In this document: positions 1 through 54,428 of the stretch, in pieces
How the letters are laid out: every line of letters starts with the position of its first letter
How positions within the stretch are numbered: position 1 is the first letter of the stretch
Program-made: the position numbers and the translations under genes
Notes under the pieces: model-generated
What the model was told of the DNA's origin: nothing
Database searches by the model: none
What the model saw: the letters and a program-made list of their open reading frames with translations, nothing else
From: Candidatus Uhrbacteria bacterium
Lineage (GTDB): Bacteria > Patescibacteriota > Patescibacteriia > JACRJV01
DNA length: 54,428 nt
Direction: 5' to 3'
Assembly (NCBI GenBank): GCA_016215325.1
Contig: JACRJV010000017.1
Location: 1 to 54,428, forward strand

Positions 1-963
1 GGAGCAAAAATACTACCACAACACCCCGTGATCTTCGTTCCCGGCATCAAAGGATCGGTGCTGGAACGCAATGGCAACACAGTCTGGCTCACGGTTAGTG
101 AGTTGTTGGGCGCGGGGGAGCCACTCACCTGGTCGCCCGATGATGGAGTCACCACTTTACGAGCATTTGATCGGCTCACCATCATCCCATGGCTGGCAGA
201 ATATCGACCGTATTATCAAATCATCGCTCAGCTTGCTTGTACAAAAGATGGGTATGTGTTCCCATACGATTGGCGAGCGCCTCCAGCGCGAAACGCCGAA
301 CAATTCCTTGGACTCGTGAACGCCGTTATTCAAGAAACCGGACAGCGCCCCTCCGTAGTGGCGCACAGCATGGGCGGATTGATTGCGCATACGGTGGTCA
401 AAGAGCATCCGGAAAAATTTAATCGCGTGGTCTATGTTACGGTCCCGTTCGATCCCGGCATCGGATACCTCGATGATCTCACGAATGGCTCGCTGACGGG
501 GGTAAACGCAACGCTATTATCCTCTGATACGTTGTTTACGCACCCGGCCAGTTTCTTATTGTTACCGCATAACGGAACGCATCGCTACCGTGGGAACGAC
601 TTGATGGATGCGGCCGTTTGGAAAAAATTTCGATTGAGCGCGTTTTCGCGTGCGTCCGTGGATGAGCCAGCGTTCCAGAAACTTCTTGATGATACCGTTG
701 CGTATCATCAACGGCTTGATCGACCGACAGAAATCGCCTTGCCAACGCTGCTGGTAGTAGGGACTGGGCACGCAACGGTTTTTGAAATCAACCAGCAAGG
801 AAACCGAGTCATGAAAGACGGGGATGGACGCGTTTGCCGGCAGTGTAGCGCACCCCAGGATCATTTTTTGGCTCTGGAAAAACAATCCACAACACTTCAC
901 CATGGTCAGCAATTGAATGACCCCAAACTTGTGTCGGATATCATGCATTTCTTAACAAAATAG
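1..963 (+). CDS. alpha/beta-hydrolase, LCAT/PGAP1-like lipase/acyltransferase (5' end outside the window)
   Basis: Frame is open from base 1 (GAKILPQHPVIFVPG); motifs FPYDWR, AHSMGG nucleophile elbow, GDGRV, C-terminal His. Confidence 0.8.
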   Translation, partial: GAKILPQHPVIFVPGIKGSVLERNGNTVWLTVSELLGAGEPLTWSPDDGVTTLRAFDRLTIIPWLAEYRPYYQIIAQLACTKDGYVFPYDWRAPPARNAEQFLGLVNAVIQETGQRPSVVAHSMGGLIAHTVVKEHPEKFNRVVYVTVPFDPGIGYLDDLTNGSLTGVNATLLSSDTLFTHPASFLLLPHNGTHRYRGNDLMDAAVWKKFRLSAFSRASVDEPAFQKLLDDTVAYHQRLDRPTEIALPTLLVVGTGHATVFEINQQGNRVMKDGDGRVCRQCSAPQDHFLALEKQSTTLHHGQQLNDPKLVSDIMHFLTK

Positions 964-970
964 GCGAAGG

Positions 971-999
971 TTGCCCTAAATCGGTATTTGTGGTATACT
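971..999 (+). promoter_or_regulatory. sigma70-type promoter
   Basis: TTGCCC-17nt-TATACT with extended -10 TG, upstream of the DUF378 gene. Confidence 0.5.
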
Positions 1000-1035
1000 A
1001 TATAAAGTATTTACCATTTACTCATCTTCACTCGT

Positions 1036-1278
1036 ATGATGAATCATAAGTGCACACCGGCATCGGTAGCCTGGGTACTCCTGATTGTCGGAGGACTCAA
1101 CTGGGGCTTGGTTGGCCTTGGAGGATTCTTTGGTGACAACTGGAATGTTGTTAATCTCCTGTTGGGTAGTTGGCCCAAAGTCGAGTGGATCGTCTATGTG
1201 CTCGTTGGCGTATCTGCCGTTGCGAGCATGATGGGATGCCGATGTAAGACCTGCATGGCAGAAAAGTCTGCGGCATAG
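1036..1278 (+). CDS. DUF378 family small membrane protein
   Basis: LLIVGGLNWGLVG...NVV...IVYVLVGVSA signature. Confidence 0.85.
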   Translation: MMNHKCTPASVAWVLLIVGGLNWGLVGLGGFFGDNWNVVNLLLGSWPKVEWIVYVLVGVSAVASMMGCRCKTCMAEKSAA

Positions 1279-1293
1279 TAGCAATGACGGAAT

Positions 1294-1332
1294 AACACCC
1301 TGGCAGCGGGTGATTTCCGCTCCAGGGTGTTT
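1294..1332 (+). terminator. intrinsic terminator-like hairpin
   Basis: AACACCCTGG...CCAGGGTGTT stem followed by a T run after the DUF378 stop. Confidence 0.55.
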
Positions 1333-1338
1333 TGAATT

Positions 1339-3111
1339 ATGCGCGTGACCACGTGGACAATTTTTCGCGAATACCTTCGATCATTGAAGCGCTATCGGGC
1401 GTTGGTCACCTTCATTGTTGTGATGGTGGCCATCGCTTCGATGATTGAGGTCGCAGTCCCGCTCTTTTATAAGCGGTTTTTTGACGTGCTCTCGGGCCCG
1501 GCAGCTTCCTACACCGTCCTTCGGAACACGATCGTGACGATTGCCATCTTGAACGGTTGTATTTGGCTTTTGTACCGTTTGGCAGCGGCAGGAGAAATTT
1601 ACCTCATGGGCAACATGAATGTCGACCTCATCCAACGGGGGTATGATTATCTGCAATTCCATTCATTCCGGTTTTTCTCCAACAGTTTTGTGGGGTCGTT
1701 GGTGAAGAAAGTCACACGCTTCAATCGCTCCTTTGAAACCATCGAAGATAAGATTCTTTGGAACCTGTACCCGCTGGCGCTGCGCATCATCGCCGTGGTG
1801 GCGGTGCTCTTTACGGTCCATCGGACCATCGCGATCATTCTCTTGATGTGGACGCTGCTTTTTTTGTTCTTTAATTACTGGTTTGCCGTATGGAAGTTGC
1901 CATACGATGAGCGCCGTGCTGCCAAAGATAGCGAAATTACGGGCGTGCTGGCCGATGCCATCACCAATCATAGCAACATTCATTTGTTCTCAGGGTTCCG
2001 ATTTGAGCTTGCCCGGCTCCAGAATGTGGCCAATCAATGGCGCAAGCTACGGGTTTTTACATGGTCGCTCGAGCAGGTTATGGAGTCTGCCCAGTTTGCC
2101 CTGGCCATCTTGGTAGAATTTGGTCTCATGGCATTAGCATTGCGGTATTGGCGCGATGGCTTGCTGGGCGTGGGCACCTTTGTGTTGCTGCAGACATATT
2201 TCATCCAACTGTTTATTCGCCTTTGGGATTTTGGTCGCAATGTGCGCAACATCTACGAAGCTCTCGCTGATGCACGAGAAATGGTCGAAGTCCTCTATAC
2301 ACCGCACGAGATTACTAATGCGCCGGCCGCCAAGATGCTGCGAGTAGAGTCTGGCCACATTGAACTCAAGAAGGTCACGTTCAGTTACCATCAAACGCGC
2401 ACGATCATCCATGGGATCGACCTTGCGATTGCCGGTGGCCAAAAAGTCGCGCTTATTGGTCCGTCGGGGTCTGGCAAATCGACCATCGTTAAGCTGCTCT
2501 TCCGGCTCTACGAAATCGACAGCGGGAAGTTGTTGATTGACGAGCAGAACATTCAAAAAGTCACCCAAGAGAGCTTGCATTCAGCGCTGAGTTTGGTCCC
2601 GCAAGACCCGATCCTTTTCCATCGGACGCTGATGGAAAACATCCGTTACGGCCGGCGCGATGCCACGGATGCTGAGGTGATCCGCGCGGCGACCCTTGCG
2701 CATTGCCATGAATTCATTAACGATTTCCCGAACGGTTACGAAACCTTTGTGGGCGAGCGCGGGGTGAAACTTTCCGGAGGGGAGCGACAGCGTGTCGCCA
2801 TTGCTCGCGCGATTTTACGCGATGCGCCGATCCTGGTGTTGGACGAGGCAACTTCGAGCCTGGATTCGCACTCCGAAGCGCTTATTCAAGATGCGCTCAA
2901 AAATTTGATGCACGGCAAAACCACGATTGTCATTGCCCACCGGTTATCGACGATCCAGCAGATGGATCGGATCGTGGTACTGGATCATGGACGCATTGTG
3001 GAGCAGGGGAGCCACGCGAGTTTGCTTAAGACAAAGGGCAGCATGTATCAAAAGCTCTGGAAGATTCAAGCCGGAGGATTTTTGGTTGACGAAGAGGAAG
3101 AACAGGAGTAG
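1339..3111 (+). CDS. ABC exporter, fused permease/ATP-binding protein (MsbA/Atm1-like)
   Basis: TM N-terminal half; Walker A GPSGSGKS, signature LSGGERQR, Walker B LVLDEATS, AHRLST. Confidence 0.95.
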   Translation: MRVTTWTIFREYLRSLKRYRALVTFIVVMVAIASMIEVAVPLFYKRFFDVLSGPAASYTVLRNTIVTIAILNGCIWLLYRLAAAGEIYLMGNMNVDLIQRGYDYLQFHSFRFFSNSFVGSLVKKVTRFNRSFETIEDKILWNLYPLALRIIAVVAVLFTVHRTIAIILLMWTLLFLFFNYWFAVWKLPYDERRAAKDSEITGVLADAITNHSNIHLFSGFRFELARLQNVANQWRKLRVFTWSLEQVMESAQFALAILVEFGLMALALRYWRDGLLGVGTFVLLQTYFIQLFIRLWDFGRNVRNIYEALADAREMVEVLYTPHEITNAPAAKMLRVESGHIELKKVTFSYHQTRTIIHGIDLAIAGGQKVALIGPSGSGKSTIVKLLFRLYEIDSGKLLIDEQNIQKVTQESLHSALSLVPQDPILFHRTLMENIRYGRRDATDAEVIRAATLAHCHEFINDFPNGYETFVGERGVKLSGGERQRVAIARAILRDAPILVLDEATSSLDSHSEALIQDALKNLMHGKTTIVIAHRLSTIQQMDRIVVLDHGRIVEQGSHASLLKTKGSMYQKLWKIQAGGFLVDEEEEQE

Positions 3112-3263
3112 AACGGAGAGGAGGATTCACTTTTTTGGCTGCGGAACTCACGTCCCGATAGGGATCGGGAACGCCCCAACATGCATCATCGACATTCAAC
3201 CGCAGCATGTCGGGGCTCGCTCAAACAGTCCTCGCTCAAAAAAGTGAATACTCCTCTCCGTTC
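3111..3263. repeat. palindromic element family B, copy 1
   Basis: 27-bp arms (3111-3137/3237-3263, 1 mismatch) around core GGCTGCGGAACTC...GCTCAAACAGTCCTCGC with two nested hairpins. Confidence 0.85.
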
Positions 3264-3280
3264 ATTTGTTGGGAGTTGAT

Positions 3281-3898
3281 ATGGAGGATTGGAAGGCGCA
3301 GTATCGCAATTTCGCGCTGCAGGAAAAATTACTTCGGCAGCTTTTTGTTGACCGTTTTCCCGGCGATGAGTCCCGCCTTGTGGCTGCCCTGGAACTGGCA
3401 AAGAAAGCCCACAAGGGGCAAAAGCGCGATGAGGGGGACCCATATGTGATCCATCCGATTCGAGCGGCCCGGTATTTGGCCGAACACCTAAAGGAGCGCG
3501 ATCATGAAGTTATTATGGCCATGATCTTACATGATGTGGTGGAAGATACCACCGTCACGCTTGAGCAGATTCGCCAGCGGTTTGGTGATCGCGTTGCCCA
3601 ACTTGTTGATTCGGTCACCCGGCCACGCGCCAACGATGAGACAGAAGAAGAAAAGTTGACCAGCAAACCTCGGAACTATCAAAAGGTGCTTTCATCCGGC
3701 AACGAGACAATTCGAATCAAGGCTGCCGATATTTTGGATAACATGCGTTCCTGGGAAAATACCAAAGAGCAAACGCGCAAGAGTCCAAAAATATCGCGGT
3801 GGCTTGATGAGGCGCACCGGTATTATTTTGAAATCGGCTGCCGCGCCGGCGGGACAGTAGAGCAAGAGATGCGCCAGATTGCCGCGATGTTCAATTAA
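3281..3898 (+). CDS. HD-domain protein, small alarmone hydrolase (RelA/SpoT HD, Mesh1-like)
   Basis: AHKGQKR...PYVIHP...LHDVVEDT...IKAADILDNMR; no synthetase domain. Confidence 0.85.
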   Translation: MEDWKAQYRNFALQEKLLRQLFVDRFPGDESRLVAALELAKKAHKGQKRDEGDPYVIHPIRAARYLAEHLKERDHEVIMAMILHDVVEDTTVTLEQIRQRFGDRVAQLVDSVTRPRANDETEEEKLTSKPRNYQKVLSSGNETIRIKAADILDNMRSWENTKEQTRKSPKISRWLDEAHRYYFEIGCRAGGTVEQEMRQIAAMFN

Positions 3899-3912
3899 TA
3901 TTCTTTACCTCC

Positions 3913-5037
3913 TTATCTCTTCATCTCTTTATCTCCTTGGTTTGTCACGAGCTGTCCGCAAGCTGCTGCAATATCGTCTCCCATTGTTTTGCGGATCGTG
4001 GCGATTATGTGCTTCGCATGGAGAGCGGCTACAAAGCGTTCGGCGGCGCTTTGCGTAGAGCGGTTGAATTGCGCGCCCGTCGTATTGTAAGGGATGAGAT
4101 TCACTTTTACTTGCCCAATCCCGTTGACAAATTTTGCGAGCTTGTTCGCATGCTTTTCGTCATCATTGACGCCCGAAAGAAGAACATATTCAAATGTGAG
4201 ATGATGTCGGCGATTGTCGAATTTTTTTAAATAGCGCCGACTCCAATCAGAAAGTTTGACAAGAAAATCGTCGTATGAGGTAGGAACGATCGCCTTGCGG
4301 GTTGTGGCATCCGCGCTATGCAGACTCACCGCCAGGCGGACATGGGGCCATTGGCGGTCTTCTAAAAGCCGGTCTAATTGGGGGAGAAGCCCAACAGTTG
4401 AAACGGTGATATGCGTTGGGCCGATGTCGGTAAACTCAAGGATCGTGCGGACTGCCTCTTTGACGGAATCGTAATTGGCAAGCGGTTCGCCCATGCCCAT
4501 GAATACGATATTGCTGATTCTCTTGCGTCCCGTTGGAAGACCCTGGGGGCTGCCATCTTCGTTCTCGTCATCCACTTCCATTGTCTCATGTGAAGCCCAT
4601 TCAAAGGAGTGCTGTTGGAGATAGATATTCCAAAATCGATATTGGTCGACGATTTCATCGCAGGTAAGATTGCGGATAAATCCCATGGTGCCAGTTGCGC
4701 AAAATGCGCAGCGCATCGCGCACCCCACTTGGCTGGACACACAAATGGTCCACTGGCCGCGGCGGTTTTGCATGAGCACTGATTCGATTAATTTTTTGTC
4801 TGACAATTCTAGAATCGCTTTTACCGTGTCACCGTGAGCGCTTTTGAGTACGGTATGGGCAGCGACGCTCATCCAGGGTAGGTTCTGCTCCAGTTTCGCC
4901 CGCGATGCCGATGGCAGGGTACTCACAGCAATCCAACCACCTAATCGATGATCGAATACGGCCTTCTGGATTTGATCCCAACGGAATGAGGGTTCGTTGG
5001 GGAACAGCGCTTGGTACTGTTGTCGTCGGGTTTGCAT
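3913..5037 (-). CDS. rlmN: dual-specificity RNA methyltransferase RlmN (radical SAM)
   Basis: CVSSQVGCAMRCAFC, MGMGEP, AVSLH, VNLIPYN, DIAAACGQL. Confidence 0.93.
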   Translation of the reverse strand: MQTRRQQYQALFPNEPSFRWDQIQKAVFDHRLGGWIAVSTLPSASRAKLEQNLPWMSVAAHTVLKSAHGDTVKAILELSDKKLIESVLMQNRRGQWTICVSSQVGCAMRCAFCATGTMGFIRNLTCDEIVDQYRFWNIYLQQHSFEWASHETMEVDDENEDGSPQGLPTGRKRISNIVFMGMGEPLANYDSVKEAVRTILEFTDIGPTHITVSTVGLLPQLDRLLEDRQWPHVRLAVSLHSADATTRKAIVPTSYDDFLVKLSDWSRRYLKKFDNRRHHLTFEYVLLSGVNDDEKHANKLAKFVNGIGQVKVNLIPYNTTGAQFNRSTQSAAERFVAALHAKHIIATIRKTMGDDIAAACGQLVTNQGDKEMKR

Positions 5038-5134
5038 AGATCATCAGATTTTAACATCCGCTGATTGGATAGTCAAAGCCCGTTGTTCGTCTGTGCAAGA
5101 TTTGATACAGTACAGTCACTGTGTACAACGATCT

Positions 5135-5168
5135 CCTCACCCTAACCCTCTCCCCATGGGAGAGGGGA
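5135..5168. repeat. REP-like element family C, copy 1
   Basis: CCTCACCCTAACCCTCTCCC-CAT-GGGAGAGGGGA; related copy at 47633. Confidence 0.75.
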
Positions 5169-5182
5169 CACTCATATAGTCT

Positions 5183-6514
5183 ATGCATTCTCACAAAGCC
5201 TGGGTCGTTACCGTAGACATGGGATATGGCCACCAACGGGCAACGTATCCCTTGCGCGACATTGCGTACAAGGATATTGTCACCGCCAATCATTATCCAG
5301 GCATGCCCAAATCGGATCGCGAGTTGTGGCAAAAGAGCCAATATTGGTACGAAGCAGTTTCTCGTTTTAAGCAGGTTCCGATGTTGGGAGAGCGCGTCTT
5401 TAGCTTGTATGATCATCTCCAAGAGATTGAGAATTTTTACCCAAAACGTGACCTTTCCGCTCCGACATTATTACTCAAAGAAACCGATCGGATCATTCGA
5501 AGGGGGTGGGGCAAGCACTTGATTCATCAGCTGAACAAAAGAAATCTCCCCCTTGTGACATCTTTTTTTACCACCGCCCACATGGCGGATATCCACGGAT
5601 ATAAAGGACCGATTTATTGTATCATCACGGACGCGGACATGAGCCGGAGTTGGGTTGCCGTTAAGCCCAAAGAGAGTCGTATCCAGTATTTTGCACCGAC
5701 CTATCGCGTGGTTGACCGACTCAAGCTCTATGGCGTTGCCGAAGAGCGGATCGTGCTCACCGGATTCCCTTTGCCCAAGGAGAACAGCGGAGGCGCGCAT
5801 GAGCTCCAATTAATCAAACGGGATTTACTCGATCGTCTGCCCAACCTGGATACGCGACGGCGGTACGTCGAACAATATCATCGGACGCTCAAAGAGCAAC
5901 TGGGGGCCCACCCCAAAAAGAAATCACCGCATCCGCTCACTGTGGCGTTCGCCATTGGGGGGGCTGGCGCGCAAAAAGAAATTGCGTGGACGATCATGCA
6001 AAGCCTACGCCAAGCGATTATTGATCATCGATTACGTCTTGTCGTCGTGGCCGGCGTACGGAAAGAATTGAAGGATGAATATGATCAGAATGTCCGCGAT
6101 TTAGGACTCACGAGTCTCGATGGAATATGGGTTCAGGTTCTGTATACGAAAGATAAGTTTTCGTATTTTGAAAAATTCAACAGGTTACTGCGCACGACAG
6201 ACGTATTATGGACAAAACCCAGTGAGCTCTGCTTCTATACGGCGATGGGTTTACCGATTATTATGGCGCCAGCGGTGGGCAGCCAAGAGAAGTTTAACAA
6301 GCTTTGGATGAAGAGTTTGGCGGCTGGCATTGCCCAGCAAGATCCGCACTACGCCAATGAATGGCTGTTTGATTGGCTGGAAAGCGGCTGGCTGGCCGAG
6401 GCGGCAGTGCAGGGGTTCCTCGAAGCCCCAAAGTACGGTACCTTTAACATAGAGCGTATTATTCGTGAGCACCCTGAACAGATAAAAGCAGTTCGGACGG
6501 TGCTCCAATATTAA
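5183..6514 (+). CDS. GT-B fold glycosyltransferase-like protein (MGDG synthase/UgtP-like)
   Basis: MGYGH, ITDAD, TGFP, IGGAG, TKPSE, GSQE motifs in GT-B order. Confidence 0.6.
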   Translation: MHSHKAWVVTVDMGYGHQRATYPLRDIAYKDIVTANHYPGMPKSDRELWQKSQYWYEAVSRFKQVPMLGERVFSLYDHLQEIENFYPKRDLSAPTLLLKETDRIIRRGWGKHLIHQLNKRNLPLVTSFFTTAHMADIHGYKGPIYCIITDADMSRSWVAVKPKESRIQYFAPTYRVVDRLKLYGVAEERIVLTGFPLPKENSGGAHELQLIKRDLLDRLPNLDTRRRYVEQYHRTLKEQLGAHPKKKSPHPLTVAFAIGGAGAQKEIAWTIMQSLRQAIIDHRLRLVVVAGVRKELKDEYDQNVRDLGLTSLDGIWVQVLYTKDKFSYFEKFNRLLRTTDVLWTKPSELCFYTAMGLPIIMAPAVGSQEKFNKLWMKSLAAGIAQQDPHYANEWLFDWLESGWLAEAAVQGFLEAPKYGTFNIERIIREHPEQIKAVRTVLQY

Positions 6515-6521
6515 TTTTTTT

Positions 6522-7424
6522 ATGTCCAACAGCGAACTCATGGCGTATATCGCTAAACAGAAGAGCGCAGGGGTAGCGCCAGAGGAGATTGTGAAGAATT
6601 TAAAGAGTGTTGGTTGGAGTGACCAGGATATCAATGAGGCAATGGGTGGCGGTGTTGAGCAAGCAGAACCCGCCGGGACCAAGCCGAATATGGCGCTAAA
6701 AGGCGTATTCGATCTGCTCAAAGAAACGTGGGGGCAATTTATGATGCAATGGAAAACATTACTCGGCATCTCGCTTTTCCCTACAGTGGTGGGAATTGTT
6801 CTGGGCATCCCGTTATTTGCCATCGAATTTATTTCGGGGTTTTCTGAATCCCCCGATAGTGGAATGCAGACGATAAGCGGATTTATTGAGCTGGCTATCC
6901 GACTGATCGTTGCCGGTATTGGAATCTGGGCTCAAATCGCTCTTATTATGGCGAGTGTAAACCCCGCCATGGGAGCGCGTCAGGCGTTGAAACAATCATA
7001 CCGTTTATTGCCCGCCTATGCCTGGATTGCTCTACTCGTTTCCCTCGGCTCAATAGCGGGGACCTTATTGTTTATCATCCCGGGTGTTATCGTTTCGGTG
7101 TGGTGGATGTTTTCGCATTATGTCCTGGTGGGCGAACACCTACGCGGCACCAAAGCGCTGGGTCGTAGCCGTGCGTATGTCCGGGGGCGATGGTGGAAGG
7201 TTGTCGGCCGAATGATTGGATTTGGTGTACTAATGGTCGCACCAATCCTGCTGGTCATCGCGTTCGGTGGGTGGTTGTACTTCAGTGGGATAACCGGAGT
7301 TCCCATTGTTGTTAGTATCATTGTCGGTGTTGTATTGTTGATGGCCTATTCAGTTTTTGCCGGTCCATTTGGGATCCTTTACGTTTCTGCATTATATCGA
7401 TCTCTAAAACAACAGATAGTATAA
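6522..7424 (+). CDS. multi-pass membrane protein, hypothetical
   Basis: Small helical N-domain (GWSDQDI), about 6 TM segments, LFIIPG...[14 protein letters not shown] motif. Confidence 0.7.
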
Positions 7425-7435
7425 CCATATTGCGT

Positions 7436-8767
7436 ATGAACCATTTGATCAAGGAGCTCCGTGCCCGTGAAATTCTCGATTCGCGCGGGAATCCGACGGT
7501 TGAGGTTGATTGCGTTTTGGATGATGGATCGGTCGGACGTGCATCCGTACCATCGGGGGCATCAACAGGCAAACATGAAGTAGTGGAGTTGCGTGATAAC
7601 AATCCAAAGCGATATGGAGGGAAGGGCGTGCAAACCGCTGTCCGCAATGTGACGGCATTGGCGCGGCTACTGCGGGGCGTCGATGCCTTTGATCAGGATG
7701 CCGTGGATGAGGCAATGATTGCAGGTGATGGAACAGAAAACAAATCGAGGCTAGGAGCGAATGCCATCCTGGGAGTTTCGATGGCAGTACTCAAAGCCCA
7801 TGCTGCGAGCGTGAAGTTGCCATTGTATCGACTGATCGCGCAACTGTATCGACCGCGTCAAACACATTGGACTATGCCGGTGCCCATGATGAATATCATC
7901 AATGGTGGTGCACATGCGGATTTTGGCGCAGACTTCCAGGAATTCATGATTTTGCCCGTAGGCGCCAAGACAATGGCCGATGCCGTCCGTATGGGGGCAG
8001 AGGTATTCCATACTCTCAAGGGGGTGCTCAAAAAGAAGGGGTTAAACACAGGAGTGGGGGATGAGGGAGGGTTTGCGCCCACGGTCCACCGCAACAGCGA
8101 TGCTCCAACGATGATAATGAAAGCAATCACATTGGCGGGATACAAACCTGGAAAGGATATTGCCTTGGGTTTGGACGCGGCAGCGAGTGAATTCTTTGTG
8201 ACAGGAGATAAAGAGATAAAGACACGAAGAGATAAAGAAGGCGGATATTATGATTTGAAGCGGGATGACAAGAAGATGAATTCGTTACAACTGATCAAGT
8301 ATTATCAAAATTGGGTAAAGAAATTCCCGTTTGTCACTATTGAAGATCCGTTGAGCGAGGATGATTGGCAACATTGGCCGGAGTTTACTAATACGCTTGG
8401 TAAGCAAGTGCAGGTGGTCGGTGATGACATTTTTGTCACCAATACCAGGCTGCTTGAACGGGGGATTGCTGCCGGGGCGGCGAATGCCATCCTTATCAAA
8501 GTAAACCAAATCGGGACGATCACCGAAACGGTTCGAGCCGTTGACATGGCTGCACGGGCGGGCTGGCACGCGATTGTTTCTCATCGATCGGGCGAAACCG
8601 AAGATACCACTATCGCAGATCTTGTCGTAGGGTTGGGTACAGGCCAAATTAAAACAGGATCGCTCTCGCGTACCGAACGCACGGCAAAATATAATCAACT
8701 CATGCGGATTGAAGAAGATCTGGGGAAGAAAGCTTATTATCCAGGCAGAGAAGCGCTCCGATATTAA
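7436..8767 (+). CDS. eno: enolase
   Basis: [44 protein letters not shown]. Confidence 0.98.
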
Positions 8768-8848
8768 ATTTTCAATACCCAATTCCTAATGAAATGTACA
8801 ATGTTGAACGTCAAAAATCGTATTGAAAATTTGTAATTAGAAATTTTC
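8767..8848. repeat. inverted array of degenerate heptamers (AATTTTC-type)
   Basis: AATTTTCAAT...ATTGAAAATT with 7-nt periodicity. Confidence 0.65.
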
Positions 8849-8853
8849 GTGGT

Positions 8854-9744
8854 ATGTGGTTGCCCATCGTCGTTGTCGCACATCTGCTGAACGCCAGCGT
8901 TTTTATTGTCGACAAAGTGATGCTCGGGAAGACCATCAAAAACCCGACAGTGTACGCCGTTATTATTGGGCTCTTGAGCGCCGTGGTCATGTTGTTGCTG
9001 CCGCTGGCTCCCTCGATCCCATCGCCGATGCTTTTATTGGAAGATATTGCTTCGGGCGCTGCACTTATTTTGGCCTTGATTACTTTTTTCGGAGCGCTCA
9101 AGCGCCTAGAGGCCAGTCGTTTGATCCCATTTGTGGGGGCCATGATCCCGCTGACCACATTTATTGCTTCGTTCCACGTTCTTGGGGAGAGGCTCTCCCT
9201 GCAGGAGGGGATCGCATTTATTTTGCTCGTCGGTGGCGGTGTCTTCATTACGCTTGATCCTCAACATCCGAACACCAAGAATACATTGAAAGGATGGATA
9301 CTTGCGGTGGCATCGGTGATTTTTTTCACCGCTTCGTTTGTGAGCATGAAGCACTTGTTTAACAATCAGGCGTTTTGGAGCGCATTCATCTGGAGCCGGT
9401 TGGGATCATTTCTTGTTGCCGTTATACTGTTGGGCAGTGGTGTGTTGCGGCGAGAGATTGTCGCGACCATCCACCGACTCCCATTCAAACAGGCGGCAGC
9501 TTTTTTAGGCAATCAGGCGCTCGGGGCCGCTGCCTTTATTCTTTTGAATATTGCGATTAAGCTTGCGCCATCGGTGACCATTGTTAATGCTCTCCAATCT
9601 GTTCAGTATGTGTTTGTATTGCTTTTTGCAATTATTGCATCCCTGAAGAGGCCGACATTGCTCAAAGAACGCATTACGCCCTTGATCATTACCGAAAAAG
9701 TCTTAGCGATCATCTTGATTGCCGAGGGGCTCTACCTGTTATAG
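8854..9744 (+). CDS. EamA/DMT family transporter
   Basis: About 10 TM segments in two EamA-like halves (LGERLS, LKERIT). Confidence 0.8.
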   Translation: MWLPIVVVAHLLNASVFIVDKVMLGKTIKNPTVYAVIIGLLSAVVMLLLPLAPSIPSPMLLLEDIASGAALILALITFFGALKRLEASRLIPFVGAMIPLTTFIASFHVLGERLSLQEGIAFILLVGGGVFITLDPQHPNTKNTLKGWILAVASVIFFTASFVSMKHLFNNQAFWSAFIWSRLGSFLVAVILLGSGVLRREIVATIHRLPFKQAAAFLGNQALGAAAFILLNIAIKLAPSVTIVNALQSVQYVFVLLFAIIASLKRPTLLKERITPLIITEKVLAIILIAEGLYLL

Positions 9745-9780
9745 TCATTGTCATCGTTAATTTCGTGGCCCCATCATTGT

Positions 9781-10776
9781 ATGAGACGTTTCTTAAAACC
9801 CCGATGGCTGCTGATCGAGTGGATAGTGATATTGACGTTGTTGATCGTTGGATTCCACGTTGTGCCAGGGCCCGTTGCTCAGCCGCCCGTTATGAGTTGG
9901 GGGGTGACATTCAACAAGGGTCTTGCAACGTATTTAGGGATGAATTGGAAGACAGCGTATAGCTCGATGCTCGATGACCTCGGTGTCCGATGGCTGCGAC
10001 TAGAAACGCCCTGGAGCGATATCGAACCAACCCCTGGAGCGTTCAACATCGATGATGTCCGATGGCAACTTGACCAAGCGGGGCGGCGTGGGGCTAAAGT
10101 GTTATTGTCCGTGGGGCGAAAACTTCCTCGATGGCCAGAGTGTTATATTCCCGATTGGGCAGCGGGATTACCCGCTCAAGCACAAGAGGTGCAAACGCTC
10201 GCAATGGTTCGCAACGTTGTGGACGCCCTAAAAGACCATCCTGCCATTTGGGCATGGCAGGTTGAGAACGAGCCGCTCTTCCCATTTGGGGAGTGTCCTC
10301 GCCCCAGCGAAACGCTCTATCGGCAAGAAGTTGAGCTCGTTCGAACTCTGGATACGCGGCCGATTGTGGGGACGGATAGCGGCGAGCTTTCCACATGGTG
10401 GCGCATGTCGTCAATCGTCGACATTCTCGGCGTCAGTATCTATCGCAAGGTGTATCACCCCATCTTGGGGTATAGTCGCTATCCTATCGTCCCCGCCGCG
10501 TATGCACGCAAGGCCGCCATTGTTGATTCGCGAGTCGGTCGTATTATCTCAACGGAATTACAGATGGAGCCCTGGGTTCCAGCCGGGTTCTTAAATACGC
10601 CGATTGAGAATCAGACTCCCATATTTACGACGCAAGATTTTACAAATAATATCGAATATGCAAAGAAGACCGGATTTGATACAGTGTACTTATGGGGAGT
10701 TGAATGGTGGGCCTGGATGAAAGAGAACAATCATCCCGAATACTGGGAGGCAGCGAAAGGACTCTTTAAGCCCTAA
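9781..10776 (+). CDS. membrane-anchored clan GH-A glycoside hydrolase (GH5/GH42-like)
   Basis: N-terminal TM; WSDIEP, acid/base WQVENEP, nucleophile TELQMEPW. Confidence 0.75.
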   Translation: MRRFLKPRWLLIEWIVILTLLIVGFHVVPGPVAQPPVMSWGVTFNKGLATYLGMNWKTAYSSMLDDLGVRWLRLETPWSDIEPTPGAFNIDDVRWQLDQAGRRGAKVLLSVGRKLPRWPECYIPDWAAGLPAQAQEVQTLAMVRNVVDALKDHPAIWAWQVENEPLFPFGECPRPSETLYRQEVELVRTLDTRPIVGTDSGELSTWWRMSSIVDILGVSIYRKVYHPILGYSRYPIVPAAYARKAAIVDSRVGRIISTELQMEPWVPAGFLNTPIENQTPIFTTQDFTNNIEYAKKTGFDTVYLWGVEWWAWMKENNHPEYWEAAKGLFKP

Positions 10777-10871
10777 ATTTCTAATGTCTAATTTCTAATT
10801 CCTAATAAACTGTTCAATGCCTCAATATCCAATTTCGTTCATTGGAAATTAGGAATTGGGAATTAGATATT
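10777..10871. repeat. inverted array of degenerate heptamers
   Basis: AATTTCT AATGTCT AATTTCT AATTCCT ... GGAAATT AGGAATT GGGAATT AGATATT. Confidence 0.8.
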
Positions 10872-10879
10872 CGTATGAT

Positions 10880-11341
10880 ATGCCTGACATCATCGAAATA
10901 CTGACTCGATTGCTGGCGGCAGCAATTTTTGGCGGAGTGTTAGGGTTGGAACGCGAGTATTACGGAAAGTCTGCTGGGGTACGGACCTACGCGTTAGTTG
11001 GGATCGGATCAGCCCTCTTTACACTCTTGAGCCAGTTTGGATTTTCTGGCAGTGGCAGTGACCCAACTCGGATTGCTTCACAAATCGTGGTGGGTATCGG
11101 ATTTTTGGGGGCCGGGCTCATTATCCACCGCGACGTGGCGCATGTAGAAGGATTAACAACGGCCGCTGGCCTCTGGGTTGTGGCATCGATTGGTATGGCA
11201 TTTGGAGTGGGGTGGTATGCCGTTGGAATTCTTGCAGCATGCATTACGTTGATTGTCCTCAATGTCTTTGGACGGGTGCGGTACCGAATGGAGCATCATG
11301 AAGTAGCGAGCAAATCCAGTAAATCTAGTAAATCCAACTAG
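10880..11341 (+). CDS. MgtC/SapB family membrane protein
   Basis: GLERE...AGVRTY...DPTRIASQIVVGIGFLGAG...GLTTAAGLW. Confidence 0.93.
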   Translation: MPDIIEILTRLLAAAIFGGVLGLEREYYGKSAGVRTYALVGIGSALFTLLSQFGFSGSGSDPTRIASQIVVGIGFLGAGLIIHRDVAHVEGLTTAAGLWVVASIGMAFGVGWYAVGILAACITLIVLNVFGRVRYRMEHHEVASKSSKSSKSN

Positions 11342-11408
11342 CCAGCTTTTGACGCAGTGTGCCGTACTGGTTTTACTGGCCAGCCGGATTTACTGGCTAG
11401 ATTTCACT
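11309..11408. repeat. inverted array of nonamers (AGTAAATCC-type), overlapping the mgtC 3' end
   Basis: AGCAAATCC AGTAAATCT AGTAAATCC ... GGTTTTACT GGATTTACT; related arrays at 23205 and 37090. Confidence 0.8.
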
Positions 11409-11416
11409 GTCGGTCT

Positions 11417-12304
11417 ATGAATCCTCAAAGGATCCTTGAATTCCGGCGCAAAGTACTCACGTGGTATCGCACACACAAAGCCGATCTCCCTTGGCGGCAT
11501 ACTCGCGATCCATACAACATCCTCGTGAGCGAAGTTATGCTCCAGCAAACACAAGTTGATCGTGTCCGGCAAAAATGGCCGGAATTTTTGCGTCAATTTC
11601 CAACTCTCCAATCTCTCTCTGTATCCCCAGTCTCGTCGGTCATCCTTGCTTGGAGTGGGATGGGGTATAATCGTCGGGCGTTGTATTTGCAGAAAACCGC
11701 GCAAGCAGTGGTAGGGCGTTTCGGTGGGGAGTTCCCGCAAACACTGGGACAACTGCAAACATTGCCCGGGATTGGTGAGTACACCGCACGCGCCTTGCTC
11801 GTCTTTGCATTTGGGCGAGCCTACATCGCGCCGGATGTGAATGTGTTGAGGATCCTCGGGCGATCGTTTGGCAAGGAAGTAAAGATACGAAGAGATGAGG
11901 ATATGACGCGGCATCTGATTGCGATCGGGGACAACATTGTCACGCCAAAGAATGCCTATGATCTGAACCAGGCGCTCATGGACATGGGCCGTACGGCGTG
12001 CCGAGCGAAACATTCTCAATCCTTGTCTTGCCCGCTTCATGATCATCCGTCATTGAGGGACGAGTTCGTCCCTCAGAGACGAACACAGGGCGAGCCGATG
12101 TTTGCGGGTGTCCCGCGGCGGATTTGGAGAGGGCGAATTATTGAATTAGTACGAACGCAAAAGAAGGCGACATCGGAGCAGATCATTTATCAGTTAGGCA
12201 TTCAAGTTGATGACGACGCTCGAGAATGGCTTCACAACGTATTCAAACAATTGGGTCAGGACGGATTAATCCGCTTCGCAAGCGGAATGGTAACCCTTCC
12301 TTGA
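11417..12304 (+). CDS. mutY: A/G-specific adenine glycosylase (short MutY)
   Basis: DLPWR, VSEVMLQQTQV, WSGMGYNRRA, HhH LPGIGEYTA, DVNV, NQALMDMG. Confidence 0.88.
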   Translation: MNPQRILEFRRKVLTWYRTHKADLPWRHTRDPYNILVSEVMLQQTQVDRVRQKWPEFLRQFPTLQSLSVSPVSSVILAWSGMGYNRRALYLQKTAQAVVGRFGGEFPQTLGQLQTLPGIGEYTARALLVFAFGRAYIAPDVNVLRILGRSFGKEVKIRRDEDMTRHLIAIGDNIVTPKNAYDLNQALMDMGRTACRAKHSQSLSCPLHDHPSLRDEFVPQRRTQGEPMFAGVPRRIWRGRIIELVRTQKKATSEQIIYQLGIQVDDDAREWLHNVFKQLGQDGLIRFASGMVTLP

Positions 12305-12407
12305 CCCCGTTAGAGTCTGGTCAACCAAATGATTTCCCCAAGATGACCGTTGTTCTAAAAAAAATCGAAGTTGTTAAAGACCCCCCTTGTCCAGACGCTA
12401 ACGGAGT
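12304..12407. mobile_element. MITE-like element family D with 17-bp terminal inverted repeats
   Basis: ACCCCGTTAGAGTCTGG ... CCAGACGCTAACGGAGT (15/17) around about 70 nt of unrelated interior; mobility is inferred. Confidence 0.55.
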
Positions 12408-12477
12408 TGACCCATCTGATCGTTGGGTATACCTTATACCATATACTCTATCACCTTATACTTTATCTCTTACGTCT

Positions 12478-13083
12478 ATGCCCTACGAGGCAAAACCGCT
12501 CCCGTTTAAAAAATCGTTAAAGGGAATTTCCGACAAAACGATGCAGATCCACCACGACAAGCTCTATCAGGGGTATGTCGCAAAGATGAACGAGGTCGGG
12601 AATCAGCTTTCGCAATTTTCTCACGGGCAAAAGGATCTTTCTGGTGCCAACCCGACCTATAGCGAGCTGCGTGCCTATAAAGACGCAGAAACCTTTGCAA
12701 CGAATGGAGTGTACCTGCATGAATATTATTTTAACGTCCTGGGCGGGGAGGGGCAGCCGGGCGGAGCGCTTATTGATGGATTGAAAGAACAGTACGGGAG
12801 TCTTGATAATTTCGTAAATTATTTTAAGGCCTGCGGTATGGCGGCACGGGGATGGACGGTACTGTGTTGGGATTCTCATGTTGGAGGGTTGCGGGTGTAT
12901 ACAGCGGATTCTCACAACCAAGGGGGGATTTGGGGCTGCATTCCGATCATTGTTCTGGATGTTTACGAGCACGCGTATTTTATTGATTATGGTTCTGATC
13001 GCAAGACATACATCGAAGATTACATGGCCAACTTGAACTGGGATGCGGCCAATGCGGTGTATGAGAGAGCGAAAAAGTTCTAG
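12478..13083 (+). CDS. sod: Fe/Mn superoxide dismutase
   Basis: IHHDKLYQGYV, LHEYYF, LDVYEHAY metal ligands. Confidence 0.92.
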   Translation: MPYEAKPLPFKKSLKGISDKTMQIHHDKLYQGYVAKMNEVGNQLSQFSHGQKDLSGANPTYSELRAYKDAETFATNGVYLHEYYFNVLGGEGQPGGALIDGLKEQYGSLDNFVNYFKACGMAARGWTVLCWDSHVGGLRVYTADSHNQGGIWGCIPIIVLDVYEHAYFIDYGSDRKTYIEDYMANLNWDAANAVYERAKKF

Positions 13084-13105
13084 GTGCTAGGTTGTAGACA
13101 CCATA

Positions 13106-13134
13106 AAAGGCCGACGGCAATCGTCGGCTTTTTT
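13106..13134 (+). terminator. intrinsic terminator
   Basis: GCCGACG-GCAAT-CGTCGGC followed by a T run. Confidence 0.75.
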
Positions 13135-13205
13135 CATATCCTTATATCATCGCATCTTCATGTCCAGTTGACTCAGCCGCCCCTTAGCGATACGCTTTGA
13201 ATGCT

Positions 13206-13789
13206 ATGATGCGTCGTCTCCTTCGATTGCAACTTGTCGTGACGTTGGCTTTGGGCGCCATTGTGTTGATGGTTTGGTTTTCTGGAAAATTGTTATTACT
13301 CGGGCGCCCCCCGACACAGCCATTGCGTACCGTTAACAGTACAACTTCTATGAATATTAGCAGCCCTGCGTTCGAACATAATACGCCGATACCCTCAAAA
13401 TATACATGCGATGGTGAAAAGACGAGTCCGCCGCTGCTGATAACGAATATCCCACCTGGGGCAAAAAGTTTGGCGTTGATCGTGGATGACCCCGATGCGC
13501 CGATGGGTACATGGGTCCATTGGATACTGTGGAATATCGATCCAAAGACAACCATGATTGAAGCGGGGAGTGTGCCGCAGGGGGCGACCCAAGGCCGGAC
13601 CAGTTCCAACACAAATAAGTATGCCCCCCTTGCCCGCCCAGCGGCACGCATCGGTATTTCTTTAAGCTTTATGCCTTGGACGCGATACTGAATGTGCTGC
13701 CAAACGCCGATACGGGTGCCTTAGAACAAGCCATGCAAGGCCATGTTCTGGCGTCGGCAGAACTCATGGGGACGTATCAGCGGCAATAG
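13206..13789 (+). pseudogene. YbhB/YbcL (PEBP/Raf kinase inhibitor-like) protein, frameshifted at C6 run 13624-13629
   Basis: YTCDG, DDPDAP, WVHW in frame 1; CPPSGTHRYFFKLYALD...AELMGTYQRQ* continues in the -1 frame. Confidence 0.85.
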
Positions 13790-13883
13790 ACAAACTTACA
13801 AACTTGAGAATGTGAGAATGTTGTGGTGATATGCCAAAACAAGAATTCCTGCCGGTGCCGGTTGATGCTCATGCAGCGCTACT

Positions 13884-14483
13884 ATGATTCACCTTTATAC
13901 TGGCAATGGAAAAGGGAAGACAACGGCAGCGCTGGGGTTGGCAATGCGAGCAATCGGAGATGGCAAAAAAGTGTTCATGATCCAGTTTATCAAAGGCCCC
14001 TGGCCTTCTGGCGAAGACAAAAGCCATAAGGTGTTTGGTGAGCGCTTTGTATTGGTAAAGGGCGGCAAAGGGTTTGTGGGGATTTTGAACGATACGCTGC
14101 CGCGCAGTGAGCATGAGCAGGCGGCACGCAAAACGCTCGAGCGAGCGGAGATAGAGATAGAGACCGGGGAGTGGGATATCGTGATTCTCGATGAAGTCAA
14201 TGTTGCGTGCGATTTGAATTTAATAGCTTCACAGGATGTGATTGATGTGGTGGGGCGGTTTTCGCAACGTCATCCTGAGTCCGCCAAGGCGGGGGAAGGA
14301 TCTCGTCGAGATTCTTCGGCCGGGCCTCAGAATGACGGAAAACAGAAACCAGAACTCATCATTTTGACCGGTCGCAATGCGCCCAAAGAATTTTACGAAA
14401 TTGCCGACCTTGTTACCGAGATGCAAGAGGTGAAGCATTACTATAACGAGGGGCAAATAGCCAAACGCGGCGTGGAATTTTGA
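13884..14483 (+). CDS. cobO: cob(I)alamin adenosyltransferase CobO/BtuR with an in-frame palindromic insert
   Basis: YTGNGKGKTTAALG, QFIKG, ILDEVN, LTGRNAP, ADLVTEM, KH, GVEF. Confidence 0.92.
   Translation: MIHLYTGNGKGKTTAALGLAMRAIGDGKKVFMIQFIKGPWPSGEDKSHKVFGERFVLVKGGKGFVGILNDTLPRSEHEQAARKTLERAEIEIETGEWDIVILDEVNVACDLNLIASQDVIDVVGRFSQRHPESAKAGEGSRRDSSAGPQNDGKQKPELIILTGRNAPKEFYEIADLVTEMQEVKHYYNEGQIAKRGVEF
14268..14337. repeat. palindromic element family A (GTCAT...ATGAC) inside cobO
   Basis: CGTCATCCTGAG/CTCAGAATGACG outer stem, GAAGGATCTCG/CGAGATTCTTC inner stem, CCGCC-AA-GGCGG side hairpin. Confidence 0.85.
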
Positions 14484-14544
14484 TCCAAACGATTCTTCAT
14501 CTCTTTATATCTTCATCTCCTAATTTCTGGTCTTGAAATGGAGA

Positions 14545-14587
14545 GGAGCCGACAGCGTGCGCGATGAGGCGCGACGCTATCGGCTCC
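14545..14587 (-). terminator. GC-rich hairpin downstream of the small basic ORF
   Basis: GGAGCCGA...TCGGCTCC long imperfect stem; U tail weak. Confidence 0.5.
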
Positions 14588-14606
14588 AGATTGACTTACG
14601 ACCCCT

Positions 14607-14843
14607 CTACGAGATGAGGGGGTTCTCGTAGTGGCCGTTCGCCTCTGCGATCGTCGGCATAGGCCACTTCTTGTGAGCCGTGTCGAGGCGTCCGCTGCGC
14701 CTCTTGAACTTCGGCTTGGAGTTCTTGCAACTCTTCTTTTTGTCGAGCGCCTTGAGCGCCTCGACCTTGCCAGCGTGGCTGTTACCGGTGCGGCCATCGA
14801 CCGAGAGGCCGGGGGCCTTGTTCCCCGTGCGGATCCTGGGCAT
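14607..14843 (-). CDS. small Lys/Arg-rich orphan protein (78 aa)
   Basis: SD-like AAGGGAGG before ATG at 14843; only 9 of 78 codons end in A/T; own promoter and downstream hairpin. Confidence 0.7.
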   Translation of the reverse strand: MPRIRTGNKAPGLSVDGRTGNSHAGKVEALKALDKKKSCKNSKPKFKRRSGRLDTAHKKWPMPTIAEANGHYENPLIS

Positions 14844-14946
14844 CGCTGCCCCTCCCTTGTGTGAGTCCATTGCGCAGACTTCTGGTCGGCCACTGCGCTT
14901 GGCCAGGTACTCTTTGAAACGAAAGATTGCACGAAAAGTGCCCGTG

Positions 14947-15000
14947 ATTTTACCCCAGGCGTTCATTTCTGTCAATATTGTGGATAACGATTGTGGATAA
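14947..15000 (-). promoter_or_regulatory. sigma70 promoter with two adjacent perfect DnaA boxes
   Basis: Minus strand TTATCCACA (15000-14992), TTATCCACA (14987-14979), then TTGACA-17nt-TAAAAT. Confidence 0.75.
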
Positions 15001-15084
15001 CGAAAAACGACCCTTTTCGAGTCGTTTTATTCTTCGAGCGAGGGCTGATTCGATCAGCTCGAGTTGTGAAGTGTGCCGTATCGT

Positions 15085-15513
15085 TTACACTGCCATCTTT
15101 TGGGGGTGATCCGGTGTATTGTGAGGAGATTGGTTTTTTGGTTTGGGCGCGAAGTCATTATCTAATGGGCTTTGGAGAGGGATTCCTGTTTTTTCGATAA
15201 ACAAAACAAAAACATTTTCAAGATCTCGTTTTTCATCCTCGGATAAATGATGCTCCGCTGCCGTTGGATTGAGTCGATTGCTCTCCCATTTGTCCATTAG
15301 GTCTTGCCATTGACTCGCATCCATGCCGGTCACTTCCTGCCCCTTGGCAAGAAATTCATCCACGCATACGGGCAGAGCCATTAATTCGCGCATGAGCATG
15401 GGTTTGTACTGATTATGTTGCCCATGGGTGGGGGAGTCTCCAACAAAAACAAGGCTTTGGATTAATTTCCTAGCTTCTTGTTCTCGAGAAGATTGTTCGA
15501 ATTGATGAGCCAT
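15085..15513 (-). CDS. hypothetical protein
   Basis: 142-aa ORF co-oriented after the suf operon, followed by hairpin AAACGACTCGAAAAGGGTCGTTTTT. Confidence 0.55.
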   Translation of the reverse strand: MAHQFEQSSREQEARKLIQSLVFVGDSPTHGQHNQYKPMLMRELMALPVCVDEFLAKGQEVTGMDASQWQDLMDKWESNRLNPTAAEHHLSEDEKRDLENVFVLFIEKTGIPLQSPLDNDFAPKPKNQSPHNTPDHPQKMAV

Positions 15514-15562
15514 AACAGTCTTTTTACATTGCGGATTGTTCAGCGTTGTTTCCGCATTTTGA

Positions 15563-15898
15563 TCAGCGTGCATCCGCTTCTATCGTATCTTCTTTATACA
15601 TCGGGAACACTTCGGCGCGCAAGTCTGGATCCATCATCTTGATGGAATACGGGGGGTCCCACACAATGTTGACGTTGACATTGGTGACTCCCTCGAGCCC
15701 TGCAACTTTTTGGGTAACGTCGCGCACGATCGTATCGGCCAGGGGACAGCCCGGTGAAGTAAGGGTCGCATCAACTTCCACAGCGCCTCCATCCAAAACT
15801 CGCACATCGTACACGAGCCCAAGTGAAACGATGTCGTATCCCAGTTCGGGGTCGTAGACATGTTTGAGAGCTTCGGTGATGGAATCCTTATTGAGCAT
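15563..15898 (-). CDS. metal-sulfur cluster assembly factor (DUF59/SufT-PaaD family)
   Basis: VYDPELGYDIVSLGLVY, TLTSPGCP, WDPPYS. Confidence 0.92.
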   Translation of the reverse strand: MLNKDSITEALKHVYDPELGYDIVSLGLVYDVRVLDGGAVEVDATLTSPGCPLADTIVRDVTQKVAGLEGVTNVNVNIVWDPPYSIKMMDPDLRAEVFPMYKEDTIEADAR

Positions 15899-15914
15899 AA
15901 TCAGGTTCTAGGGA

Positions 15915-16349
15915 CTAGGTTCTAGAAGTCGCCGCCGCCGTTCTATTATTTGCATCTAGAACCTGGCGACTAGAATCTGGCACCCGGTCGTTGAGTGCTT
16001 TCTTCAGTGTCATCAATCCCAGGGTTGCGCACTTCATGCGCGCAGGTCCAACGGTGATGCCGAGCATTTCAAGGATGTCTTTCTCGCTAAGATTTTTTGC
16101 TTGTGCCGCATCCATCCCTTTGATCTTGTCGGTGAGCATGGAAGTGCTGGCTTGGGAAATGGCACACCCTTGGCCCTGGAATCGAACGTCGCTGACGCGA
16201 TCATTGGTGATTATGAGGTCCATGACCACGCTATCCCCGCAACTCGTATTCACCTCTTTGGCCGATACGGTTGCGCCGTGGAGCGTTCCCGCATTATGCG
16301 GGTTCCAATAATGGTCGAGAATTTCTTGCTTGTAGAGGTCGTCGGACAT
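15915..16349 (-). CDS. sufU: SUF system NifU-like scaffold/sulfur transfer protein
   Basis: LYKQEILDH, NTSCGD, GCAISQAS, RMKCA; tail derived from heptamer repeats. Confidence 0.92.
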   Translation of the reverse strand: MSDDLYKQEILDHYWNPHNAGTLHGATVSAKEVNTSCGDSVVMDLIITNDRVSDVRFQGQGCAISQASTSMLTDKIKGMDAAQAKNLSEKDILEMLGITVGPARMKCATLGLMTLKKALNDRVPDSSRQVLDANNRTAAATSRT

Positions 16350-16359
16350 ACATCAGCGA

Positions 16360-16446
16360 GATAAGTAAATTAAGCAAGATAAGAACGATCGCGATGGCAG
16401 CTTAATTTACTTATGTTACTTGTCTTGCTTATCTTGCTCGTTTATC
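16360..16446. repeat. inverted array of degenerate nonamers (TAAGTAAAT/TAAGCAAGA)
   Basis: ATAAGTAAATTAAGC...GCTTAATTTACTTAT; related tract at 29566-29610. Confidence 0.7.
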
Positions 16447-17704
16447 GTTGCCAAAGGTTTTTGGCTGGCACTTGTACCGTCACGGTCGGATGGAACATCT
16501 TCCACGCCGTTTGGAGCGCCTTGGCGAGTTGATCGACTTCTTTTTTGATGTTGTAACAGGCAAAGCTTGCCCGCGCTGTAGCGGGGATTCCTAATCGCGT
16601 CATCAGCGGCATGGCACAATGCGTGCCGGATCTGACGGCAACTCCCTCGCGGTCCAACAATGTGGCAATATCATGGGGGTGCACGCCATCCATGGTCATC
16701 GAAATAACGCCCAAGCGGTTGACCGCTGTGTTGGGCCCATGAATAGTGATGCCAGGGACCTGCTTGAGGGTATCCAGTGCATACTGTGTGAGTTCGCGCT
16801 CTTGCGCCTCCAATGTATCCCACCCCACGGATTGCATCCAATCCACTGCCGCTGCCCATCCAATCGCGCCCGCAATGTGCGGTGTGCCCGGCTCAAATTT
16901 CCACGGCAGATCATTCCAGGTGGCATCAAACGCTTCGACAGAACGGATCATGTCTCCGCCGAAACTCACCGGTTCCAGCAGTTCGAGAATTTCATGTTTT
17001 CCGTAGAACCCCCCCATCCCAGTCGGTCCGTACATTTTATGCGAAGATACGGCATAGAAGTCCACATCAAGACTGCGCAGATTCAAGGGCAGGTGAGCGC
17101 TGGATTGCGCGCCGTCCACCACCACGAGCGCTCCCGCTTGGTGGGCGGCTCGCACCATGGCCGCCACGGGGTTGATAGTGCCTAGCACGTTTGAGCAATG
17201 GTTGACCGCCACAATTTTTGTGTTGCCACTCAAGATCCGCTCCAGGGCATCCATATCCCACCGCCCCTCGTCGGTAATAGGCAGTATTTTGAGCACCGCC
17301 CCTGTCCGTTTCACTAACTGTTGCCAGGGGACGAGATTAGAGTGGTGCTCCATCTGGGTGGCAAGGATTTCATCATTGGGTTTGAGTCTGGGCTCCAGCA
17401 TCCGAGCGACAATATTGATCGAGTCGCTCGTGCCGCGCGTAAAAATAAATTCTTCCGGGGTTGCGCCAAAAAAACGGGCGATCCGTTCTCGACCGTCTTC
17501 GTAAGCCGTGGAAGCTTGTTCGCTCAAGGCGTGCATGCCGCGATGGACATTGGCATTGTATTGGGTATAAAAATCAGTGATCGCCTTGACAACAGATTGT
17601 GGCTTCTGTGTGGTTGCGGCGTTATCAAGGTACGCAAGGGGGTTGTTATTGATCTTACGCTTGAGTATTGGAAACTGTGATCGTATCGATGCCGCCGTGT
17701 GCAT
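16442..17704 (-). CDS. sufS: cysteine desulfurase SufS
   Basis: YLDNAATTQKP, NANVHRG, SSHKMYGPTG, RSGTHCA. Confidence 0.96.
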   Translation of the reverse strand: MHTAASIRSQFPILKRKINNNPLAYLDNAATTQKPQSVVKAITDFYTQYNANVHRGMHALSEQASTAYEDGRERIARFFGATPEEFIFTRGTSDSINIVARMLEPRLKPNDEILATQMEHHSNLVPWQQLVKRTGAVLKILPITDEGRWDMDALERILSGNTKIVAVNHCSNVLGTINPVAAMVRAAHQAGALVVVDGAQSSAHLPLNLRSLDVDFYAVSSHKMYGPTGMGGFYGKHEILELLEPVSFGGDMIRSVEAFDATWNDLPWKFEPGTPHIAGAIGWAAAVDWMQSVGWDTLEAQERELTQYALDTLKQVPGITIHGPNTAVNRLGVISMTMDGVHPHDIATLLDREGVAVRSGTHCAMPLMTRLGIPATARASFACYNIKKEVDQLAKALQTAWKMFHPTVTVQVPAKNLWQR

Positions 17705-17832
17705 AGTGTTGAGGTAACATTTATTTTGATTGTAGCAATCGCGCTCTAAAACAACAACCGTCTCGACTGCTCATTTGTCGATGCCGCGTTGTGGCTGCTC
17801 CTGCTCATCCAACGAGTGATCTCCCACACATC

Positions 17833-18408
17833 TTAAGCTGCTACAAGTCGTGCAATTTCGGATTGCATTGCTGGATCGCTCACTCGATCGAGTAATTGCT
17901 GGAAAAATCCTTGAGTGAGTATCTGCGTAGCCTCCTCTACGGTGAGTCCGCGGCTTTGAAGATAAAAAAGTTGTTGTTCATCGACCCGACCAATGGCTGC
18001 GGCATGACCTGCTTTGAGCGGGTGTTCTTCGATTTCCAGGGAGGGCGTTGCGGTTGCTCGCGCTTTGTCAAATAGTAATGCTCGGTATTCCAGAAAACTC
18101 TCGGTGTTGATTGCCCCGCTTGGAATGATGACATTGCCCAGAAACGAATTGTTCGTTTGGCCTTTGAGCACCGATCGCACCCTCGCTTGGCTCTTCGATT
18201 CTTTCCCGCGATGATGAATCGTTATTGTTAAGGGTATCGCGGAGTTCCGGATTGCGGCAACCCACGTCAATATTTCAACCGAGGAATATTCTTGCAAGGT
18301 GACCGTTACTGTTGCTGGTTGTGTATAATCATCCAGGATCAACAGCAGTTGCCGTGATTGATGGGGCTCGATCGTAAGGTTGAGGTCAGAAGGATTGTGA
18401 TAAAGCAT
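17833..18408 (-). CDS. sufD: short SufD-like Fe-S assembly protein
   Basis: PSLEI...AGHAAAIG...QLFYLQSRGL...GF, located between sufB and sufS. Confidence 0.82.
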   Translation of the reverse strand: MLYHNPSDLNLTIEPHQSRQLLLILDDYTQPATVTVTLQEYSSVEILTWVAAIRNSAIPLTITIHHRGKESKSQARVRSVLKGQTNNSFLGNVIIPSGAINTESFLEYRALLFDKARATATPSLEIEEHPLKAGHAAAIGRVDEQQLFYLQSRGLTVEEATQILTQGFFQQLLDRVSDPAMQSEIARLVAA

Positions 18409-18410
18409 AG

Positions 18411-19790
18411 TCAGCCCACTGCCCCCGTCATCTCCATTTGGATCAAGCGGTTGAGTTCCAGCGCATACTCCATGGGCAGTGTCCGAACAATGGGCTCGAT
18501 AAAGCCATTCACAATCAAGCTCCGACTTTTGCCCTCGTCCAGGCCCCGGCTCATCAAGTAGAATAGTTGCTGTTCATTGATTTTGCTCACGCTGGCTTCA
18601 TGCGTTGTCGTGGTGTATTCGTTGCGGATGTCCATCGTGGGGTAGGTATCGCTGCGCGAGTGCCCGTCGACCAGTAGGGCATCGCACTGCACATGGGATT
18701 TACAATGATGCGCTTGCGGATACACTTTGACGAGCCCCCGATACGATGTGCGACCCGATCCTTTACTAATGGACTTTGAAACAATGGTGGAGCTGGTGTG
18801 GGGGGCGATATGCACGGCTTTGCCGCCGGCATCTTGGTGCTGCCCGGAGCCGGCCATTGCCAGTGAGAGGATCTCGCCGCGCGCCCCGGGCTCCATCAGA
18901 TAGACGCTGGGGTATTTCATGGTGAGCTTGGAGCCGAGGTTTCCATCGATCCATTCCATGACCCCATCGCCATAGACATAGGCGCGTTTGGTGACAAGGT
19001 TGTAGACGTTTTGCGACCAATTTTGAATAGTGGTGTAGCGCACGCGCGCGCCGCGCTTGACAATAATTTCAACGACCGCGCTATGGAGAGAGTCGGTAGT
19101 GTAATTGGGCGCCGTGCATCCCTCGACGTAGTGCACGCTTGAGTCTTCATCGGCGATGATGAGTGTGCGCTCGAATTGCCCCATGTTGCGGGCATTGATG
19201 CGGAAGTAGGCTTGCAGCGGGAGCGCTACATTCACCCCCTTTGGCACATAGATAAAACTCCCCCCGCTCCACACCGCCGAGTTGAGCGCGGAGAATTTAT
19301 TATCCGCGCTCGGGATAATAGTGCCAAAATATTGCTTGAACAGTTCCGGGTGCTGTTTGAGGGCAGTATCGGTATCCAAAAAAATAACCCCTTGTTTTTG
19401 CAATTGGTCATGGAGGGAATGGTAGACGACTTCACTGTCGTATTGGCTGCCGACGCCGGCAAGGAATTTTTTTTCTGCTTCCGGAATACCCAACCGATCA
19501 AACGTGGTTTTAATGTCTTGGGGTACGTCCTCCCATCGTTTTTCGACGCGATCAGAGGGCTTAATGTAGTAATAGATTTCGTCAAAGTTGATTTGGGCAA
19601 CGTCGCCGCCCCAGGTAGGCAGGGGTTTGGACTCAAACATCTCTAACGCTTTGAGGCGGAATTCCAGCATCCAATCTGGCTCCCCTTTGATATGGGATAA
19701 TTCTTGGACAACCCGTTTGTTCAGCCCCTTCTGGGATTTGAACACCGGCCGCTCGGGCATAGCGAAGCCAACATCATTGGTATTTGCCAT
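18411..19790 (-). CDS. sufB: Fe-S cluster assembly protein SufB
   Basis: [38 protein letters not shown]; ATG at 19790 preceded by AAGGA. Confidence 0.97.
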
Positions 19791-20520
19791 ATCCTTCGTG
19801 TTCAATTTTTCTTGCCAGTTCTGGTCCACCGCTTTCTACAATCTTCCCACCGACAAATACATGGACATGCGTGGGGCGAACATATTCGAGTATGCGTTGG
19901 TAGTGGGTAATGAGCAGCACCCCCGTGGCATGCTGCTGTACAACCCGGTTGATGGTTTGGGCGATACACTTGAGCGCATCAACATCTAATCCTGAATCTG
20001 TCTCGTCAAGTACCGCAAACAGAGGCGCGAGGATCCAGCACTGCAGCATTTCCATTTTCTTTTTTTCTCCGCCGGAGAACCCTTCGTTCATGGATCGCTG
20101 CAGGAACGAATGTGGGATCCCAAGATTACTGGCTACACTTTTGAGCGCTGATTGGAATTGAGCTGGGGTGAGGGGAGGAAGCGCTCGAGCAGCTGCTTGG
20201 GTATTGTAGGCAATGCGTAACAATTGCGTGGCCGCAACGCCCGGGATTTCCATTGGATATTGGTACCCGAGAAATAAACCGGAAAGTGCCCGTTTGTCGG
20301 TGGTGAGTGTTTCAATGTGTTGGTCGTTGATTTGTATGGTGCCAGAATCCAAGGAGATCGCAAGATCGCCCATGAGGGTAGCGGCGAGGGTTGATTTGCC
20401 ACTGCCGTTGGGCCCCATGATGGCATGAATTTCACCGGACTCAACGATGAGATTGACTCCATTGACAATGTGTTTCCCTAGGATGCTGGCAGTGAGATTC
20501 GTGATCTTCAATGTTGGCAT
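19774..20520 (-). CDS. sufC: Fe-S cluster assembly ATPase SufC
   Basis: [43 protein letters not shown]. Confidence 0.96.
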
Positions 20521-20601
20521 ACTGGCGTAGAGGCGGATCCATGCGGATCAATACGCGGATTAACGCGGAGGAGATTAGTGTACGCGACAACAGGAGCAGC
20601 G

Positions 20602-20862
20602 TCAAACCACCGCCCCTTCTTTCTTTAGGAGTAAGCCTTTTCTTCGCGCTCCGCGATTATATCCGCCGATTTTACCATCAGAGCGAACAACGCGATGGCA
20701 GGGGATTTGAGGATTGTAGTTTTTGTTGAGAATATTGCCGACGGCCCGATAAGCGCGGGGTCGGCCGGCACGGTGTGCTACTTGTGTATAGGTGAGCGTC
20801 TTCCCCTTTGGGATATTGCGGACGACAACGAGTACCCGTTGTTGGAACGACGATGTGGCCAT
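20602..20862 (-). CDS. single-domain MGMT-family (O6-methylguanine-DNA methyltransferase) protein
   Basis: IPKGKTLTY, AYRAVG, PCHRVV active-site motif, LLKKEG. Confidence 0.9.
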   Translation of the reverse strand: MATSSFQQRVLVVVRNIPKGKTLTYTQVAHRAGRPRAYRAVGNILNKNYNPQIPCHRVVRSDGKIGGYNRGARRKGLLLKKEGAVV

Positions 20863-20867
20863 GTTTG

Positions 20868-22289
20868 TTAGGGTTGCGTTCCCAAGCCAAAGTCCAAGTC
20901 GAGGGTGGGGGCGGTCGCTCCATTTACTCCAAAGAGCTTATCGGTTTCTGATTGCGTCCCTTGGAGATCATCCAGAATGCCATACATCTCCTCGAGCAGT
21001 TGTGAGCCTTCTTGGACCGCTTCTACCAGGCCATCACTGTCCACAGGTTTTGCCTTGGCGAGCGTTTGGATCTGCGCATGCTTCGCATTGAGTTCAACGA
21101 GTTTTTGGTCCGCTTCGGATGTGTCGACTTTCTTGCGTTTGAGTGCAGCAACGCGCGATTTTATTTGCTTGATCTCCGCTGGGGCGCGGCGCAGCCCTTG
21201 GCTTAAGTTGGAGAGGGTGTCCACCGTGCGGTGCACGTCATCCAGGTCTTCCAGTGTGCCAAAGAAATCTTCATGCAACAATGCTACTGCTTCTTCTACC
21301 TTTCCATTACTCGAAAGCTCTTGTGCCTTATTGAGCGTTGATTGCAACGCGACAACGGCATCCGACAGTTTTGTTAATTCATCCGCCATGTCAAATGCAC
21401 CGGCGCGTTTGGACTGACGCATGGCTTTGGCGAGCGTGGTCTGTTCGCGTTTGAGCGCCACCTTGGCTTGTGCAAGAATTTTTTTCCAATTACCAATTTC
21501 TTGCAGGGTTTGGAAATTTTCTTCAAATTCTTGACGTGATTCTTGGAGAGTCATGAGGGCATCTTCTGCATCTTCCATGGTCTCGGCGGATTTGACTTGC
21601 TGCATTGCTTGCTCGAATTCACTCACAAACGTCTTTGTGTCTTCGGGGACAGTAATCCCTTTCCGCTCAACAGCCGCGATCTTTGCCTTTAACATCGCCA
21701 ATGGTTTGGTGGCCTTTTGAGAAAGAGATTTTTTAATTTGCTCGAGCATTTTTTTCTCACGTTCCTTTTGTCGTTGTTCTTCCTCCTCCTGGCGCTTCTG
21801 CCACTGGCCATCATCAGGGGCGCCTTGTTGCATCATGCCTTGGAAGCCTTGGTTTTCTCTGCCCCGATCACCGGGCGCTTGACCACTGCCGATGCCCGTA
21901 TTGCTCCCGCCGTCTCCTCCCATCATCTTTTGCAATCCCTGCATCCAATTGTTGCCGGATGGATCGCCTTGGGGTCCAGTTCCTCTTGGATCTCGCATTT
22001 CAGGGAACCCTTGGCCGTTGCCTTGTCCCCCCGGTTGGCCCATCGTCGGCCCACCCATCATGCCGGGACCTGGTTGGAAGAATCCGCCGCCTTCTTGGTT
22101 TGGCCGATTGCCCGGCCCTGGACGTTCTTGCGGCGGCTGTTTGGGGTTTTGTTGATCTTGGACGACTGCGGGCGGCTGCGGTAGAGTGTTGCTTCCCACT
22201 TCGGCCGTTGTCTCGCCGAGTACATACGCAACAGTCGGGACAACGATCATTGCCCCGAGAACGCCAAGGAGCTTGCTGATCCCAAACAT
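20868..22289 (-). CDS. exported/anchored protein with G/P/Q/M-rich disordered N-half and coiled-coil C-half
   Basis: 473-aa ORF, N-terminal hydrophobic segment, low-complexity region, helical repeats; TTGCAT-17nt-TATACT upstream. Confidence 0.75.
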   Translation of the reverse strand: MFGISKLLGVLGAMIVVPTVAYVLGETTAEVGSNTLPQPPAVVQDQQNPKQPPQERPGPGNRPNQEGGGFFQPGPGMMGGPTMGQPGGQGNGQGFPEMRDPRGTGPQGDPSGNNWMQGLQKMMGGDGGSNTGIGSGQAPGDRGRENQGFQGMMQQGAPDDGQWQKRQEEEEQRQKEREKKMLEQIKKSLSQKATKPLAMLKAKIAAVERKGITVPEDTKTFVSEFEQAMQQVKSAETMEDAEDALMTLQESRQEFEENFQTLQEIGNWKKILAQAKVALKREQTTLAKAMRQSKRAGAFDMADELTKLSDAVVALQSTLNKAQELSSNGKVEEAVALLHEDFFGTLEDLDDVHRTVDTLSNLSQGLRRAPAEIKQIKSRVAALKRKKVDTSEADQKLVELNAKHAQIQTLAKAKPVDSDGLVEAVQEGSQLLEEMYGILDDLQGTQSETDKLFGVNGATAPTLDLDFGLGTQP

Positions 22290-22431
22290 AGATATGGATA
22301 CGATATAAGAGGTGAATAATGTATCTTCAGTATAGAGCTCTTTTACTGTGTATGCAAAGCCGTTTGAAATTTTGCAAATACTCTTGTGTTTATGCTATGG
22401 TTTCAATGAATATTCTTGAGTCAAACCCCTT

Positions 22432-23196
22432 GTGCCCAAAACGAGCGATATTATCATTAGCATGCGCGATGTCAGCATGCAGTACACCGATACCCCCGTA
22501 CTGGAACATTTATCGTTCCGCATTAACCAGGGGGAATATGTAGGTATCTTGGGGCCTAATGGGGGAGGCAAGACCACCCTGCTCAAACTGCTTGTCGGCA
22601 TGCTCCACCCACAGCAGGGGGAAGTTAAGATATTTGGTAAACCGTTCCGCGATCTTACGGCGAGTGAACGATCAACAATCGGGTTTGTGCCGCAACGGAT
22701 TTCGGAGGGGCGTATCGATTTCCCGGCAACCGTGGCGGAGGTTGTATTGAGCGGTCGGGCCCCGAGCCTCGGATGGACTCGTCGATACCGCCACGACGAT
22801 TTGGCCGCGGCACATTCGGCGATGGAGCAAGCCGGGATTGAACAGTTGCACGATCGTCTTTTGGGCACCCTTTCCGGTGGTCAGCTCCAACGCGTGATGA
22901 TTGCTCGGGCAATGGTGAACAATCCAACCCTTTTACTACTTGACGAACCGACCGTGGGCGTTGATGCAGCGAGCCAAGAAGCATTCTACGGTTTTATCAA
23001 AGAACTCAACCAAGATCAGGGCATGACCATTATTTTTGTGTCCCATGACATTGATGTTGTGGCCCATGAAGCGCAGACCATTCTGTGCGTCAACCGCACA
23101 CTGATTTGCCACGGCCCGAGCCGTGAGGTATTAGCCGGGGATGTATTAGAACAAATGTATGGCAAAAAGTTGCGCAGCATTGTGCATGGGCACTAA
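22432..23196 (+). CDS. znuC: Zn/Mn ABC transporter ATP-binding protein
   Basis: GPNGGGKT, FVPQ, FPATV, LSGGQLQR, DEPTVGVD, VSHD. Confidence 0.88.
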   Translation: MPKTSDIIISMRDVSMQYTDTPVLEHLSFRINQGEYVGILGPNGGGKTTLLKLLVGMLHPQQGEVKIFGKPFRDLTASERSTIGFVPQRISEGRIDFPATVAEVVLSGRAPSLGWTRRYRHDDLAAAHSAMEQAGIEQLHDRLLGTLSGGQLQRVMIARAMVNNPTLLLLDEPTVGVDAASQEAFYGFIKELNQDQGMTIIFVSHDIDVVAHEAQTILCVNRTLICHGPSREVLAGDVLEQMYGKKLRSIVHGH

Positions 23197-23243
23197 CTAA
23201 CGCTCGCCAGCCGGATTTACTGGCGTGCTGGATTTACTCCTGT

Positions 23244-24041
23244 ATGTTCGAGATTTTTCAGTTCGACTTTATGCAGCGGGCGTTTGGGGCAGGGATTGCC
23301 ATTGCGATCATTGCTCCGACGATCGGCATTTTTTTGGTGGTCCGCCGATTCTCATTGATTAGCGACACGTTAGCGCATGTGTCGCTCGCAGGGGTTGCGG
23401 TGGCGGCATTAACGGGGACCAACGCTATTTTGACCGCAATGATCACCACCGTGCTTGCCGCATTTGGGATCGAGCGGTTGCGCTTTAGTCGTAATATATT
23501 TGGCGAGTCGGTCCTTGCGATTTTTCTTTCGGGCAGCCTTGCCCTCTCCAGCATACTGTTTGGCCTTTCGCGGGGGAGAGCGGTGGGGCTCTCCAGCATA
23601 CTGTTTGGCAGTATCACTACCGTGAGCCCGGGGGATGTTCGTTTAATCGTGACCCTTGCCATTATTGTCACGGTTATTATTTTGGCGCTCTATCCCAAAT
23701 TATTCGCTGTTGCGTTTGACGAGGAGGTCGCGCAAGTCAATGGGCTTCCGGTCCAACTCTTGAATACCGTCATTATGATCTTGGCCGCGATGAGTGTGGC
23801 ATTGGCGATCCGCATTGTGGGAGCGCTGCTTATCGGGGCCCTTATGGTGATGCCAGTGGTGGCGGCGCTGCAATGGAAATTGAGCTTCCAAAAAAGCCTG
23901 TGGCTTGCGATTGCGTTCTCTTTGCTTGCGGTACTATCGGGGTTGTTTATTTCGTACTATTGGGATTTGGCCAGCGGGGGGACGATTGTCTTGGTGGCGT
24001 TATTGACCTTCACATTTAGTCTGGTTATGAATCGGCGATGA
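23244..24041 (+). CDS. znuB: Zn/Mn ABC transporter permease
   Basis: FMQRA, DTLAHVSLAG, LFGSI, FDEEVA, VGALLI, SGGTIV. Confidence 0.9.
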   Translation: MFEIFQFDFMQRAFGAGIAIAIIAPTIGIFLVVRRFSLISDTLAHVSLAGVAVAALTGTNAILTAMITTVLAAFGIERLRFSRNIFGESVLAIFLSGSLALSSILFGLSRGRAVGLSSILFGSITTVSPGDVRLIVTLAIIVTVIILALYPKLFAVAFDEEVAQVNGLPVQLLNTVIMILAAMSVALAIRIVGALLIGALMVMPVVAALQWKLSFQKSLWLAIAFSLLAVLSGLFISYYWDLASGGTIVLVALLTFTFSLVMNRR

Positions 24042-24124
24042 TATCGGACATATTCCTCGTTTTGTGCCATAGTACGACGTCCCGAACGGGTCGTCTTTTT
24101 CGTCTTTGTTTGAGAAAAAATCTT

Positions 24125-24673
24125 TCAGATCTTGGTTAAGTCACCGCCGAGGGCGGGGCCCCACACGCTCCGGCGGCCAGGATGACAAATTTTTTGATCT
24201 TTGCTAAGCCCATCGTAGAACTTGCTCAACAAAAACGGAGAGAGAAAGTCTTTTATCTTGAGGCGTTGTTCAATCGGCAGATTTTTAAACCCACGGATAT
24301 AGCGATGGCAATCACTAGCCCCGCAGTGGCATTCAAAAACATCCTCATCGTCCCAATCACTGGTGTAATAGTTGTATGTGATCTGTTCGCCGGGCAAAAT
24401 ATCACGCAATGCTTTGAGCGCGAGTATTTCAAAATCAACAAAGCTTGTTGGCGCGCACGAATGATTTAAGAAATTCTCTGGCAGCGTCGGGTCTGTGCTC
24501 AACTGATGCCGGTGTTCGTCCACGCGCATGCTGATGTTGGTGGGCGTGGCAACAAAATGTCGATCAAAATAAAAAATGATTTCCCCACGGACAATTGGGA
24601 CAATCGCAAAAATCCCCGGATTGGGGATGTTTTTGTCGATGATCAATTTTTCATTTCGTTGAAGGTCTTTCAT
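24125..24673 (-). CDS. SET-domain protein-lysine methyltransferase-like protein with post-SET Cys motif
   Basis: NFLNHSCAP, ALRDILPGEQITYNY, FECHCGASDC; start uncertain. Confidence 0.88.
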   Translation of the reverse strand: MKDLQRNEKLIIDKNIPNPGIFAIVPIVRGEIIFYFDRHFVATPTNISMRVDEHRHQLSTDPTLPENFLNHSCAPTSFVDFEILALKALRDILPGEQITYNYYTSDWDDEDVFECHCGASDCHRYIRGFKNLPIEQRLKIKDFLSPFLLSKFYDGLSKDQKICHPGRRSVWGPALGGDLTKI

Positions 24674-24744
24674 GAGCGATATTTTATTTCTTGATTGGAG
24701 CATTGTCAATTGAGGATGAGAAGGGTGGAAGAAGGGCAGAAAAT

Positions 24745-24773
24745 TTGACAATTTATTAAAAAGGTGGTATAAT
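24745..24773 (+). promoter_or_regulatory. perfect consensus sigma70 promoter
   Basis: TTGACA-17nt-TATAAT with extended -10 TG. Confidence 0.8.
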
Positions 24774-24909
24774 CATTTGTTTATTCTCTCTATAGGGGGC
24801 AGAAATCCTTTCCTTCTCCCATGGAGGGAACAAAAACGGCCGTATGGTGGTCGTGCTGTCCAGTCGAACAGCAAACTCATCCCTCGCTTTATCCTTAATC
24901 CTCAAATCT

Positions 24910-25080
24910 ATGAGGATTCTGGCAGCGGTGGGGTTGGGTCTCACCATCATCGTGCTCAAATCTCTCACTCCCACCATTTGGGTTGGGTTTGAGCGGACAC
25001 TACTGCAATTCTTTGAATTGCTCCAAGTAGTGATGACGCACCTTGAAACGGTCGTGGGCCGTGGTTCGCCGGGCTTTTAG
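24910..25080 (+). CDS. small membrane protein (56 aa), hypothetical
   Basis: MRILAAVGLGLTIIVLK... TM helix plus amphipathic helix downstream of a consensus promoter. Confidence 0.6.
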   Translation: MRILAAVGLGLTIIVLKSLTPTIWVGFERTLLQFFELLQVVMTHLETVVGRGSPGF

Positions 25081-25217
25081 AGCCCTTGCGTCCCCGCCAA
25101 GATACCGGTCTGATTTGCCACAGTGCAATTCGGACCGGTTTTCGATACGCGAGAGGTGAGGATATTTAGAGATAAAGAGATGCGGAAGAGAACTTCGATA
25201 TGTTGGTGCCCGCATTG

Positions 25218-25278
25218 GCATGGCCCACTGACAGCATGGCCCACTGACGTTGACCATCCTAGAGACATCGACTATACT
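25218..25278 (+). promoter_or_regulatory. sigma70 promoter preceded by a 15-nt direct repeat
   Basis: GCATGGCCCACTGAC twice (25218-25232, 25234-25248), then TTGACC-17nt-TATACT. Confidence 0.7.
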
Positions 25279-25334
25279 GCCCCAACATCACGAACCGTTC
25301 ACCATCTTAAGTGTTTCACGGAAGGAGGTGAAAC

Positions 25335-25649
25335 ATGCGTAAGAGAAAGATGCCTCCCTTGAAGTTCGCGGAGGATTTCGCCATCCACGGCAATTGCAAC
25401 CGGTGCGATTCGTCGTTTGATGAGCGCCATCGCGGCAACCTCATCAAGGGGGTTGCCTTCTGCCCCAACTGTGTCACTTGGGCTATGACGCGGCCCAAGG
25501 ACGTCGACCAGCGACAGTTGCTGGAAGACCTGCTGCCGGGTGGCGCGGGCGATCGCCGCAGACGGGTGATCAGGCCCCACCCGCACCGTCGCAAGACGGA
25601 CGACGCGAGTGGGTACGACCCCGTACACCACGACGGCCCCGGGCACTGA
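25335..25649 (+). CDS. small orphan protein with putative Zn ribbon (CxxC...CxxC)
   Basis: AAGGAGGTG SD, CNRC and CPNC, GC3-rich codons, hairpin at 25659-25694. Confidence 0.75.
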   Translation: MRKRKMPPLKFAEDFAIHGNCNRCDSSFDERHRGNLIKGVAFCPNCVTWAMTRPKDVDQRQLLEDLLPGGAGDRRRRVIRPHPHRRKTDDASGYDPVHHDGPGH

Positions 25650-25854
25650 CCCGGCATCGCGAGGGCGCGCAGCTACACACGCTCGCGCCCTCGCCCCTAT
25701 TTTCTCTGGCATCCACACGCATCCACGGGCTTTGATCTTGCGGTTACATTCTGCTATCCTACAGGGGATCCTATGGGGATAGATTTCACTACTATTGTTT
25801 GGGATTTTGATAGATAAAGGCACCATTGCCGATGCGCGCATGGTGTTATTTTTT

Positions 25855-27663
25855 ATGACCGAACGACCATCGTTTGCACAAATGCCGCAGGGAGACGGAA
25901 CAGGCCAGGAACATGAGCAGCGCCCCTCTACACAAGCACTCTTAGATGCGTTGAGCCAGTCACCGCATCTTCGAGGCGTTGTTGAGCTTATTCGTGGGTA
26001 TCAGGCGTTCAACTCCGAGAAGAGACGCCGGTTGCTCGATCATAAGGCCCGCGAGATGATCAATAGCCCGATGAAGATCACTCAAGCGATAGATACAATG
26101 GGCATTCTTGGGGATGCCGGTGATACACTCGGCGCGAAAAACATGATCGTGGATTTTGTGCACGCCCTTGAACGGGCTGTAAAAGACATGCAACCATTCC
26201 CGCCCGATCCCGGAGTGCTTGAACAATGGCTCGTGTTGTTTAGCGATCAGTCTAACTATAATGTGATCGGGAGGGTGTTACTGCGGAAGATGATCCAACG
26301 ATGTGGGGATCCTAAATCAACGATTAACTTTCTTTATGAACTCGCCCTGGCGGGGTTTACGAGTAGTGACGCGATCGTTTTTCGTGAGATTAACAACATC
26401 CTCTCGTACCAATCTACGCTATTAACCTCGGACGATCCTCAAGCACGGTACGCGCTCGAGGCAATCTTCCATCGCGATGAGCAGTGCGTTCGCAAAACTC
26501 GCGAGCTATTGTTGGCGCAAGGCGTATTCATGAACAACCAGCAGCAAGCGTTTTATCGAGCCGTCGATGCAGTCGTTGGGGAGCAGCCGATGTATCGTAA
26601 AGCCCTCCAGACAGCCTTTGAGTCCGATGAAGAAGGTGTCAAAGCATTGTTGCAAACGCCGTCCGATATCTTTGAGATGCTCGATGGACGGAAACCTATT
26701 GATCTCAAACTTATCAAGACTTATCCGTGGAGTTTACTCTTTGAGAAGCCGGGGCCCCTTAAACTCTGGTGCGATGAAGTGTTGGCGATGCGCGAAAATG
26801 AACGCACTGGCGGGAAGAAGGTAGCCATTCATTTACCCACAGGGCATTTTGTTGATGAGCCAAAACGGGAATTCATCCAGAAGGCGTTGGAGACAGATCC
26901 GTCGGCCAACCAGCAACCGCTTGAATCCGGGATGTATTGGAATACGCTTTCGTACCTTTCGCCGGAATCTCTCTTTGTTGAACAGCGGCGACGGGAGCTG
27001 CGGTTACGCAACGATACGCTCATAGAACAGCTCCGGAACGATCCTACCTGTTTGTTGAATCCTGATGGAGACAGAGTGGAATTCAGTGATTCACTGCTTA
27101 CGGAACTCGGATATAAGGAAGTGTTGTTCGCTATTGGTGAAGAAAACCCTCAGGATACGGTTGTGACGTTGACCGCCGGCAACTACCAGTATCGCGTGCT
27201 GTTGGATGCTCGTTTTGCATTGCGCGAAGTGAAGACACGCAAGAGTATCGTGTTGCCGTCGCGCGGGGTCTTTATCGAAAACGTCTTGTTAGAACACTTG
27301 CATGCCATTATGTGTTCGGGCAAACGGAAAGAAAAAGAACATACGCGAAACGGGGGAGAGGGCGGTGGAGGTGAGCAGCGCCGGAGCCGTCGGGCGCATC
27401 GGAGACTCCTGCCGTTGGGTGACAACCCGACGCCGCAACAGATCGTGTTTGCCCTGCAGTGCGGTCGAGACGTTGTTCGGTGGAATCGTGAGCGCGAAGA
27501 GGAGGCAAAAAAGTCAGCCTCTGCGCGCGGCGAACAATTCGAACCCGGAAAATTTAGGAAGTATACCTTTGTGTCCGGCTACAAATCCAAGACTCCGGGG
27601 CCGCCGGTGGTCAGTGATGCCCCGCAGGCCGCGGTGGAGTTGCATAAGATTCTAGGCGTGTAG
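25855..27663 (+). CDS. large hypothetical protein
   Basis: About 600-aa uninterrupted ORF with no motif I can assign. Confidence 0.7.
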   Translation: MTERPSFAQMPQGDGTGQEHEQRPSTQALLDALSQSPHLRGVVELIRGYQAFNSEKRRRLLDHKAREMINSPMKITQAIDTMGILGDAGDTLGAKNMIVDFVHALERAVKDMQPFPPDPGVLEQWLVLFSDQSNYNVIGRVLLRKMIQRCGDPKSTINFLYELALAGFTSSDAIVFREINNILSYQSTLLTSDDPQARYALEAIFHRDEQCVRKTRELLLAQGVFMNNQQQAFYRAVDAVVGEQPMYRKALQTAFESDEEGVKALLQTPSDIFEMLDGRKPIDLKLIKTYPWSLLFEKPGPLKLWCDEVLAMRENERTGGKKVAIHLPTGHFVDEPKREFIQKALETDPSANQQPLESGMYWNTLSYLSPESLFVEQRRRELRLRNDTLIEQLRNDPTCLLNPDGDRVEFSDSLLTELGYKEVLFAIGEENPQDTVVTLTAGNYQYRVLLDARFALREVKTRKSIVLPSRGVFIENVLLEHLHAIMCSGKRKEKEHTRNGGEGGGGEQRRSRRAHRRLLPLGDNPTPQQIVFALQCGRDVVRWNREREEEAKKSASARGEQFEPGKFRKYTFVSGYKSKTPGPPVVSDAPQAAVELHKILGV

Positions 27664-27666
27664 GGT

Positions 27667-28650
27667 ATGTCTCAACCTTGGAATCTCAAGCAACAGTTTT
27701 TGGGGAGTGTCAAACAGCACGGCGGGTGGTACAATTGCCACGCGCATTTTGACAAGGCATTTTATATTTCAAAGCCAGAGCTGGACAAGAGCATGCTCGA
27801 CATGGAGGTCAAGTGGAACATGTCTGACGCCAAAAAACGTTCGATGACACAAAAAAAGATCGAGGACAACATCCGTACCGCATTGGACATCATGGTGGCA
27901 CAGGGTGTTGCGGGCACGGTGAGCTTCGTGGATGCGTACGAGGCGGTCGGGCATAAAGCGATTGATGCAGCCAACATCGTAAAAAAGGAATACGCAAAAA
28001 AAATTAAATTTGTCACCATGACACAACCGCTCGGCGGGCTTGTGGATCCGGCCGCGGTAAAACTCTTTGAGGAAATCACGGCCAAGGCCGATGTGATTGG
28101 CGGGCTGCCTTCGAAGGATCGCAAAGAAAAAGGCGGCGTTCAAAAGCATTATGATGTGTTATTCTCGATTGCGAAAAATCAGAACAAGCCGCTGCACATC
28201 CACATTGATCAAGAAAATAACCCCCATGAACGCGATACCGAGGAGTTGATCCGGCAAGTTGAGAAACACAAATACCAAGGGCGCGTCGCAGCAATCCATG
28301 CTATTTCGGTTTCAGCGCAGCCCAAGGCCTACCGCCAGAAAATTTACAAAAAATTAGCGGCCAACGGGATCGCAGTGGTGGTGTGCCCATCGGCCGCATT
28401 GGGCATGCGGCAGTTGGATGCGTACAAGGCACCGGTCCACAATTCCATCGCCAATGTGCCAGAGATGTTAGAAGCGGGCGTGCTCGTCGGACTGGGGGTT
28501 GATAATGTGTACGATTTCTATCAGCCGTTTGTTGACGGCGATATGTGGGTGGAGGTCAGGATGCTCCAAGAAGCCTGCCGGTTTTATGACTTTGACGCGG
28601 TGTTGAAGATTGCCACGGACAATGGGAAGAAGATTTTGGAGATGAAGTAG
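27667..28650 (+). CDS. amidohydrolase, cytosine deaminase (CodA)-like
   Basis: HAHFDKA, HIHID, AIHA, VCPS, GLGVDN. Confidence 0.85.
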   Translation: MSQPWNLKQQFLGSVKQHGGWYNCHAHFDKAFYISKPELDKSMLDMEVKWNMSDAKKRSMTQKKIEDNIRTALDIMVAQGVAGTVSFVDAYEAVGHKAIDAANIVKKEYAKKIKFVTMTQPLGGLVDPAAVKLFEEITAKADVIGGLPSKDRKEKGGVQKHYDVLFSIAKNQNKPLHIHIDQENNPHERDTEELIRQVEKHKYQGRVAAIHAISVSAQPKAYRQKIYKKLAANGIAVVVCPSAALGMRQLDAYKAPVHNSIANVPEMLEAGVLVGLGVDNVYDFYQPFVDGDMWVEVRMLQEACRFYDFDAVLKIATDNGKKILEMK

Positions 28651-28653
28651 AGT

Positions 28654-29589
28654 ATGCGAAAATTCGAGCGGGGGATGTTGATGTTAGTTGGGGGCCAAGT
28701 GATTTGGGGAATTGCGCCAGCCTTGATTGGCGGGTTTTTGGGCGGTGTGCCCGCATCGTTGGTGTTGACGATTCGACACTTTATCGGAGGAATTCTTTTT
28801 GTAGGGATCCTCTTGGCATCAGGGCGCGTTTTGGGCACTACTCGCATCCAACGTACAATTGTTTTCCAATTGCTGTTCTGGTCCGTTCTCACCTCTGGAC
28901 TCGCGGAGATCCTATGGATTAGAGCCATTCAGGATGCGGGAGTTATAATTGCGACATTGTTGGTTCGACTAGAAATCCCCTTTGCGGTAGTATTTGCCGC
29001 GTGGTATCTGCGAGAACAGATAACTTTGCCGATCGCCCTTGCCGCTGTATTGAGCATGAGTGGTGTTGTGCTGTTGACCATCAGTCGGCCGGACGATGCA
29101 AGCCATCCATACCTATTTCGCGGGGCGTTGGAAGGATTCGCGGGAGCACTGCTGTGGACTTGGGCTGGAGTATATGCCAAAAAAATGCTGACAGATGGCA
29201 GTTCTCCGGTGTTATTATCGGCGCTGCGAACATGGATCGGTGGCTTATTTAATGCCATTGTTGTTTTGTTGACAATCAGCGCGATCCCCCAGGCCGTGAT
29301 GGCGCTCTCCCGCAACCAATGGCTTGTCATCCTCTACCTTGCGGTGTTTTCCTCTGTTATTGGAATGCTGTTTTACTATCGAGGAATGGAGTATACTTCT
29401 GCTAGCGTTGCTGGGGTACTCTTGGGTGTTTCGTTGCTGATTGCCACCCTTGGGGGGCTCGTTATTGGGGAACGGTTACTGCCGCTGCAATGGCTGGGTG
29501 CCGCGATGATCCTCACAGCGATAGTGCTCACGAGTAATGTCCATGGATCGTTGAAACGATTATTAAAATTAACTCAGGTTACTTCTTAA
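28654..29589 (+). CDS. EamA/DMT family transporter
   Basis: IWG, LTIR, YLREQ, IGER, WLG; 10 TM segments. Confidence 0.88.
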   Translation: MRKFERGMLMLVGGQVIWGIAPALIGGFLGGVPASLVLTIRHFIGGILFVGILLASGRVLGTTRIQRTIVFQLLFWSVLTSGLAEILWIRAIQDAGVIIATLLVRLEIPFAVVFAAWYLREQITLPIALAAVLSMSGVVLLTISRPDDASHPYLFRGALEGFAGALLWTWAGVYAKKMLTDGSSPVLLSALRTWIGGLFNAIVVLLTISAIPQAVMALSRNQWLVILYLAVFSSVIGMLFYYRGMEYTSASVAGVLLGVSLLIATLGGLVIGERLLPLQWLGAAMILTAIVLTSNVHGSLKRLLKLTQVTS

Positions 29590-29614
29590 TTTACTTAATT
29601 TACTTTTTACCAGT

Positions 29615-30316
29615 ATGTCTAATAAAATGATTCTGGTGGTCGTCGGAGTGATCATCGTGTTGGTGTTGGTCGCCGTCGTGCTGATGCGGCCCAATGCCAC
29701 AGCAACCACGGGGCAGCAATCGCAAAACGAGGTTGCCCTAGAGCAGACAACACAGGCAACGCCGGAAGCTCAGAGCGCGAGTGAGCCCGCGGCATCCCAA
29801 CCCGCTACCACTACTGCCACTAACCGTAAGAACGATATGCACCGCATTACTCTCGAGACCTCTAAAGGCACGATTCAATTCGAAACCTACGATGCCGATG
29901 CCCCCAAAGCCAGCGATAATTTTGTGACCCTTGCCCAAAAAGGATTTTATAACAACCTCATCTTCCACCGCGTGATCAAAGGTTTCATGATCCAAGGTGG
30001 CGACCCCAGCGGCAACGGCACGGGGGGGCCAGGGTACCAGTTTGAGGATGAGCTCAACCCCGCCACGGAGTCCTATAAGAACGGCTACAAAAAAGGGATT
30101 GTGGCTATGGCTAACGCTGGACCCAATACCAACGGCAGCCAATTTTTTATCATGCTTGAGGATTACCCGCTGCCGAATAACTACACGATCTTTGGCCATG
30201 TGGTGAAGGGGCAAGAAGTGGTCGATGCCATTGGGTTGGTGAAGACCGATGCGGGAGATAAGCCGGTGGAAGCGGTTGTGATCAAGAAAGCAACCGTTGA
30301 AACTCTCACAAAATAA
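29615..30316 (+). CDS. membrane-anchored cyclophilin-type peptidyl-prolyl isomerase
   Basis: FHRVIKGFMIQGGDP, AMANAGPNTNGSQFFI. Confidence 0.95.
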   Translation: MSNKMILVVVGVIIVLVLVAVVLMRPNATATTGQQSQNEVALEQTTQATPEAQSASEPAASQPATTTATNRKNDMHRITLETSKGTIQFETYDADAPKASDNFVTLAQKGFYNNLIFHRVIKGFMIQGGDPSGNGTGGPGYQFEDELNPATESYKNGYKKGIVAMANAGPNTNGSQFFIMLEDYPLPNNYTIFGHVVKGQEVVDAIGLVKTDAGDKPVEAVVIKKATVETLTK

Positions 30317-30403
30317 TTTTCAATTCTTAATTTTCAATTTTCATTCATTTTTCAATGATTTATTGAGTATTCATTGTAAATTTTAACTTGAAAATTGGAA
30401 ATT
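30315..30403. repeat. inverted array of degenerate heptamers
   Basis: AATTTTC AATTCTT AATTTTC AATTTTC ... GAAAATT GGAAATT. Confidence 0.75.
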
Positions 30404-30409
30404 CGTCTT

Positions 30410-31696
30410 GTGCCCAAACTCTGGCAATCGACCTCGACGCCATTGCACCCCCTTGTGGAGAAGTACACCGTTGGCAATGATTATATCCTGGACATGCGAC
30501 TGCTGCCGTTTGACATCGAAGCGAGCAAAGCCCATGCGCAGGCGCTGCTTAAGGCCCATATTATCACCGCCCAAGAATTGACAAAACTCAATACGGGACT
30601 TGACGAAATTTTCGCATTGCACGCCAAAGGAGAATTTGTGATCCAACAGTCGGATGAGGATTGCCACACCGCGATTGAAAATTACCTGACTAAGAAACTT
30701 GGTGATTTAGGGAAAAAAATCCACACGGGCCGCAGCCGCAACGATCAGGTGTTGGTGGCCACACGCCTCTATACGCGCAAGAAGCTCAAGCAAATTAGCG
30801 TCGAGCTCGTCAAACTCCAGCGGGTGTTTTTGGCTATGGCAAAACAATACGAGTTTTTACCGTTGCCGGGCTACACGCATACGCGCCGGGCGATGCCCTC
30901 CAGCATTGGGCATTGGGCTGCTTCGTATCTGGAGGAACTCATTAACCACCACATGCTGTTGGAGACTGCGTATAAGCTCAACGATCAAAATCCCCTGGGA
31001 GCTGCGGCAGGATTCGGTGTGAACCTCCCATTGGATCGCGAGCTCACAACCCGGTTGCTTAAATTCAAGCGGGTCCAAATAAATTCACTGTACTGCGTGA
31101 ATACTCGCGGAACCACCGAAAGCTATATTCTATCCGTATGCACTCAGATGGTGATGACGCTCTGCCGGTTGGCCACCGAGATGATTTGGTTTACCACCCC
31201 GGAGTTTAATTTTTTCGACCTGCCGTACGAGTTTACGACCGGCTCCTCGGTCATGCCGCAAAAACGCAACCCCGATGTGTTTGAAATTGTCCGCTCTAAC
31301 GCGAGCATCATCATTGGCCTGCAAACGCAGGTGAAAGATATTTCAAAAAATCTTATTTCCGGTTACAACCGCGATACGCAACTTACCAAAGAACCCCTGA
31401 TCAAAGGGCTGGGTATTACGCGCCGGAGTCTTGAGGTGGTGAGTTTAGTGATGGGCAAGATGAAACCCAAAAAAGAAGTGCTTATGCATTCGCTCTCGCC
31501 AGAATTCTTTGCCGTGCATGAAGCGAATCGGTTGGTCAAGAAAGGGATGCCCTTCCGCGATGCGTATCGGCATGTTAAAGAACATTTGGACGAGATCAAG
31601 GTACCGGATCCGGTCAAGGCGATTAAGGAAATAACTTCGCTCGGAGGACCTGGGAATTTGCAGCTCAAGAGGTACAAGATTAGCAGACCCCTCTAA
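30410..31696 (+). CDS. argH: argininosuccinate lyase
   Basis: KLW, EDCHTAIE, HTGRSRNDQ, PGYTH, TGSSVMPQKRNPD, SGYNRD, PFRDAY. Confidence 0.92.
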   Translation: MPKLWQSTSTPLHPLVEKYTVGNDYILDMRLLPFDIEASKAHAQALLKAHIITAQELTKLNTGLDEIFALHAKGEFVIQQSDEDCHTAIENYLTKKLGDLGKKIHTGRSRNDQVLVATRLYTRKKLKQISVELVKLQRVFLAMAKQYEFLPLPGYTHTRRAMPSSIGHWAASYLEELINHHMLLETAYKLNDQNPLGAAAGFGVNLPLDRELTTRLLKFKRVQINSLYCVNTRGTTESYILSVCTQMVMTLCRLATEMIWFTTPEFNFFDLPYEFTTGSSVMPQKRNPDVFEIVRSNASIIIGLQTQVKDISKNLISGYNRDTQLTKEPLIKGLGITRRSLEVVSLVMGKMKPKKEVLMHSLSPEFFAVHEANRLVKKGMPFRDAYRHVKEHLDEIKVPDPVKAIKEITSLGGPGNLQLKRYKISRPL

Positions 31697-31703
31697 AATG
31701 GTG

Positions 31704-31852
31704 CACGCCGCCAGATGTTCACCGGTTCCTGGCTGCGGAACTCGCCTGCATCGGGCACCATCCCGACCAGTACCAGCCACAATCGTCCGAAGCTGGTCGG
31801 GATTGGCTCACACAGTCCTCGCTGGCGGAACCCGTGAATATCTGGCGCCGTG
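31704..31852. repeat. palindromic element family B, copy 2
   Basis: 26-bp arms (23/26) around the same core as 3111-3263; nested ATCCCGACCAG/CTGGTCGGGAT stem. Confidence 0.85.
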
Positions 31853-31910
31853 GCCTTATAAAAACATCTCCGATAAAATCGGAGATGTTTTTATAGAATA
31901 TTTCTACTCT

Positions 31911-32297
31911 CTAATACATCACCATCGTGCCGCCGCCGCTCAAAAAGATCGCAAGGTTGGCGGCTAACAGCACCATATCGAATTCCCATCCGGTTTTGTC
32001 CATTGCGGTGAACGGCATATGCCACTTCATGGTTTTGTGATACCACGCTGCCACCATGACAATGGCTAACAAGAGCGCCGCGAGCTGGGTGTACACGCCG
32101 AGGATGAGCGCAAGGCCGGAAACAAATTCCACTACCCCGAGCGCTTTGATGGCATTGGCTGACCACCCCATGCTGCTGGCCATCGCTTTTGCATTGTTAA
32201 TTTTAGGCCAACCATGTATTACGAACACAACGCCGACCGCGAGCCGCAGGAGAAAGAGGCCCCAGTCGGCATACAGGAGAGATGAGAAGAGAGGCAT
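31911..32297 (-). CDS. DoxX family membrane protein
   Basis: LLRLAVG...HGWPK...EFVSG...GWEFD...GGG. Confidence 0.9.
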   Translation of the reverse strand: MPLFSSLLYADWGLFLLRLAVGVVFVIHGWPKINNAKAMASSMGWSANAIKALGVVEFVSGLALILGVYTQLAALLLAIVMVAAWYHKTMKWHMPFTAMDKTGWEFDMVLLAANLAIFLSGGGTMVMY

Positions 32298-32307
32298 ACC
32301 TCTTATT

Positions 32308-32377
32308 GTCATCCTCGGGCTTGACCCGAGGATCCACGGATGGATGACCATGGATCCCCGATTAGGTCGGGGATGAC
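32308..32377. repeat. palindromic element, family A-related (GTCATCCTCGGGCTTGACCCGAGGATCC...GGATCCCCGATTAGGTCGGGGATGAC)
   Basis: Bipartite palindrome in the doxX 5' region. Confidence 0.85.
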
Positions 32378-32405
32378 GGAATAGTATAGTAATGAGGAAT
32401 ATTCA

Positions 32406-32981
32406 CTAGCGAGGAGACCGTTTCCCCAACTCGACCATTAACGAATGGACGAGTTGCTCTGGGTTGCTATTAAAGACGACGACAGAGGACGTCTCCTTAC
32501 GGATCCGTTGAAATAGCCCCGGCAATTCATCCGCAATGCCGCCGGTTTCGGTGAGTACCCCCACCACCTTGCCCATATCAACCAGATTGGTGAATTCGTT
32601 GAGTGTGCCCCACCGGCCGGCAACAATGATACCCGCATCACAGTGTGCGGTGGAAATCACATTGCGATATTTGCGACAGACTTGGTCGTTGTGCGCAAAC
32701 GGGAAGTTAGGCGGCACATAGACCATGTTTTTATAAATCGTAATGTCGTCATGCGGCACCCATTGCCGTTGGTCGTGTTCGTTTTGTTTGGGCGAAAACC
32801 CCCAGACTTCGACCCCTTGCTGCGCCGCTTCGTAAGCGATGGCGTACGGCAAACCGGAGCAGGATCCGGTGATGAGGATTGCCTGTGTGGGGACTAACGC
32901 CGTAGCGAGCCGTTTTGCGCGATCAACAACTTCGTCGGACTCAACGACGGCGGATCCAAAGATGCCGATTTTGTAGGGCAT
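32406..32981 (-). CDS. SLOG/LOG superfamily Rossmann-fold nucleotide-binding protein
   Basis: KIGIFGS, LITGSCSGLP, GFSP, RNV, GRWGTLNE, TGG. Confidence 0.8.
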   Translation of the reverse strand: MPYKIGIFGSAVVESDEVVDRAKRLATALVPTQAILITGSCSGLPYAIAYEAAQQGVEVWGFSPKQNEHDQRQWVPHDDITIYKNMVYVPPNFPFAHNDQVCRKYRNVISTAHCDAGIIVAGRWGTLNEFTNLVDMGKVVGVLTETGGIADELPGLFQRIRKETSSVVVFNSNPEQLVHSLMVELGKRSPR

Positions 32982-33333
32982 ACACGAGATTGGGATATGA
33001 GGATACTCCAGATATGAAGATATAGGGAACTCCCCCGTATTGGTAGTATAGCGCTCCCACCGTGTTCTTTGCAAAAAATGTACTCAGTTTGTATTGCTCC
33101 ACCTTCCGTAATGGAATTCTGGAAAGTCCAAGGGCGGTGTGGTACTATTGGTTTACATTTATGATCCACTATAGACCGCTTGCAAAATAACTTTCCCGTC
33201 AAAATATGCTTTTTTGGCAAAAACCAATTAAAAATTTTTCCGCTTAGCTAGGGCTAAACATCAAAATTTTTCCTTTAGTTTTTCTCAAAAAAATCATTAT
33301 TTTGTCCAGAAAATTTATTTTGCAAGAGGTCTT

Positions 33334-34668
33334 ATGTTTGTGAAACAGGAACGAATGAGCAAAAAGAATGTAGTCAACATCCTCGATCGTCGCCCGGAAG
33401 GCGAGGAAGGGGACTTGTACCCATTGGTTAAGATGGCCATGAAAAAACAGGCGATGATTAAAAAAATCGCAGCCGTCCATCCGACACCATTTTATTTGTT
33501 TGATAGAGAGCTCCTTGCTCAACAAATTCAAGAATTTACGCAGAGTTTTTCGTCAGAAATTCCAGGAATAAAGTTTTTCTACGCCGTCAAAACCAACGAC
33601 CACCCATTCGTATTAAAGTCGATGGTGGCTAAAGGATTAGGCTTAGATGTTTCCAGCGCCCGCGAACTCCAACTCGGTGTGAGAGCAGGTGCGCAGGAGA
33701 TGTTGTTTAGTGGTCCTGGGAAAACCGGACAAGAACTCAATGTTTTTTTGAGGCACCAAAAGAGCACCACGCTTATCATTGATAGCGCGGATGAACTTGA
33801 CCGGATTGGCCGGATCACGAAAGGCGCACGTCCGCCGCTGGGTGTCGGTGTACGATTTTTTTCAAGCCATCATGGTTCCTGGTCCAAATTTGGAATACCG
33901 CTCACCGATCTTGGGACGTTTTGGCGTCGCCTACAGCAGTATCCCACACTTCGTTTAGCGGGGCTCCATTTCCACTGCAGTTTGAATCGCACGCCGGATC
34001 GACATGTGGCCATTATTAAAGAGTTAGGTTCATACCTCAAAGGGCATGCTTCGATTGCAATGCGAAAGGACATTCGATTTATTGATTTTGGCGGTGGGTT
34101 TTACCCTGATCGCGTAGAGGGATTTTATCCGTGGGCTGAGCGATATCCTTGGATGTTTTCCGGAGGGTACCTGATGAAACGTGCTAATGAGCATTTCGAT
34201 CAACGCACTTCGTTCGCCCAACGATATTATATCACTCGAGCAGATTCGCCGGCCGTCTTTGCTCGCGCTATCGCCAGAGTTATCGATACATCTTTACGTC
34301 CTCTTGTCGATGCCCAATATTACTGTGAGCCGGGTCGGATCGTATCTCACGCAGCAATGCACATAATTTTACGCGTGGTCGATCGAAAATCCGGGATGAT
34401 CATAACGGATGGGGGGAATAACATGGTCGGCTGGGAGGCGGGTAATCAATTTTATTATCCCATTGTCAACATTACGCACCCCTCAAAAAAAGAAAAACCC
34501 ATCATTGTGTATGGGTCCCTGTGCAACCCCAAAGATCTCTGGGGATATTATGCCTATGGCGCCAAGTTTGACCAGGAAGATGTACTGGTTATCCCAATGC
34601 AAGGCGCGTATCGGTTCACCCTCGCACAAGAATTTATTCGGGCAATTCCGCCGGTGTACTCCCTTTAA
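33334..34668 (+). CDS. type III PLP (group IV) amino-acid decarboxylase, LysA/ODC-like
   Basis: PTPFY, FYAVKTN, DVSSAREL, GPGK, SKFG, DFGGGF, EPGR, GSLC, GAY. Confidence 0.88.
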   Translation: MFVKQERMSKKNVVNILDRRPEGEEGDLYPLVKMAMKKQAMIKKIAAVHPTPFYLFDRELLAQQIQEFTQSFSSEIPGIKFFYAVKTNDHPFVLKSMVAKGLGLDVSSARELQLGVRAGAQEMLFSGPGKTGQELNVFLRHQKSTTLIIDSADELDRIGRITKGARPPLGVGVRFFSSHHGSWSKFGIPLTDLGTFWRRLQQYPTLRLAGLHFHCSLNRTPDRHVAIIKELGSYLKGHASIAMRKDIRFIDFGGGFYPDRVEGFYPWAERYPWMFSGGYLMKRANEHFDQRTSFAQRYYITRADSPAVFARAIARVIDTSLRPLVDAQYYCEPGRIVSHAAMHIILRVVDRKSGMIITDGGNNMVGWEAGNQFYYPIVNITHPSKKEKPIIVYGSLCNPKDLWGYYAYGAKFDQEDVLVIPMQGAYRFTLAQEFIRAIPPVYSL

Positions 34669-35987
34669 AGAAGAGCCCGGCCTTTGGTTATCTTCACCAG
34701 GACGCGCGATTGAACGTCGTCATTGAGGAGATGCTCGGCATTATCCTGTGCCGATTGTTGGTCACGGAAGAGGAGTCCCGCATTAAATTGATAGGTGGTT
34801 CCGCTGCGCGTCAATGATTGCATGTGGAGGATCTGTTCTGAAGATTTTTCTTTTGCGTGGATCAATACGTGGTCGATAAAATTGCGACGGGTGCCCGTGA
34901 ACGTCCCCTTGAAACCGGCTAACGGTGTTTGGACCGTGCCATTATACGCCTCCATGAGATACGCGGTGATTGCGGTCATTCGGAAGTTCGGGTCGATGCA
35001 GTACCATCGGCCATCCGGTCGTACCAGAATATCGACACCACCGACACCATACCATCCGCGTTTGCGAACATCCGGGAGAATTGTTGTGAGGAAAACTTGA
35101 GTCACTTCTTTGAGCGTCTCGGAGTAATCGTCGGGGTAGATGACGCCCCCGAGAAACTCACCTTGCTCACTGACGATCTGTTGGTTCCAACCGATGATCT
35201 CAATTGGCTTGGTATGATCATGAGGGATGGCGAATTGCAATCCGTAGTTAAATTGGGCACCAATGAATTCTTCTACGAAGATATCGCCGAGTGAATCTTT
35301 AAATTCTTCAGCTGCCTCTTTCAGTTGCTCGCGGTTAAAGCAGATGCGCACCCCGTCGCCGGCACTGGATGATGAAATCTTAATGACGCATGGCCATTGG
35401 TTAATTTGATCAGTATGTGCGAAGAATTCCGCCCCATTGGAATACGCGCGCGGGCGTTTTGGGAGGTGTTCTTCGGGGATATATTCTGGCATGTTTTTTT
35501 TATCATTGAGCCATGCCGTGATCCAAGGGTCAATTAAATAGAGGTGCCGAAGCGAAGCGTCGAGATACGGCTGGGCCATAACGAGCGTGCCCGGTGTTAC
35601 GCGGGTCCACAGCTCTTGTTTAATTCGGACGTTCCGTTCATGGCAGTTGAGAGTGGAGTTGATGTCCGGTGGAAAGGTATTGACTCGATTGCTCGGCGCG
35701 AGTTCAAGGCCACAATGGTTTTGGAGAAGATCCCGAATATCAGGGTCCCCGGACGCAGAAAATGTGAGAACGGAAACATGATCGCCTGCGCAGGTGACCG
35801 GCCTTGCAGCGACTAATTCTTCGATCCAAGAAGGGACCCTGTTGAGAAAATTTGAGTCCTCTCCGCACGGGAACCCATAGAAGTAGGTTGTTCCTGCTGG
35901 GAAATAGTCAGAGAGGGAAATAATCTTTCGATTCGGGAATGCGAAATCCAGCATCGTTAAAGTTGAGGGGGTATGTCTCATGGACAT
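34665..35987 (-). CDS. ATP-grasp amide/peptide ligase
   Basis: LNDK, VIK-SSAGDGV, VEEFI, GWYGVGGVD, IDPNFR. Confidence 0.8.
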   Translation of the reverse strand: MSMRHTPSTLTMLDFAFPNRKIISLSDYFPAGTTYFYGFPCGEDSNFLNRVPSWIEELVAARPVTCAGDHVSVLTFSASGDPDIRDLLQNHCGLELAPSNRVNTFPPDINSTLNCHERNVRIKQELWTRVTPGTLVMAQPYLDASLRHLYLIDPWITAWLNDKKNMPEYIPEEHLPKRPRAYSNGAEFFAHTDQINQWPCVIKISSSSAGDGVRICFNREQLKEAAEEFKDSLGDIFVEEFIGAQFNYGLQFAIPHDHTKPIEIIGWNQQIVSEQGEFLGGVIYPDDYSETLKEVTQVFLTTILPDVRKRGWYGVGGVDILVRPDGRWYCIDPNFRMTAITAYLMEAYNGTVQTPLAGFKGTFTGTRRNFIDHVLIHAKEKSSEQILHMQSLTRSGTTYQFNAGLLFRDQQSAQDNAEHLLNDDVQSRVLVKITKGRALL

Positions 35988-36109
35988 AGTGGATGTTTAA
36001 AGCATCGCAGCCACAACTCCGTTTTAAAATACTGTGTAGATAGTAGCGAAAGCCGACAAGGGCGTGATTTCTTCATTTCGGGCTGCTGACTCTTGATGTC
36101 TGCATTCTT

Positions 36110-36180
36110 TCGGGATGCCGGGAATCGAACCCGGTCTCCACGCACCCGAAGCGTGTGTACTACCGGTATACTACATCCCG
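36110..36180 (-). tRNA. tRNA-Pro(CGG), CCA not encoded
   Basis: Cloverleaf: CGGGATG/CATCCCG acceptor, CACGC-TTCGGGT-GCGTG anticodon arm, GGTTCGATTCC T arm. Confidence 0.95.
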
Positions 36181-36212
36181 AAAGAATGCGGACATGGCAT
36201 CATTGTAGAATT

Positions 36213-36242
36213 TCCGCCAAAGGCGGATCAGCCTCTGGCTGA
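36213..36242. repeat. 30-nt double-hairpin insert TCCGCC-AAA-GGCGGA TCAGCC-TCT-GGCTGA
   Basis: Two perfect 6-bp hairpins inserted in the T loop of the outer tRNA. Confidence 0.85.
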
Positions 36243-36284
36243 GAACCCAGCCTTCACGCACCCGAGGCGTGTGTACTACCGATA

Positions 36285-36304
36285 CCTGCCTACCGGCAGG
36301 CAGG
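36285..36304. repeat. 20-nt palindromic insert CCTGCCTACCGGCAGGCAGG
   Basis: CCTGCCT/AGGCAGG stem inserted in the D arm of the outer tRNA. Confidence 0.85.
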
Positions 36305-36410
36305 TACGACAGCCCGCTTATTTTGATTGCATTAGTATACTGCACTTTTGGCACCCCGGCAATGGCGGATTTGCTGATTCCAGGAAGAATGCCCTATAAT
36401 CAGGGAAATT

Positions 36411-37091
36411 ATGCCTCATCTCTATTTTGTTGCAACACCGATTGGTCACTTGGGGGATATTACGATACGGGCGCTGGAAACGCTTCGCTGCGTTGACGTT
36501 ATCGTCTGCGAAGATACGCGCGTGACGCGCAAGTTGCTTGAGCACTTCCAGATCAGCAAACCTCTTTTGAGCGTCCGACAGCGGGGGAGTGTTCGGGATA
36601 TTGAACGCGTTTTAGAGAGTCTTCGCAAGGGGTTGTCGGCCGCTTATGTCACTGATGCGGGTACGCCGGGACTTAGCGACCCGGGTGGGGAATTGATTGA
36701 GCGGGTGCTTGCGGGGCTGCCCGAAACCAAGATTGTACCAATCCCTGGGCCGAATGCCGCTGCTGCGCTTGGCAGCGTTGCAGGGATCCCCTTGGATCGC
36801 TATACTGTAATGGGATTCCCTCCGCATAAGAAAGGGCGCCAGGCCTATTTTAAGACGATCATCGAATCGCCATTGCCGATCTTTTTTTATGAGTCGGTCC
36901 ATCGGATCCGGCGGACGTTGCGGGAGGTAGCGGACTGCCTTCCCGAAGCCCAAGATCGCTATTGCGTTATCGGCCGCGAGCTTACAAAAATGTACGAAGA
37001 AATTTTGCGCGGGAGTTTGCGGGAGTTTGTGAATCGGCCGATCACTGAAAAAGGAGAGTTTGTGGTGCTTGTGAGCCGGTGGAAGTTATAG
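36411..37091 (+). CDS. rsmI: 16S rRNA (C1402) 2'-O-methyltransferase
   Basis: LYFVATPIGHLGDIT, CEDTR, DAGTPGLSDPG, YESVHR, RELTKMYEE, KGEFV. Confidence 0.95.
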   Translation: MPHLYFVATPIGHLGDITIRALETLRCVDVIVCEDTRVTRKLLEHFQISKPLLSVRQRGSVRDIERVLESLRKGLSAAYVTDAGTPGLSDPGGELIERVLAGLPETKIVPIPGPNAAAALGSVAGIPLDRYTVMGFPPHKKGRQAYFKTIIESPLPIFFYESVHRIRRTLREVADCLPEAQDRYCVIGRELTKMYEEILRGSLREFVNRPITEKGEFVVLVSRWKL

Positions 37092-37156
37092 TAAATCCAG
37101 CAAGGCCAGTGAATCCAGCTGGCCAGAGTTGATAGGCCGGATTTACTGGATTTACT
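37090..37156. repeat. inverted nonamer array (AGTAAATCC-type)
   Basis: AGTAAATCCAG...CTGGATTTACT perfect 11-bp ends. Confidence 0.8.
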
Positions 37157-37159
37157 CAT

Positions 37160-38752
37160 ATGAAAAAGAAGTTCTACATTACAACACCCATTTACTACAT
37201 CAACGCTAAACCGCATATTGGCAGTGCCTACCCTACAGTGGTTGCGGATGTGCTGGCACGCTACCATCGCCTGCTCGGGGACGATGTTGTTTTTTTAACC
37301 GGTACAGATGAGAATAGCCAAAAAAATGTCCAGGCATCGATTACCGCAGGGGAGCATGATGTCAACGTGTATCTCGATCGCATGAGCGCGGCGTGGCAAA
37401 TGACCTGGGACACATTAGGGATTAGTAATGACGACTTCATCCGCACGACCGAACCCCGCCACCACCAATCCGTGGTGAAATTTTTTCATGCCGTCCAAAA
37501 GAGCGGTGACATCTATCAAGGAGAATACGAAGGGTTCTATTGCATCGGCTGCGAAGCATTCATTACGGAGAAAGAGCTCGTGGCCGGGAATTGCCCGGAT
37601 CATCAGAAGCCACCCGTGGAGCTTAAGGAAAAAAATTATTTTTTCCGGGCGAGCCGCTACAGAGATCAACTCATTGACCATATCACCGCACACCCAGAAT
37701 TTATCGAGCCCACCGGCCGGCGCAATGAGGTGCTCTCCTATATAAAAACAGCGTTCGGGGACGTGAGTATCTCCCGCGGGTGGAAAACAGATGAAAATGT
37801 TGCCGGGGTGACCGTAGGAATTCCGGTGCCCGGGGATAGCGCGCAGGCGTTGTATGTGTGGTTTGATGCCCTCATTAATTATCTTACGGGCGTAGGATAC
37901 GGCAAAGCCACCCAAAAGTTCGCCCAGTACTGGCCCGCTGATGTCCACATCGTCGGAAAGGAAATTATTAAATTCCATTGTGCGCTCTGGCCCGCCATGC
38001 TGCTGTCTGCTGGGTTGCCACTCCCCAAAAAGGTATTCGCGCACGGGTGGCTCACCGTGGATGGGCAGAAGATGAGCAAAACGCTCGGCAATGTGGTTGA
38101 CCCATTAGAAATTGTCGGCTGGCTGGGCGTTGATCCGCTGCGCTACTTCTTGCTGCGTGAATTTTCGTGGGGCAATGACGGCGATTTTTCCCATACGCGG
38201 CTGAAAGAACGATACCAAGCGGATCTTGCCAACGGTCTTGGTAATGTGAGCCGCCGGATCCTCACGCTCGGCGAGAAGATGCTCGCCCACAATAAATTGA
38301 TCAGTGCTGATCACGGACATTTTAGTTGCAAATTACCATCCGATCATTCCCTTTGCCACCAGTTCAATGATATCACGCAGGACGCCTGGCTACAGTATCA
38401 CGATGCGTTCCAGCGATACCAGCCGGATCAGGCAACACAGGTGGTGTGGTCGTACATCCAGCGGTTGGACGAGCATCTCGAACGCATTAAACCATGGGAG
38501 CTGAAGCAAGAGCACACTCCCGAACAATGGAGTAAAGCGTTGTACCCATTTTTAGAAGGACTCCGACACCTCTCCTGGATGTTGCGACCGATATTGCCGA
38601 TGACCAGTGAGCGCTTGTTGCGATCGCTTGGCGTGTGGATGAAGGAAAGCAAACTTACTTTTGAAAAAGCACAAATTTGGGGAACGCTTTCCACCAAGGG
38701 TATGGATATCGATCGCGGAAAAGTATTGTTTGCACGACTCGAAACGAAATAG
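37160..38752 (+). CDS. metG: methionyl-tRNA synthetase (short form)
   Basis: YITTPIYY, PHIG, GTDE, YVWFDAL, GKEIIKFH, KMSKT. Confidence 0.97.
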   Translation: MKKKFYITTPIYYINAKPHIGSAYPTVVADVLARYHRLLGDDVVFLTGTDENSQKNVQASITAGEHDVNVYLDRMSAAWQMTWDTLGISNDDFIRTTEPRHHQSVVKFFHAVQKSGDIYQGEYEGFYCIGCEAFITEKELVAGNCPDHQKPPVELKEKNYFFRASRYRDQLIDHITAHPEFIEPTGRRNEVLSYIKTAFGDVSISRGWKTDENVAGVTVGIPVPGDSAQALYVWFDALINYLTGVGYGKATQKFAQYWPADVHIVGKEIIKFHCALWPAMLLSAGLPLPKKVFAHGWLTVDGQKMSKTLGNVVDPLEIVGWLGVDPLRYFLLREFSWGNDGDFSHTRLKERYQADLANGLGNVSRRILTLGEKMLAHNKLISADHGHFSCKLPSDHSLCHQFNDITQDAWLQYHDAFQRYQPDQATQVVWSYIQRLDEHLERIKPWELKQEHTPEQWSKALYPFLEGLRHLSWMLRPILPMTSERLLRSLGVWMKESKLTFEKAQIWGTLSTKGMDIDRGKVLFARLETK

Positions 38753-38868
38753 AAACTGGTTATAGGAAAATGGAGGTTGGTAATGGAAGTTGGAAATCGG
38801 AAGATAGATTCTGATTTCCGCTTTCTATTTTCCATTACGATTTTCCGATTTCTATAAACCAATTTCAA
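38750..38868. repeat. long imperfect hairpin of degenerate short repeats
   Basis: GTAATGGAA/TTCCATTAC and GGAAATCGGAA/TTCTGATTTCC nested pairs fill the metG-cvpA spacer. Confidence 0.75.
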
Positions 38869-38872
38869 AACT

Positions 38873-39499
38873 ATGACTCTGCTCGACGTCATTTTGATCG
38901 TCATCATGCTGTTATTCGTCGCCGCCGGGTTCCGTTCCGGCGCGATTCATTCTGTTGCAACAGTGATTGGATTTGCCGTTGGTATTTGGGTGGCCAACCA
39001 TTATTATGGTGTTGTGGCAGAGCGTTTTGCGCCCATGATTGGCGGGCAATTGTTGTTGGCAAAACTTATCGCCTACCCGGTAATTGTCGTGGTGGTCTCA
39101 AAAGCGGTGGGGATTACCGCATGGCTTGTTGGCAAGATCCTTGGGCTTATTCCATTGTTTGGGACATTTAACATGGTGATTGGCGCATTTATCGGCGCGT
39201 TTGAATCATGGCTTGTGCTTGGATTAGTCCTTACACTTTTTATCCGTTATCCATCAATTACGGTTGTCGATAAAGAGATCGCCCGTTCCTCCGTGGCTCA
39301 AAACATCATCAATTCCTACGGCCGGATGCTCCAATACCTGCCAAAGGAATTCCAGTCACTGGATGCCTTGGATATTGCATCGTGGAAGAAGGTTCAGGCT
39401 GCAGCGGGTGACCGATGGAAAGAATTCCAGAATGCAAAGGGTGCGGAGGGGTTCCAGAAGATCCAGGAGCTCAGGCATATGCTGCCTGAGCAGTACTAA
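38873..39499 (+). CDS. cvpA: CvpA family membrane protein
   Basis: LLDVILI...GFRSG...NMVIGAFIG...SS. Confidence 0.85.
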   Translation: MTLLDVILIVIMLLFVAAGFRSGAIHSVATVIGFAVGIWVANHYYGVVAERFAPMIGGQLLLAKLIAYPVIVVVVSKAVGITAWLVGKILGLIPLFGTFNMVIGAFIGAFESWLVLGLVLTLFIRYPSITVVDKEIARSSVAQNIINSYGRMLQYLPKEFQSLDALDIASWKKVQAAAGDRWKEFQNAKGAEGFQKIQELRHMLPEQY

Positions 39500-39501
39500 T
39501 T

Positions 39502-39581
39502 GATTCGAATACTATTCGAATAAATCCGAACACAATCGAGCTTTGAATTCGGTTCGATTCGGGCAAGATTCGGATAAATTT
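39502..39581. repeat. inverted array of TTCGAA/ATTCGG units
   Basis: ATTCGAATACT ATTCGAATAA ATCCGAA ... ATTCGG x3; similar tract (ACGCGGAT units) at 20530-20571. Confidence 0.65.
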
Positions 39582-39589
39582 GTACTTTT

Positions 39590-40489
39590 GTGTATTACGA
39601 TACTCACGCTCACCTAAATTTTAACGCATTCGCGAGTGACGCGGATGCTGTTGTGGCACGGGCATCAGAGGCCGGCGTTCGAATGAACGTGGTCGGTAGT
39701 CAGATCGACACAAGTCGAAGGGCGGTGGAGGTTGCGGCCAAACACCCGGAGATGATGCGCGCAGTTGTGGGATTGCACCCGATTCATCTGATCCAAACGC
39801 ACGTGGATGAGGAAGAAGATTCAGTCAACACTCGGGCGGAAATATTTGATTCGGCAGCGTACCGGTCACTGTTACGGTCATCATCATTGGTGACGGGTGT
39901 CGGGGAGTGCGGACTGGATTATTTTCGATTACCCGATTCAGCAGTTGACGGGACCGGGACCATGCTTGATCGCCAACAGATTCGGCAACTTCAACGCACT
40001 GTATTTGCCCAGCATGTAGAACTTGCAATAGAAGAGAAGAAAACACTGATGATCCATACAAGACAAGGGGAAAGGGCGAGGGACTCAATAACGGGGGATG
40101 GTCCTAATGCTTATGATGATGTATATACAATCTTAAAAAATTTCCAATTTCCAATTTCCAATTTCCAATTAAGGATTATCATGCATTGTTTCTCCGGTAC
40201 TTTGGAGCATGCCAAAGCGTTTTTAGATCTGGGCGCGACCATTTCGTTTTCAGGTATTGTGACGTTTAAGAACGCCAAAGAACTGCACGAGGTGGTCCGG
40301 CAGACTCCGTTGGAGCGGATTTGCATTGAAACCGATAGCCCGTACTTGGCGCCAGAACCGCATCGCGGCAGCCGCAATGAGCCCGCGTATGTAGTGGAGG
40401 TGGCTAAAGCCATAGCGGCACTCAAGAATATCCCATTAGAACAGGTGGCCGAGCAGACGACCAAGAATGCGCTGGAATTGTTTCAATAA
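39590..40489 (+). CDS. tatD: TatD family DNase
   Basis: DTHAHL, GLHP, GECGLDY, IHTR, HCFSG, ETDSPYLAP, NEP. Confidence 0.93.
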   Translation: MYYDTHAHLNFNAFASDADAVVARASEAGVRMNVVGSQIDTSRRAVEVAAKHPEMMRAVVGLHPIHLIQTHVDEEEDSVNTRAEIFDSAAYRSLLRSSSLVTGVGECGLDYFRLPDSAVDGTGTMLDRQQIRQLQRTVFAQHVELAIEEKKTLMIHTRQGERARDSITGDGPNAYDDVYTILKNFQFPISNFQLRIIMHCFSGTLEHAKAFLDLGATISFSGIVTFKNAKELHEVVRQTPLERICIETDSPYLAPEPHRGSRNEPAYVVEVAKAIAALKNIPLEQVAEQTTKNALELFQ

Positions 40490-40586
40490 TAACATCGTTA
40501 TTCCCCTCACCCCCTTTTTTTGACAGTTGTCAATCGTGTTGATACAGTATTTATTGAGAGAAGAAGTTACCATTTTTATAGATCGT

Positions 40587-41285
40587 ATGAGCAAAGAATT
40601 CTTATCTGTTGTGCCAGATCCCGAGCCTTCTGTTGTTGAGGAGGATCCGACAGTGGCCGAACCTTCCAGCGTCAGTAGTGAACGAGTTGAGAGTCAACGC
40701 GAAGCAGCCGAGATGGCAGTGATGGCGAACGCTGATATGAATTTTGCCTTGGGATTTGAGAGAATAGGGGACAAAGTAAGAGCGGAAGAATCAAGGAGAA
40801 AGGCAGAATTTGCCATGAAAAGCATCGAGCGTGAGATTAAGGAAGACGGGCAAATATTTCAAAAAGTCTCCGAGGTGATCGCGGAGATGTTGAGAGATGT
40901 TGATCAGGTATTCCCTGGAGATTCAAAGGGAATAGCGCTGTCTGAATTATTGAGAATAGGTTTACGGGGGAGAATATCTGGAGAAGGGAGAGACGGTTCT
41001 AAGATTATCAGTCTTGATATGACACCCAGAGCACAGCGAAGATGGGATCGGTTCAAGGAATTCCTAGGATTGCGCAGGATCGAGCCGTCGGGCTCAAAAG
41101 ATACGGGGTGGTTCTCGACGCAACAATATTGGTTGCCACAATATGCGACCAGTATCAATAACCTCGTAATACGGGTTATGCCGGTTGATATGAAGGATTC
41201 GAAAGGCAGTATTCTGGGATTAGAGGCCGTTACGATCAATGATAACACTTGGCGCGAGATCAATCATCCGAGGGTGGACGATTAG
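40587..41285 (+). CDS. hypothetical protein
   Basis: 232-aa ORF with acidic N-terminus, TTGACA upstream and a terminator downstream. Confidence 0.65.
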   Translation: MSKEFLSVVPDPEPSVVEEDPTVAEPSSVSSERVESQREAAEMAVMANADMNFALGFERIGDKVRAEESRRKAEFAMKSIEREIKEDGQIFQKVSEVIAEMLRDVDQVFPGDSKGIALSELLRIGLRGRISGEGRDGSKIISLDMTPRAQRRWDRFKEFLGLRRIEPSGSKDTGWFSTQQYWLPQYATSINNLVIRVMPVDMKDSKGSILGLEAVTINDNTWREINHPRVDD

Positions 41286-41314
41286 GCATATTGAATAACT
41301 GGTTTTAATTCATC

Positions 41315-41346
41315 CCCCATCTCAATTACGAGATGGGGTATTTTTT
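41315..41346 (+). terminator. intrinsic terminator
   Basis: CCCCATCTC-AATTAC-GAGATGGGG followed by TATTTTTT. Confidence 0.7.
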
Positions 41347-41394
41347 ATCCCCGTGCTTGATCGTCAAGGGGTGAGCCGGTACAATGAGAAGACT

Positions 41395-44300
41395 ATGTCT
41401 CTCTTCTCGTCACTCAACGCTGAACAAAAGACTGCCGTCACATACGGGAAAGGCCCTCTTATGATTGTTGCTGGGGCTGGAACCGGTAAAACCACGGTCA
41501 TTACCCAGCGAATTGTTTGGCTCATGGACCCCGCCGTTGGCGGGGCAAGCTCACCCAAGGCGTTCGGTCGCGCCTTGAAGCCGGAGGAAATATTGGCATT
41601 GACCTTTACGGACAAAGCAGCAGCCGAAATGGAAGATCGCGTCGGGGCGGCGCTCCCTATTGGTTATCGCGATTTGTGGATCAGCACCTTTCATGCCCTT
41701 TGTGAACGGTTATTGCGGACGCATGCTTTAGATATTGGGCTTAATGATAATTTTCGCGTCCTTACCCCCACCGCGGTGTGGGCGCTGCTTAAGAAGCACG
41801 AAGCACGATTTGATCTCGATTACTATCGCCCCAAAGGCAACCCGACAAAATATTATCACGCTCTTATCCGCCACTTTTCTCGCGCCAAAGACGAGGCGGT
41901 CGGGGTCGAAGAATACCTCCGGTTTGTCGAAGGGAAGCACTTGGACCGTGCTGCAGCTCTCGGGGTCCCATTGGTTGGAATCGGCGGGGAAGAACTCGAT
42001 CAGAAACGCTTACATGAAATTGCCGGTGCGTATGCCACGTATGAGCAAATACTTCGGGATGAGAATACCCTGGATTTTGGCGACTTGCTCGTTTGGACCG
42101 TGAAACTCCTCCAAGAGCGTCCCAATATCCTGGAGCAGTACCGGAAACAGTTCCAATGCATTGTGGTGGATGAATTCCAAGATACCAATTGGGTGCAGTA
42201 CGAATTGGTTAAGCTCCTCGCGTCACCCGCAAACAACCTTACGGTCGTGGCGGATGATGATCAGGCGATTTACCGTTGGCGGGGCGCATCATTTAGCAAT
42301 GTTATTCAATTTAAGAAGGATTTTCCGAGCGCCTGCGAGGTTGCGTTGGTACAGAACTACCGGAGCGCACAACCCATCCTTGATCTTGCCTATCAATTTA
42401 TCCAAAAAAATAATCCCAATCGTTTGGAGGCGCGCAGTGGGATTTCGAAACATCTCCAAAGCGCTGTACCGCTTTCGGGTGCGATTGAACACCGTCCGGC
42501 AGCGACGGTGCATGAAGAAGCCCGGATGGTGGTGAAGACCATCCTTGAGCAGATGCAAGAGAGCGCTTTGAGTGGCCATCCCCTGCAGTGGAACGATGTC
42601 GCAGTGCTTGTGCGATCCAATGCCGATGCGGACCCGTTTGTGCGAGCATTTGCAGCGTCCGGTATCCCATACGATGTCGCGAGTTCGCGGGGGTTGTACC
42701 TCACGCCGATTGTGTTAGATACCCTGGCATACCTTAATTTGTTGGATAACTATCACGAATCCGCAAGTGTCTATCGAGTGTTAAAAATGAGTGTGTTTGC
42801 AGTAGCCGATGAAACGATCCACACGCTCTTACGAGAAGCGCGCAAAAAAAATCATTCGTTGTTTGAAATTCTCCGTCGTTGTGGTACGGTGGGCATCCCG
42901 ACTGCCGAACAAGAAAAGATCGCCAAGCTATTGGCAATGATCGAAACACACACTGCGCTTTCCAAGGGGTTTGGCCCTGCGAAAGTTGTGGTTGCGTTTT
43001 TTAAAGATAGCGGGCTCGTTGCCCGGTGGCGTGCCGAGGGAGCAACTCCATATGACCTCCAGGAGCTTTCTTATGCAGAACAATTTTATCGTATTGTTGA
43101 ACAATATGAGCGGGAGCAGCAGATTCCAACGATTACGGGGATCGCTGAATTGGTGAGGTTAAGTTTGGAAGCAGGGGATGAGGGGGCGCTCAAGCGCGAC
43201 GATGCAGGACCCGAGGCGGTACAGGTATTGACCATGCATGCGGCAAAGGGGCTGGAGTTCCGCGTGGTGTGTATCGTGAGTATGGTGGATCGCCGCTTCC
43301 CCACCCAATATCGCCCTGAACCATTGGAGCTGCCGATGGAGCTCATGAAAGAGATATTGCCGGAAGGGGACTGGCACTTACAAGAGGAGCGCCGGCTGAT
43401 GTACGTTGCGATTACTCGTGCCAAAGAGAAACTGTACTTTACCAGCGCCCAAGATTATGGTGGGGTTCGCAAGAAGAAACCATCGCTTTTTTTGTACGAA
43501 CTCGGACTCATTCAAAAAGAGAAGTCAGAAGTCAGAAGTCAGAAGTCAGAACAATCGACATTCACGACAGATGCAACATTACCAATTCCTAATATCCGAT
43601 ATCCAATATCCAATCTCCCGTCTTACTTTAGTTTCACCCAACTCAAAGCATTCGAGAGCTGTCCGCTCCAATATAAGTTTGCCCACATCCTCAAGATTCC
43701 GATCGAAGGTCGGTTTACGTTTAGTTTTGGTAAATCGATGCATAAAACGCTCGAAGTCTTCTTCCAGCGAATGATCCGCGGTGCTCAACAAGGACAGCTT
43801 TTTGCGCTGCAAGAAAGCGCCGCAGCCGCTGCCCCCGTCATGGAAGAATTGCTCCAACTCTATGAACAATCCTGGCTCAACGAGTGGTACGAGAGCGCTG
43901 TGCACGAACGAAAATATTATCAGGAAGGGAAGAAGATCCTCAAAGAATTCTATCAACTCCATCAAGGGCATTGGCCATCGCCTCGATACCTCGAAAAACC
44001 CTTTACGATTAAATTTGGAGAGTTTGAGCTGCGCGGCGTTATTGATCGCGTGGATACCCTCGCGGACGGAGCAAATCCAGAGGTTGAAATTATCGATTAT
44101 AAAACCGGGCGCGTGCCCGAGGGCAAGACGCTCCCGTTTGAAAAGAAACAGCAGCTGCTTATCTATCAATTGGCGGTTTTACGACTTACGGATGAGCAGC
44201 CGAAGTTGTTGAGTTATTACTATTTAGAACAGAACAAAAAAATGTCATTTTTGGGAACGCCCGAAGAGTTGGAGAAGGTTGAGCAGTTCGTTGTAGAGAC

Positions 44301-44400
44301 GATCGAAAACATCCGCACGAGTGATTTCCATCCAACGCCCGATCCCATAGTGTGTGGATTTTGCGATTTTAGGACGATTTGCGAGTTCCGGAAGATCTGA
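41395..44400 (+). CDS. UvrD/PcrA-family SF1 helicase fused to a PD-(D/E)XK nuclease (AddA/AdnB-like)
   Basis: AGAGTGKT, LTFT, VDEFQD, DQAIYRWRGA, NYRS, HAAKGLEF, YVAITRAK; C-terminal CP...GVIDRVD...IIDYKTG...CGFCDFRTIC. Confidence 0.93.
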   Translation: MSLFSSLNAEQKTAVTYGKGPLMIVAGAGTGKTTVITQRIVWLMDPAVGGASSPKAFGRALKPEEILALTFTDKAAAEMEDRVGAALPIGYRDLWISTFHALCERLLRTHALDIGLNDNFRVLTPTAVWALLKKHEARFDLDYYRPKGNPTKYYHALIRHFSRAKDEAVGVEEYLRFVEGKHLDRAAALGVPLVGIGGEELDQKRLHEIAGAYATYEQILRDENTLDFGDLLVWTVKLLQERPNILEQYRKQFQCIVVDEFQDTNWVQYELVKLLASPANNLTVVADDDQAIYRWRGASFSNVIQFKKDFPSACEVALVQNYRSAQPILDLAYQFIQKNNPNRLEARSGISKHLQSAVPLSGAIEHRPAATVHEEARMVVKTILEQMQESALSGHPLQWNDVAVLVRSNADADPFVRAFAASGIPYDVASSRGLYLTPIVLDTLAYLNLLDNYHESASVYRVLKMSVFAVADETIHTLLREARKKNHSLFEILRRCGTVGIPTAEQEKIAKLLAMIETHTALSKGFGPAKVVVAFFKDSGLVARWRAEGATPYDLQELSYAEQFYRIVEQYEREQQIPTITGIAELVRLSLEAGDEGALKRDDAGPEAVQVLTMHAAKGLEFRVVCIVSMVDRRFPTQYRPEPLELPMELMKEILPEGDWHLQEERRLMYVAITRAKEKLYFTSAQDYGGVRKKKPSLFLYELGLIQKEKSEVRSQKSEQSTFTTDATLPIPNIRYPISNLPSYFSFTQLKAFESCPLQYKFAHILKIPIEGRFTFSFGKSMHKTLEVFFQRMIRGAQQGQLFALQESAAAAAPVMEELLQLYEQSWLNEWYESAVHERKYYQEGKKILKEFYQLHQGHWPSPRYLEKPFTIKFGEFELRGVIDRVDTLADGANPEVEIIDYKTGRVPEGKTLPFEKKQQLLIYQLAVLRLTDEQPKLLSYYYLEQNKKMSFLGTPEELEKVEQFVVETIENIRTSDFHPTPDPIVCGFCDFRTICEFRKI

Positions 44401-44401
44401 T

Positions 44402-44959
44402 ATGTTTTTACTCATCGACAACCACGATTCATTCACATACAACGTCTATCAGCAGATGGCACGGCTCGGTGCGGATGTTGATATTAAGACCCCGGAAGAA
44501 ACCACTATCGCCGCCGCAGGAAGCTATGACGCCATTGTCATTTCTCCCGGGCCACAAGCCCCAGAACAAGCTCCCGTTGTTTGCGAGATCATCAGGAAAT
44601 ATTATCGAATCAAACCCATGTTGGGGATTTGTTTGGGGCACCAGTGTATCGCGAGCATATTCGGGTCGCGCACTGTCCGTGCGTCTTCTGCCATCCATGG
44701 GAAGACAAGCGCCGTTGTCCATAATGGTGAGGGGATTTTTCAAGATGTCGAGAGTCCTTTAATAGCGGCGCGATATCATTCGTTGGTGATCGAGAAGCTG
44801 CCCGATGGATTCGAAAAAAGCGCTTGGACTCAAGACGGTGTTATTATGGGTATCCGACATCAGCAGTACCCCCTCTTTGGCATCCAGTTTCATCCCGAAT
44901 CGTTTTTGACCGTTGGAGGTGACCGGATACTCTCCAATTTTATTCATGAACATTATTGA
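44402..44959 (+). CDS. pabA: aminodeoxychorismate synthase glutamine amidotransferase subunit
   Basis: IDNHDSFTYN, ISPGP, GICLGHQ, RYHSL, QFHPES. Confidence 0.88.
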   Translation: MFLLIDNHDSFTYNVYQQMARLGADVDIKTPEETTIAAAGSYDAIVISPGPQAPEQAPVVCEIIRKYYRIKPMLGICLGHQCIASIFGSRTVRASSAIHGKTSAVVHNGEGIFQDVESPLIAARYHSLVIEKLPDGFEKSAWTQDGVIMGIRHQQYPLFGIQFHPESFLTVGGDRILSNFIHEHY

Positions 44960-46151
44960 ACTTATTATTGAAGACTTTGACCCGGTAGAATTTTACTTAG
45001 GACTTCATCGTGAACAGTCAGTGAGCTTCCTCCACACCGGGTTAATGACAGACCGTGATCACTGGTCCGTCCTCGCATGGGCGCCCCAACGAACGATTGT
45101 CCGTTGGGAGGATTTGCCACGCGACTGTTCGCGACATCCTTGCAAGTTGCCATTTTGCGGTGGAGTGATTGGGGTGCTCCCCTATGATAGTGGTGGGGGA
45201 TTACTGCCGCCGGTCATCGCTTACGAGTACGATCAATTCCTTTGTTACGATCTGAAGACGGGGAAGGTGTATACCAGCGCTCCAGAATTTGTCATGGAGA
45301 TGTGGCAGCGGCCAAAACTTCGTCATTCTGAACAGACGAGTATACGCCTCCAGCCATTGTGGACACATCTGGATTATGCCAAGAGATTTAATCGCATTAA
45401 GGAATTTATTTTGGATGGGGATATCTATCAAGTGAATTTGAGCTATCCCTGGACAGCGCGCTTTACGAGTGATGCACGCGGGTTGTTTGCGCGATTGTGT
45501 AAACAACATCCCTCATCGATGAGCGCATATATTCAAGGAGATGATTTTGAGCTGGTGAGTTGCTCCCCGGAGCGATTCCTTGCTCTTGATGGCAATGTAG
45601 TCCAAACCATGCCTATTAAAGGCACGCGGCCCAGGGGGGCGACTCCGGTAGAAGACCAACGGATGCATGACGAGTTGCTTTCGAGCGCCAAGGAAACAGC
45701 AGAACTTGCGATGATTACTGATTTGTTGCGCAATGATATAGGACAGGTATGCCAGATCGGTTCCGTGGAAGTGAAACAATTTAAAGCGATCCAACAGTGG
45801 CCAACGGTCTGGCACACCCATTCGCTCATTGAAGGGGTGCTTGCCGATCGCTATCACGCAATAGATTTGTTGCGTGCGTGTTTCCCGGGGGGTTCAGTGA
45901 CGGGTTGCCCAAAACGCCGGGCTATGGAGATTATTCAGGAAGTGGAGCAATCCCCTCGCGGGCTGTATACGGGAAGTGTTATCAATTTGAGCCAGTGTGG
46001 AAAAATGGACAGTAACATTGTCATCCGGTCGCTTGTTGCCAGCAAAAACGCCCTGACGTTGAACGTCGGGGGGGGGATTGTCGTGGACTCGGATTGTAAC
46101 GCTGAATACCAAGAGACGCTTGATAAGGCCAAGGCCTTTCTGTCGTTATGA
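44946..46151 (+). CDS. pabB: aminodeoxychorismate synthase component I
   Basis: GDIYQVNL, SPERF, PIKGT (PabB-type Lys; TrpE has PIAGT), DLLRND, FPGGSVTGCPK, GGGIV. Confidence 0.88.
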   Translation: MNIIELIIEDFDPVEFYLGLHREQSVSFLHTGLMTDRDHWSVLAWAPQRTIVRWEDLPRDCSRHPCKLPFCGGVIGVLPYDSGGGLLPPVIAYEYDQFLCYDLKTGKVYTSAPEFVMEMWQRPKLRHSEQTSIRLQPLWTHLDYAKRFNRIKEFILDGDIYQVNLSYPWTARFTSDARGLFARLCKQHPSSMSAYIQGDDFELVSCSPERFLALDGNVVQTMPIKGTRPRGATPVEDQRMHDELLSSAKETAELAMITDLLRNDIGQVCQIGSVEVKQFKAIQQWPTVWHTHSLIEGVLADRYHAIDLLRACFPGGSVTGCPKRRAMEIIQEVEQSPRGLYTGSVINLSQCGKMDSNIVIRSLVASKNALTLNVGGGIVVDSDCNAEYQETLDKAKAFLSL

Positions 46152-46840
46152 GTAAAGGGGTGTTTGAGACCATGCGGACGTATGGAGGAAATGTGTACAT
46201 GCTCGATGCGCATCTTCAGCGCTTGGAGCGTTCAGCGATTCTTATCGGGATGAAATTGCCGGAGAGCATGACGACAATGAGACAGCGCGTCGTTGAGGGT
46301 GTGCGATCCCGTCATGGAGATTATTCACTAAAAATTCGAGTCATTGCGACAGCCGAGAATGTCGCGGTTGAAATAACTTTATTGGAGATTACTCCAAATA
46401 TTAGCCAGGGGGTGTCCGCCACGTTTGTGAATCTCGAGCGCGAGCCCCCCCAAGAAGCCAAGCAATGGCCCTACACGCAATGCCAGCAGGCGCATCAGCG
46501 GGCTGTGGACCGGGGTTTTTTTGATGCATTACTTGTTGATCGTTCTGGGATCGTTCGCGAAGGCGCGTATTCTAATATTTTTTGGGTGAACCATGGTAGA
46601 ATATATACGACCGGGGAACATATCCTTCAAGGGATAACCCGGCAAGTCGTTTGTGAGCAGGTTCCCGTGGTATTGGGGCAGATCACTGCCAAGAAACTCC
46701 TGCAGTGCGACGAAGTGTTTATCACCAAGACAACCACCGGCGTAACTGGCCTTGTTGCGATTGACGGGAAAACAATTGGTAAGGGCAAGGTTGGTCCTGT
46801 GACGGCGAAATTGATGGAGTATCTCCACGCTCTCGAGTAG
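46148..46840 (+). CDS. pabC: class IV PLP enzyme, probable aminodeoxychorismate lyase
   Basis: GVFETMR, HLQRL, EGAYSNIF, LQGITR, DEVFIT; coupled to pabAB. Confidence 0.72.
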   Translation: MSKGVFETMRTYGGNVYMLDAHLQRLERSAILIGMKLPESMTTMRQRVVEGVRSRHGDYSLKIRVIATAENVAVEITLLEITPNISQGVSATFVNLEREPPQEAKQWPYTQCQQAHQRAVDRGFFDALLVDRSGIVREGAYSNIFWVNHGRIYTTGEHILQGITRQVVCEQVPVVLGQITAKKLLQCDEVFITKTTTGVTGLVAIDGKTIGKGKVGPVTAKLMEYLHALE

Positions 46841-46847
46841 AGTCTTA

Positions 46848-46939
46848 CCGTCATTGTCATTCTGACCCCGCTTTGGCGGGGGGAGAATCTTAACAAGAGC
46901 GGTTGCGACGAGCTCCTTCGTTCGGGCTCAGGATGGCGG
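46848..46939. repeat. palindromic element family A, degenerate copy
   Basis: GTCATTCTGA-CCCCGC TTT GGCGGGG-GAGAATCT ... AGCTCCTTCG...TCAGGATGGC, same layout as the cobO insert. Confidence 0.7.
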
Positions 46940-46945
46940 AACTAT

Positions 46946-47248
46946 ATGCAGCAACTCAAAGACATCCTTAAGCGGCATATGCCCAAGACGAGCATTGGCC
47001 GCCAGTTAGAAGCCAATCAAGTGCTCCATGCGGCAGAGCAGGTGATTGGATCGTGGTTTAACAACCGCGGGATGCCAGCGCAGGTGAGGGGGGAATATTT
47101 TAAACAAGGAGCGGTGTTCGTAAGCATCGGGCCTGCGCCCGCTGTGGATGAAATCAGATTGCATCAGAAGGAATTCCTTGCCAAAATGAATGAGCAACTT
47201 GGCCGCCCTGTTGTGAAACGGATTCAGGCGCTTGGCCGCGCATCGTGA
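46946..47248 (+). CDS. DUF721/DciA family protein
   Basis: LKDIL start, beta-alpha core, EIRLHQKEFLAKMNEQLG...VKRI. Confidence 0.7.
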   Translation: MQQLKDILKRHMPKTSIGRQLEANQVLHAAEQVIGSWFNNRGMPAQVRGEYFKQGAVFVSIGPAPAVDEIRLHQKEFLAKMNEQLGRPVVKRIQALGRAS

Positions 47249-47256
47249 TTGGCTCT

Positions 47257-47646
47257 ATGACATTGACGCGCTACACCCTCATGCTGTTGGTTGCCACGCT
47301 GATTGCATGGTCCGGTTTTGCGGTTGTGATTACACAGATTAACCCCCAGACAACGGGGTATGATGGGTTTCTGTTGTTTTATATCAGCCTCTTCTTTTGC
47401 TTACTCGCGAGTTTTTCACTTATCGGATTGCTGATCCGTCTTAAAACCCAAAAGCAGCATCTTCCGTATTACGTCGTGTTACTATCATTCCGCCAAGCAA
47501 TTTTTTTCTCGCTGCTGGTGATTGGCGCGCTGCTGTTGCAAAGCCAGAAGGCCTTGTATTGGTGGAATATGGTTCTGTTGGTCATTGGCCTCACGGCAGT
47601 GGAGTTCTTTGCTTTGCGGCGTGTGCGAAGAACCCCCTCACCCTAA
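47257..47646 (+). CDS. 4-TM hypothetical membrane protein
   Basis: W...INP...LFY.SLF...SFRQ...WWN...E; stop codon lies inside the family C repeat. Confidence 0.75.
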   Translation: MTLTRYTLMLLVATLIAWSGFAVVITQINPQTTGYDGFLLFYISLFFCLLASFSLIGLLIRLKTQKQHLPYYVVLLSFRQAIFFSLLVIGALLLQSQKALYWWNMVLLVIGLTAVEFFALRRVRRTPSP

Positions 47647-47705
47647 CCCTCTTTCACCGTCGCCAGCGGGACTCCGCACGCTGCGGTAGAGCGCTGGAGA
47701 GGGAA
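47633..47705. repeat. REP-like element family C, copy 2 with nested hairpins
   Basis: CCCCCTCACCCTAACCCTCT...CCAGCG...CGCTGG AGAGGGAA. Confidence 0.7.
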
Positions 47706-47788
47706 CAGTATGGAAATGTATAACGCCAGCGTGCCTCAGTGAAGAAGCCGCCGGCGTTTTGGAATCTTGACCCTGGCCGCGTTTGCCG

Positions 47789-48229
47789 TCAGGGCTCGTC
47801 TTGGAGCAAACTGAAGGTGGCCATGATGGCCCCCAAGAATACGGCAAGGCCGCAAAGGGCGGTGACAATCACACCCTCGACGATGGCATTGCCGGTGGCA
47901 TTGGCTACGCGTCTAAGCGGGGCGCGCGCAATGAGCACTTGGACTACGATCAGCCCAAGGGTGCTGGCGCCAGCCACCACGCCCAGGATACTCACGAAAT
48001 GTGCGCGGAGCCACTCGCGCAAGGCCACCCATAGAGCCAGAGCCAACGTCATCGAAAGCAGCCCATTGATGTGGGCGGCAGCGAATTGCTGGCCGAACGT
48101 TTGGGTCTGGAGATGAGCAATGACTGGCGCAGCGAGCGTGCGCCATTCTTCCTCTCCGAGTTTGTAGAGCGCCCAGGCGCCCAGTGCAAACAATGCCGCG
48201 GACCCCACGAGTATGACGAAATGATTCAT
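47789..48229 (-). CDS. 4-TM orphan membrane protein (146 aa)
   Basis: AGGAGG SD before ATG at 48229; GC-rich; hydrophobic helices. Confidence 0.7.
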   Translation of the reverse strand: MNHFVILVGSAALFALGAWALYKLGEEEWRTLAAPVIAHLQTQTFGQQFAAAHINGLLSMTLALALWVALREWLRAHFVSILGVVAGASTLGLIVVQVLIARAPLRRVANATGNAIVEGVIVTALCGLAVFLGAIMATFSLLQDEP

Positions 48230-48242
48230 CGCTTCCTCCTGT

Positions 48243-48359
48243 TCAATCGCCTTCGCCTCCACGCCACCATTCGAGAATGATCACCACCGGAGCGCAGACG
48301 ATGATGACCAGCATGATCAGAAATCGAACCTCGGTCGAGACCCCATGATATCCGCTCAC
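48243..48359 (-). CDS. 38-aa single-TM micro-protein MSGYHGVSTEVRFLIMLVIIVCAPVVIILEWWRGGEGD (not in ORF track)
   Basis: AAGGAGGTG SD 5 nt before GTG; TTGACA-16nt-TATACT promoter at 48429-48402. Confidence 0.65.
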   Translation of the reverse strand: MSGYHGVSTEVRFLIMLVIIVCAPVVIILEWWRGGEGD

Positions 48360-48437
48360 GGCTGCACCTCCTTTTTGCGATTTCCGTGTTGGATATGGTG
48401 GAGTATAGCGGACAAAATTCGAATGTCAACGAATAAG

Positions 48438-48463
48438 CCCGCCGACGGTTGACCGTCGGCGGG
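48438..48463 (-). terminator. terminator-like hairpin after rnj
   Basis: CCCGCCGACGGT/ACCGTCGGCGGG 12-bp stem. Confidence 0.6.
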
Positions 48464-48496
48464 TCTAGAACCGAGAACCTATCACCTAGCACCTCG

Positions 48497-50356
48497 TCAC
48501 ACTTTTATAATCACCGGAAGAATCATGGGTCGGCGTTGGGTCATGCTAAAGAGGAATTGCCCAATGTCGTTGCGCAATTTATTTTTAATTTCATCATCGT
48601 CCGCTGCCATCTTTGGCTCGCCGTCGCGCAAGATCCCTTTGATTTTACCGCGCATGCGCTCCACGAGTTCTTTGTGCTCCTTCATGTAAATAAATCCGCG
48701 CGAAATAATATCCGGCGATCCTATGAGCCTCCCTGTTTTGCCGTCAACGGTTGCAATGATCACTACCATGCCGTCGTCGGAGAGCATTTGGCGATCGCGG
48801 ATCACTACTTGATTGGTATCTCCGACACCAAGGCCATCCACAAAGACATATTCTGCCGGAATCCGTTCGTTGGTGACTCTGCCGAGCGCCCCCTTGAATT
48901 CAATCACTTGGCCATTGTCCGCGATGAGAATCTGTTCTTTGGGGTGGCCCATTGACTGGATGAGTTTGCCGTGCACCCGGAGGAAGGAATGATTCCCTTC
49001 GATGGGCATAAAGTATTTGGGGTTGACTAATCGGTACATGAGTTTTAAATCTTCCTGTTTGGCGTGCCCCCCGGCGTGCACGTCCATCATTTGATAATGG
49101 ATGACTTCTGCGCCTTCGCGGTAGAGCGCGTCTTTGAGCCGCTGGACGCTGCGTTCATTGCCCGGAATTACCGAGGAAGAGAACACGACCGTGTCGCCTG
49201 GCTGGATGGTAATGGTGCGGTGTTCATGGTTGACGATGCGCATGAGCACGGCTCGATCCTCGCCTTGTGCGCCAGTGCACAGCACGACAACACGATTGTC
49301 GGGATACTTGTGCATTTCCTGCACCGGGATGATTGTCGATTTATCAAATTTGAGGTATCCGAGCTCGCTCGCGATTTCGATATTGGTGCGCATGCCGTAC
49401 CCTTCGATGATCACTTTGCGGTTTAATCGTTCTGCGGCCTGGATAATTTGTTTCACACGTCCAATCATGGAAGCAAATGTTGCGATAATGAGCCGTCCGG
49501 GAGCATTAGCGATAATATCATCGAGGTTGTGTTGGATTTCTGCCTCGGAGAGCTGATGGCCCGTTTGTGTTGAATTGGTCGAGTCTTGCATGAGCAGCAG
49601 AACATTTTTGTCGTTGAGAGAAGCGATTTTGGCGATGTCGAGCTTTGTGTCGCCAGAAGGCGCGAGATCAAGTTTGAAATCTCCGGTATGCACGACAATC
49701 CCTTCGGGCGTATGGACAATTACTCCCATGGAGTCCGGAATATTGTGCGTTACGCCAAAAAATTCAACTTTAAAAATTCCTAATTGGAGCACCGTATCCG
49801 CGGCACGGATCTCTTGGAGATTCAATGGTGCAGCGCTTTTATAGTCATCCTGCCGTTTGCGGATGATCCCCAAGGTCAGCGGCGTGCCGTAGATTGTGGG
49901 ATTGCCGAGTTTGCCCATCAAGTGGGGGATGCCGCCGATATGGTCATAATGCCCGTGCGTGATGATAACGCCTCGGATATTGCGTTCTTTGCCTTTGAGA
50001 TAGGAGACATTGGGGATAATGTAGTCGATCCCGGGCATGTCTTCTTCGGGGAATTGCAGGCCAAGGTCAATAATGAGAATGTCTTGGCCATACTCAATAA
50101 GCATGCAGTTGCGGCCGACTTCTTCGAGCCCCCCCAATGCCATGATACGCAAACCGGTTGCGGCGTTTGCTGCCACCGGCGGGAGCCGCGTGGGCAGTGG
50201 TCGCAGCGGCGCGCGAGGTCGCTGGTTTCGATACGTTGTAATAAGACGGCGCAGGCCAGTCGGCCGATTGGGGGCGCGACGGTTTGTGCCGGGGCGCGTT
50301 GTACGCGTGTTTGAACGTGGCACTGCCACGTTCGGGACTGTTAATGATTGTTCCAT
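48497..50356 (-). CDS. rnj: ribonuclease J
   Basis: LGGLEEVGRN, THGHYDHIGG, HTGDFK, DSTN, TGAQGE, HAGGH, SRGF, RRPMILPVI. Confidence 0.96.
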   Translation of the reverse strand: MEQSLTVPNVAVPRSNTRTTRPGTNRRAPNRPTGLRRLITTYRNQRPRAPLRPLPTRLPPVAANAATGLRIMALGGLEEVGRNCMLIEYGQDILIIDLGLQFPEEDMPGIDYIIPNVSYLKGKERNIRGVIITHGHYDHIGGIPHLMGKLGNPTIYGTPLTLGIIRKRQDDYKSAAPLNLQEIRAADTVLQLGIFKVEFFGVTHNIPDSMGVIVHTPEGIVVHTGDFKLDLAPSGDTKLDIAKIASLNDKNVLLLMQDSTNSTQTGHQLSEAEIQHNLDDIIANAPGRLIIATFASMIGRVKQIIQAAERLNRKVIIEGYGMRTNIEIASELGYLKFDKSTIIPVQEMHKYPDNRVVVLCTGAQGEDRAVLMRIVNHEHRTITIQPGDTVVFSSSVIPGNERSVQRLKDALYREGAEVIHYQMMDVHAGGHAKQEDLKLMYRLVNPKYFMPIEGNHSFLRVHGKLIQSMGHPKEQILIADNGQVIEFKGALGRVTNERIPAEYVFVDGLGVGDTNQVVIRDRQMLSDDGMVVIIATVDGKTGRLIGSPDIISRGFIYMKEHKELVERMRGKIKGILRDGEPKMAADDDEIKNKLRNDIGQFLFSMTQRRPMILPVIIKV

Positions 50357-50480
50357 AATGAACTCTTGAGCCGCACGCATCCTTGTGATGGCGGACGGCG
50401 AAAAAATAATTAAAAATGAGAGAGAATTGGAGCCTGAAGGTTGAAGTGCGAATACGAAATGTTTAATGTGAAGTTCTCAA

Positions 50481-50564
50481 TGCAGGTGGAGGGAGTTGAA
50501 CCCTCAATCCCTTGCGGGCACTAGCTCCTGAAGCTAGCGCGTATGCCAGTTCCGCCACACCTGC
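50481..50564 (-). tRNA. tRNA-Leu(CAG), CCA not encoded
   Basis: GCAGGTG/CACCTGC acceptor, CTAGC-TTCAGGA-GCTAG anticodon arm, long variable arm, GGTTCAACTCC. Confidence 0.95.
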
Positions 50565-52463
50565 TCACTTAAATGCCCATTTTGTTTTTGTGTACCATTG
50601 CGTGATACTGTTCCATCGGTCAGACGGCTTTACGATCTGACGCTGCTCCATTCCGTGAATATTGGTTGGGAGAATATAAGTGTATGTTGGTCGATAGAGG
50701 AAGATCGCGGGTTTAAGTTTTATGATCGCTTGTTGGAATTGTTGGAGCAGGCCCACCCGTTTTGCGTTGTCAGATACAGTCCGTTCTTGTTCTAGCAGTT
50801 GGTCGATATTTTTATCACTGACTTGCGCGAGATTTAAACCCGGCGCGCGCACTTGGCTCGAATGCCAGAAGGGGTACGGGTCTGGATCATTGCCAAAAAT
50901 TTGTCCGTATAAGAGCGCTTGAAATTCCCTGTTCGCGAGTACTTGGTTTTGCATATCCTTAGGATCCACAGTGCGTACTGTGGCATCAACACCAATATCT
51001 CTCCACCAGGCCGCAATCTGTTCTGCTGCCGACGTAAGGTCCGGCTGGGCGGCGGTAGTGATGGCGATGGAGAGCGCCTTCCCTGCCTTAACACGATAAT
51101 TCGCTGGCCCCCTCGTTTCTGTTGCTGGAGGATTTTCAGCCGGCGTGGTACCTTTCTTCGTCTGCGCCGCTGCTTGTTTCGCAAGGCCTTCTTGGTATGT
51201 TTTGGCATCAATCAGTGTATATCCGGCTTGATCGAGGAGTTTGCCTGCGCGTTCAAGATCAAATGCAGGGGAGTCCAGTGAAGTATCATATCCCAACATT
51301 CCGGGCAAAAGGGGGCTGATCACCGGTTCTCCCTCACCTGCAAGCGCCACGTCAATAAGCATTGATCGATTGACCGCTATCCCTAATGCCTCTCGAACCC
51401 TCTCATCGCGCAATGCCGGGAGGAGTTGCTGGTTGAAGAACACATTCGTCGATTGGGGCAGGCGCAATAGGACGGATCGTAGACCTGGTCGCCGGGTTAA
51501 TCGTTCGCGGAATTGCTTTGGCAAGACCTGTAACCCTTGCACTTCGGATCGTTCGACCGCTTGGATCGCAAGTTCCGCAGAATCGTAGAAACGGACCGTG
51601 ATGCGATCGAGATAGGGTTTCTGACTATGGAAATATTGGTTGCGCTCCAGTGCATACGAATGAATCAGTCCGTTGGGATCTTTCGTGATAGTAGAAAAGC
51701 GAAACGGGCCAGACCCGATGGGTTTGATGTTGTATTCAGCGAGTCGTGCGTTCGCGGGCAACACATTTTTCCATAAATGTTCTGGGATGATACCCACGGA
51801 CAACGCTTGTATGAATGGCGTATACGGTTTCTGTAATTGTATGGTGAGCGTTGAATCGTCAAGTTGTTTAATATCTGCACCCCGAACGCTTGCTGCCAGC
51901 GGGCTTTTCCAATCCGGATTTTGAATCGCCTGCAGTGTAAAGATGACATCCGCGCTGGTGAGCGGCTGTCCGTCTTGCCAGCGCAGGTCATTCTTCAGGC
52001 GTATGGTATAGAGCGTTTGTGCCGCATCGAGATCGATCTGATCCGCCAGATCCGGGATAAATGTTACCCCGGAATCCGTTTCTTTGGGCTTGACCAAACC
52101 AGAGAATGTGAGCCGGACGAGATCACGATCGACGTCGGTGGTTGCAAAGAGGGGGTTAATAAATTGTGCGCGTCCAATGAGCGCCTCGCTATACTCGCCT
52201 CCAAATGTCGGGACGCGCACCAATGATTGTCGGAGCCCAATGCCCACCAAAAAAACGAATGAAACAGCGATGCCGATGAGACTCAACCACAATATCTTTT
52301 GCTCTGTCTTTGACAATACCGAAAAAAAGCGTCGGATAAGGACGATCGCCATTGGGCGTTGTTGTCGCCAGCGCTTCCAGACGGCACGGATGCTATGCGA
52401 TGGCTGTTGTGGGGTGGGGGTCAGAGAAAGAGGGTGGCGAAAAATTGGCCGCCACACGATCAA
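50565..52463 (-). CDS. family 5 (OppA/DppA-like) ABC substrate-binding protein with N-terminal anchor
   Basis: INPL, FSGL, PDLA, WQDG.PLTSADVIFT, PIGSGPF, VREAL, DPDPYPFWHSSQ; exact start uncertain. Confidence 0.92.
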   Translation of the reverse strand: MIVWRPIFRHPLSLTPTPQQPSHSIRAVWKRWRQQRPMAIVLIRRFFSVLSKTEQKILWLSLIGIAVSFVFLVGIGLRQSLVRVPTFGGEYSEALIGRAQFINPLFATTDVDRDLVRLTFSGLVKPKETDSGVTFIPDLADQIDLDAAQTLYTIRLKNDLRWQDGQPLTSADVIFTLQAIQNPDWKSPLAASVRGADIKQLDDSTLTIQLQKPYTPFIQALSVGIIPEHLWKNVLPANARLAEYNIKPIGSGPFRFSTITKDPNGLIHSYALERNQYFHSQKPYLDRITVRFYDSAELAIQAVERSEVQGLQVLPKQFRERLTRRPGLRSVLLRLPQSTNVFFNQQLLPALRDERVREALGIAVNRSMLIDVALAGEGEPVISPLLPGMLGYDTSLDSPAFDLERAGKLLDQAGYTLIDAKTYQEGLAKQAAAQTKKGTTPAENPPATETRGPANYRVKAGKALSIAITTAAQPDLTSAAEQIAAWWRDIGVDATVRTVDPKDMQNQVLANREFQALLYGQIFGNDPDPYPFWHSSQVRAPGLNLAQVSDKNIDQLLEQERTVSDNAKRVGLLQQFQQAIIKLKPAIFLYRPTYTYILPTNIHGMEQRQIVKPSDRWNSITQWYTKTKWAFK

Positions 52464-52523
52464 CCTTCGTGCGAACGAGAGTGCACGAATAACAATAGAA
52501 GGCGATACGTTGACGTGGAACCG

Positions 52524-52745
52524 TTAGCGCGATACGAACAACGATGCGATCGCAGCGCCAAAAAAGAGAACAGCGAAAACGATAGTCGAAATAAAGAGGA
52601 TGCGTTCTACTCCGCGTCGAGTACGAAACACGTTTCCTTCTCCACCGAACGCCCCTCCAAGCCCAGAGCCTTGTTGTTGGAGGAGAATACTGATGATCAC
52701 AAGTACCGCAGAAACGATCTGAAAGACCCCGAGCAATTTTATCAT
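52524..52745 (-). CDS. secG: preprotein translocase subunit SecG
   Basis: ILLQQQGSGLGGAFGG...TRRGVE. Confidence 0.93.
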   Translation of the reverse strand: MIKLLGVFQIVSAVLVIISILLQQQGSGLGGAFGGEGNVFRTRRGVERILFISTIVFAVLFFGAAIASLFVSR

Positions 52746-52799
52746 ATGATGAGTAAACGTCTACAATAGCAACAACTGTACCAGGCTTTCGCCCTTGTG

Positions 52800-52943
52800 T
52801 CAAGGGCTCGTTCTGATTCTTTTAGTATCTTCAGCCTGTTTTTTTATGATCCGAGCCAACGATCGCACGCGGGCACCGGTCACGACCATATTCGGGCGTT
52901 TCCGTTGCTCTCGGCGTTGCGCTTTGGTGAGGGGAGCGCGCAT
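52800..52943 (-). CDS. 47-aa basic micro-protein upstream of secG
   Basis: MRAPLTKAQRREQRKRPNMVVTG...; TATACT -10 about 10 nt before ATG. Confidence 0.5.
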   Translation of the reverse strand: MRAPLTKAQRREQRKRPNMVVTGARVRSLARIIKKQAEDTKRIRTSP

Positions 52944-53006
52944 ATCTCTTGGGAGTATAGCGCATTCCCGGCCTTGGGGCGAGGCGGTGGAGGAGTGCAA
53001 GGAGAG

Positions 53007-53041
53007 TTGACAAATAGTGGATAGGGGTATATACTATCCAC
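53007..53041 (+). promoter_or_regulatory. sigma70 promoter with overlapping operator-like inverted repeat
   Basis: TTGACA-17nt-TATACT; GTGGATAG-N9-CTATCCAC with a G tract, as expected for CsoR/RcnR autoregulation. Confidence 0.65.
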
Positions 53042-53075
53042 AGAATGGTTCAATTATCATTGATCTCTGTATTGT

Positions 53076-53348
53076 ATGGTCAACCAGGCATTAAAAAAGC
53101 GAGCGTTGCATCGGGCAAAGATTATTCAAGGCCAACTCGAAGGGCTGGTGAAGGGGATTGATGCGCAGCAGTATTGCACGAAACTGTTGCAACTATCCCT
53201 GTCCATCCAGCGGTCGCTCAAAAGCCTTGATGCGCTCTTGCTCGAGAATCACCTGAAGACGCACGTCCGAGACCAGATGATGCGGAAAGAAAGCGCGGAC
53301 CGAGCCACCCAAGAACTGATCGATATTTACACACTATCCAATAAATAA
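53076..53348 (+). CDS. CsoR/RcnR family metal-sensing repressor
   Basis: R..II.GQL.G....YC...L...LLENHLKTHV. Confidence 0.9.
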   Translation: MVNQALKKRALHRAKIIQGQLEGLVKGIDAQQYCTKLLQLSLSIQRSLKSLDALLLENHLKTHVRDQMMRKESADRATQELIDIYTLSNK

Positions 53349-53377
53349 TACAACTGAGAAAGGGGGTGAACTGCATT

Positions 53378-53659
53378 ATGGAGAAAATTCTTTCTTGTGG
53401 ATATTGGAAATGCGCGCATCGTGTGGGATTATTTTTGGCGGCGCTGTTTGTGATTTGTTTTGGCTTTCACTCGGTCTATCAGCCGGATCCGGAGTTTTTG
53501 CTGAAGATGTTCCAATCCGTGTATCTCGGTTTTACGGGCATGGATCTCACGAGCTTTCTGTTGGGTGCCATCCAGACATATATATGGGCTTACATCGGCG
53601 TGGGGATATGGTATGCCGTGGGCTGTTGTCATAATTGGGATCAATGCCAAAAGGAGTAG
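53378..53659 (+). CDS. small membrane protein (DUF5676-like)
   Basis: LFVICF...GFTGMDLTSFLLG pattern; Cys/His-rich termini; SD AAAGGGGGTG. Confidence 0.65.
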   Translation: MEKILSCGYWKCAHRVGLFLAALFVICFGFHSVYQPDPEFLLKMFQSVYLGFTGMDLTSFLLGAIQTYIWAYIGVGIWYAVGCCHNWDQCQKE

Positions 53660-53683
53660 GAGGATGCTAAATCCTCCCTTGCA

Positions 53684-53740
53684 ACAATGGTGATACTGTT
53701 ATACTATAGAGCGTAGTAGTATAACAGTATTCACTATTGT
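53684..53740. promoter_or_regulatory. long inverted repeat with central BlaI/CopY-type operator
   Basis: ACAATGGTGATACTGTTATACTA/TAGTATAACAGTATTCACTATTGT; core TACTAT-N5-GTAGTA. Confidence 0.65.
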
Positions 53741-53746
53741 AAGGAT

Positions 53747-54133
53747 ATGGCGCGAAATCGTATAAACATGTTTGGGGAGTTAGAGGCGGAGATTATGGAT
53801 ATTGTCTGGGATTCGGGTACTGCGTGTGTTCGAGATGTTTTGGAGCGGCTCGCGAAAAAGCGGAAAATCGCCTATACCACCGTGATGACGGTGATGACGC
53901 GACTAGCGGATAAAAAGGTATTAACCAGAACAATGGACAAGAGCGGCGCCTTTGTATACATCCCGACCAAGGACAAAAAAACGTTCATGAAGAGTGCTTC
54001 GGAAAAGCTTATTAAAGATTTTTTAACAACCTATGGCGACGTGGCTATTGCTCAGTTTATGGATATCATGGAGAAAACAGACGCCAAGCAGTCCGAGCAA
54101 TGGAAGGAAAAATTAAAAACACTCATTGCATAA
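53747..54133 (+). CDS. BlaI/MecI/CopY family transcriptional repressor
   Basis: GELEAEIMDIVW, VRDV, IAYTTVMTVMTRL..K..L.R, AFVY. Confidence 0.93.
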   Translation: MARNRINMFGELEAEIMDIVWDSGTACVRDVLERLAKKRKIAYTTVMTVMTRLADKKVLTRTMDKSGAFVYIPTKDKKTFMKSASEKLIKDFLTTYGDVAIAQFMDIMEKTDAKQSEQWKEKLKTLIA

Positions 54134-54136
54134 CGT

Positions 54137-54428
54137 GTGCTTACCCCATTTGCCCGGCGAACACGCAGCGCATTTATCCAAACTCTCCTTTTGATTGGGG
54201 TAGCGAGTGGCGTTGTGGGGGTTGTTGTTCTAAAAATTTATCAGAAACTGAGTTTCACTACGCCTGGTGTCATCCATGAGCTCGATACTGCCTGTGGTTG
54301 TTTGGCAGCGGCATCGCTGGAGACCCCCCCTTCTCTTTTTCTTTTGGTCGCGTTGGGGGTGATCGGCGCAATCGCGGCATCTTTTCTCCTCTATTGCGTC
54401 TATCAATTCATCCGGTTGAGCGTTCGCA
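54137..54428 (+). CDS. membrane protein, probable M56 (BlaR1-like) peptidase, truncated by the window end
   Basis: GTG 3 nt after the blaI stop, open to the end, two TM segments and a CGC motif; the M56 call rests on context only. Confidence 0.55.
   Translation, partial: MLTPFARRTRSAFIQTLLLIGVASGVVGVVVLKIYQKLSFTTPGVIHELDTACGCLAAASLETPPSLFLLVALGVIGAIAASFLLYCVYQFIRLSVR

Follow-up and report, generated by a model that had tools for sequence, protein, structure and literature searches.

A tRNA-Pro(CGG) gene nested inside a second, hairpin-split tRNA-Pro(CGG) in a Patescibacteria genome: a likely case of gene replacement at the DNA level

We found that a complete tRNA-Pro(CGG) gene, predicted to be functional, lies inside a second tRNA-Pro(CGG) that is split into four pieces by this gene and by two short hairpins. 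We consider it likely that this arrangement results from a nested gene replacement at the DNA level, in which a miniature tRNA gene landed inside the resident one and the hairpins colonised the dead copy afterwards. The window, that is the whole 54,428-nt stretch of DNA analysed here, is contig C13 of a 1.14-Mb genome (G000) assembled in 27 contigs and 92.6% complete. The host is an ultra-small groundwater bacterium, and the nearest relatives of its MetRS, at 50-57% identity, are encoded by MAGs labelled Patescibacteria or Candidatus Uhrbacteria. The nested locus lies on the minus strand between rsmI (36411-37091, PF00590), which is followed by metG, and an ORF of 440 aa.

Read along the minus strand, the outer tRNA begins with a 12-nt piece (36305-36316) containing the 5' strand of the acceptor stem, positions 8-9 and the first 3 nt of the D-stem. 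The D-stem is interrupted by insert i1 (36285-36304), a perfect 20-nt hairpin with an 8-bp stem (-11.8 kcal/mol) that belongs to a dispersed repeat family. The second piece (42 nt, 36243-36284), placed by the join and by spliced alignment, carries the rest of the D-arm, the anticodon arm (CGG), the variable region, the 5' strand of the T-stem and the first 3 nt of the T-loop. It is followed at 56|57 in the T-loop by insert i2 (36213-36242), a 30-nt double hairpin of a class-wide family, composed of two perfect 6-bp hairpins (-17.2 kcal/mol). The third piece is only 5 nt long (36208-36212); it consists of T-loop positions 57-60 and the first nucleotide of the T-stem 3' strand, and matches the T-loop of uninterrupted orthologues. 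Beyond the third insert (118 nt, 36090-36207), the last piece (12 nt, 36078-36089) provides the last 4 nt of the T-stem, the 3' strand of the acceptor stem, complementary to the first piece at 7/7 positions, and the discriminator base.

The first-pass annotation of this DNA had claimed that removal of the three inserts leaves a 71-nt tRNA-Pro without loss of any tRNA base. Our results confirmed both points, as the joined pieces amount to 71 nt, are called tRNA-Pro(cgg) by ARAGORN, align without gaps to the inner tRNA (36180-36110) with 60/71 identity and fold as a perfect, complete cloverleaf. Its description of the inserts as three hairpins applies to i1, which is a simple hairpin, but i2 is a double hairpin and the 118-nt insert is a tRNA carried on a 15-bp stem. 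Likewise, it rightly held that no stem of the outer copy is broken, but four substitutions are absent from the live copies of the same allele, and one of them changes a T-stem G-C pair to G-T. Tandem duplication was rejected as the origin of the nested pair because the flanks of the inner and outer genes are unrelated and the two alleles differ at 11/71 positions.

The reality of the outer copy is further supported by a spliced alignment of the inner tRNA against its own masked flanks, which scored 61 compared to at most 20 in 10 shuffles. We also carried out a blind test in which simple hairpins were stripped, each tRNA was deleted together with 0-45 nt of flanking DNA, and ARAGORN was rerun on 49 tRNA sites and 49 random sites. 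A spanning tRNA with the same anticodon appeared at two of the 49 tRNA sites (Pro-cgg at this locus and Ala-cgc on contig C3) and at none of the 49 random sites; one further tRNA site was a neighbour artefact. The edges of i1 and i2 are set independently by their other copies, and those of the 118-nt insert are ambiguous by 1 nt, placing it at 61|62 or 62|63 in the T-stem.

The 118-nt insert folds at -51.3 kcal/mol as a tRNA seated on a 15-bp leader/trailer helix with one mismatch. From its upstream end on the minus strand, this minigene comprises a 12-nt left flank (36196-36207) that starts with a -10-like hexamer, as judged from its letters, and shares homology with the flank that this unit has in the related contig L098 described below; a 15-nt leader arm (36181-36195) that extends the acceptor stem of the inner tRNA as an inverted repeat; the intact tRNA-Pro(CGG) itself (36110-36180), detected by ARAGORN and Rfam and hereafter referred to as allele A, with no encoded CCA; a trailer arm that includes the discriminator base and has a single C/A mismatch to the leader (36096-36110); and a 6-nt right flank (36090-36095). 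Both arms were delimited by the fold, flank comparison and homology with L098, and the right flank by the fold of the insert and the same homology. The insert thus described contains an entire tRNA but neither an ORF nor a direct repeat of outer sequence, and has no sequence in common with the i1 or i2 families.

In the uncut DNA, the inner tRNA is the only one called by ARAGORN and Rfam (56.8 bits vs a gathering score of 29). It forms a full cloverleaf above this score and the genome encodes a nucleotidyltransferase of the CCA-adding type; on these grounds it is a predicted functional gene. The outer copy, in contrast, lies in four pieces, one of them 5 nt long, and no joining enzymes were found. 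A tRNA-Pro(UGG) is also present in G000, and by wobble rules tRNA-Pro(CGG) is probably dispensable in its presence. Viral contigs contained no exact match to a 48-mer of allele A.

Independent contigs from sequencing run X1 cover 35900-36163 and 36220-36500 with 0 mismatches, at depths of 8.8 and 8.1. One of them reads from the outer 3' piece through the minigene flank into the inner tRNA, and the other from the outer 5' piece through i1 and the middle part of the outer copy to the start of i2. Reads spanning the locus had been proposed as a check, and the outcome is mixed: both sides are covered with no mismatches, but the 56 nt at 36164-36219 are not spanned by any listed piece. Other DNA runs yielded only short pieces, 90-99% like the inner tRNA or i2, that mostly continue into unrelated sequence. 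An assembler could conceivably have produced a chimeric nested contig from two strains that carry alleles A and B, respectively, at the same locus, as the alleles have a 27-nt near-identical stretch in common and the X1 contigs end inside repeats on either side of the unbridged segment. However, the unique junctions are present in independent contigs of like depth, the outer acceptor halves are located on two separate contigs and yet pair at 7/7 positions, and the same architecture occurs both in L098, which comes from a different organism and another data set, and in genome G031. We therefore give hardly any credence to an assembly artefact.

The outer allele, hereafter allele B, appears to be the ancestral gene of the rsmI-metG locus in this Uhrbacteria-like lineage of Patescibacteria. 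In G001, a genome of the same family but of another genus, an uninterrupted tRNA-Pro(CGG) lies beside rsmI-metG, in the overlap of two contigs. Furthermore, a metagenome scan with the middle part of the outer copy returned three contigs (L097, L098 and L099), two of which, L097 and L099, carry an intact allele B beside rsmI-metG. The uninterrupted B genes of G001, L097 and L099 have diagnostic D-loop and T-arm letters in common with the outer copy, which is identical to the live B of L098 at 67/71 positions and to the G001 gene at 61/71. Its substitutions relative to the live B of L098 are located at positions 9, 26, 32 and 62, at which the four live B copies agree among themselves; at positions 9 and 26 it is unlike all four. 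With four private differences from live copies that agree, the outer copy therefore descends from a real allele and has begun to drift, and it is presumably a dead pseudogene. The proposal that it represents a real and distinct allele, to be sought uninterrupted in relatives, was thereby upheld by the intact orthologues found at the locus in G001, L097 and L099 and by the live inner gene of L098. Among named genomes, MetRS-anchored synteny gave 45 loci, none with a tRNA-Pro or an i1 or i2 copy nearby.

The third metagenome contig, L098, spans 21 kb and stems from a related organism that preserves the gene order around the locus, its RsmI being 69% identical and three downstream genes 74-95%; at the same place we observed the reciprocal arrangement. 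Here allele A, with the same leader and trailer as the inner gene of the window, is the split outer gene. Four inserts interrupt it: one of 34 nt in the D-loop, a 20-mer resembling i1 in the anticodon stem, a copy of i2 at 56|57 and, at 62|63 in the T-stem, a cassette of 128 nt that holds a live allele B between 17-bp inverted repeats. Once joined, this outer copy is 71/71 identical to the inner tRNA of the window. An alignment of the 118-nt insert of the window with the A locus of L098 spans about 115 columns and contains 2 mismatches and a single 5-nt gap; the homology stops within 1-3 nt of the insert edges. Therefore, the A unit is one module found in two contexts, which agrees with the proposal of the first-pass annotation that a replacement of the same isoacceptor was delivered at the DNA level. 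In both reciprocal arrangements the cassette occupies the same T-stem site, 5-6 nt from i2, and sequence comparison indicates that two independent events put one allele into the other at that site. The reciprocity suggests that replacement was repeated, and perhaps competitive.

The two small inserts have lives of their own. In G000, i1 is present in 7 identical copies and in 12 copies when up to 3 mismatches are allowed; one copy lies in the D-loop of a dead tRNA-Phe fragment and another at the centre of a different palindrome between two tRNA-Ala genes. Its exact letters also occur in 12 stretches of viral contigs. Comparison of the i1 region with plasmids of cultured bacteria returned 82 records, mostly small Klebsiella plasmids, with E values of about 2 over 22-23 nt, a likeness that we take as chance; i2 gave a single weak match. 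The i2 family counts 7 copies with up to 4 mismatches in G000, including the one at this locus, and with up to 2 mismatches it is found in 136 of 301 genomes of the class (reversed control, 0), with compensatory variants in its stems. It also occurs in 10 stretches of viral contigs and reaches a summed contig depth of thousands in groundwater runs. Both families are mostly found outside tRNA genes, in intergenic DNA and viral contigs. No Rfam family matched i1, i2 or the flanks of the minigene, nor did any match a third element, about 100 nt long, that was observed in T-loop fragments. These sequences identify i1 and i2 as wandering hairpins of this class and its phages that insert without target duplication.

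When i2 was sought with T-loop flanks (GGTTC before, RWTYC after), 17 of the 301 genomes gave matches and the control gave 0. We fetched 17 i2 loci and read them by eye. Most consist of an intact tRNA and, 3-50 nt downstream, an i2-bearing 3' fragment of the same kind of tRNA, in some cases as tandem units; in two, i2 lies in the D-loop of a tRNA-Ser, in one in a duplicated 16S start and in one in no RNA gene. In genome G012, i2 is also found in the D-loop of a dead tRNA-Val copy adjoining a live one. No case of i2 inside a tRNA standing alone was found. Similarly, stripping 2632 simple hairpins from G000 brought out no hidden tRNA (for example the missing Gly-GCC and Thr-GGT); therefore, no hairpin-split tRNA stands alone in this genome.

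Nesting itself appears to be a general habit of these genomes; the first-pass annotation had suggested scanning CPR genomes for further nested tRNAs. In G000, six of the 49 ARAGORN tRNAs (Pro-cgg, Ala-cgc, Lys-ttt, Arg-gcg, Ser-gct and Arg-tct) are flanked by leader/trailer helices of about 11-19 bp, some with 1-3 mismatches, and none has an encoded CCA (assessed partly by eye). On contig C3, Ala-cgc is located inside a decayed outer tRNA-Ala that bears i2 in its T-loop and whose T-loop and stems are broken; in a split outer copy of L099, it is the acceptor that has decayed. On contig C8, Arg-tct was seen by eye to be bracketed by two fragments, a 5' one that bears a hairpin and a 3' one, whose acceptor strands pair at 7/7 positions, and the GGTTC/GATTCC T-loop site of this outer copy is empty of i2. 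Possible remnants of an outer copy were also seen by eye at Lys-ttt. In G031, the anticodon loop (38|39) of an outer tRNA-Ala(GGC) is followed by an intact tRNA-Ala(GGC) whose inverted repeats are imperfect; this is a single 110-nt insert free of hairpins, and the two outer pieces join to a 74-nt tRNA-Ala(ggc). Finally, the tRNA-Ser loci of G175 and G136 show by eye the same nested plan with i2 in the outer D-loop. An automated finder of such loci, applied to 106 fetched loci, was noisy, making false spanning calls from neighbouring tRNAs at 4 sites, and only L012 and L066 merited reading by eye; it missed L098 because the inserts of that locus are not simple hairpins.

The first-pass annotation had offered a second possibility, namely that the inserts are removed at the RNA level and the pieces religated, so that one transcript gives both the inner and the outer tRNA-Pro(CGG). 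A promoter-like site (36334-36362, minus strand) with 9/12 consensus matches and a 17-nt spacer ends 17 nt upstream of the outer tRNA start. It comes from a consensus scan that found 2 sites vs 0.8 expected, and would be likely to drive the whole locus. The full RNA folds with the outer acceptor stem closed (z = -5.8), and within it the 22-bp inner stem and the hairpins form separate domains. Such a fold, the perfect cloverleaf of the joined copy, the recurrence of the architecture and the identity of the outer A of L098 to its live counterpart at 71/71 positions despite four inserts are all compatible with RNA-level removal. However, no bulge-helix-bulge was found at any junction, as i1 is one perfect hairpin and i2 two, with no 3-nt bulges at their edges. 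Searches of the 92.6%-complete G000 for a tRNA splicing endonuclease (PF01974) and for RtcB (PF01139) returned 0 matches each, and the same searches gave matches in 4/14 and 10/14 control genomes, respectively. With one 'exon' of only 5 nt and decayed outer copies elsewhere (Ala(CGC) and L099), these absences make joining at the RNA level unlikely. Furthermore, the hairpins are general dispersed repeats, mostly intergenic or in viral contigs, the inserts match no Rfam family, and the outer copy of the window has its four private substitutions. The splicing alternative was accordingly abandoned as highly improbable. RNA run X16 yielded only short pieces, 90-99% like the inner tRNA or i2, which we attribute to other organisms because most of them run into unrelated sequence.

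We return to nested replacement, for which the following order of events and route of expression are what we infer. A minigene of about 115 nt, comprising a -10-like box in a short flank, a leader of 15 nt, the intact allele A tRNA-Pro(CGG), a complementary 15-nt trailer and a few bases, would have split allele B in the 3' strand of the T-stem (61|62 or 62|63). This insertion would have cost the cell nothing because the minigene supplies the same isoacceptor. Two hairpins would then have settled in the dead copy, one in the D-stem and the other in the T-loop after GGTTC and before RATTC, whereas such hits in live tRNAs would be purged. We place the minigene first and the hairpins later because hairpin-free nested arrangements exist (G031 and the empty C8 site) and i1 is identical to six other copies. 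Only the inner tRNA would be made, from the old outer promoter and/or from its own -10-like box. Its transcript would form a 22-bp stem (acceptor plus leader/trailer) and would be freed by RNase III, RNase P and 3' trimming before enzymatic addition of CCA; RNase III as well as the CCA-adding-type enzyme are encoded in G000.

Some observations sit uneasily with this order of events. The split outer A of L098 has no substitution relative to live A despite its four inserts, as expected if the events are very recent, but this would also be compatible with selection acting on the outer sequence. For three insertions to fall within 71 nt, target preference would have to be extreme, and the same cassette site 5-6 nt from i2 in both reciprocal arrangements hints at a coupling between the two that lies outside the proposed sequence of steps. 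Furthermore, cassettes found in their own isoacceptor call for either homology-guided targeting or strong selection.

A rival to a mobile minigene is passive rescue, in which a hairpin kills the resident gene and transformed foreign DNA carrying a tRNA-Pro, joined illegitimately nearby through microhomology, is then selected. The inverted repeat would simply be the donor gene's own leader and trailer, and the A unit does keep its native flanks. Passive rescue would also account for the proximity of cassette and i2, for the many loci in which a 3' fragment carrying i2 lies 3-50 nt beyond an intact tRNA, as though joints arose next to i2, and for cassette sites that vary by tRNA (38|39 in G031, T-stem in Pro). 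Against it, nested arrangements without hairpins exist (Ala(GGC) of G031 and the empty site in the outer copy around the C8 tRNA-Arg(tct)), the edges of the A unit are the same in two contexts, and two independent, reciprocal events used an identical site. Moreover, if tRNA-Pro(CGG) is dispensable alongside tRNA-Pro(UGG), as wobble rules make probable, selection for rescue would be weak. We regard passive rescue as unlikely, though deserving of attention.

A bolder extension of nested replacement, which we put forward tentatively and would not expect to hold in full, is that inverted-repeat tRNA minigenes are new selfish, self-compensating mobile elements that home into their own isoacceptor, and that the same machinery moves the small hairpins. 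If so, a tRNA of about 75 nt on a 10-17-bp stem, with no gene of its own, would kill the resident gene and take over its job and its promoter. Alleles A and B would have done so to each other in two related lineages, and, throughout a whole class of Patescibacteria and its phages, hairpins would be moved into the loops of tRNAs and rRNAs by the same structure-directed insertion machinery. Precise insertion of the hairpins at conserved tRNA and rRNA loop sequences with no target duplication points to a structure- or sequence-specific insertion mechanism.

Several known systems resemble parts of this locus. Integration of phages and islands into tRNA genes is likewise directed at the T-arm and does no harm, since the gene stays functional through tRNA sequence brought in with the incoming DNA, and tRNA 3' fragments pile up beside tRNA genes. 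In contrast, the present insert is a whole nested tRNA gene of about 115 nt without direct att repeats or an integrase; the two integrase-family genes of G000 are located on contigs other than C13. Piles of tRNA fragments in these genomes need not mark lost prophages. Archaeal multi-intron, split and permuted tRNAs are also interrupted at up to three or four non-canonical positions, with related inserts in different tRNAs, and intron transposition has been proposed for the tRNA genes of Thermoproteales. However, our case concerns a bacterium that shows none of the bulge-helix-bulge/EndA/RtcB system, its inserts also occur outside tRNA genes and, unlike in archaeal split tRNAs, an intact copy always accompanies the split one. 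Bacterial group I introns are intervening sequences in tRNA genes too, but they are 200-300-nt ribozymes in the anticodon loop, whereas the sites observed here are in the D-stem, T-loop and T-stem; a search for Rfam intron families at E values up to 10 found none in 36000-36400.

A further likeness is found in mitochondria, where the 'double-hairpin elements' of Allomyces are a familiar example. Fungal and sponge mitochondrial elements are described as two adjacent GC-rich hairpins, spread genome-wide and inserted into or beside RNA genes (PMC2800124). Like them, i2 pairs adjacent GC-rich hairpins in or near RNA genes; unlike these organellar elements, i1 and i2 populate the genomes of a bacterial class and phage contigs. 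We know of no mitochondrial case in which a replacement gene was delivered, nor of any precedent for two-way nesting of a complete miniature gene within its own target. In the openly accessible literature covered, we found neither tRNA-in-tRNA nesting nor tRNA-targeting hairpins in these bacteria. The locus illustrates a route of tRNA gene turnover in ultra-small bacteria, in which a miniature gene would land inside the old one and leave its halves as a shell, and it uncovers two families of hairpin elements common to much of a bacterial class and to viral contigs. In practical terms, such shells are missed by tRNA finders, and the hairpins break assemblies at tRNA loci.

REP/REPIN sequences and their RAYT transposases are the remaining comparison. 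Like REPs, i1 and i2 are palindromic, short and rich in GC and occur as several scattered copies without target duplication, and G000 encodes one RAYT-like protein. On the other hand, REP families are species- or genus-specific and extragenic, whereas i2 occurs across 136 of the 301 genomes and in viral contigs and targets tRNA and rRNA loop sequences, and genes for Y1 transposases do not track it. Among the five genomes richest in i2, two had Y1_Tnp, as did two of five complete genomes free of i2, and in this small sample of ten genomes no association supported a RAYT as the mobiliser of i2. The single-copy RAYT-like ORF of G000, on contig C22, encodes 224 aa and is its only Y1_Tnp match (78.7 bits). 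Its best NCBIfam match, REP-associated tyrosine transposase, scores 68.5 bits and falls short of the cut-off of 80; the gene is flanked by an 18-nt motif different from both i1 and i2.

The Uhrbacteria genome (G000) carries a second intact tRNA gene nested within an outer one, located on the minus strand of contig C3 (locus L081, 66715-66920). There, a decayed outer tRNA-Ala harboring a copy of the 30-nt double hairpin i2 in its T-loop encloses an intact tRNA-Ala(CGC) whose flanks are palindromic over 10-12 bp. On the minus strand of contig C8 (locus L101, 7700-8040), a tRNA-Arg(TCT) gene bears a leader/trailer helix of ~19 bp, an inverted repeat that prolongs the acceptor stem, and is flanked by a hairpin-containing 5' tRNA fragment and a 3' tRNA fragment. 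The acceptor strands of the two fragments are complementary at 7/7 positions, and the T-loop of the tRNA fragment lacks i2. An integrase-family gene (340 aa) lies immediately upstream of this arrangement (C8, 8105-8596).

Elsewhere on contig C3, a live tRNA-Phe is bracketed by two dead 5' fragments: one of a tRNA-Pro with a hairpin after position 25, located at the contig end (C3:1-82), and one of a tRNA-Phe with the 20-nt hairpin i1 in its D-loop (C3:403-457).

Across the whole genome, two classes of tRNA gene can be distinguished by whether CCA is encoded. Long leader/trailer helices were observed in six tRNA genes, none of which encodes CCA (0/6). The genome-wide anticodon set includes Ile-TAT and Arg-GCG; Gly-GCC and Thr-GGT were not found. 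In the window, ARAGORN called a 91-nt tRNA-Lys(ctt) on the minus strand (43758-43848), within an ORF of 1015 aa (41353-44400). This call is probably false because it received no support from Rfam.

G000 also contains a single-copy gene encoding a 224-aa HUH Y1 protein, the nearest relatives of which are REP-associated tyrosine transposases (C22:107527-108201, corresponding to L100:1028-1702, minus strand). The gene adjoins tRNA-Glu(CTC), and an 18-nt motif occurs around it in inverted copies, once on the upstream side and twice on the downstream side. Copies of a third repeat family (~100 nt), which is strongly structured and contains an inner hairpin that covaries, were found at C8:53360-53430, C22:164802-164902 and C2:256-307. 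They occupy T-loop fragments that follow tRNA-Trp and tRNA-Met, and the family has no match in Rfam.

Two further loci lie in other genomes. In locus L088 (G078:C5, ~1440-1640 of the locus), the 16S rRNA gene is preceded by a duplicate of its leader and initial 15 nt; this duplicate contains i2 and lies ~60 nt upstream of where the gene itself begins. In locus L062 (G014:C10, 1280-2180, minus strand), tandem units composed of a leader, the first 13 nt of the tRNA and a hairpin precede tRNA-Thr(GGT) and tRNA-Thr(TGT), and one hairpin loop contains an inverted piece of the D-arm.

The exact i1 20-mer was also found in GC-rich viral contigs (loci L114-L124) that do not resemble Patescibacteria phages, and the host range of i1 may be far wider than this class of Patescibacteria. 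In these viral loci, other hairpins often adjoin the 20-mer.
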